Shown: in pieces, positions 1 to 39,123 of the stretch
Position numbering within the stretch: position 1 is the stretch's first letter
How the letters are laid out: every line of letters starts with the position of its first letter
IMG/VR virus record: IMGVR_UViG_3300027667_000001
Span: 1-39,123 of that record
Reading direction: 5' to 3' (one strand)
Length of the DNA: 39,123 nucleotides
From: a virus
Program-made: the position numbers and the translations under genes
The notes under the pieces: model-generated
The model's database searches: none
Seen by the model: only the letters and a program-made list of their open reading frames with translations
What the model was told of the DNA's origin: nothing

Positions 1-99
1 TAATTTTTTCATTTCCTCATTACATTTATATCTATGTTCCATATTTTCAATTTGGCCATACAAAAAACTCATTGCGCCGATCAATTGATCTATATGACT
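1..99. repeat. Terminal duplication, copy 1 (identical to 39025-39123)
   Basis: Compared base by base: taattttttcatttcctcattacatttatatc...gatctatatgact is present at both window ends. Confidence 0.95.
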
Positions 100-240
100 T
101 ATTAAGTCTCCAATGGTTTGTTTAGATTCTTCTAGTTTTTCACCTTCTATTAACATTGAGGTACTTAATTCCTCTACTTTTTTACTAACTTTTTGGATAC
201 AACAATTTAATGAATCTAATAAATCATTCTTGTTATTCAT
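1..240 (-). CDS. Hypothetical protein, N-terminal 80 codons of a 97-aa ORF that crosses the circular junction (continues at 39024 down to 38971)
   Basis: ATG at 240 preceded by AAGGTG 7 nt upstream. It overlaps the stop of the upstream ORF as ATGAATAA. The reading frame stays open to base 1 and continues in the right-end copy to a TAA at 38971-38973. Confidence 0.55.
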   Translation of the reverse strand, partial: MNNKNDLLDSLNCCIQKVSKKVEELSTSMLIEGEKLEESKQTIGDLISHIDQLIGAMSFLYGQIENMEHRYKCNEEMKKL

Positions 241-502
241 TGTTTTCACCTTCAGTTTTTAAATATATGGTTCCAGTGGTATATTTTGGCGTTGGCTCTA
301 TTTCCATTTTTTCAATTACTTCTTTGACCTTTGTTAGTTCAAATTCTTCGATTAAATAATCATTAGGTGAAGATTCATTACGTTTATCTATTATTTCCAA
401 ATTTTTTATGTCTTCTGATGCTAATTCTTCACTCTCGTAACAACCCAAAATATAATCAAATTCTCCGTAGCTCCTAACAATTACTATGTATACTTTAGTC
501 AT
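233..502 (-). CDS. Hypothetical protein (89 aa)
   Basis: ORF track. Its ATG overlaps the upstream stop (ATGA), and it sits in a chain of translationally coupled early-left genes. Confidence 0.55.
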   Translation of the reverse strand: MTKVYIVIVRSYGEFDYILGCYESEELASEDIKNLEIIDKRNESSPNDYLIEEFELTKVKEVIEKMEIEPTPKYTTGTIYLKTEGENNE

Positions 503-618
503 GATTTTTCCCCTAGATTAAATAGATCTTCTGGCATTTCTAGTATTTCGTTAGTCATTGGTAACTCCTTCATGAGATTAAATAGATCTTCTGGCGTTTC
601 TGGTATTTCATCAGTCAT
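499..618 (-). CDS. Small ORF (39 aa) built from a 60-bp tandem duplication (MT[DN]EI.E.PEDLFNL twice)
   Basis: Read by hand: ATG at 618 overlaps the stop of the upstream ORF (ATGACTGA), and the TGA at 499-501 overlaps the next ATG. It is below the ORF-track length cut-off. Confidence 0.4.
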   Translation of the reverse strand: MTDEIPETPEDLFNLMKELPMTNEILEMPEDLFNLGEKS

Positions 619-1063
619 TTGAATCGCCTTTTACTAAAGTAAATTGAAGATCATATCCGCTTAATGAGTTATTTAATGAATTTTCAATTGCTCTATCTAT
701 ACGTTCATTAAAATCCCTAAAAAATACATATTTTTCTTTGCTAAACTCCTTAAGTAATTCTTGAGTTTCTTTTACCTGAATAGCCATTCTTTCATACATA
801 TTTTTTAACATATCAGCTTCAATAATTAACTCGCTTTCATATTCGGCTAATTTCCCAAGTTTTAATTCGAGTGTTTCTAAAAGATTTTTTAACTCTTCGT
901 TTCCGTTAGTCATAGTTTCTCCCCTTTCTGTGTCTAAAGATTCTTTGTAATTTTTGCTTGTAAGTATCTCTGCCATATTTTCTGATTCATTTTCGTTAAT
1001 CATGATTTCTTCCTTTTTTATTTTTAACATCCGCTTAGGATAATCCGCCCATGCAGTCATCAT
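611..1063 (-). CDS. Coiled-coil hypothetical protein (about 150 aa from the internal start)
   Basis: The ORF track gives 611..1114. The ATG at 1063 overlaps the exonuclease stop (AAATGATGA) and follows AGGGGAGA, so the shorter coupled start is preferred. Confidence 0.55.
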   Translation of the reverse strand: MMTAWADYPKRMLKIKKEEIMINENESENMAEILTSKNYKESLDTERGETMTNGNEELKNLLETLELKLGKLAEYESELIIEADMLKNMYERMAIQVKETQELLKEFSKEKYVFFRDFNERIDRAIENSLNNSLSGYDLQFTLVKGDSND

Positions 1064-1962
1064 TTCTCCCCTTTCATTAAAAATACTCTCGATCCTTTTT
1101 TGTTCGCCTTCCACGTCACTAGCGGCCTTCCTGATTCATCCAATAGACACTCGTTATCTTCCATGTACTGCATGATTTTAAATCGGCTTTCCTCTTCGAT
1201 GGCCTGTAATTCCTTCATTTTGGCTTTAGTGTCTAACAGATTTTTTAAATGACTGTCAATTTCACTTGAAACATTGACGGTTTTTTCTGGGATATGCCGA
1301 GGAAACATCAACCTTAAATCTATTTGATTGGTTGCTGGAGGCGCATCACCGTTTTGAACCGAATCCCAAAATGCGCAAGCTGCGTCAATAATGGTTTTTT
1401 CAAGCCCAAGGTCACGAACATATTTATATTGCCTATAATCATTCCCACCTATTAATACGGCGATATAGGCGCAATCTGCGTTTGTGGCTGAGCAATAATG
1501 CGCAACTTGGGCAAGATAGGCCATTGGTATATAGTCGCTGCCGTCCTCTCCCCATTCATTTACCATAAATTGAGTTGAGCATTTAATCTCAAGGACTGCT
1601 TCCCATTCAGAAATATAACCATCTATATTTGCTCGCATAAAATCATAGAATGGATGAGTTATAGTATCTGGCGTTTGAATAATTACGTTATTTCTGTCTG
1701 CAAATTCATCACGGATGACGTTTTCTAAGAGATTACCCCAGTATTGAACCGGTGACATTTCATCACCAATTGATAATATGCCTTTTTTCTCAAGGTAAAG
1801 TTGATAGGGAGTTTTATACTTGGATAATCCTAGAATGATTGGCATATCAGACCCACCTATGCCTAATTTCCTTTCTTGCTTCTTTTCGTATGACAATCCT
1901 ATTGTCCTTGGCATTTCCACTTTGCCGTCTCCTATAGTCCTTTGTTGTACTTTTTCAAACAT
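1060..1962 (-). CDS. YqaJ-like (lambda-Exo/PD-(D/E)XK) recombination exonuclease
   Basis: N-terminal IGGSDMPIILGLSKYKTPYQLYLEKKG and the later DGY...LEIKCS motif are the hallmarks of YqaJ viral recombinase exonucleases. It is in the same operon as a Bet/RecT annealase and SSB. Confidence 0.85.
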   Translation of the reverse strand: MFEKVQQRTIGDGKVEMPRTIGLSYEKKQERKLGIGGSDMPIILGLSKYKTPYQLYLEKKGILSIGDEMSPVQYWGNLLENVIRDEFADRNNVIIQTPDTITHPFYDFMRANIDGYISEWEAVLEIKCSTQFMVNEWGEDGSDYIPMAYLAQVAHYCSATNADCAYIAVLIGGNDYRQYKYVRDLGLEKTIIDAACAFWDSVQNGDAPPATNQIDLRLMFPRHIPEKTVNVSSEIDSHLKNLLDTKAKMKELQAIEEESRFKIMQYMEDNECLLDESGRPLVTWKANKKGSRVFLMKGEK

Positions 1963-2003
1963 TTCATACCTCCTTAAATCGCTCTTAGTTACTTAAAGTC
2001 GAT

Positions 2004-2032
2004 ATTCTACCTTTATTTTGAGTACGTGTAAA
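2004..2032 (-). promoter_or_regulatory. Candidate sigma70 promoter of the leftward recombination operon (TTTACA-17-TAGAAT on the minus strand)
   Basis: The -35 is the reverse complement of 2027-2032 and the -10 is the reverse complement of 2004-2009, with a 17-nt spacer. It lies about 40 nt upstream of the exonuclease ATG. The -35 and spacer are conserved with the 6022-6050 promoter. Confidence 0.5.
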
Positions 2033-2126
2033 CAAATTAAATATTGTGAACACGTCAACAAATCAATTATTATTCACTTCTCGTTTTGCCTAATTTATAA
2101 AAACGATAAAAACATAAGGTAAATGA

Positions 2127-2660
2127 ATGAAAACTGACGATGTTTATCAATTTTTTGGCTCGGCTTGGAAAGCTGCATGCGCGATAGGTATCGCAAAGCA
2201 AAGTTTTTCTAACTGGATAAGGAGAGGTTTTATACCTTTTAAATCTCAAATAAAGATTGAGAAAATTACAAAAGGCAAGCTTAGAGCACGTGAGGAAGAC
2301 GCAAAAAAACCTCAAGAAGATGAAACCCAGGTTGAATCTACCTATTTACCTAGCTTTCGTTATTACGATAAAAAACATGGCATGTGTAGGGTAGAATCCC
2401 TACATTTTAGGAAAAGTAAACTGCCTAAAATAACTTATGTAGTAGAAGGGAATAACAAAGAAAAGTTTGCTGTCTTTAATACAAAAAACCTTATGCAAGC
2501 AACTTATTTATTGGATTCTAAAGGAATAAGACTTTATGAAGGCGACATTTGTTTAATTAATAAGTGTAGGTTTATATTTAAAAATATTGAAATGGCAAAT
2601 GAATTTAAAGAGTTTGGTAAATTCAAAATTATAGGGAATATATTTGATGATAAAAAATGA
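2127..2660 (+). CDS. Cro/YdaS-type HTH domain fused to a YopX domain
   Basis: The N-terminal YQFFGS..KAACAIGIAKQSFSNWIRRGFIP....IEKITKGKL matches the Cro/YdaS pattern. The C-terminal FRYYDKK...LYEGDI...KIIGNIFD matches YopX. It is the first gene of the rightward early operon. Confidence 0.65.
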   Translation: MKTDDVYQFFGSAWKAACAIGIAKQSFSNWIRRGFIPFKSQIKIEKITKGKLRAREEDAKKPQEDETQVESTYLPSFRYYDKKHGMCRVESLHFRKSKLPKITYVVEGNNKEKFAVFNTKNLMQATYLLDSKGIRLYEGDICLINKCRFIFKNIEMANEFKEFGKFKIIGNIFDDKK

Positions 2661-2880
2661 TTCTTACGCAAAAGAAGGCAGTATTCATAACGCAAAACAA
2701 TTTATTAATGAACTTCAAAGTGTTTTAGGGGTGATTGAAGAATCTTTAGGAGACGACGACGAAATGACAGTTTTCAATGCCGTTGTTAATACAAATGCTA
2801 TTATGTGTTGCCTTAAGGAATATCCTTCTAAAACAAAAGAGATTTTTGAACTACTAGAAAAACAAAGTGCATCAAATTAA
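2644..2880 (+). CDS. Hypothetical protein (78 aa)
   Basis: ORF track. It overlaps the upstream gene end on the same strand within the operon. Confidence 0.5.
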   Translation: MMIKNDSYAKEGSIHNAKQFINELQSVLGVIEESLGDDDEMTVFNAVVNTNAIMCCLKEYPSKTKEIFELLEKQSASN

Positions 2881-2899
2881 CTCAAAGGACTAAATCAAT

Positions 2900-3103
2900 A
2901 TGGATAATTACACGCCTAACTTTAACATGCTTCCCATTCATAACATTGTCAAAAGCCATTTGGTTCTTTGCCAACATTCAAGCGAAAAATTATGCCCAAA
3001 AATCATTGCCGAGTTGTCTTTAAAAATCACTGAAACGATAGAGCATTTTTTAAACAAGCATGTAAAAGAAAAAGAGGCAACCGTAAAGCTTGTGAAAAGT
3101 TGA
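2900..3103 (+). CDS. Hypothetical protein (67 aa)
   Basis: ORF track, with AAGGA upstream of the ATG. Confidence 0.45.
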   Translation: MDNYTPNFNMLPIHNIVKSHLVLCQHSSEKLCPKIIAELSLKITETIEHFLNKHVKEKEATVKLVKS

Positions 3104-3329
3104 TTTATAGTTATAAAATGTTCCTCGCTATCTCTTGGCGGAGATAGCGGGAATGGCGTAAGCCTTTGGCGAGCCTAACAGTTATGCAAAACTGTTAATC
3201 GCATGGAAGAAACTACACCATAACAGGTGGTGAGCTATTTTTATTATAGCTAATAAGTCTTTTAAAATTCAAATTTTAAATTACTCATCCACCGGTTAGG
3301 GGTTAATTAACTTAATTGGAGAATATGTT

Positions 3330-3602
3330 GTGAGTGAAGATTTTTTTATTGAAGGAAAAGACGGAACATTAGGCACATTTTCTGTAGAGCCATCCCCTTT
3401 TATGGTAATTGAGAAAGAAATAATACTAAATCTTACTGGTAATCCTCTCGCTGCTTTTATATGGGTCTATATAAAAAGTTTTTCAAATGAAACTATATTT
3501 ACTAAAGGTGAAATTATGGAACATTTTGAAATAGATGAAGATACTTACAGAAAATGTATGGAGTTTTTAGCAGAAAGAAATCTTATCAATAAAAAGATTT
3601 GA
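3330..3602 (+). CDS. Small HTH/winged-helix protein in the lambda cII position (GTG start)
   Basis: GTG start with GGAG upstream. The C-terminal FTKGEIMEHFEIDEDTYRKCMEFLAERNLI looks like an HTH. It lies directly upstream of the replication initiator. Confidence 0.5.
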   Translation: MSEDFFIEGKDGTLGTFSVEPSPFMVIEKEIILNLTGNPLAAFIWVYIKSFSNETIFTKGEIMEHFEIDEDTYRKCMEFLAERNLINKKI

Positions 3603-3625
3603 ATAAAAAAGGGGCATCCTGCCCC
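3601..3625 (-). terminator. Intrinsic terminator on the minus strand (GGGGCA-GGA-TGCCCC followed by TTTTTTATT)
   Basis: GC-rich 6-bp stem at 3611-3616/3620-3625. The A-run at 3605-3610 becomes a U-tract only for minus-strand transcripts. Confidence 0.5.
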
Positions 3626-3672
3626 GTAATCTCTTCGGCAAGTTGAGATTTAATACAGAAGGACTATACCAA
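3601..3672 (-). ncRNA. Candidate roughly 70-nt antisense (oop-like / countertranscript) RNA
   Basis: Extended -10 TGGTATAAT on the minus strand (reverse complement of 3679-3687). A predicted 5' stem-loop at 3628-3633/3645-3650 has an 11-nt loop, followed by the terminator at 3601-3625. It is antisense to the leader of the replication gene. Confidence 0.35.
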
Positions 3673-3686
3673 GGAGTGATTATACC

Positions 3687-4658
3687 ATGTCCACCAAAGA
3701 AAACAACAGAACTAATAAAATCCCAGCAAAAACACATAACCCAAAAGCTCATGCCCCAGCCGTTTATATTCCCTGCTGGTTAATTCAAATCCCCTCATCT
3801 CAATTATCCCATCAAGCCAAGCTTTTATATGGCCGATTGGCACAATGGAGCAGCGCAAAGGGAACGGTTCATAGGTCAACCAATCAGCTATCACAAGAAC
3901 TTGGGATGCAACAACGGGTTATTGAAAGAGGGCTAAAGGAATTACGGGAGGTTAAATTAATTGAGACGTATCAAACAGAATGTGGGGGAATTAACCATTA
4001 TAGATTTTTAGAACATGACTGGATGAATGAGCCTATTAATAAAAATTTGGAATATAACTCACCCCACTACCCCCCCGACAAAAATGTCGGTACCCCCCCG
4101 ACAAATGTGTCGGTACCCACCGACAAAAATGTCGGAGCTAAAATAAAAGAAATAAAAAGAAATAAAAAAACTACTACTACTCTCGCGAGAGAGACCACAA
4201 AGAAAAGTAGTAGTAATTTTGTGATTTCTAAAGAAATAGACGGTTTATTATTAACGTTACGAGCACACTATATCCCTAAAGACACAAGGAGTGACCATGA
4301 ATTTTTAAGACAATGTAGCCATCATTTAGATAACGGAAACAAAGAGAAATATAACCTTACAAGACGCATAAAGGGATTAGAAGCCATAATTAAAGCAGGA
4401 TTTTTTGAAAAACCAGCCGGATATAGTGAAAAGAAAGTCGTTAAATCTCAATATTCACCAGAGGATTCCGCTTTAATTCATAAATACCAGCATGCTTTAC
4501 GCATGGTAAGCCATGGAGCTAAACTTGAAGATTACATAGCAGACCAAAAAGAAGTTAAAAAGGCCATACAGTTAATGAAAAAAGCACAAAGCAACAAGCT
4601 ACCTTTGGATAAAAGATTTGGCTTAATGGGATTTAATCAAATTATAGACGCCATTTAA
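3687..4658 (+). CDS. Replication initiator / replisome organiser (lambda O-like, N-terminal winged HTH)
   Basis: SQLSHQAKLLYGRLAQW...STNQLSQELGMQQRVIERGLKELREVKLIE is a winged-HTH motif. Three iterons plus an A/T-rich tract lie in the central linker-coding part, as in lambda O/ori. Confidence 0.65.
   Translation: MSTKENNRTNKIPAKTHNPKAHAPAVYIPCWLIQIPSSQLSHQAKLLYGRLAQWSSAKGTVHRSTNQLSQELGMQQRVIERGLKELREVKLIETYQTECGGINHYRFLEHDWMNEPINKNLEYNSPHYPPDKNVGTPPTNVSVPTDKNVGAKIKEIKRNKKTTTTLARETTKKSSSNFVISKEIDGLLLTLRAHYIPKDTRSDHEFLRQCSHHLDNGNKEKYNLTRRIKGLEAIIKAGFFEKPAGYSEKKVVKSQYSPEDSALIHKYQHALRMVSHGAKLEDYIADQKEVKKAIQLMKKAQSNKLPLDKRFGLMGFNQIIDAI
4075..4135. repeat. Three dyad-symmetric iterons CCGACAAAAATGTCGG (4075-4090, 4098-4113 variant, 4120-4135); putative ori
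   Basis: Read directly. The spacing is 23 and 22 bp. They are followed by the A/T-rich tract 4136-4175 and the palindrome TCTCGCGAGA. Confidence 0.65.
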
Positions 4659-4698
4659 TTGATTTAATGCGTTTGTTTTATATAGGGACAGCTCAGGG

Positions 4699-4902
4699 AT
4701 GGGTAAGGCAAGTAAGCCTCATAATTCTAATGTTAGACGCCTTAACGGGCAAAACAATATGATATGGTGCTTTAAATGTGATAACCAAAAAGTAAAGCCA
4801 GGTAAAAAATGCAAAAAATGTGGTACCAAGTGTTTGGTTTCACATCAAACAAAATATAAAACCCGTTTGGTTGAGATTCGCCTCAAAGAATTATCCAAAT
4901 AA
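4699..4902 (+). CDS. Small basic zinc-ribbon protein
   Basis: CFKC...(12 residues)...CKKC pattern in a lysine-rich 67-aa ORF. Confidence 0.5.
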   Translation: MGKASKPHNSNVRRLNGQNNMIWCFKCDNQKVKPGKKCKKCGTKCLVSHQTKYKTRLVEIRLKELSK

Positions 4903-4935
4903 AACAGGATTATTCCATGAGACGATAGGTAATTA

Positions 4936-5121
4936 TTACGACTTTTTATTTTTACCTTCTTTATTTTTTATTTTTTCGTATATTTCCTGACGATGTATAA
5001 TAACCCCCTCTGGTGCCTCGAATCCTAAACGTATTTGACTGCCGTTTACTCCTAAGACTGATACTACGATATCGTTACCTATCATGACTTTTTCACCTGA
5101 TCGCCTACCTAAAATTAACAT
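4936..5121 (-). CDS. csrA: CsrA/RsmA-family RNA-binding translational regulator
   Basis: MLILGRRSGEKVMIGNDIVVSVLGVNGSQIRLGFEAPEGVIIHRQEIYEKIK aligns along its length with canonical CsrA (MLILTRRVGE..IG....V.VLGV.G.QVR.G..AP....VHREEIY). The start was moved to the second ATG, which has GGAG 8-9 nt upstream. Confidence 0.9.
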   Translation of the reverse strand: MLILGRRSGEKVMIGNDIVVSVLGVNGSQIRLGFEAPEGVIIHRQEIYEKIKNKEGKNKKS

Positions 5122-5183
5122 AGTCCATATCTCCATTGTTGTTGAAAAAACCGTCTAATATAATCTAAATGAGCTAAATAGCA

Positions 5184-5441
5184 TTAGCTTAATTTTAAAT
5201 ATGAAGTTAACTTTTTTAACAAATTTTGATTGTCTGAGCTTTTAAACCACCTTATTTTTTTATTATCAATAATGCTTATGACAAGCTCATTATCAACTTT
5301 ATAAACATTCATTGAAATAAAACAAGGCCGTCTTCGTTTGTCTAAAAATTTCCATAATAGTGGAATAATGCTTTGTGTGTAATCAAATGCTGGCATATTA
5401 GTCATAAGATTTATCGAGCTGTTCATAGCAATAGGCTTCAT
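5184..5441 (-). CDS. Hypothetical protein (85 aa), in the csrA operon
   Basis: ORF track, with AGGAGA upstream of the ATG. Confidence 0.5.
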   Translation of the reverse strand: MKPIAMNSSINLMTNMPAFDYTQSIIPLLWKFLDKRRRPCFISMNVYKVDNELVISIIDNKKIRWFKSSDNQNLLKKLTSYLKLS

Positions 5442-5556
5442 ATTCCTGATCTCCTTTCATATCGTTAATTCGTTCACAATTGTCACATAAACCACAGTCA
5501 CCATTGCATTCGTTCTCGTCGCCGTGCCATCCGTCCATCAATCCATTGTAACTCAT
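5398..5556 (-). CDS. Small Cys-rich ORF (52 aa, ..ECNGDCGLCDNCE..)
   Basis: Read by hand. The ATG at 5556 overlaps the upstream stop (ATGA) and follows GGGAGGAA. Its 3' end overlaps the next ORF by 44 nt. It is below the ORF-track cut-off. Confidence 0.35.
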   Translation of the reverse strand: MSYNGLMDGWHGDENECNGDCGLCDNCERINDMKGDQEYEAYCYEQLDKSYD

Positions 5557-5966
5557 TGGGTTTCCTCCCACTTATTAAGACAATCCAACATTTTTTCAAT
5601 ATTTTTAGTGTATTTATTTTCTAAAAATATACGTCCATCATTTGTATATAAGTTATAATTTAAGATACTTAATTTTTTATACAGTTCTGATTCTTGGCAT
5701 TTGATAGGCTTTATAATCTCATTAGTGAAATATTTTTCAGAATCAAATGTATTAAACTCAATATCATCCAAATACATCTCTTCACCACAAGAATATTGCA
5801 CCGCATACGCAATACGGTTAGCAATTAATGCCATGTTTAAAGTTTTGGCAACTATCGTTGCGTTGTTTGAATCATCGCCTAAACTATTTATTAAAATTTC
5901 CTCATGAAATTTCACCATCCCAAAAAGCTCTTTAATTTCTATACTATCTAAACATAAAGCTGACAT
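5553..5966 (-). CDS. Hypothetical protein (137 aa), first gene of the csrA operon
   Basis: ORF track. It lies downstream of the 6022-6050 promoter. Confidence 0.55.
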   Translation of the reverse strand: MSALCLDSIEIKELFGMVKFHEEILINSLGDDSNNATIVAKTLNMALIANRIAYAVQYSCGEEMYLDDIEFNTFDSEKYFTNEIIKPIKCQESELYKKLSILNYNLYTNDGRIFLENKYTKNIEKMLDCLNKWEETQ

Positions 5967-6021
5967 CGTATTTTATCCTGTCATAGTTACTTAAAAATGT
6001 TCATAATTACTTAAAGAATTT

Positions 6022-6050
6022 ATAATAGTATAGTTTTGAATACGTGTCAA
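6022..6050 (-). promoter_or_regulatory. Candidate sigma70 promoter of the csrA operon (TTGACA-17-TATTAT on the minus strand)
   Basis: The -35 is the reverse complement of 6045-6050 and the -10 is the reverse complement of 6022-6027, with a 17-nt spacer. The match to consensus is near perfect. It shares a 22-bp box with 2016-2037. Confidence 0.6.
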
Positions 6051-6090
6051 CAAAATATTTGAATTAATTTTATAAATGGAGCTTTTAAGT

Positions 6091-6348
6091 ATGAAAGGAG
6101 CAATGATTAGGTGCGTGAGATGTAAAGGACGTAAAAAACTTTTTAAATTTAATGGCATTTATAATTATACAAATACAGGCGGCGTTGAAATACAATGCCC
6201 TATGTGTCTTGGCGCGGGCGTCACGAAATCATTTGAAGAAGCACTTGAGGAAATAAAGAAAGAAAACAACAAGCACAAATACGATAAAATAAAGGAAAAG
6301 GATTTTAATAATGGCAGGGAATCAAGGGAATTTGCCGAGCAAACCTAA
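6091..6348 (+). CDS. DnaJ-type zinc-finger protein (CxxCxGxG-like, twice)
   Basis: CVRCKGRKK and CPMCLGAG motifs. The ATG at 6091 has GGAG about 10 nt upstream; the ORF track starts at 6076. Confidence 0.5.
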   Translation: MKGAMIRCVRCKGRKKLFKFNGIYNYTNTGGVEIQCPMCLGAGVTKSFEEALEEIKKENNKHKYDKIKEKDFNNGRESREFAEQT

Positions 6349-6778
6349 GCATGCAGGTGGTAGACCATCCGATTATACAAAGGAAAAGGGCGATCTAATC
6401 TGCGAAAGAATATCAACGCATGATGTTGGGTTACCTAGGCTTTGTAAAATGTATTCTGATATGCCAGATGAGAAAACGGTACAACGTTGGCGGTATCAAT
6501 TTGAGGAGTTTCGCCTGAAATACGCGCAAGCTAAGATGATTCAGGCAGATTTATTGGCAGAGCAATGCCTTGAAATTTCAGATAGTTGTATACCCGAAGA
6601 GGTAGGCGTTGATAGATTGCGCGTTGATACCAGAAAATGGCTAGCATCAAAGCTATTGCCTAAGCAATACGGTGATAAACTCTTGCTCGAACAAAAGACC
6701 GAAGAAAATGAGCAGCTAAAAGAGGAGCTTAGAGCATTGAGGGCTAGACTGGATGAAGCGAACAAGAGAGAGTTTTAA
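6311..6778 (+). CDS. HTH protein of the type commonly annotated as terminase small subunit
   Basis: GGRPSDYT.E....ICE.I......L..C......P...TV.RW......F...YA.AK..QAD.L.E....I.D and the C-terminal RVDTRKWLASKLLPKQYGDK match my memory of this family. It is not adjacent to terL. Confidence 0.45.
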   Translation: MAGNQGNLPSKPKHAGGRPSDYTKEKGDLICERISTHDVGLPRLCKMYSDMPDEKTVQRWRYQFEEFRLKYAQAKMIQADLLAEQCLEISDSCIPEEVGVDRLRVDTRKWLASKLLPKQYGDKLLLEQKTEENEQLKEELRALRARLDEANKREF

Positions 6779-6960
6779 TGAAAAAAGATAAAGATAAACA
6801 AGAAACAATAGGAATTAAATTATTTAACTCTATGGCTTCCCGTTCAGGAATAGATTTAGAAAAGCTTAATAGTCAAGATTGGCCGTGTTTTACAAGCCAA
6901 TTTAATGAAGACCCGAAGCCTAGACCTGTAGATAAAAAAGAGAGTTTTAATGAAAGATGA
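6778..6960 (+). CDS. Hypothetical protein (60 aa)
   Basis: ORF track. Its TAATG start overlaps the upstream stop. Confidence 0.45.
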   Translation: MKKDKDKQETIGIKLFNSMASRSGIDLEKLNSQDWPCFTSQFNEDPKPRPVDKKESFNER

Positions 6961-7126
6961 ATTTGACGATAAGATTGAAGACCTTGAGCGTAGATTAGCT
7001 AATGCTTATTTGAAACAATTTGAAAAACCGATGTCACTAGAAGAAAGGGAAAAATTAAGTTCTTTCTCTTATGTACGCGATTGTTTACATAATCCTGTCA
7101 TTATTAAGAAGATTGAGCCAAAATAA
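6950..7126 (+). CDS. Hypothetical protein (58 aa), not in the ORF track
   Basis: Read by hand: ATG at 6950 within the GAGAGTTTTAATGAAA junction motif, open to the TAA at 7124-7126. Confidence 0.4.
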   Translation: MKDEFDDKIEDLERRLANAYLKQFEKPMSLEEREKLSSFSYVRDCLHNPVIIKKIEPK

Positions 7127-7138
7127 AAGGGAGTTTTA

Positions 7139-7366
7139 ATGAAAAATAAAATGAAAAAACCCCTATCTCAAGATGAAATTGGCACAAAAAACGAAATACA
7201 GTTTTTGAAAGAAAAATGCCAAATGCTAGAAAGCCAAATATCCCTCCTCGATAAAGATTGGTATGCAAAATTTGATTCACAACAAAGAAAGCTCGAAAAA
7301 TCTAACTTTCTGAAAAATTTATACAAAAAATTTATTGAGCAAATTCTTACTTATGAGGAATCTTAA
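7139..7366 (+). CDS. Hypothetical coiled-coil protein (75 aa)
   Basis: ORF track, with the GGGAGTTTTAATGAAA junction motif. Confidence 0.5.
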   Translation: MKNKMKKPLSQDEIGTKNEIQFLKEKCQMLESQISLLDKDWYAKFDSQQRKLEKSNFLKNLYKKFIEQILTYEES

Positions 7367-7584
7367 TGAAAAATAGGCCAGAATTTACGCGCGAACAAGA
7401 AGACTGGATTTGCTACCAAATCGGCGAGTGGTATTTGGATTGGAAAGATAAAATCATACTAAATAGCTTTAGTACAGATGAAAAAATTGTATTTGATCCT
7501 GCAAAAGCTTTTACGCATGAATTGGGAATTGCAAAAGAGCACTTAAAAGAGATTTTATGCCACAAGAAGGAAAAAGACTTTTAA
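7366..7584 (+). CDS. Hypothetical protein (72 aa); its last 16 codons include inverted repeat IR-L
   Basis: ORF track. Bases 7534-7566 are exactly 11 in-frame codons (KEHLKEILCHK). Confidence 0.5.
   Translation: MKNRPEFTREQEDWICYQIGEWYLDWKDKIILNSFSTDEKIVFDPAKAFTHELGIAKEHLKEILCHKKEKDF
7534..7566. repeat. IR-L: left copy of a 33-bp perfect inverted repeat (candidate recombinase crossover site)
   Basis: aaagagcacttaaaagagattttatgccacaag is the exact reverse complement of 8165-8197, checked base by base. Confidence 0.9.
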
Positions 7585-7943
7585 CCCTTTTCAGTTTGAG
7601 CCACATACCGATTAATATACTCATCGTATTCAATAAGGCTGCCTTCTGGGTCAAAAAGCATTATATATTTTAAATAGTCCTTTTCTTTAGTCGATGGGTA
7701 ATACTTTTTCATCAGTTTTGTACATTCTTCTTTAAATTCATCACTTAAAACATAAGCATTATATTCTTGCAATGGATTGGATGGCGTTGATATACATTCA
7801 ACCTTTTCACCATCTGTTATAAAAACTGCTGCTTCATTGTTTTTGTCTTTTGCTAGGAATACAACTTGAGACTCTGGCTGCACTTTCTTTTTCTTCTTTT
7901 TCCTTTCTTCCCTTCTTCGGAAAATTTCTAGGTCATTGTCCAT
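7581..7943 (-). CDS. Hypothetical protein (120 aa, K/R-rich N-terminus), inside the IR-bounded cassette
   Basis: ORF track. It begins MDNDLE, sharing a 17-bp stretch with the start of the upstream cassette gene. Confidence 0.55.
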   Translation of the reverse strand: MDNDLEIFRRREERKKKKKKVQPESQVVFLAKDKNNEAAVFITDGEKVECISTPSNPLQEYNAYVLSDEFKEECTKLMKKYYPSTKEKDYLKYIMLFDPEGSLIEYDEYINRYVAQTEKG

Positions 7944-8163
7944 TGTCTACATTTTCTCCAAGAGAATTTAGCGTATCCTTTGCGCACTTAAAAAGCATAA
8001 AATTAAACCAGTTATCATATAGTTTTCCTGCTTCATAAATTAAATTTTCTTTGGCTTTATCGTCGTAAGTTCCATAGAAAAAACCTTGTAAATAGTGATA
8101 AATTTTCTGAAAATCTTTAAACAATTGATTAAAGGGGTCTAGGTCATTGTACATTATTTTCAT
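7933..8163 (-). CDS. Hypothetical protein (76 aa, or 73 aa from the ATG at 8154), inside the IR-bounded cassette
   Basis: ORF track. The first ATG lies 1 nt from the end of IR-R. Confidence 0.5.
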   Translation of the reverse strand: MKIMYNDLDPFNQLFKDFQKIYHYLQGFFYGTYDDKAKENLIYEAGKLYDNWFNFMLFKCAKDTLNSLGENVDNGQ

Positions 8164-8164
8164 C

Positions 8165-8197
8165 CTTGTGGCATAAAATCTCTTTTAAGTGCTCTTT
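8165..8197. repeat. IR-R: right copy of the 33-bp perfect inverted repeat
   Basis: cttgtggcataaaatctcttttaagtgctcttt is the reverse complement of 7534-7566. Confidence 0.9.
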
Positions 8198-8244
8198 GTT
8201 CATATAGTATTTTTACAAGATTGCCGTTTATGTCTATGCCGATT

Positions 8245-8430
8245 TCACCTATTCTTTTCATTATCCAATTTTCCACGAAGAATAGACCTTGATATTTCTA
8301 TGACTTCCAAAGAGTCTTTTATAGAATATTCTCCATAAGTTTTTACTATGGTTTTAATTTGACGTTCTAAATCATAAAGGATTTTTTCGGCTTGAAAGTT
8401 AAATACATTATTATTTTTTTTATCATCCAC
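8245..8430 (-). CDS. Hypothetical protein (61 aa, GTG start)
   Basis: ORF track. Confidence 0.4.
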   Translation of the reverse strand: MDDKKNNNVFNFQAEKILYDLERQIKTIVKTYGEYSIKDSLEVIEISRSILRGKLDNEKNR

Positions 8431-8436
8431 AGTTCA

Positions 8437-8610
8437 CTACCTTTTAGCTTCATGAAAAACCCTTTTGGCTGTTAAAAATTTTTCTAATACATCTAAAGTT
8501 GTGTTTTTTACTTTTTTTGACCTAGTCTTATATGAAGTTTGGATTAGTTCATCAATATAATAATTTAAAACTTTTTCAGTATTTGAATTAATAAAACATT
8601 CTTTATCCAC
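8437..8610 (-). CDS. Hypothetical protein (57 aa, GTG start), not in the ORF track
   Basis: Read by hand: AGAGGTG then a GTG at 8610, open to the TAG at 8437-8439. It fills the gap downstream of the recombinase. Confidence 0.3.
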   Translation of the reverse strand: MDKECFINSNTEKVLNYYIDELIQTSYKTRSKKVKNTTLDVLEKFLTAKRVFHEAKR

Positions 8611-8640
8611 TAGACACCTCTTTTTATAAACATAATATTA

Positions 8641-9246
8641 TTATCCTGTTATCACCTTTTTAATGGGAGACGAGCCAATCTCGACGCCTCGATGTCTTAG
8701 ATAACGATAGAAGGTTGATAATCCAATACCTAATTGCGAGCAAATAATACGAATAGAAAGGCTCTTGTCGCGGTATAAGCTTTCGGCTATCTGTGCTTTT
8801 TCAATAGCCTTTCCTGAAAGGCCTTTGGGTCTTCCGCCTAATTTCCCGCGGGCTCTCGCGGACTTTAAACCTGCATTAACTCTTTCAACTATCATCCCTC
8901 TTTCAAATTCTGCAATCATGCCAAAGAAATTAAAGAAGAGCATGCCTTGAGCGGTCGTTGTGTTTATCTCTTCGCTTAGACTAATAAAGGTAACTTCTCT
9001 ATTTTTCAATTCCTCAACCGTTTGCCGAAGATGGACTAAGTTTCGTCCTAGCCTGTCGAGCTTCCATATAATCAGCGTATCACCGGCTCTAAGATTCCTC
9101 ATTAAGTCATCTAAGACAAGGCGAGCGGTCTTAGCTCCGCTGGCGACCTCTTGATAGATTTTCTCGCAGCCTGCGGCCTTTAGAGCATCGACTTGTAATT
9201 CGAGTGACTGATCTCGGGTTGATATTCGAGCGTAGCCTATTTTCAT
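8641..9246 (-). CDS. Small serine recombinase (resolvase/invertase family; Hin/Gin/Cin-like)
   Basis: MKIGYARISTRDQSLELQ (catalytic Ser), DRLGRN, G..FF......AEFER..I.ER...G, then the GGRPK linker and a C-terminal HTH. At 201 aa it is not a large serine integrase. Confidence 0.9.
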   Translation of the reverse strand: MKIGYARISTRDQSLELQVDALKAAGCEKIYQEVASGAKTARLVLDDLMRNLRAGDTLIIWKLDRLGRNLVHLRQTVEELKNREVTFISLSEEINTTTAQGMLFFNFFGMIAEFERGMIVERVNAGLKSARARGKLGGRPKGLSGKAIEKAQIAESLYRDKSLSIRIICSQLGIGLSTFYRYLRHRGVEIGSSPIKKVITG

Positions 9247-9248
9247 GC

Positions 9249-9485
9249 TTAATGAATCCCTCTTAATAAATTATAAAGAATAGAGACAGATGCAGCGAGC
9301 ATCCCTCCCACACTAAGTATAATTTTATAAGCCCATTCTCTCAGATCGCTTTTAGTGGCTATTTGATTATCAATAATTTTAGCTAATTCTGCTGCCTGTC
9401 CTTCGGCTTGCTGATCAGTAAATCCTAATTCCTTCATTTTCTTGGCATAGGCCAGTGTATCGAATGCTATCGCGGACATTTTCAC
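9249..9485 (-). CDS. DUF1640-like coiled-coil protein with a C-terminal TM helix
   Basis: AFDTLAYAKKMKELGFTDQQAEGQAAELAKIID..IATKSDL... followed by a hydrophobic tail. It ends 2 bp upstream of the recombinase, so they are probably co-transcribed. Confidence 0.6.
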   Translation of the reverse strand: MKMSAIAFDTLAYAKKMKELGFTDQQAEGQAAELAKIIDNQIATKSDLREWAYKIILSVGGMLAASVSILYNLLRGIH

Positions 9486-9629
9486 CTCTTTATGTTTTCG
9501 TTTATTGACATAATATGTTTGTTGATAATTTGATTTGTGGTTTGACTTAACGATAACACAATAAAATTTTATAGCAAGAAAATTACAAATTTTCTTTTAT
9601 TCTTCCAAAGAGGTGTTTAATGATAACGC

Positions 9630-9668
9630 GCACAGCGTAGCCTATGCTAAGCATAGGCTACGCTGTGC
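9630..9668. repeat. 39-bp perfect palindrome (18-bp arms, 3-nt centre)
   Basis: gcacagcgtagcctatgc-taa-gcataggctacgctgtgc, read directly. There is no flanking T-tract. Confidence 0.9.
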
Positions 9669-9886
9669 TAAGCATCGAACTGATAAAAATCAATTACTTA
9701 TGAATGTTTTATTACAGTGGCGCAGAACGTTCTACGTGCGCCCTAGAATATTCTGCGACAATTGCGACACAACTTGCGTCGTAATTGTGGAACATTATCA
9801 TGGAACATTTTAGCCGGATGTTAGTAAATATGTGGTATAATAAAGAAAGGAAATTTCAGATAAGGGATTTAAACAAATAATCTTTA

Positions 9887-10192
9887 ATGAGATTAAATAT
9901 GAGCTTACTTTCTTTTGATCCTTTCCAATATGCAGAACGTTTAACAAAAACAGGTCTTGATTCTGAAACAGCAAAGGAAATTGCCAGTGCGCAAATGGAA
10001 GTAATACGTCAATTAATGGAAGAAAAGCTTGCCACCAAAGATGATTTGCGCGAGCTTAAATCAGAATTAAAGCAAGATTTATTGATGCTTAAAGTAGAAT
10101 TATTGGAAAAGTGCGCGACTAAATCAGAGATGAGATGGCTATTTGGAATAGCAACTACTATTTTAGTTCTTGCCATAAAATTCTTGCATTAA
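9887..10192 (+). CDS. DUF1640-like coiled-coil protein with a C-terminal TM helix (paralogue of 9249..9485; may start at the ATG at 9899)
   Basis: SFDPFQYAERLTKTGLDSETAKEIA.....I.....LATKDDLRELK... followed by a hydrophobic tail. Confidence 0.6.
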   Translation: MRLNMSLLSFDPFQYAERLTKTGLDSETAKEIASAQMEVIRQLMEEKLATKDDLRELKSELKQDLLMLKVELLEKCATKSEMRWLFGIATTILVLAIKFLH

Positions 10193-10196
10193 GAAT

Positions 10197-10343
10197 ATGA
10201 ATAGCGATTTAGCCTTTTATATAATAATGTCCACCCTGTGCGGGATTAGTGTTGCGTTAATTATTGCAATGCTCATAATACCAAGTCCAAATTATCATTC
10301 TCGATTCGAGTGCGTGACAATATGTCATACTCTTACTAATTAA
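10197..10343 (+). CDS. Possible small membrane protein (48 aa)
   Basis: Read by hand. It has a hydrophobic core (MSTLCGISVALIIAMLII) but no clear SD. Confidence 0.25.
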   Translation: MNSDLAFYIIMSTLCGISVALIIAMLIIPSPNYHSRFECVTICHTLTN

Positions 10344-10376
10344 GTTTAATTCCACCGATAAGGATTTATTAACAGT

Positions 10377-10781
10377 TCAAAATGCTGGGTTCCATTCTTC
10401 CCAATCACCAAAACAATAGCCTTGTATAGTTTTAATCGTCTCATCAATCGAATAGCAAACCTTCGTAAAATAACATTGTCTTGACATGTCTTCTAAAAAC
10501 TCTTTTTGAGCTTTACTTAAAATACCGCCTTTGCTTTTTAGCTCTATCCATCCGCCGCCGTAGCCATGGCGTGGCATCGCAATAAATAAGTCTGCGACTC
10601 CTGCTCGCATTCCCATATACTTAAGGGATTTTCCATAGTGGCTAGTACGTTTACCCTCATTTGGGATATGAATTACAAAGGTTTTTAAGACAGGATGAAG
10701 CCTCACCCATTCGATGACAGCTTTTTGTATGGAGTTTTCAGAAATCGTGCCAGATTTAAGATATTTGGTTTTTGTCATCAT
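10377..10781 (-). CDS. VRR-NUC domain nuclease
   Basis: ..IQKAVIEW........IHIPNEG.R.......L..MG...GVADLFI......GGGWIELKSKGGILSKAQKEFL matches the VRR-NUC D...E.K pattern. Confidence 0.7.
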   Translation of the reverse strand: MMTKTKYLKSGTISENSIQKAVIEWVRLHPVLKTFVIHIPNEGKRTSHYGKSLKYMGMRAGVADLFIAMPRHGYGGGWIELKSKGGILSKAQKEFLEDMSRQCYFTKVCYSIDETIKTIQGYCFGDWEEWNPAF

Positions 10782-10796
10782 TCATCCTTGAGTACA

Positions 10797-10834
10797 AAAA
10801 AAGCTATTCTCCCTTTGAGAGAGAATAGCTTTTT
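10797..10834 (-). terminator. Strong bidirectional intrinsic terminator downstream of the porin gene
   Basis: 10-bp stem agctattctc/gagaatagct, flanked by an A-run at 10796-10801 and a T-run at 10831-10834. Confidence 0.75.
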
Positions 10835-10856
10835 AAGTTCATCCTATGGGGAGGAC

Positions 10857-11693
10857 TTATGAATAGTATTTTACATCTAAATATGCACCATTGAAACTAG
10901 AATCACTTGCACTATTAATCATTGAAGCATCTATGACGTTAAAATGATTGCTCGTTTGATAACCAATTTCAAAGACAAGGGCAGATTTATTGCAGAAAGC
11001 ACCGGTGTAGTCAAAACCCAGTTTTCCTTCGACTGCTGGAACTATTCTATTAGTATCAGAATTAATAATAGTATTATCTTTTCCTTCATACTTACTATTT
11101 ATTTTTCCAACCAGTAATGCGGTATTAAGGTGAGCATCTAACCCAAAACCACAACCTAAATTATAACGGGCATCTGTACCAAATCTTGGACCAACACCCA
11201 CAAACTTAGTATTAAAGGCTTGCACGTCACTATTATCATTAAGATTATCAGTAGAATTACTAATTAATCCCAATCCATGAGTCATACGAATATAACGTAC
11301 ACCTGCAAATAATCTCATATCAAGCGAACTGGCACAAAAACGCTGCCCACCTTCTAAATCGACCATATCTAAATCAGAAACTTGTTTGCCTGTGATAAAT
11401 AAGCCTTTTGCATTATCTATTAATAAATCACTGTCATTTTTAGATATCGTATTATAGTGAACGGTTAAATCATTTCCGGTATTAGCAAATAAGTATCCAA
11501 GCTGAATATCATTTCCAAAATCATAATTATTATCAACTATCTTATTAATTGAATTTTCACGAAGATATAAGGTATCAACGCTTACTTTAAAGCCGCTATG
11601 TTGAGATGGTACAAAAATCGACTCATTAGCGAAAGCAGGCGCACTTAAACCTACTGCAATGAGTGCTACTGATAAACGTTTCATATATCGCAT
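10857..11693 (-). CDS. Outer-membrane porin of the Legionella major outer membrane protein (MOMP/OmpS) family, with a signal peptide
   Basis: Signal peptide MKRLSVALIAVGLSAPAFA. Blocks TLYLRE, NTGNDLTVHY, MRLFAGVRYIRM, FNTKFVGVGPRFG, ALLVG, IVPAVEGKLGFDYTG and YLDVKYY parallel those of Legionella OmpS as I remember it. Confidence 0.8.
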   Translation of the reverse strand: MRYMKRLSVALIAVGLSAPAFANESIFVPSQHSGFKVSVDTLYLRENSINKIVDNNYDFGNDIQLGYLFANTGNDLTVHYNTISKNDSDLLIDNAKGLFITGKQVSDLDMVDLEGGQRFCASSLDMRLFAGVRYIRMTHGLGLISNSTDNLNDNSDVQAFNTKFVGVGPRFGTDARYNLGCGFGLDAHLNTALLVGKINSKYEGKDNTIINSDTNRIVPAVEGKLGFDYTGAFCNKSALVFEIGYQTSNHFNVIDASMINSASDSSFNGAYLDVKYYS

Positions 11694-11825
11694 GATATAT
11701 CTCTCCTATTAAGATTAAAGTTAAAAACAACTGGGTCTAACCTAACAGGAATGTGTTAAGTATGTCAAAGCTTGAAGAAAATTTATCCACAAACGCTGTT
11801 AATAAATATGTGTATATGTCTCTTA

Positions 11826-11860
11826 TATTGATATTTCTGTTTGTAATTATTGATACTTCT
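11826..11860. promoter_or_regulatory. Direct repeats TATTGATA(T/C)TTCT x2, 22 bp apart; possible operator upstream of the XRE gene
   Basis: 11826-11838 and 11848-11860 read directly, with a partial third copy (aattgatt) at 11863. Confidence 0.3.
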
Positions 11861-11901
11861 TAAATTGATTAAAATTTATACAAAAATGAAAAGGATACTT
11901 T

Positions 11902-12138
11902 ATGATAAATTCAACAGAGGCTAGAATAAGCCACAGACTATTAAAATGGGCGCGCGAAAAGTCAGCTTTAACGCTTGAGGACGCATCTGAAAAAATGGGT
12001 TTTGCGCTTGAATGTCTGGCAAAATGGGAGAAAGGCGACGCATTCCCTACTTTTGAACAACTTAATAAAATTTCTGAACTATATGAAATGCCTGTCAGAA
12101 TGTTCTATTTATGTGAATTAAAAGAGAAGATTTTTTAA
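11902..12138 (+). CDS. XRE-family HTH transcriptional regulator (78 aa)
   Basis: LLKWAREKSALTLEDASEKMGF....LAKWEKGDAFPTFEQLNKISELYEMPV is an HTH_3 pattern. Confidence 0.75.
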   Translation: MINSTEARISHRLLKWAREKSALTLEDASEKMGFALECLAKWEKGDAFPTFEQLNKISELYEMPVRMFYLCELKEKIF

Positions 12139-12428
12139 TTTTCGTATAAGTCCCATAAGCTTTCATAGATAACTTCTTCAAATTCTTTTCCTAAAGGTTC
12201 CTGGCTTTTAAGTAATTTAGAATAAAAACTATGTGTTTCTTGGTTTTCATAAATGGAAAAGTTTTCATAGAACCACTCGGAAGCATCAGGCGTATGATAA
12301 TTAGTAACAACCATGATAAAAGCTATTAATAATATTAAATAACCAATAAATAGCTTTATAAATAGTATTGTAGTTAAATTTTTTCTTAAAAACTTAACTA
12401 TCTTTTTACTGAAGTTAATGTAATCCAC
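12135..12428 (-). CDS. Single-pass membrane protein (97 aa, GTG start)
   Basis: ORF track. The TM segment is TILFIKLFIGYLILLIAFIMVVT. Confidence 0.4.
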   Translation of the reverse strand: MDYINFSKKIVKFLRKNLTTILFIKLFIGYLILLIAFIMVVTNYHTPDASEWFYENFSIYENQETHSFYSKLLKSQEPLGKEFEEVIYESLWDLYEN

Positions 12429-12531
12429 GCTTGGCGTCCTATCCTGATAGATAACATCACCGCAATTGTAATAAAAAGGAATCGGATTTATAACAATCGC
12501 GGGTTTGTCACTAACTTGGGGAAGTTAATCA

Positions 12532-12723
12532 TTATTTAGGTGGTGTAACACCTTCATCAAATTTGGTCAGTAATTCAGTAGCTTCATTATATCTGCCAAC
12601 TAATGAATTATGTGCTGAGGTTGCATTGTCTAAGGCTACACGAATGCGATTATGGTTTTCCAGACTCTCAGCCACTTCTTTGGCTAGTTCTTGGACTCTA
12701 GCTTGCAAAATATCTTTTGTCAT
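12532..12723 (-). CDS. Hypothetical helical protein (63 aa from the internal ATG)
   Basis: The ORF track gives 12532..12780. The ATG at 12723 follows AAGGGA, and the upstream part overlaps the terminator hairpin. Confidence 0.45.
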   Translation of the reverse strand: MTKDILQARVQELAKEVAESLENHNRIRVALDNATSAHNSLVGRYNEATELLTKFDEGVTPPK

Positions 12724-12752
12724 TATTAGTTCCCTTAAATATGAGTTAAATA

Positions 12753-12792
12753 AGAGAAACCATATTACCGACATCAGCAATATGGTTTCTCT
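12753..12792 (-). terminator. Hairpin terminator at the end of the fibre gene block
   Basis: Perfect 14-bp stem agagaaaccatatt/aatatggtttctct with a 12-nt loop. A T-rich sequence follows on the minus strand. Confidence 0.5.
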
Positions 12793-12803
12793 TTTCTCTC
12801 AAA

Positions 12804-14123
12804 TTAGGCGACTGTTTGAGAGAATTTCAGCATGATACCGTAAAAGTCATAAGCGGAGGTAGCGGAATTGTTCGCCGTTACTTCAATCACATATTTACTA
12901 TCGGCCGTATTATCAAATGCTGGCGTTGTGACGGCAATATTTGACGCATACGGATTAGCTTGTGTAGCCGTTGCAAGAGAGCCTGTAAGTGGAATAGAAG
13001 TTACAGAAACAGCAACGTTATTAGCATAAGCTACCCTATCTAGTGTTACGGTATGTGCGTCCATCGCGAGCGTTGCAATAGAATAAATCACATCGAAGCT
13101 ATCCAACCTAAATCCTTTAGAGGCAGCTGTTCTAATCATTGGCGTAATATCTATACCGATAATAGAGGTCTCATCGGCAGCCGTATGACGTTTAACGTAA
13201 TTAGCCTCAGCAATTCTAGTAGTTGTCCAAGTACCTGTACCAAAACTCAATACATCATTTATGCTAATAAACTCTTGAGTCGCTAAAATATTGGCGGTTC
13301 CCGTATCCAGTAAGAAATTAGCCGTTGCCGCTCCTGGGTCTGGAATAGAGACAACAGAGGATTGACCCATCACACTATTGCGAATCGTCGTATTGAAAGC
13401 ACCGCCAGCATTGAGCGCGGATATAATCAACGTACCATTTGCGGCCGTTGCAGGGAATGAAATAAAAGTACCTGCATTGCCACTAGAACCTGCCGTAATA
13501 TTTCCTGCTGCTACTGCCAATGAGCCGGTATTAATAGTTTGTACAGTGGCATTGTCACTTAACAAGAAATTACTAGCGGATTGTCCACCGTCAGGAATCG
13601 TGTAAGTACGTGCAGCCGCTTGAGAGGCATTTGTTATTTGTGTGACGGTATCGCCGGCACTATTTGCACCAACTAAACGCAAACTACCACGCGCTGCCGT
13701 TGCTGGGAAGCTGGCAAAATAACCCGCAGTACCAGAAAGTCCAGCTTGAATATTTCCGCCACTGATAGCAGTAGTTGGGTCTTCTGATAATGTACCCAGC
13801 GTGTCCGTATAAGTTGCAAGATGATTGGCAATAGTTGGTAAAATAACATCACCAGGGCCGGCGCTTGCTATTAATGACCAGTCACCATTTGCGTATGATA
13901 CAGATAACCACCCTACTTGCGTTGATTGGGCATTCGGTGAAGTTTTTGTAGTCACAAGAGCCATGTCAGAATCATTTAGTGGGGTATTGAATTTTTGGAC
14001 TATTCCATTCAAATATCCGGCTGTCGTAACTTCTGCTAGTGTGTCATTGGTTAAAATGTAAATGATTGCTGGGAAAACACCAGCTTGACCAACTTGATTT
14101 ACGCTTACGTTTAAAATAGGCAT
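12804..14123 (-). CDS. Fibre/receptor-binding-like structural protein with an internal ~80-aa tandem repeat
   Basis: GNIQAGLSGTAGYFASFPATAARGSL...IPDGGQSASNFLL is repeated as GNITAGSSGNAGTFISFPATAANGTL...IPDPGAATANFLL. It is the last large gene of the late operon. Confidence 0.55.
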   Translation of the reverse strand: MPILNVSVNQVGQAGVFPAIIYILTNDTLAEVTTAGYLNGIVQKFNTPLNDSDMALVTTKTSPNAQSTQVGWLSVSYANGDWSLIASAGPGDVILPTIANHLATYTDTLGTLSEDPTTAISGGNIQAGLSGTAGYFASFPATAARGSLRLVGANSAGDTVTQITNASQAAARTYTIPDGGQSASNFLLSDNATVQTINTGSLAVAAGNITAGSSGNAGTFISFPATAANGTLIISALNAGGAFNTTIRNSVMGQSSVVSIPDPGAATANFLLDTGTANILATQEFISINDVLSFGTGTWTTTRIAEANYVKRHTAADETSIIGIDITPMIRTAASKGFRLDSFDVIYSIATLAMDAHTVTLDRVAYANNVAVSVTSIPLTGSLATATQANPYASNIAVTTPAFDNTADSKYVIEVTANNSATSAYDFYGIMLKFSQTVA

Positions 14124-14164
14124 TGTTATATTCCCTTATAAAGTTGATTGATTGATTTTTAAAA

Positions 14165-14887
14165 TTAACGCACTCTTCTTGCTCCGATAAGTCCACATGC
14201 CGTAGCAGTTCCCGTTGCAAAAGATACGAGCGCTACCAAATAAACGGTAGTAGTTGAAGAAATACTTATTCGTTGAGGTACTATAGTAAATCCTGCGCTT
14301 GTCACAGTAGCTCCTATATTGGAATAAACAGAAAAATCAGGTAATGTTGCAGAAGTAGTATTTATCCCTACGGATACGGCTTGAGCAGCAACGCTTGCTA
14401 AAATACTAACGTGGCCGGTTACATCCCAATCTCCAGCAGTTAAACTGATGCTTGTTACATTTTTTGCCGTAGCTGTCGTAAGACTGGTGGCGGATGCAAA
14501 AAGAATCTGTGAAGAAATATACTCTCCAACATAACCTGCTGCTGCCGAATCATTTGTACTGGTTCCTTTAATAGCCGCTGTACCGGTTCCTTTTCCCTGT
14601 AAAGTCCAGCTAATGTTGCTATCTGAACCCGTAGCAATTAAAGATGGAAGACCACTCGCCGCTGCATTTGCAAGGGTTAAATAATTAACAGCACTTCCAG
14701 TTGGACTTAATGCTAGAAGCTCATTTCCATTTGAATCTATCAGACCATTGTTGCCACTAAATTTAAGGCTTGTCGCAGTAGCAACGCCGAGTACTGGCGT
14801 GATAAGTGTCGGCGACGTTGCGCCTACAAAGTTTCCTGTACCCGTTACACCTGATAACCCAACATTTACTGCATCATTTGTTGCCAT
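14165..14887 (-). CDS. Tail fibre-like protein A (N-terminal module shared with B)
   Basis: MATNDAVNVGLSGVTGTGNFVGATSPTLITPVLG. Composition is Gly/Thr/Ser/Ala-rich. Confidence 0.6.
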   Translation of the reverse strand: MATNDAVNVGLSGVTGTGNFVGATSPTLITPVLGVATATSLKFSGNNGLIDSNGNELLALSPTGSAVNYLTLANAAASGLPSLIATGSDSNISWTLQGKGTGTAAIKGTSTNDSAAAGYVGEYISSQILFASATSLTTATAKNVTSISLTAGDWDVTGHVSILASVAAQAVSVGINTTSATLPDFSVYSNIGATVTSAGFTIVPQRISISSTTTVYLVALVSFATGTATACGLIGARRVR

Positions 14888-14897
14888 AACTTAATCC

Positions 14898-15614
14898 CTA
14901 GTTGTATGTAATATTTCCTTGAGCGCCACCTAGTACAGTCCATGTGGTATTAGCTACAACGCATAAAATGGTTATGGAATCATATTGATTTGTAGATGCT
15001 AAAAATCCACTCACACCAGTTGTTGTCACTTGAGAACCTATGTGAATCAATTGAGAAGCATTTTGAGCTATTTGCCATCCACCAGCGCCTAATCCTTGTA
15101 CCTGAATAGTAGCGCCAACTGCTGCGGTAGTTGGAAGCGTTAGGGTAACTAATCCAGCATTATTGCTTATATAACCAGAATCAACAGCCATCGCTTGACT
15201 GGTTCCTGTTACAACTGTCCATGTACTTGTACCGCTGCTCGATGCAATAGTAATTGTACCGCCGCCATTCGTAATAGTTATACCAGAGCCAGCCGTTAAT
15301 GTTGCAGCAGTTGGTGTTCCTCCTGTATTACCAATGAGTAATTGTCCGTTTGTCATTGCTGCATACGAAACGACGCCACTTGAACTCACCACGATACTTG
15401 ATGAATTTGTTGGATTTAAAGCAAGAAATGTCGCAACACCTGTTCCCAATCCTGAAACACCCGTACTAATTGGAAGACCTGTACAATTAGTGAGTGTTCC
15501 GCTAGCTGGCGTTCCCAGTGCTGGCGTAATGAGTGTTGGTGATGTCGCTCCAACAAAATTTCCAGTTCCGGTTTGTCCACTTAAACTGGTATTAACCGCA
15601 TTATTTGTAGCCAT
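14898..15614 (-). CDS. Tail fibre-like protein B (N-terminal module of A, C-terminal module of C)
   Basis: MATNNAVNTSLSGQTGTGNFVGATSPTLITPALGTPASGTLTNCTGLP at the N-terminus. The C-terminal WTVVTGTSQAMAVDSGYISNN...GAGGWQI...TTWTVLGGAQGNITYN parallels C. Confidence 0.6.
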   Translation of the reverse strand: MATNNAVNTSLSGQTGTGNFVGATSPTLITPALGTPASGTLTNCTGLPISTGVSGLGTGVATFLALNPTNSSSIVVSSSGVVSYAAMTNGQLLIGNTGGTPTAATLTAGSGITITNGGGTITIASSSGTSTWTVVTGTSQAMAVDSGYISNNAGLVTLTLPTTAAVGATIQVQGLGAGGWQIAQNASQLIHIGSQVTTTGVSGFLASTNQYDSITILCVVANTTWTVLGGAQGNITYN

Positions 15615-15629
15615 TGTTATATCCCTATG

Positions 15630-16415
15630 TTATGAAACTGTAATATTTCCCTGTGGCGCAGAACCTATATGCCACTCACTATTTGCAACCGTACATATAA
15701 TATAAAGTGCATCATTTCTATTGGTTGATGATAAAGAACCGGCAGAACTTGTTGTAGAAGAACCAAGTACAATCGTTTGACCAAAACCGCATTGGATAAG
15801 CCAGCCACCTGCGCCTTTTCCGATGACAGACAACGCATCTCCAACATTACTTGTTGGTGGTAAATTTAATGTCACAAGACTAGCATTATTTGCAATATAA
15901 CCATTATTTACGGCCATATTTTGCGATATGCCAGTTACAACATTCCATGAAAACCCACCGCCACTACCCGAAGCTGAAATGGTAATTGAAGTACCTATAT
16001 TATTGATGGAAATATTAGTACCGGCTATTAACGTTGAAAATCCTAAAATTCCGCTTCCATTGGTATACATTAAAGTATTTGGCGTACCATCCGATGTAGG
16101 CCACCTTAAGCCATCTAAAACTAAACCGCCTGTGCCTTTTGGCGTAATAGCAATATCAATGTCGGTATCTGTTCCAGCCGCGGTTAATATTGGCGCATTG
16201 GTTGTTAATGCACTGACAAGCTTTAGATGATTAACGGCAAGTGCACCAGCCGTTGCATATTCAAAAAGATAGTTTCCGCTGCTATCTTTAATGCCGGCTC
16301 CTGGGAAATCAAATTGGAAATTCTTTGTAGGCTGACCTGTGCGAAGTCCAACTGGAGTATCCCCTACTTGCATTTCGCCGCCAACATCAAACTCAGAAAA
16401 CTTTACATCAGCCAT
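15630..16415 (-). CDS. Tail fibre-like protein C (C-terminal module shared with B)
   Basis: The C-terminal WNVVTGISQNMAVNNGYIANN...GAGGWLI...SEWHIGSAPQGNITVS parallels B. Confidence 0.6.
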   Translation of the reverse strand: MADVKFSEFDVGGEMQVGDTPVGLRTGQPTKNFQFDFPGAGIKDSSGNYLFEYATAGALAVNHLKLVSALTTNAPILTAAGTDTDIDIAITPKGTGGLVLDGLRWPTSDGTPNTLMYTNGSGILGFSTLIAGTNISINNIGTSITISASGSGGGFSWNVVTGISQNMAVNNGYIANNASLVTLNLPPTSNVGDALSVIGKGAGGWLIQCGFGQTIVLGSSTTSSAGSLSSTNRNDALYIICTVANSEWHIGSAPQGNITVS

Positions 16416-16440
16416 CCTATGGCTCCTTAATCCTTAAAGA

Positions 16441-16794
16441 TTAGTTGTTGGTTCCTACTGCATATAGAACAACGCTCACATTTGTAGTTGCGGTTGCTGT
16501 AAAAAAATGTAAAACATCGCCCGCCTTTACTTCACGGCATAAAGCATTGTTATCAGATACAAGCTCAGATGTCGTTGTGGCAAATGACGTACCCGCAGGA
16601 ACAGCAGCCGTTGCATTTAAAGCAACCCATACTAAATTCGCATTAACTTTTATGATAGCTTTGTACCTTTGAGCCGAGCCAGGAATCGTTAATGTCGTGT
16701 CAGTCGTTGCAGCAAGAGCCGCGCTATATTTTAAATCAGCAAAAAGAAGCCCAAAATCATCTACTGGCTGTTGTGAGGTATATGGCTTGATCAT
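16441..16794 (-). CDS. Hypothetical virion/fibre-associated protein (117 aa)
   Basis: ORF track. Its position between fibre genes is the only evidence. Confidence 0.5.
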   Translation of the reverse strand: MIKPYTSQQPVDDFGLLFADLKYSAALAATTDTTLTIPGSAQRYKAIIKVNANLVWVALNATAAVPAGTSFATTTSELVSDNNALCREVKAGDVLHFFTATATTNVSVVLYAVGTNN

Positions 16795-16815
16795 AAAAAT
16801 CCCTTTATTAATAAG

Positions 16816-18999
16816 TTAAACAATTCCAAGGCGTGCATCGGCGACAAAGTGAAAATATATGCCTGCATCAGCGCTTGTTGTATATTGGACTACATTTGAG
16901 CCAAGAATTGCTACGGATAAGTCTACAGGTTGAAAAAGTGCCTGTGTTTGTCCACTGGTAGTTTGTGTCCAATTAGTGAGCGCGGCATTCCCTGAATTGG
17001 CAAGCGCATTAGTATGAAATACTTGAACAAATACACTTCCTAAAGTTCCATCGGCTGCATAAACAGAAGGATTAACAGGGATTCTTTTTCTGGTATTATA
17101 AATAATAGAAAAATTTAATGGCGTAGCGCCATAAATACTAGGCGTAAAAGTAGGATTCATGGCCTTATAAAGTAATCCATTATTTGATACTGCGCCAGCA
17201 TATATCCCTAAATCATAACTTTTTTCATAATAGTATTGGCATTCACTTAAAACTTCCTCAGTACTTTTCGGTGCAGGTCTTGCAGGAATTTGGCTTGGTA
17301 TTAATGATATGGAATTAATCGTAATGACCGTTGAGGCATCGGCATAGGCAAATGTAACGACCATTGCAAATTTGTCAGTATTTCCTATTTGCGTACTGTC
17401 TACGAGTTCCCATCCCGTAAATCCCATATCATTATCTTCATTATTAATAGCTGAATTCGTCGCAATTGTCGGCAATATAGCTGTTGCCGTATCAAGTCCG
17501 CCCCTTGGTATCTCTGTCCATCCGGCAGCCGCAACGGTAAATACCCCGCTGGTTGCAACAGTTCCTATAGAAGTTGGTAGTGTTGGTATGGTTGAGGTTG
17601 AAGGCGCTCTGAATAAATAAACACGCATGGTTACATCGTCAGATACACTCGTTACATACCCAAAAACATTAACCGATAAAGGCGTGCCCAATATCTTTTT
17701 GGCATCATACCCTGATAGATATTGCATCAAATAAAACGCATCGTTCGTACCAGCCGTTGTTAATGCAAGTCCTCCCGTTACCGCATCTTTTGCATAGGCT
17801 ACCGCGCCGCTGGCTCCTCGAAGCGCAATAGTTTGATCGCAAATGTAGGCAGCGGTTGCGCCAATATTCCCGCTGGCTGCAAACTGAAAAGGATTTAATG
17901 TAAAATCCCAAGCAGTTAATAAACTTGCCGATGGCCGACTATTTAATCTGGGAATATAATAGTCTCCCATAAAAGCCTGCTCGCGATTCGATGAGTTTAA
18001 GTCGTATTGTAAGAAATTACCGCCTGCCTCATCCAAGGTTGGAACGACTTGAATACTGCTAATTCTGACGTGTGAACTTGGATTAAAAGACAAATAAATA
18101 TCAATGTAGCCTTCATTGCCTAAATCCGTATTGGTAGAAGCTGGAACCGCCGAAGCCGTTACCCCTGTTAGCAATTGATAACCTGCATTATCAAAAGCTG
18201 CATCAACAATCGTAACGGGCAATCCGCCGCTAGATTCCACGTAGAACATCTGAATGCCCGTGGTGCCTGCGCCTTCATTTCGTGCAATCAAGGTGCCTGC
18301 TAAAAATATGGGTTCATCAGCTGTACTTGCCCAAAGACCTGAATTGACATTAAGCCGTTGTCTTAATTTACAATCTGTAATACCGCCAGATAAGGTCACA
18401 TCCAAAACATAAGGCGGACTTGTAGCCACATTATCATTGCCAGCTATGGCAATGCGTTCAATGGTTACGGTACCGGTGCCGCTAATCACAAAATCCCAAT
18501 TCGGTGCAAAAGCAAATACCTGATTGGTAGCCGCACTTACTGTATAAACAGTTGATTGATTTTCGTTAATAAAAACTTGTGTAAATTGCACATTGGATAA
18601 CTGATTTTGAATAGGGAAATCAGTATTTGTAGGATTATCGGCAGCCGTTAGATTAGGCCATGCTTCTCTTGTAAACTGTTCAACGCCGTTGCTATCACGG
18701 CATACGATATAATAAAGGTCAAGGTTTCCTTCATCATCGTAAGGAAAATAATAAATAACTTCATTATCACCACCTGCATTTTGTACTGTACCGACAGAAC
18801 TTAATGTAATGGGGTCAGGTAAAGCTGTGTAGGTGTAATTGGGAGGCGCGCCACTTAATTGAAAAACTGTTTTAGGCGTTGTTCTGGAAACATCTCGATA
18901 AAAGGTTAAGGTTCCACCAGCTAAAGGAAGTCCGCTATCCTTATCGACAAAGTATTCTTCCAAATCTGCTGTTACAAAATAGCGTTCGTCCAATGACAT
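16816..18999 (-). CDS. Large tail spike/fibre-like structural protein (727 aa)
   Basis: By size and by position directly after the ejection-protein genes, which is the P22 tailspike slot. No catalytic motif was recognised. Confidence 0.5.
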   Translation of the reverse strand: MSLDERYFVTADLEEYFVDKDSGLPLAGGTLTFYRDVSRTTPKTVFQLSGAPPNYTYTALPDPITLSSVGTVQNAGGDNEVIYYFPYDDEGNLDLYYIVCRDSNGVEQFTREAWPNLTAADNPTNTDFPIQNQLSNVQFTQVFINENQSTVYTVSAATNQVFAFAPNWDFVISGTGTVTIERIAIAGNDNVATSPPYVLDVTLSGGITDCKLRQRLNVNSGLWASTADEPIFLAGTLIARNEGAGTTGIQMFYVESSGGLPVTIVDAAFDNAGYQLLTGVTASAVPASTNTDLGNEGYIDIYLSFNPSSHVRISSIQVVPTLDEAGGNFLQYDLNSSNREQAFMGDYYIPRLNSRPSASLLTAWDFTLNPFQFAASGNIGATAAYICDQTIALRGASGAVAYAKDAVTGGLALTTAGTNDAFYLMQYLSGYDAKKILGTPLSVNVFGYVTSVSDDVTMRVYLFRAPSTSTIPTLPTSIGTVATSGVFTVAAAGWTEIPRGGLDTATAILPTIATNSAINNEDNDMGFTGWELVDSTQIGNTDKFAMVVTFAYADASTVITINSISLIPSQIPARPAPKSTEEVLSECQYYYEKSYDLGIYAGAVSNNGLLYKAMNPTFTPSIYGATPLNFSIIYNTRKRIPVNPSVYAADGTLGSVFVQVFHTNALANSGNAALTNWTQTTSGQTQALFQPVDLSVAILGSNVVQYTTSADAGIYFHFVADARLGIV

Positions 19000-19113
19000 A
19001 TCAAATCCCTTGATAATTACAGCGTTAAATAGTGTATAATAACTTCATGTTTACAGTAATAGCTTTATCTTTTCTTGGCATGTTTTTATTTAACTGGATA
19101 TTTCGCAGTTAAA

Positions 19114-21150
19114 TTATTGTGCTATTGCCTGACCACCAGCTTTCCCAAGAAGATTATGGAAAGCCGATACAAGATTTTCTTTATCTGTGACTTCACCTAG
19201 TTTATTCAATTCCTCTGTCCAACGAGGACTTGTAATTAACCTGACGGCTGCTTTATCATATTTTCCACCTGACATTAATTCCTGCCAATATTCCATCATT
19301 TTAGTGATACTCGCTCGTGGCTTTGACATACTGGTACGCGATAAGGCTTCCGCAGTTTTTGAAGTAGGTACATTAATCAAACGACCAAATATTTTTTTCA
19401 TATACTCAAGTCGTTTGGATGCGGCCTCATTCCCAGAAAGCGCTTCCTTAAATTGTTTAAATTTAGTGTCATTAGCAAGTATTTGATTGTAAAAATTGTT
19501 TCCTGTGACTTCTTTGGTTTTTCCTAATCCCATCAAACGTTCCATTTCATTTCGGACAATGTTATTCCAAGCATCAGGATTATGTTTTTGTACGGTATCT
19601 TTAATTTTCCTTAAAACGGATAAATCGGTTTGTGCAGGGTCAAAAATATTACGTGATATATTTTTTAATCCGGTATCTTCCGTACGGGAAATTTGCCCGA
19701 TTTGGCTTGCTTCTAACTTTTCAATGGGTTTTGAATGGGCTTCAAATGTATTTCTAGCTTTTTCATAATCTTGATCAACTTGCGCTATTTTATCTATTAA
19801 ATGGTTTTTAGATTCAGTTAGAACACGAGCACCGTTGTTATCTCCATTTTTTAAAGCGGCTTCTATTTTTTCATCTATTTTGTGTTTCGCATAATCCAAT
19901 ACTTTAAGGCTATTTTTAGGTAATCCTTTTAATTCACCTTCTTTTTGATATTTAGGATCGGCCATCGCATCTCGAATAGCATTTTTAATCGTCGCATCCG
20001 AATTTTCCAAATTAGTAACCCAGTTAGGAGCTATTCTTTTCTCATGGGCTTTTTTATAAAAAGGTTCTGCGGCAGTCGCTCTTTCTTGTTTTAGTCGTTC
20101 TATTTCTTTTTGTGCAGAATCTCGGACAGCGCTTGAAGCAATTTTAGGAGATTCTGTAATTTCCTTGTATAAAGCATCAATACTAGTTTTTTCTGATGCA
20201 AGGCGCTTTTGGCCAGCTTCATAAAGTTCTTTTGCACCGCCCTCTGTTTTGCCTCTATTGCCTTGGGCGGCTCCTAATGATGGATATCCTAATGTCTCGG
20301 CAGGACTTAAATGCGTAAGGCCTAATTCACTAGCTGCTCCTTGCATTTCTGAAATCTTAGGATAATCAGCGGGTGTTATTCCTTTGAACATATCTTCTCT
20401 TACACGTCTTTCGGTACTGCCCCCTTTTCCTCCTAAAGCCGCGCCTAAGAAAAGTGCTAAATCTGCCGCTGGCTCAGGTGCACCTACAGATTTTGCGCCA
20501 TAGTAACCTAGTCCACCTGCTCCTACTGCGCCTAATGCACGAGAGATATTACGAATTGTAGGATTTCCTGACCTGATAGCCTCTGACAAAGCAGAAAAAG
20601 GTGCCGCAATACTCCCCGCTTCAAGTGCGGCTTTTCCTTGGTTTTCTGGCGATTGGCTAGCTGCAAATGCACCTTGTGATATGGCATTGCCAAGACCTGT
20701 TTTTAAATATTTACCCCAAGCCGGTAGTTTTTCCAATATATCACCGACTTTTCCAAGCCTGGTCTCAGGAAGCGCGAGCGATACACCAATTTCAGGCGCA
20801 AATTGTATTAATTTGTCAGCTAAGTTCTTTTGCTCTTCGGGAATGCCTAGCATTTCCGAAAAGTCCGTTGATTCCTGTTTTGGAAGATTTCCGCCTATTT
20901 TATTAATCAATCCAATCGCAAGATTACCGGCCGCTGTTCCTCCGCGAGACCCTAAGTTTAATAATCCTGCTACTGGGTCTTTGATGCCATAGCGAACTGC
21001 GGCATCATGTGCTGTTTCGGATTCTGATTTTTGAGATGTAGCAGCTTTAGTGGGCGGAAATTCTTTTGCTACAACGGATTCAATCTCCGATTCTGACATG
21101 TCATCAGGAAATTCGGCTATTTCTCCATTTGGAAGTTCATAATTTTTCAT
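19114..21150 (-). CDS. Internal virion/ejection protein (P22 gp16-sized slot)
   Basis: Third of three consecutive coupled genes after the hub. The N-terminal YELPNGEIAEFPDDMSESEIESV motif is common in podophage internal proteins. Confidence 0.5.
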   Translation of the reverse strand: MKNYELPNGEIAEFPDDMSESEIESVVAKEFPPTKAATSQKSESETAHDAAVRYGIKDPVAGLLNLGSRGGTAAGNLAIGLINKIGGNLPKQESTDFSEMLGIPEEQKNLADKLIQFAPEIGVSLALPETRLGKVGDILEKLPAWGKYLKTGLGNAISQGAFAASQSPENQGKAALEAGSIAAPFSALSEAIRSGNPTIRNISRALGAVGAGGLGYYGAKSVGAPEPAADLALFLGAALGGKGGSTERRVREDMFKGITPADYPKISEMQGAASELGLTHLSPAETLGYPSLGAAQGNRGKTEGGAKELYEAGQKRLASEKTSIDALYKEITESPKIASSAVRDSAQKEIERLKQERATAAEPFYKKAHEKRIAPNWVTNLENSDATIKNAIRDAMADPKYQKEGELKGLPKNSLKVLDYAKHKIDEKIEAALKNGDNNGARVLTESKNHLIDKIAQVDQDYEKARNTFEAHSKPIEKLEASQIGQISRTEDTGLKNISRNIFDPAQTDLSVLRKIKDTVQKHNPDAWNNIVRNEMERLMGLGKTKEVTGNNFYNQILANDTKFKQFKEALSGNEAASKRLEYMKKIFGRLINVPTSKTAEALSRTSMSKPRASITKMMEYWQELMSGGKYDKAAVRLITSPRWTEELNKLGEVTDKENLVSAFHNLLGKAGGQAIAQ

Positions 21151-22343
21151 TTTATGACCTCAAATTTTCCTGTTTCTCGATTAAATCTTTTAGTCGCTTT
21201 TTTAGTGGTCTCCGCGTTTTCTGAAGGTTTTCCTAATCCTGAACCACCTTGTATACTCTTATTGAAAATACCGGATGCTTCATTAATCCATTGATTTAAG
21301 TATTTATCCATTGCTAGGTATGCTTCTGGCGATACAGTACTTTCCATTACTTTAAGATTTGCTAATGCTTTATCTTGAAATTCTCGTATAGCTTCAATAC
21401 CAACTTGCCCTTGTTGTGCTCTTGTTCTAAGTGCAGCAATATCAGGTTGTAATGCTCGGGCTGCTAATATTTTCCCTTGTTCATCGGGTGACATTTTTCC
21501 AGATATTGCCCCCCATAATTGAACTGGAGAATATCCAGCAAATTTACGACTTACTTTACTCATAGGTTCTGCAACTTTACTTTCAAGATAAGTTATTTCC
21601 TTCGTAAAGGCTTGTCGATTAGCTAAATTCGTAATGGATTGAGTAGTTAACGCATAATTAGGTGTTACATCACCTAAATTAACACCTTTCTTAGTAGCTA
21701 AAGTTTCTAATGTTTCGCCATTTGAAAGTTCTTTTGCGGCTGCATCAGGCGTATAACCCATACCAACTGCATAGGCTACAACTCGTCTTTTATCATCTGC
21801 ATTAAGTGCTCTAAACATACCACTATTAATAAGTTGCTTTTGTCTATCTGATGTCGCTTGCGTATGCGCCAAATCTGCTTCATACGATGCTCTAGCGTCT
21901 TTATATTCAGGACTATTTTCGCCATATTTTGCTTTTATCATATTGGTATATAAAGCTTGTCCTACTGCGCCAGGCGGGATATTTCCAGCAAATGGTAACT
22001 TCAATTCTTCTTTTATCTTATCAATATTGGCTTGATGTAAGGCGCGTCCCATTGCAGCAGTTGACATTTCTGAACCAAATCGCTGCGGTTCTTCCTGAAC
22101 TTTAAACTTGCTTAAAGCATTTTCCAATTGTCTACCCTGAGACTCTTCCCCAAATTTTTGCGGCTGTTCTTCAACCAAAAGCTTTTGCATAGCATTAGCA
22201 AGCTCTTCTTTTTGCCGTTGCCTTTCCATTTGTTGCGGCAATTGACCGGCTTTATAGCCGGTTGATAAATTCTCAACCAAATTCCTAAAAAAAGGATTGC
22301 CTTGAGGCTCTATATTTGCAAAATCTATGGGTTTAAATGGCAT
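21147..22343 (-). CDS. Internal virion/ejection protein (P22 gp20 slot)
   Basis: By position. The sequence is Q/E/K-rich and helical. Its stop overlaps the next gene's start by 4 nt. Confidence 0.45.
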   Translation of the reverse strand: MPFKPIDFANIEPQGNPFFRNLVENLSTGYKAGQLPQQMERQRQKEELANAMQKLLVEEQPQKFGEESQGRQLENALSKFKVQEEPQRFGSEMSTAAMGRALHQANIDKIKEELKLPFAGNIPPGAVGQALYTNMIKAKYGENSPEYKDARASYEADLAHTQATSDRQKQLINSGMFRALNADDKRRVVAYAVGMGYTPDAAAKELSNGETLETLATKKGVNLGDVTPNYALTTQSITNLANRQAFTKEITYLESKVAEPMSKVSRKFAGYSPVQLWGAISGKMSPDEQGKILAARALQPDIAALRTRAQQGQVGIEAIREFQDKALANLKVMESTVSPEAYLAMDKYLNQWINEASGIFNKSIQGGSGLGKPSENAETTKKATKRFNRETGKFEVIK

Positions 22344-22353
22344 CTCTTATCCC

Positions 22354-22983
22354 TTAAAAAAACTTATTGGCTATCTTGCCGCCTATGGTGCCGCCGCCTG
22401 GCAATCCAAATCCAGCTACTCCTCCCAATGCTTGAATAAGGCCAGAGAGTAAATCGCTTTGACTTTTATTTTGATTGGCTTGACCTTGGAAGGCTAAACC
22501 CGCTTGCGTTCCCAATACATTTGATAAATCACCTGTCAGACCTTGTGTTGCGCTAAATCCAGTATCAAATATATGACTCAATCCACCCATTCCATCTTTT
22601 TGAATACCTAATACATTATTAAGCCATTGCTGCATATCATCGCCCAAAAGCGAATCAGCAATGCGTGATTCATTGGTTATATCGTTAAGACTGCCTCGCA
22701 TACCAGCAGCCGCCGCCGTATTGCCAGCCGATTTTTGTGCTTCTCCCAAGCTTAATTGATAGGATTTTGAAGGTTGATAGTTTTTCATTATTCCTTCAAG
22801 AAATGCTGCAGGGTCTTTCCCCATTTGCGTATATTCAGGATTTAAGGTGTTGTAGGCTTCATTTCCATGAGAAATATAAGGGTCATATGCCTGATGCTCC
22901 ATGCCAGGTATCTGATTCAAATATGGCATTGCCGCATCTGCCGGATTTTTACCACCCTTAAAAAAGTCGCTTAACCAACTCAT
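22354..22983 (-). CDS. Gly-rich internal virion/ejection protein (P22 gp7 slot)
   Basis: By position and composition, with a Gly-rich C-terminus (GGVAGFGLPGGGTIGG). Confidence 0.45.
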   Translation of the reverse strand: MSWLSDFFKGGKNPADAAMPYLNQIPGMEHQAYDPYISHGNEAYNTLNPEYTQMGKDPAAFLEGIMKNYQPSKSYQLSLGEAQKSAGNTAAAAGMRGSLNDITNESRIADSLLGDDMQQWLNNVLGIQKDGMGGLSHIFDTGFSATQGLTGDLSNVLGTQAGLAFQGQANQNKSQSDLLSGLIQALGGVAGFGLPGGGTIGGKIANKFF

Positions 22984-22994
22984 AATGTATCTCC

Positions 22995-23321
22995 CTATAC
23001 GCTTGTGATTGTTTCAATGACGCCAGAAGCCGTTTTCACCTGCAATTTTGCAAGATTGGTATTAAACCAAACTGTGCCATTTGCAGCATTAGGCTCTAAT
23101 GCAGTTATTTCAACGGTAGTCTTTTGTGGAAATTGGACGCCATTATTGACAATCGTATTATTAATAATAGCACTATTTACCAAGCCATTTAACAATATAA
23201 CGGCTAAATTTAATGCTTGAAATGTCTGGTCATTATAAAGGTAGGAGTCTGCTGTCATTCTTCCATTAGCAGGTACGGTATATTGCATATCATAAAAACT
23301 TGGAAGCGTAGGAATTGTCAT
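22995..23321 (-). CDS. Small tail-associated protein (108 aa from the coupled ATG)
   Basis: The ORF track gives 22995..23420. The ATG at 23321 overlaps the hub gene stop (ATGA). Confidence 0.45.
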   Translation of the reverse strand: MTIPTLPSFYDMQYTVPANGRMTADSYLYNDQTFQALNLAVILLNGLVNSAIINNTIVNNGVQFPQKTTVEITALEPNAANGTVWFNTNLAKLQVKTASGVIETITSV

Positions 23322-24901
23322 AAAATTATCTCCGCAACGCCATCTTTTACAACAAAGCGTTGATATCCCCAAAATCGTAGTTGTATGGTAAATTCGTTTG
23401 CATCGCCCATTCGCCACCATCTAATTTGATTTCGGTATTTCCCTCTTGAATTTAATTCTTTTCCGACGATATTACTAAATGATTGATTGCCGTTTTTAGA
23501 AAATGACATATCAACGCGCGGTATATTAAAGACTTCAATACAAGAACCCGTTTGTGAAAGCATAGGAATGCCTAACTCTGTGACAATCGCATTCCCGCCT
23601 ATCTCTGTAATTAATAATCCATCGCAGACGATATTGTCAGGCGATATTAAGTAAGTGTCTGTAACGCCCTGCTCTATCCAAAAGGTAAACTGACCCACTC
23701 TAAAACGTGCAGAATCATCTAACCGAATGGATTTACAAATCCGTATTCTTGGGATGACATCGCCTGTTGAATGGGTGTTTAAGTTGTAGTTATAAGTAAT
23801 AAATTCCGTTGCCATTTGATAGATACTGGCATCTGTCAACGATACAAAATATATCTTTCGATTAAAATAAACGACTTGCCTTGCAGGATGAAAATCAAGG
23901 TCTTCATTGGAGACATGAAAAAACTTTTTGGTATTAAAGTCATAAATTAAAGAAAGATTATCGTTTGGGTCAAAGAAAGTAATTTGATAGAACAAATGCC
24001 CATCTTCTTTAAAGAAAAAAGCGGTTGACTTTTCAGGATGGGAAAGCGCACCCAATATATGGTCAATACCATCTGTTGATATTTCCTCAATGGACGCACC
24101 ATTAGTTACAAAAATGACCGGTGAATTGTTTTCATTTTGACCAAGCCAACAAACAAATTGGTCATTGGCCGCAATCGTTGAAACAGCAACCACACCGCTA
24201 TCAATATTAAAAGATTGAACACGCCTGTAATTTTCAAGGTCACCCACCTGTGTCCAAACTTCTGCAACTGTCGTACCAAACACAATAACGTTATTGCCTT
24301 TGCCTGGTACACGCTTTACAGCAACAGCACTATCAGGTTTCGTTTGTAAGCTAAATTGCGTATTAAGTGATATGGTCGTATCAGATGCTCTTTCAAATGC
24401 GTACCAATTTTGCGAATTATCACTGACCGTTGAAGAGCCTATTAAAAAGAAAGTATTATGATAAGAAACATAACTGGGAATAATAGGAAGCCCTAAGAAA
24501 GTTAATGTCTGCTTAGTTAAGGTATTATTAGTGTAGTTGTAAATATAGGCTGCTTGGCCGTCGACAATGCAAATTTGCTCACTTAAATTTTCATCAATAA
24601 AGACTTCGCCGGTCGTAGTATCCAAATTTCCTATAAATTGAGGCGCTAAATTGGTTTGTAATTTATAAACAGAGCTTGATACAACGGCGATTAGAAATTG
24701 ACCGCGCACAGAATGATATAACGCTCGTCCTTCGCCTCTTGGCAAAATCTCTGAGACTTTTTGAAACCCTGCGTAATTAACCATCCAGTCATCAGAAATA
24801 AACATATTGTATGTTTTTTCCAATGAAATCTTAGGGTAGCGTCCAAAAATGGAGCTTCCGACCACATTAACGGGTACATTTTGCGCTTTACTAACCGGCA
24901 T
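23318..24901 (-). CDS. Tail hub / packaged-DNA stabilisation protein (P22 gp10-like)
   Basis: By size, by position after the adaptor, and by loose N- and C-terminal pattern similarity to P22 gp10 as remembered (..RG..Y......VY.. and a C-terminal ..W.R.G......F.L). Confidence 0.45.
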   Translation of the reverse strand: MPVSKAQNVPVNVVGSSIFGRYPKISLEKTYNMFISDDWMVNYAGFQKVSEILPRGEGRALYHSVRGQFLIAVVSSSVYKLQTNLAPQFIGNLDTTTGEVFIDENLSEQICIVDGQAAYIYNYTNNTLTKQTLTFLGLPIIPSYVSYHNTFFLIGSSTVSDNSQNWYAFERASDTTISLNTQFSLQTKPDSAVAVKRVPGKGNNVIVFGTTVAEVWTQVGDLENYRRVQSFNIDSGVVAVSTIAANDQFVCWLGQNENNSPVIFVTNGASIEEISTDGIDHILGALSHPEKSTAFFFKEDGHLFYQITFFDPNDNLSLIYDFNTKKFFHVSNEDLDFHPARQVVYFNRKIYFVSLTDASIYQMATEFITYNYNLNTHSTGDVIPRIRICKSIRLDDSARFRVGQFTFWIEQGVTDTYLISPDNIVCDGLLITEIGGNAIVTELGIPMLSQTGSCIEVFNIPRVDMSFSKNGNQSFSNIVGKELNSRGKYRNQIRWWRMGDANEFTIQLRFWGYQRFVVKDGVAEIIL

Positions 24902-24917
24902 TCCTTTACCTTTCCCT

Positions 24918-25628
24918 TTAGCTTGGTGTTACCCATCCATGGCCTAAATTTATGAAGCCATAATTAAATGTTCCACGTTTTTGCAATGTAGATGTCTTAC
25001 CAATACGCAAATCAAGAAGTCTTGAATTTTTATTAATAAAGGCTTCGTATTTTCCTAATTGCCTTATGACATTATCCGGTGTTGTATAGGCATATTCTGC
25101 ACAAATCCTATCTGCCAAAGCATAGTGTAGATAGGTAGTATAAAATTCATCTAACGTTAAACTTAAATCTTGACCCAAAGAAACGCTAGGTATCCTAAAA
25201 ACACCGTGTATTTCCATGGGGTAGTTTCTATCTGGCTGAAAGTAAATATATAAATTACCTCCTCCAAATTGTCGCTCAAAATACCATTCAAAAGGTAAGG
25301 TTTGGATATTTTCAACGCGGCTCGTTCCAAAATACGCATTTCTTTTCTCATACTTCATCGCATAACGTACGGCATCAAGAAAGAATACGAGCGTATCTAT
25401 TTGAATAAGATTTGGTATGGAATAAATTTCTTGACCCACTACAAAGTTTGCGTTGTACGTGGTTTCGTAGGGAATCATGCTCTCATTAACGGTTTTTTCA
25501 GTAATGATATTATTAAGCCATACAAGACCATCGCCAACTTGAGAACCGCTTACCGTTTCAAATTCGCGAGAGACTACGCCAGCCGCATAATACGAGCTAG
25601 AAATTAATTGATTCGTTGTATAGGCCAT
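24918..25628 (-). CDS. Head-to-tail adaptor (P22 gp4-like slot)
   Basis: By position between the coat/decoration genes and the hub. The N-terminal helix pattern is QLISSSYYAAGVV.... Confidence 0.4.
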   Translation of the reverse strand: MAYTTNQLISSSYYAAGVVSREFETVSGSQVGDGLVWLNNIITEKTVNESMIPYETTYNANFVVGQEIYSIPNLIQIDTLVFFLDAVRYAMKYEKRNAYFGTSRVENIQTLPFEWYFERQFGGGNLYIYFQPDRNYPMEIHGVFRIPSVSLGQDLSLTLDEFYTTYLHYALADRICAEYAYTTPDNVIRQLGKYEAFINKNSRLLDLRIGKTSTLQKRGTFNYGFINLGHGWVTPS

Positions 25629-25649
25629 AGCCGCTCCCTTGGCTTAAAT

Positions 25650-25671
25650 AAAGCCCTCCGAAGAGGGCTTT
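25650..25671 (-). terminator. Intrinsic terminator (TTCG-loop hairpin) after the 247-aa structural gene
   Basis: aaagccctc-ttcg-gagggcttt followed by ATTTAA on the minus strand. Confidence 0.55.
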
Positions 25672-25676
25672 TGTCC

Positions 25677-26420
25677 TTAAGAGATAATGTCTTTATAGCC
25701 AGTTGTTAACAATGTTAATGTGTCCCCGCTAGCCACTTTGTATAGCACTTTAGGAACGCCACTATCAAGCTGACAAGGAACTAGGATACTTCCTACTTGA
25801 GCGCCCGCCACCCCTGTACCAAATCTTACAATACCGTTTGAAGCGCTTGATCCGAAAGGCAAAAATTCAGCGACTTCGGTTGCGCCATCTGGCGTAAAGG
25901 TAATATCAAACAATACTTCAGTTGCAATGGGAGGTACGGACGTTGCAACATCAATGGCTGCAAATGTTGTTGATGAACCACCTGATAGTTCACTGATACC
26001 GACATCGTAGTAGTACGTTCTTTCTTCACCATTGCCATATTGCCAAAATTGCAAAATATTGGCTGATCCATCGGTTAATACCCAGCCAACACGTCGGAAC
26101 ATATCATAGCCACCTGGAAGATTAGGCGTTGTAGCGCTCAAGGATAATAAACCAGCTACTGGTTGATAATCGGTTGAATCGCCAATGACATAAACCGCAT
26201 AAAAGCTACTCAAAACGATTGCGGCAACATCGACACCATTTGCGCCCACATTTGCGCCATTGATACTAACTAAGGCACTCAACGTAATATCATTCGTATC
26301 GGTTGAATCACGGGCAGCGCCAGCAGCCATACTAATGATTTTAGCGGCTGTCTTTGAAATCCCTAATCCATTTACATACTTAAGACCTGCATTAACAATA
26401 GGGGAATTTGGATTTGACAT
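25677..26420 (-). CDS. Virion structural protein, possibly capsid decoration
   Basis: It lies directly downstream of the coat gene and is bracketed by two terminator-like hairpins. No family was recognised. Confidence 0.4.
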   Translation of the reverse strand: MSNPNSPIVNAGLKYVNGLGISKTAAKIISMAAGAARDSTDTNDITLSALVSINGANVGANGVDVAAIVLSSFYAVYVIGDSTDYQPVAGLLSLSATTPNLPGGYDMFRRVGWVLTDGSANILQFWQYGNGEERTYYYDVGISELSGGSSTTFAAIDVATSVPPIATEVLFDITFTPDGATEVAEFLPFGSSASNGIVRFGTGVAGAQVGSILVPCQLDSGVPKVLYKVASGDTLTLLTTGYKDIIS

Positions 26421-26448
26421 AACTAATTACTCCATTAAATTAAGTTAA

Positions 26449-26466
26449 GGGGCGATTGCTCGCCCC
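26449..26466 (-). terminator. GC-rich hairpin after the coat gene (partial terminator)
   Basis: ggggcga-ttgc-tcgcccc, followed by a T-rich sequence on the minus strand. Confidence 0.45.
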
Positions 26467-26471
26467 ACGTA

Positions 26472-27716
26472 TTATTTAGGCAAAGCAACCATCATGGCGT
26501 ACTCATCAACCAATGTTTTACCCCAGATGACGTCATGCACCATGCCTCTCTGGTTCTGACCGAAGAGAGAGCCGTAGTATTGACGAATAGATGCGCCACT
26601 ATCAGGGTCTTGCTGTACCGATGTGGGATATGGCACTTCATCAGGCAGTTTTGGCATCGCCAGGAACAATGGGTTACCGGCCATAATTAACCCGCAACGA
26701 TGGTCAGGTAATACAGTCACCTGCATACCGGCCACAATTGGCGTATTAATATTTTGGTTTTTACCGGCTGCTGCTTGAAGTGCTGGGAAGATATCAACGG
26801 TTACTTGAGAACCTGCCGTACTTGCCGCGTCAGCAGTTGCTCTAAATTGCACCGGAGATTGTGAAACCACATGACCTATAAAGGTACGAAAACGTAAATC
26901 AGTTTTGCCAGCTACACCATCGCTAAACTGAAATTTATCGTAGGCCTTAACAGAATTGGCATCGCTTGCCGCACTTGTACCGCTAAAGGTTATCTGAATA
27001 ACGCCGCCATCTGCATTAGTAACAACGCTCACAACCGTTAGGGTAGTGCCAGCGTTTCCTTCCGTACCAGCATCATGCGTTGTGAGTAAGTTAGATTGAT
27101 ACCAGTCGCAGTTTGAAAACTTACCTATTTCCCAACTCATCATCTCGCGGTTATTTTTATCAATGGTGAATTGATTTAAACCGGAATTGACGACCTGCGG
27201 GAAGGTAAGGTCAGACAGGTAACCCATCGTATTATCCTTAGCTGCGCTGAAGTTACGGAAAAATGCTAGGGCATTAGCTAACTGCAAATAGGTAGATATG
27301 GGGGTTATACCGTCACCATAAAAACGAAACGTATTCGTCTCGGCTAATGCGGCAATATCAGTTTCGACCTGCGTACCAATTTCAGCAATGGCAGATTTAC
27401 CAAAAACATTCATGTAATCCCGAACGTTGAAGATAAATTGCTGTGCGGTAAATTCGTAAGCGGTAGACGCCTGTTTGTTAACCGTCAATTGTTGAACGCG
27501 CTGTTCAGCCGATTGGAAAGACACAACCAAACTGTTAGTCGTTGTAAAACGTGGTGGCAAATCAAACGAAACGGTATCGCCTAAGTTCTTAGGAATATCA
27601 TCGTTAAAACGCTGAAACTTCTTATTGGACGTGCTAATAAACGCAAAGCTGTTAAGCAGTAATGCGAGGTTTGACTCGTTATAGGTAATAACTTGCTGCA
27701 ATATATTTGTTGGCAT
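26472..27716 (-). CDS. Major capsid (coat) protein, P22-coat-like
   Basis: 414 aa, immediately after the scaffold gene. No family motif was confirmed; the P22-coat likeness rests on size, gene order and loose resemblance by eye. Confidence 0.7.
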   Translation of the reverse strand: MPTNILQQVITYNESNLALLLNSFAFISTSNKKFQRFNDDIPKNLGDTVSFDLPPRFTTTNSLVVSFQSAEQRVQQLTVNKQASTAYEFTAQQFIFNVRDYMNVFGKSAIAEIGTQVETDIAALAETNTFRFYGDGITPISTYLQLANALAFFRNFSAAKDNTMGYLSDLTFPQVVNSGLNQFTIDKNNREMMSWEIGKFSNCDWYQSNLLTTHDAGTEGNAGTTLTVVSVVTNADGGVIQITFSGTSAASDANSVKAYDKFQFSDGVAGKTDLRFRTFIGHVVSQSPVQFRATADAASTAGSQVTVDIFPALQAAAGKNQNINTPIVAGMQVTVLPDHRCGLIMAGNPLFLAMPKLPDEVPYPTSVQQDPDSGASIRQYYGSLFGQNQRGMVHDVIWGKTLVDEYAMMVALPK

Positions 27717-27778
27717 TGCAAAACTCCCTTTTCAAAAGAAAATGTTTTGCAACGACAAGAAACGATGACGACCCTGAC

Positions 27779-28483
27779 TTAGCCTTTAAGCCATGGTTGA
27801 TTTCTTAAATCCCGAATACTCGCCTTGCCGTTGCTCCCTGAAACGCGGGAAGATTGCAAACGGTCAAGAGGAGCGGCGACTTGACTAGAATTTTCGTCAG
27901 ATTGTGCTTGTCTGTTTTCAGCAATCGAGCGTGATAGCTTTAACAATTCAGCTTGTGCCTGTCGTGGGTTCTTTTCAGCTAGCCTATCAAGTCCAGCGAG
28001 CTTTAATGGGTTACGTGAAAGGTCATAGATAACATCCGCAGCATTATCAATCCCAGCAACAAGATATGTCAGTTGTGGAAACGCTGCGGCGTCAAAATCC
28101 TTTGTAACTTCATCAAAGTCGTCATAAGCGGTTTTGCCTTGGGCCATTTTGGAAAGATAGGAATCTGAAACGCTCGCAATATGATCCTTGATACGTCGTT
28201 GTTCCATTTCCTCATTAAATCTTTCCTGCACTTGTTGGTAGATAGCATTTGCATCAACATCACGCGGTACATTTTCATTACGTTGTGTTTGTTGTTGCTG
28301 TTGGGCTTTGATAGCTTCCAACTCCCTTTGATGCCGTTCTTCCAGTTCGCGCTGAACCTGGGCAGCCTGGTATGTTTTGTGCTTAATAATCTTGTCAACT
28401 TGGGATTGAGAAAGCATTTTTTCTTTCTCAGTCTCCATAACTGGATTATCTAAAGCACTATCCGTAACTTGATTCTCGTCCAT
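27779..28483 (-). CDS. Scaffolding protein
   Basis: Q/E/R-rich coiled coil (QRELEERHQRELEAIKAQQQQQTQ) between the portal and coat genes. An ATG at 28483 is preferred over the TTG at 28489. Confidence 0.6.
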   Translation of the reverse strand: MDENQVTDSALDNPVMETEKEKMLSQSQVDKIIKHKTYQAAQVQRELEERHQRELEAIKAQQQQQTQRNENVPRDVDANAIYQQVQERFNEEMEQRRIKDHIASVSDSYLSKMAQGKTAYDDFDEVTKDFDAAAFPQLTYLVAGIDNAADVIYDLSRNPLKLAGLDRLAEKNPRQAQAELLKLSRSIAENRQAQSDENSSQVAAPLDRLQSSRVSGSNGKASIRDLRNQPWLKG

Positions 28484-28658
28484 TTTCAAAATTCCCTTTT
28501 TTCACTATTGACCCGTGTGACAGCGGTAAAGCCTCTTTGTCGATGAGTTCGCCCATTTTTCCGCATGGATGCGTGTAACCCAGGATTTAAAATGCCTGGT
28601 CATTTCCCTTATATGTCCTATAAATAAAGTATATACCTTCCTAAAAAATACTCAATAT

Positions 28659-28763
28659 CTACTTCATGCTGCCTTTTTTAACCATCTTCTTAATCAACTT
28701 TTTATCTTCTTTTATATCGGAATGTTTTTCTTTCCTTTTATTTCCCTTTTCTTTTCGCTTCAT
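28659..28763 (-). CDS. Very small lysine-rich protein (34 aa)
   Basis: AGGAGA 6 nt upstream of the ATG at 28763. The sequence is MKRKEKGNKRKEKHSDIKEDKKLIKKMVKKGSMK. Confidence 0.4.
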   Translation of the reverse strand: MKRKEKGNKRKEKHSDIKEDKKLIKKMVKKGSMK

Positions 28764-28818
28764 ATCCTTATCTCCTATTGTAAAATCGCGTGTATTTAAT
28801 TTATAAAATCGCGGACTA

Positions 28819-28962
28819 CTATTTTCTCTTTTTCTTTCCTCGTGTTTCGCTATATGCAATCGCTACCGCTTGAGATTGTTTTTTTCCTGCATCCATCTCA
28901 GCCTTAACATTAGCTGAAAATCCTTTACGACTTTTGGCTTTAGCGCCTTTAACTAATGGCAT
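28819..28962 (-). CDS. Small basic protein (47 aa; DUF6496-like pattern)
   Basis: MPLVKGAKAKSRKGFSANVKAEMDAGKKQSQAVAIAYSETRGKKKRK, with GAGAGG upstream of the internal ATG. Confidence 0.45.
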   Translation of the reverse strand: MPLVKGAKAKSRKGFSANVKAEMDAGKKQSQAVAIAYSETRGKKKRK

Positions 28963-29230
28963 CTCTATTTTCCTCTCGGTTGCAAAGTGGTTCAAAAACT
29001 TTTGTGAGGGCTTCATTGAGCGAATCGGCATATTGATTTATTTCCTCTTCCTTTTCCTTTGTTTTTTTTGCTGACGCTATAAAAGCATAACTATTCATTA
29101 ATAATTGAAAATTTGCCTCATTATAGGTATTAACTTGCTTTAAAAGTTCTTGCTTTCTAACCCTTCTCCATCTAAATATTGAAAATATAGATAAAAACTT
29201 TTTCAATAAAAAACATATTTTGTTATACAT
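28949..29230 (-). pseudogene. ORF containing a diverged copy of the coat-protein N-terminal arm (remnant, or a small N-arm mimic)
   Basis: LLKQVNTYNEANFQLLMNSYAFIASAKK compares with coat residues ILQQVITYNESNLALLLNSFAFISTSNKK. DNA identity is also visible (gcaagtta.tacctataa.gag). Confidence 0.4.
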
Positions 29231-29234
29231 ATCC

Positions 29235-29441
29235 CTATTTCTTCCTCATTTTCTTGAAAGTCTCAGCCAAAACAGCTTGCTTTCGAGTTTTCGGATTCTT
29301 ACTATGCTCAGCCTTTTCAAGTTTAGCTTCTGGTATTTTATGGCCTTCTTTTATACCTAATTTCTTTCTGAGCGCGCCTTTTTTGATATCTGCCCCCTGA
29401 ATCCATTTTTTACCTTCTTCTTTATTCTTACGCTCCTTCAT
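29235..29441 (-). CDS. Small basic protein (68 aa; DUF3008-like pattern)
   Basis: WIQGADIKKGALRKKLGIKEGHKIPEAKLEKAEHSKNPKTRKQAVLAETFKKMRKK. Confidence 0.5.
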   Translation of the reverse strand: MKERKNKEEGKKWIQGADIKKGALRKKLGIKEGHKIPEAKLEKAEHSKNPKTRKQAVLAETFKKMRKK

Positions 29442-31560
29442 GTTCCATTTCTCCCTTTGAAGTTTCGTGTATATGCTTGCTGATATTTAACACGGATTCA
29501 ACAGCAGTACGACTATTTTCTGCATCAATTTCAGCGAGTTTTAGTTCATTTTCAACATCAGCATTACGAATTTTGCTCATCACTTCAAGAAATTTTGTTT
29601 CAGAATCTCGTTCTTTAAGAGAAAGGTTTGCCGCATCTGTTTGAGACTTTTGTTGAATGGCCATGACTTCAATTTGCGCTTGCGTTGGCGATTGTAATTC
29701 TTTTTGCGCCTGTTGCATCGCCATAGTCTGCTGCTGTGCCTGCATTTGCATTTGTTGCATTTGCTGCTTTTGAGCTACTTGCTGTTGTTGCTGTACTTTC
29801 TGTTGAAACTCTTGTGATTTTTCCTTTAAGTCGTCTATGCCGCGTATGTCGATATTATCTAACAATACAGGTAACCCATATTCATTAAAAAATTGTGCAA
29901 AGACAGGGGAAGCTTGAGAAAGCGATACAATAGTTTGCAAGGCAATTTCTTTTTGCATGGCAAAGTTAACACCCATTTCAACCTTTACTTCCAAGTTATT
30001 AGGGTCATAGTTCATGTACAACGACCCTTTCTTGTTGATTTCAAAATACTCACGCTTTCCATCAGGAAGGAGAACAGGCAGGCTTCTAGGCGTTCTATAA
30101 TATTTTGGCATCATATCGAGATAAACTTGCGCGGCACGATTAAAACCCTTGTATACCCCACACATAAAAGGAAGTGAGGCAATATTGCTTTGCATGTTAC
30201 TACGCGCAAAGGCAATCCCTGACATCTGACCATTATTTTGACCTGCGGCTCCATCGTAACTTCCTAGAATAACTTGTGTCATCTCATCCGACGTTCTAAA
30301 GGCCTCCATAATCTGCGGTGGTATAGGTGTCCTTACAATTTCCCTTGGAGGTGGTAATGTGACAGTTGGGTTATTCGTATCCAGGAAATGATTGTAAATA
30401 AGTGTATCGGCCTTTTGGACATTTTGATAAGCGGTTTGATAATCGGTTGGAATAGATTCAAGAGCGACAACAAATTTATGCTGTATCGTATTTTCAAGTT
30501 CATTACCCAGCGATTGTCCGGCCAAATTCTTAAGCCTTTGTATCCCCATCGCATGGTATACATAAGGCCGTGTCATCTGAGTATAGGAGCCGCCTTCTTT
30601 AATATTGATACTATTACCGTCTACAAATATAAGCGGTAAGTATTTGAAATTGGTTTCACAAACATCGAGTAATGCGCTTTCACAAAAACGATAACGCATG
30701 ATTTTTTCGATAAACGTTTTTCTTTTTTTAACAGGCGCGGGAGGTTGCTCAATCATCCCTGATTCTTCCCACTCTTTTAAGAATTTATCGTATTCCTTCT
30801 CAGTTACCGAATGACCATTGGATAATTTAATAATCGTTTCTTTTTTACATTGTTTTTCGTAATAATCACAAACGAGGACAATTTCTTCCTGTTCATTTTG
30901 AAAAGACCAATCAAATCCAGAAAGCGAGCGCGTAAACTTCATATCCTCTGTAATCTTTGATCCGAACTCGTCCTCAAATTCCTTACGGGTCATGGGATGA
31001 AGTTCACCGCAAAAACGACCGTCTCCCTTATGGGAATCTCTTGACAAAGGGTCAAAAACACAAAGCGTTGGGTCAAATGCTCGCTCAATACAAATATTTT
31101 GTTCAAAACTCATCTCATTGACATAATCGGTATAGACTCGAAGAACCGAAAAGCCACCTGCCAGCAAATCTGAATAAATGTTGTATTGGAGCATGTCATT
31201 GGTGCCGTCAAAGAAGACAGCGCGCAAATGCGCTTCAACTACCTCTATTGTGGCATTGAATTGTTTGTCGAGCATGGAAAGCGGCACGCCATCGGCTGCA
31301 CGAACCGTTAATGATGGTTGTTGTTTAGCAAATTCCCCACGAAGGCGAGAGATATAAGCTTCAAGGATATTAAATTCAATGGTTGGCATCCCTCTGTCGG
31401 CCAACGTTCCCATTTCCATATCATCAAGAGAGGTTTTAAAGACAAATTTTGTAAACTTTTCGTAACGCTCAACATTGTCATTAAAATATTGCTGCGCTTC
31501 TTCAACCGATTTTTTAAGTTCTTTTAATCTATCCGTATGCTTTTTAGCGATGTCTGCCAT
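29428..31560 (-). CDS. Portal protein, P22-type with a Q-rich C-terminal coiled-coil barrel
   Basis: 710 aa, directly after terL. VLRVYTDY...ERAFDP...FDPLSRDSHKGDGRFC parallels P22 gp1 WRLVTDY...IWDSNSK..DKSDARHC. The C-terminus has QQKVQQQQQVAQKQQMQQMQMQAQQQ. Confidence 0.85.
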   Translation of the reverse strand: MADIAKKHTDRLKELKKSVEEAQQYFNDNVERYEKFTKFVFKTSLDDMEMGTLADRGMPTIEFNILEAYISRLRGEFAKQQPSLTVRAADGVPLSMLDKQFNATIEVVEAHLRAVFFDGTNDMLQYNIYSDLLAGGFSVLRVYTDYVNEMSFEQNICIERAFDPTLCVFDPLSRDSHKGDGRFCGELHPMTRKEFEDEFGSKITEDMKFTRSLSGFDWSFQNEQEEIVLVCDYYEKQCKKETIIKLSNGHSVTEKEYDKFLKEWEESGMIEQPPAPVKKRKTFIEKIMRYRFCESALLDVCETNFKYLPLIFVDGNSINIKEGGSYTQMTRPYVYHAMGIQRLKNLAGQSLGNELENTIQHKFVVALESIPTDYQTAYQNVQKADTLIYNHFLDTNNPTVTLPPPREIVRTPIPPQIMEAFRTSDEMTQVILGSYDGAAGQNNGQMSGIAFARSNMQSNIASLPFMCGVYKGFNRAAQVYLDMMPKYYRTPRSLPVLLPDGKREYFEINKKGSLYMNYDPNNLEVKVEMGVNFAMQKEIALQTIVSLSQASPVFAQFFNEYGLPVLLDNIDIRGIDDLKEKSQEFQQKVQQQQQVAQKQQMQQMQMQAQQQTMAMQQAQKELQSPTQAQIEVMAIQQKSQTDAANLSLKERDSETKFLEVMSKIRNADVENELKLAEIDAENSRTAVESVLNISKHIHETSKGEMEHEGA

Positions 31561-33094
31561 ATTGAGCGTCCCTTGCTCTTATTTTCCGTTGTAACAATTG
31601 ATTCATGTTATTAAGAATCTGTTGCCGCTCTCCCTGCTTATCCACATTAGAATATATCGTTTTTTCAATCAAAGCGATACGAATAGCATCTGAAAGCGTG
31701 TCGGCGATATCATCATGTCGATGTGTATTATTGGCCGTAATTTTACCCATGTGTTTAATACAAATATCAAGATGTTTTGCATACTTGGTAAATGAAATGA
31801 GCTTTGATGCGACAAAAGGTTGCATTTCAAGAAATCTCTGCGTCTTACTGCCAGATGCCACAGTTCGTTCAATCTGCCTAATCTGCATCCCTCGTAATTC
31901 TTGAAGAATGCTAACCAAGGTAACACCGGTAGATTTTTTCTCAATGGCTGCCAATAAAGGGGGTTTGGGATGAAGCACGCAATTGGCGTAAAAATCCATA
32001 AAATTTTCTTTTAAATCCTTGGGTTCTATGCGAATCTCCATACAATCTAGCCAATGAAGGCCAAGCTCTCCTGTCTTTCTTCCCATAGTTTCAATCTCAT
32101 AGACACCCCAAAAGCTAAAGACGGTCGCATCATTCCAGGATTTATCCGTTTCTGCGGTATCGGCTGTGATGAAAGTTACATGACATTTTGGCTCTTCATC
32201 TAACAATACAAACCATTCTGGCCTAAATAATCCGCCACCTGCCGGTAATGGGTCTTGTTGATATTGACTGGCAAAGACGTACGGGGATTTTTCCTGCAAA
32301 AGCAAGAGTTTTTCCTTTGGCATCATTTCAGGATAAAGGGCATTTCCGGCTTCATCCAATCCCTTGAGAATAGTTGAATGCCACTCATCTACGTCTTTGC
32401 CACTTAAAAAGAAATCTGTTAAATCGGCCTCATGGACTCTTTGGCCGATGTAAATGATGGGAACATTGATGCCGCGGCAACGTTGCCGGATGGTTTCATC
32501 ATAGTTATCAATGACCCCTTGTCGTATGGTATCGCTGTGTGCTTCATCTGGCTTATGGGCATCATCTAGTATTACGGCTCCTGTGAAGCGATTTAAGCCA
32601 GGCAAACCTGCATCCTGCCCTGTTATGGCTCCCCCTGAGCCAAAAGCCTTTATAGAGCCTCCCAGAGTGGTTTTAAACGAATCCTTGGCTCGACTGTCTG
32701 GGTCAATTTCAATATCGAACAAATAACGGTACATTTTGGATGAGACGACTGAACGAATAAAAGCCGTATGTTTACTGGCTAATTCATGCGAATAAGAGAT
32801 ATAGAGATAGTTAGCGTCAGGATAACTTGCCCATCCCCATGCCGCCCACATGCTGACCAGTGTTGATTTTCCGCAACCTGGCGGCAAATTGATAATTTCT
32901 CTTAGAACTTCAAGACGCATGGCCGATGTTAAGGCTCGGCAACAAGTGATGTGGTGTGATTCCCTTCCCACGGGTACGGATATGATAAATTTTCTACCTG
33001 TAATATACTCAAAAAAATAACGAGTAAATTCAAGCAATGAACCACGAAGTTTCGAGGCTTCCTGTTCTTTTTCATGATCTATTGTTGATGCCAT
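31544..33094 (-). CDS. terL: Terminase large subunit
   Basis: Walker A PPGCGKST and Walker B AVILDDAHKPDE, with a C-terminal RNaseH-like nuclease (ITADTAET...HDDIADTLSDA). It overlaps the portal start. Confidence 0.9.
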   Translation of the reverse strand: MASTIDHEKEQEASKLRGSLLEFTRYFFEYITGRKFIISVPVGRESHHITCCRALTSAMRLEVLREIINLPPGCGKSTLVSMWAAWGWASYPDANYLYISYSHELASKHTAFIRSVVSSKMYRYLFDIEIDPDSRAKDSFKTTLGGSIKAFGSGGAITGQDAGLPGLNRFTGAVILDDAHKPDEAHSDTIRQGVIDNYDETIRQRCRGINVPIIYIGQRVHEADLTDFFLSGKDVDEWHSTILKGLDEAGNALYPEMMPKEKLLLLQEKSPYVFASQYQQDPLPAGGGLFRPEWFVLLDEEPKCHVTFITADTAETDKSWNDATVFSFWGVYEIETMGRKTGELGLHWLDCMEIRIEPKDLKENFMDFYANCVLHPKPPLLAAIEKKSTGVTLVSILQELRGMQIRQIERTVASGSKTQRFLEMQPFVASKLISFTKYAKHLDICIKHMGKITANNTHRHDDIADTLSDAIRIALIEKTIYSNVDKQGERQQILNNMNQLLQRKIRARDAQYGRHR

Positions 33095-33115
33095 CCCTGG
33101 CTTTTTCCTTAAAAA

Positions 33116-39123: not shown

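Follow-up and report, generated by a model that had tools for sequence, protein, structure and literature searches.

A perfect 33-bp inverted repeat near a Gin-like recombinase gene as the probable footprint of a past inversion in a 39-kb phage genome

Introduction

The window analysed here, a stretch of phage DNA of 39,123 bp taken at its full length, contains two copies of a 33-bp sequence in inverted orientation at the point where two operons converge, and close to them a gene for a small serine recombinase. The question raised by this locus is whether the two genes enclosed by the repeats form a cassette that is turned back and forth by the neighbouring enzyme, as the initial annotation had proposed, or whether the repeat arose in some other manner. 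Such a switch, if true, would be unusual, in that it would move genes between operons instead of swapping fibre tips. The evidence described below points to an ordinary though unusually clean structural rearrangement: the repeat is probably (at odds of roughly seven in ten) what remains of a single past inversion, in the course of which 33 bp at one breakpoint were copied.

Organization of the locus

The genes and sequence elements that are referred to throughout are as follows, numbered from the first base of the window.

7139..7366, plus strand: 75-aa gene of the rightward operon, upstream neighbour of the 72-aa gene
7366..7584, plus strand: 72-aa gene ('U'), a member of a small phage protein family
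7534..7566, plus strand: left arm of the repeat (IR-L), 11 in-frame codons of the 72-aa gene, five codons before its end
7567..7574, plus strand: imperfect continuation of the repeat (AAGGAAAA here, GATGAAAA at 8157-8164; 6/8 match)
7581..7943, minus strand: 120-aa gene, g120 (MDNDLEIFRRREERKKKKKK...), found at the tail of the rightward operon in relatives
7933..8163, minus strand: 76-aa gene, g76, given by public gene callers as 73 aa with a start at 8154
8144..8203, minus strand: mini-ORF MNKEHLKEILCHKDENNVQ*, overlapping the start of g76
8165..8197, minus strand: right arm of the repeat (IR-R), which closes the inverted block on the right and adjoins the start of g76
8198..8276, minus strand: the 'A-end', a conserved stretch made up of a spacer and a short ORF (MKRIGEIGIDINGNLVKILY..), on the downstream side of the 61-aa gene
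8245-8430, minus strand: 61-aa gene between the recombinase gene and IR-R, with a homolog in the related phage L024
8437-8610, minus strand: 57-aa gene between the recombinase gene and IR-R
8641..9246, minus strand: 201-aa small serine recombinase (PF00239, 2e-42; PF02796, 2.8e-5)

The repeat itself was recovered in the form originally reported. Reverse-complementing bases 7534-7566 (AAAGAGCACTTAAAAGAGATTTTATGCCACAAG) gives exactly the sequence of 8165-8197, and a scan of the whole 39,123-bp window with up to three mismatches allowed found these two sites, while 100 dinucleotide-preserving shuffles yielded no match, in keeping with the earlier statement that the repeat lies beyond chance. With the imperfect extension the arms stretch to 41 nt at 95% complementarity (7534-7574 against 8157-8197). 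They enclose 598 bp (7567-8164) that carry the two reported open reading frames, of 76 aa (7933-8163) and 120 aa (7581-7943), both on the minus strand. The unusual reading frames of the two arms also stood up to re-examination: the 72-aa gene at 7366-7584 on the plus strand includes IR-L, close to its 3' end, as 11 in-frame codons (KEHLKEILCHK), and the mini-ORF running from 8203 down to 8144 on the minus strand reads the other copy as had been claimed. The edge of IR-R is straddled by the motif AAGGA, likely the ribosome-binding site of g76, and the mini-ORF may act as a coupling element. Folded as single-stranded DNA, the repeat is unremarkable (-3 kcal/mol, z = -1.9). Neither the exact 33-mer in a collection of viral contigs nor its 28-mer core in a collection of metagenome contigs returned any match, both collections apparently being without this genome.

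The 72-aa protein has no match in Pfam or among the PHROGs. Its homologs (P0006-P0016) retain the motif LGIAKEHLKxxLC, which is encoded by the repeat. An AlphaFold model of the protein (mean pLDDT 75) places helices at residues 9-30 and 45-69, so that the family is predicted to form a two-helix hairpin, with the peptide encoded by the repeat falling within the predicted second helix. Conservation of this peptide, together with its predicted position, would explain the conservation of IR-L without recourse to a recombination site.

The genes of the cassette had both been considered novel, a view that did not hold for the 120-aa gene: because homologs are present in about ten related phages, it is not an orphan. 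A search with the 76-aa protein gave as its only near-identical database match the protein itself (P0004), and weak homologs (29-41% identity) lie between 72-like and 120-like genes in the relatives L064, L067 and L071. A scan for promoters and terminators gave counts at the level of shuffled sequence and was uninformative on operon structure.

Gene order in related phages

Comparison with relatives can settle the question of an invertible element without recourse to sequencing reads. In 10 independent relatives (L001/L063, L002, L005, L008, L025/L026, L064, L065, L066, L067/L068 and L071) the 120-like gene lies on the strand of the rightward operon and is convergent with the recombinase gene; in the window only are the two co-directional. 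The order in L064 is 75-like, 72-like, 76-like, 120N and 120C, followed by convergent YPV and recombinase genes, and that in L067/L068 is TerS, alphaCTD-like, 72-like, 76-like and 120N, again followed by a convergent recombinase gene. The C-terminus of the 75-aa protein is 85% identical in L064, where a 72-like ORF directly follows (tblastn), such that the junction between the 75-aa and 72-aa genes is common to that phage and the window. As had been predicted, turning the cassette over would place it at the tail of the rightward operon, and the resulting order of 75, 72-like, 76-like and 120-like genes is that found in L064, L067/L068 and L001/L063. Since the flipped arrangement is present in relatives, an inversion with end-points at the repeats must have happened in this lineage.

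Alignments by blastn and tblastn against L001, L002, L005, L025, L064, L067 and L071 show an inverted block with both of its flanks collinear, and the limits of that block can be placed to the base. Identity with L071 runs unbroken for 54 nt through the 3' end of g120, its stop codon and a further 14 nt, and ends at 7567; on the outer side of IR-R, the 92.8% identity with L024 ends exactly at 8198. The minus strand of the window from IR-R into g76 is collinear with the stretch from the 3' end of the 72-like gene into the 76-like gene in L064 and L067. Because homology stops at 7567 and 8198, the inverted block is bounded there, and IR-L is the copy that was retained:

7567..8197, minus strand: inverted block of 631 bp, containing the 14 nt downstream of g120, g120, g76 and IR-R

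The 72-like genes of L001, L024, L025, L064 and L067 have 3' ends homologous to IR-L, which is most likely the copy kept at its native place in the 72-aa gene. IR-R is most likely a displaced copy of the native 3' end of that gene, moved along with the 76-aa gene, and the mini-ORF would then represent a remnant of the native gene ending (..CHKDENNVQ*). In its present form the 72-aa protein ends in KEKDF*, residues that are encoded antisense to the bases downstream of g120. Inversion in silico changed the end of the protein from ..CHKKEKDF to ..CHKDENNVQ, just as the initial annotation had stated, and the C-termini of the two states differ by 5-6 residues only.

A comparable inverted repeat is absent from every relative examined, across recombinase identities of 55-92%. 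A scan with a 26-nt core found a single homologous gene end, and no second copy, in L001, L024 and L025, and L002, the phage with the most similar of these recombinases (92% identity), has neither the 72-like gene nor any sequence resembling the repeat. L024 is represented by an incomplete contig, k141_114665 of ERZ27241343. The absence of the repeats from relatives with the same recombinase had been named in advance as evidence against a switch, and precisely this was found in L002 (92%) and L001 (86%), both of which carry an orthologous enzyme.

The small region in which the two operons meet has been rearranged repeatedly among these phages. The 72-like gene occurs in either operon, and the slot next to the A-end is occupied by a 72-like gene in L024 and by an unrelated 99-aa gene in L071. 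The A-end is itself approximately 93% identical to positions 5844-6064 of L024 (with differences that are synonymous in four of four cases) and is found in L071 as well; its short ORF enters IR-R out of frame in the window and stops at 8160. Three gene junctions have a boundary motif, RGAGTTTTAATGAAA, in common. The 72-aa gene of the window is most similar (84% at the amino acid level) to the copy in L024, which sits in the opposite operon, and the region must therefore have been rearranged more than once.

The recombinase and its potential sites

The recombinase was confirmed to be the only one among the scanned ORFs of the genome, and to end approximately 443 bp from IR-R on the strand that carries the cassette; its 5' end lies approximately 1,050 bp from IR-R. 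In Din-family systems the 5' portion of the invertase gene usually carries a Fis-dependent recombinational enhancer. It matches phrog_125, annotated as 'DNA invertase', at 1.4e-66. Against solved structures it scores 3.6e-41 with Gin (4m6f) and 5e-24 with gamma-delta resolvase, and its catalytic domain is, to judge from its sequence, closest to Gin. It contains the Resolvase and HTH_7 domains of Pfam; the C-terminal DNA-binding domain, taken alone, gave no detectable match to Hin or Gin. A blastn search with positions 6000-10000 found no match among phages and a match to plasmids over the recombinase gene only (67-69%). An Rfam scan of 6000-10500 gave sub-threshold matches only, on a palindrome at 9630-9668.

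The internal dyad of the repeat (TTAAAA-GAGA-TTTTAT) had been considered reminiscent of hix and gix crossover sites, a likeness that disappeared upon scoring. A profile was built from 13 published Din-family sites (PMC3241671, Table 3), on which known sites score 11.0-31.2 bits; the best register of the repeat scores -10.2 bits and ranks 1114 of 39,098 window positions. The maximum over the whole window, 9.3 bits, lies below the maxima of shuffled sequence (mean 10.9). The repeats do not provide two inverted 26-bp sites that fit TTCnnnnAAACC-NN-GGTTTnnnnGAA, and AAACCNNGGTTT with at most one mismatch has 2 matches in comparison to 1.85 expected, neither of them near the repeat.

Two further sequence similarities were considered and discarded as chance. 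A half-site, GGMATAAAAT, shared with dyad sites upstream of the L002 recombinase gene, occurs 18 times against 17 expected; and two 17-nt inverted matches in L067, between the 3' end of the 72-like gene and the region upstream of the recombinase gene, are not collinear. The Gin-like recombinase is conserved across the phage group, with no visible target. A Legionella-type outer-membrane protein, CsrA and an ankyrin-repeat protein are encoded in the same group of approximately 39-kb phages and together suggest a host among the Legionellales; the paper on Legionella phage LME-1 makes no mention of a recombinase or invertase (PMC12407071).

Orientation in public assemblies

All six public contigs of this genome (6/6, each 100% identical) are in the sequenced orientation, as seen in assemblies, not in reads, and P0003, a junction protein specific to that state, is present in every one of them. 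Four contigs of approximately 39 kb assemble straight through the region. The proteins expected of the flipped state (a 73-aa protein ending in ..CHKDENNVQ, and a 67/72-aa fusion ORF) are absent among approximately 15 billion proteins. The junctions as sequenced read GGGAATTGCA-(33 bp)-AAGGAAAAAGACTTTTAA and CATTATTTTCATC-(33 bp, reverse complement)-GTTCATATAG, and those of the flipped state would read GGGAATTGCA-(33 bp)-GATGAAAATAATGTACAATG and AAAGGGTTAAAAGTCTTTTTCCTT-(33 bp, reverse complement)-GTTCATATAG.

A model for the origin of the repeat

In the model proposed here, the ancestor would have possessed a rightward operon ending in the 75-, 72-, 76- and 120-aa genes, in that order, head-on to the leftward recombinase operon. 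One event would then have inverted a 631-bp block, now at 7567-8197, made up of the terminal 33 bp of the 72-aa gene, the two genes of 76 and 120 aa, and a further 14 nt downstream. The same 33 bp would also have stayed at the 72-aa gene, leaving an inverted segment with a perfect 33-bp inverted duplication at its ends, and the two-gene module would have left the rightward operon and come to lie last in that of the recombinase. Staggered breaks, or a switch of strand or template while the DNA was replicated, may have produced the duplication at one breakpoint, perhaps with the assistance of the phage's RecT/YqaJ recombination proteins (genes for a YqaJ exonuclease, RecT and SSB are present in the genome); the Gin-like recombinase would not be needed for any step. 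The duplicate may have been kept on account of its preserving both the second helix of the 72-aa protein and the translation-initiation context of the 76-aa gene.

What would be expected of such a footprint is found at the locus: the block is inverted with respect to the relatives, the duplicated sequence is single-copy in them, and the homology ends at the edges of the duplication. Several observations count against this reading. Microhomology at the junctions is limited to 0-2 nt, plus the 6/8 match of AAGGAAAA and GATGAAAA, and this likeness of the block ends possibly reflects microhomology used as the junction formed. The reconstructed ancestor leaves the short MKRIG.. ORF out of frame, and presupposes that the slot gene present beside the A-end in L071 and L024 had already been lost. 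Finally, a Gin-like invertase is encoded 443 bp away.

Two other routes to the present arrangement were considered. Inversion of the whole three-gene unit from an ancestor in which the 120- and 72-aa genes converged, as L005 and L025 would suggest, was rejected because the junction of IR-R with g76 is a native, co-oriented one and because the junction of the 75- and 72-aa genes is common to L064. A route on which the 72-aa gene was first duplicated in full and in inverted orientation, one of the copies then being deleted, would need more steps. A reading of the repeats as the ends of a MITE or IS element was likewise discarded: IR-L belongs to the native coding sequence of a conserved gene, the arms are not flanked by direct repeats, neither the window nor the collections of viral and metagenome contigs contain further copies, and Pfam and PHROG scans of the cassette genes gave no transposase match.

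Alternative explanations

The switch originally proposed is borne out in part, in that an inversion with these end-points did occur; that the inversion is reversible and driven by the invertase finds no support. For the 33-bp repeats to be crossover sites at which the adjacent Gin-like enzyme reversibly reassigns the cassette between the convergent operons, one may point to its Gin-like catalytic domain and phrog_125 match, its position and shared strand, the inversion with exactly these end-points, a DNA-binding domain that is too diverged from Hin and Gin for its sites to be predicted, and the length of the repeats in the Mu G segment, which at 34 bp resembles that seen here. On the other side are the 92% and 86% identical recombinases, with nearly the same helix-turn-helix, in phages that lack the repeat pair, the failure of the repeat on the Din-site profile together with the absence of an AAACC-NN-GGTTT core, and the single orientation in six assemblies. 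Moreover, a serine recombinase cannot make a 33-bp duplication, and the second site would therefore have had to come from an unrelated event and be functional only by coincidence; all told, this explanation appears very unlikely. A related and only slightly less doubtful idea is that of a newly born invertible element, in which the inversion, by duplicating sequence, left a perfect 33-bp pair close to the gene for a Gin-like invertase and the cassette now toggles. If true, the invertase or RecT would move the cassette between the tail on the packaging side and that of the recombinase operon, a two-gene module would be re-timed between convergent transcription units, and the window would offer a snapshot of the origin of a phage inversion switch.

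Rare flipping of the 598-bp cassette through homologous recombination between the 33-bp (or imperfect 41-bp) repeats, with a minority of genomes in an ancestral-like orientation, is unlikely, if somewhat easier to credit. The agents would be host RecA or the phage's RecT/YqaJ, and any flipping would be incidental or, at the most, a young switch since put to use, as opposed to a dedicated site-specific system. In its favour are the perfection of the repeat over 33 bp, the YqaJ, RecT and SSB genes of the phage, the viability in relatives of the arrangement that the flipped state would adopt, and the fact that the 76- and 120-aa genes remain intact and the 72/73-aa gene complete in both orientations. 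It has to contend with a count of 0/6 flipped public contigs and with the lack of any flipped-junction protein among some 15 billion; the four contigs of about 39 kb that were assembled through the region argue against a balanced mixture, and a length of 33 bp is close to the shortest at which homologous recombination is efficient. That the structure is an artefact, a chimeric inverted join with a short overlap that is absent from the real phage, hardly seems credible. Amplified metagenomic DNA does yield inverted chimeras with short overlaps, and all of the data here are metagenome assemblies; yet the identical structure, at 100% identity, is present in at least four separate assemblies (the window, JGI 3300001145, ENA ERZ27314077 (k141) and ENA ERZ923189 (k127)), and the ORFs across the junctions are all intact. 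The assembly k-mers exceed the 33-bp repeat in length and reads must therefore extend across it, which again speaks against an artefact. A single past inversion accordingly remains the preferred reading, and with it the more general point that a long perfect inverted repeat beside an invertase gene is insufficient to call an invertible element.

Comparison with known systems

The systems that the locus most resembles on first inspection are those of the Din family (Gin/gix of the Mu G segment, Cin/cix of the P1 C segment, Hin/hix of Salmonella, Pin/pix of e14 and Min/mix of p15B), in which a serine recombinase gene likewise lies beside a segment bounded by inverted repeats. The gixL site, which lies in Mu gene S, offers a parallel to IR-L, being likewise a repeat located in frame at the 3' end of a gene beyond the segment. 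The differences are as follows: published Din-family sites score 11-31 bits while the repeat here scores -10 bits; no sizeable alternative C-terminal segments are exchanged, only 5-6 residues; the invertase gene is not adjacent to a site; and the repeat pair is missing from relatives with an orthologous recombinase and is seen in one orientation.

A closer counterpart is provided by inversions with inverted duplications at their breakpoints, for which a staggered-break model and strand- or template-switch inversions at replication forks are known. As in those cases, a short perfect inverted duplication marks the ends of the inverted segment, its sequence occurs only once in relatives, one copy sits in its original location while the other has moved with the block, and homology stops at the edges of the duplication. 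The present example differs in that it concerns a small phage genome, with minimal microhomology and a mechanism that is inferred, and in that the duplicate is in-frame coding sequence with both adjoining genes kept functional.

The region also shares with the mosaic exchange of modules in temperate phages the presence, among relatives, of different genes in the same slot beside the A-end. Module exchange alone, however, yields no inverted duplication, and in the window resident genes have been inverted in place, not replaced.

The inverted repeat and its surroundings

A direct check of the sequence confirmed that the two 33-bp arms described in the initial annotation, IR-L and IR-R, are exact reverse complements of one another, and that they form the only such pair in the window. 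A search tolerating up to three mismatches returned two sites in the whole window, namely the arms themselves, and none in 100 shuffled sequences; pairing between the arms continues imperfectly up to 41 nt. The repeat is therefore genuine and lies far above chance expectation. The surrounding geometry was likewise as first described, and comprises a 598-bp interval holding two small open reading frames, an in-frame IR-L, a mini-ORF that spans IR-R, and a nearby serine recombinase, with no second recombinase found among the ORFs scanned in the window.

Features at and near the inverted repeat
7366-7584, plus strand, 72-aa gene, which carries IR-L
7534-7566, plus strand, IR-L, 11 in-frame codons of the 72-aa gene
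7581-7943, minus strand, 120-aa ORF inside the 598-bp interval
7933-8163, minus strand, 76-aa ORF inside the 598-bp interval
8165-8197, minus strand, IR-R, read by the mini-ORF in a frame identical to that of IR-L
8641-9246, minus strand, 201-aa serine recombinase, 443 bp beyond IR-R, with Resolvase and HTH_7 domains and a match to the PHROG 'DNA invertase' family

The 72-aa and 120-aa genes converge and share 4 bp at their stop codons (TTAA, 7581-7584). No terminator-like structure was found between the two convergent operons, so that transcription from both sides would collide.

Gene order in related phages and the origin of the two arms

When the 120-aa protein, the 72-aa protein and the recombinase were used as queries, approximately 12 related phage contigs (designated by L numbers) were recovered, and the genes of the window were placed on them with tblastn and blastn. 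In ten independent relatives (L001/L063, L002, L005, L008, L025/L026, L064, L065, L066, L067/L068 and L071) the 120-like gene lies on the strand of the rightward operon, convergent with the recombinase; only in the window is it found on the recombinase strand. The order in L064 (75-like, 72-like, 76-like, 120N and 120C, followed by convergent YPV and recombinase genes) and in L067/L068 (TerS, alphaCTD-like, 72-like, 76-like and 120N, followed by a convergent recombinase gene) corresponds to that of the window after the cassette is flipped in silico, which indicates that the orientation in the window is derived and that the 'flipped' orientation is ancestral.

The individual arms can be traced by alignment. 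On the minus strand of the window, IR-R and the start of the adjoining 76-aa gene align collinearly with L064 and L067 at the native junction where the 72-like 3' end gives way to the 76-like gene, so that IR-R corresponds to the original gene end with its original downstream neighbor still attached. The same 33 bp form IR-L, at the end of an intact 72-aa gene; the peptide that IR-L encodes (LGIAKEHLKxxLC) is kept across the protein family and belongs to the second of two helices that are predicted to form a hairpin. The 72-aa protein now ends in KEKDF*, which is read antisense to the stretch that follows the 120-aa gene, and the native ending, DENNVQ*, persists in the mini-ORF. Inward of IR-L, the window matches the close relative L071 at 54 bases in a row, through the 3' end and stop codon of the 120-aa gene and a further 14 nt, and this identity ends exactly at 7567; on the outer side of IR-R a 92.8% identity with L024 ends exactly at 8198. 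These limits define the inverted block as 7567-8197, with 33 bp duplicated at one break-point.

The repeat thus marks a genuine inversion, and the best-supported reading, to which we assign a probability of roughly 0.7, is that it represents the scar of a lineage-specific rearrangement. One inversion that duplicated the sequence at a break-point would suffice to produce the observed structure, and might have proceeded by strand or template switching during replication, or by staggered breaks with fill-in, with the phage's YqaJ/RecT system as a plausible helper. Retention of both copies would preserve the conserved helix of the 72-aa protein as well as the ribosome-binding context of the 76-aa gene (AAGGA, across the edge of IR-R).

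Consideration of an invertase-operated switch

The initial annotation had proposed that the repeats are crossover sites for the adjacent Hin/Gin-type recombinase, and that the cassette switches between operons. Its claim of an inversion holds to the extent that one did occur at the repeat, since the relatives' order is that of the flipped state, but a switch operated by the invertase is unlikely. Gin matches the recombinase's catalytic domain better (3.6e-41) than gamma-delta resolvase does (5e-24). Serine recombinases exchange strands across an overlap of 2 bp, and a 33-bp duplication cannot result from such a reaction. The comparison with relatives that the annotation had suggested revealed no comparable inverted repeat where orthologous recombinases are present (L002, 92% identity; L001, 86%); such relatives carry at most one copy of a repeat-like sequence, and L002 is entirely without a 72-like gene. 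Scored against a profile of 13 published Din sites (PMC3241671), the repeat reached -10.2 bits, as compared to 11-31 bits for real sites, a result to be read with the caveat that the DNA-binding domain of this recombinase is too diverged for its own site to be predicted. The same scoring found no Din-like site above the shuffle maxima elsewhere in the genome.

Public data also argue against switching. Six of six public contigs encode the protein that is diagnostic of the junction as sequenced, all therefore being in a single orientation, and proteins specific to the flipped junction were absent from approximately 15 billion public proteins. In four contigs of ~39 kb, assembly ran through the locus without a break, using k-mers that exceed the repeat in length, and the 'switched' C-termini would differ by just 5-6 residues. 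Low-frequency residual flipping, driven by homology through the 33-bp repeat rather than by the recombinase, is somewhat less improbable than the switch, yet still unlikely.

Repeated rearrangement where the operons meet

Among the relatives, the 72-like gene belongs to the recombinase operon in L024 (6001-6282), L025/L026 (L025 6001-6198) and L005 (647-982), and to the rightward operon in the window (7366-7584), L001 (5092-5340), L064 and L067. Different genes occupy, in L024 and L071, a slot whose start lies within ~10 nt of the right break-point in the window. To judge from these gene contents, the region where the operons meet has been rearranged repeatedly, with a past more complicated than one event. 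The database protein P0016 is a fusion of a 72-like protein and the 'YPV' protein. A short ORF, MKRIGEIGIDINGNLVKILY.. (window 8199-8276, minus strand; L024 6001-6075; L071 5004-4930), differs from its L024 counterpart by four substitutions, all four synonymous, and is for that reason probably translated; the C-terminal part to which it is fused differs between phages (a 72-like protein in L024, 99 aa of unrelated sequence in L071), and the copy in the window is cut off by IR-R. The motif RGAGTTTTAATGAAA, which combines a ribosome-binding site, stop and start, is found in the rightward operon at three gene junctions in a row (6769-6783, 6941-6955 and 7130-7144; three matches observed against 0.5 expected), and could mark borders at which modules are shuffled.

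The phage genome and its possible host

With ~39 kb, the window constitutes a complete phage genome. At least four assemblies contain it at 100% identity (the window, JGI 3300001145, ENA ERZ27314077 and ENA ERZ923189); comparison with deposited phages and plasmids yielded no close relative. Among the products of its genes are a portal protein, large terminase, major head protein, an Sf6-type small-terminase-like protein and a replication initiator, together with recombination genes for a YqaJ exonuclease, RecT and SSB. Within the replication-initiator gene (3687-4658), a 23-bp unit (TACCCCCCCGACAAAAATGTCGG) in three tandem copies (4068-4135) looks like the iterons of a replication origin.

Host-like genes
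4936-5136, CsrA
10857-11693, Legionella-type major outer-membrane protein
33116-33904, ankyrin-repeat protein
35724-37340, hybrid histidine kinase/response regulator (PAS, HisKA, HATPase and receiver domains)

Taken together, these four genes suggest that the phage infects a member of the Legionellales or a comparable intracellular bacterium.

The recombinase module and its upstream region

The recombinase module is mosaic: the window and L071 share 93-98% protein identity in TerS, a zinc-finger protein and VRR-NUC, as compared to 65% in the recombinase, and L002 has a backbone more distant from the window and a recombinase that is 92% identical. A truncated and degenerate recombinase-like ORF (MKIGYARVSTRED.. 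or MKIGYIYLYGEE..) lies directly upstream of the intact gene in L024 (4463-4765) and L001 (6844-7167). Upstream of the DUF1640-recombinase operon, between divergently transcribed genes, the window contains a perfect 39-bp palindrome (9630-9668; GCACAGCGTAGCCTATGCT-A-AGCATAGGCTACGCTGTGC). It includes ATAGGCTACGCT, which recurs base for base as codons 3-6 of the recombinase gene (9229-9240). This palindrome could have arisen as another inverted duplication of a gene-end fragment, or it could act as an operator or as an antisense element. In relatives, the stretch that precedes the recombinase operon contains several operator-like palindromes (GGTGACAATTTGTCACC) or repeats spaced by 20 bp (TTCACCAATATGG, three copies), located at L001 7561-8167, L024 3852-4232, L071 6684-6728 and L002 11292-11344, and these differ from phage to phage in the manner of immunity-region operators.
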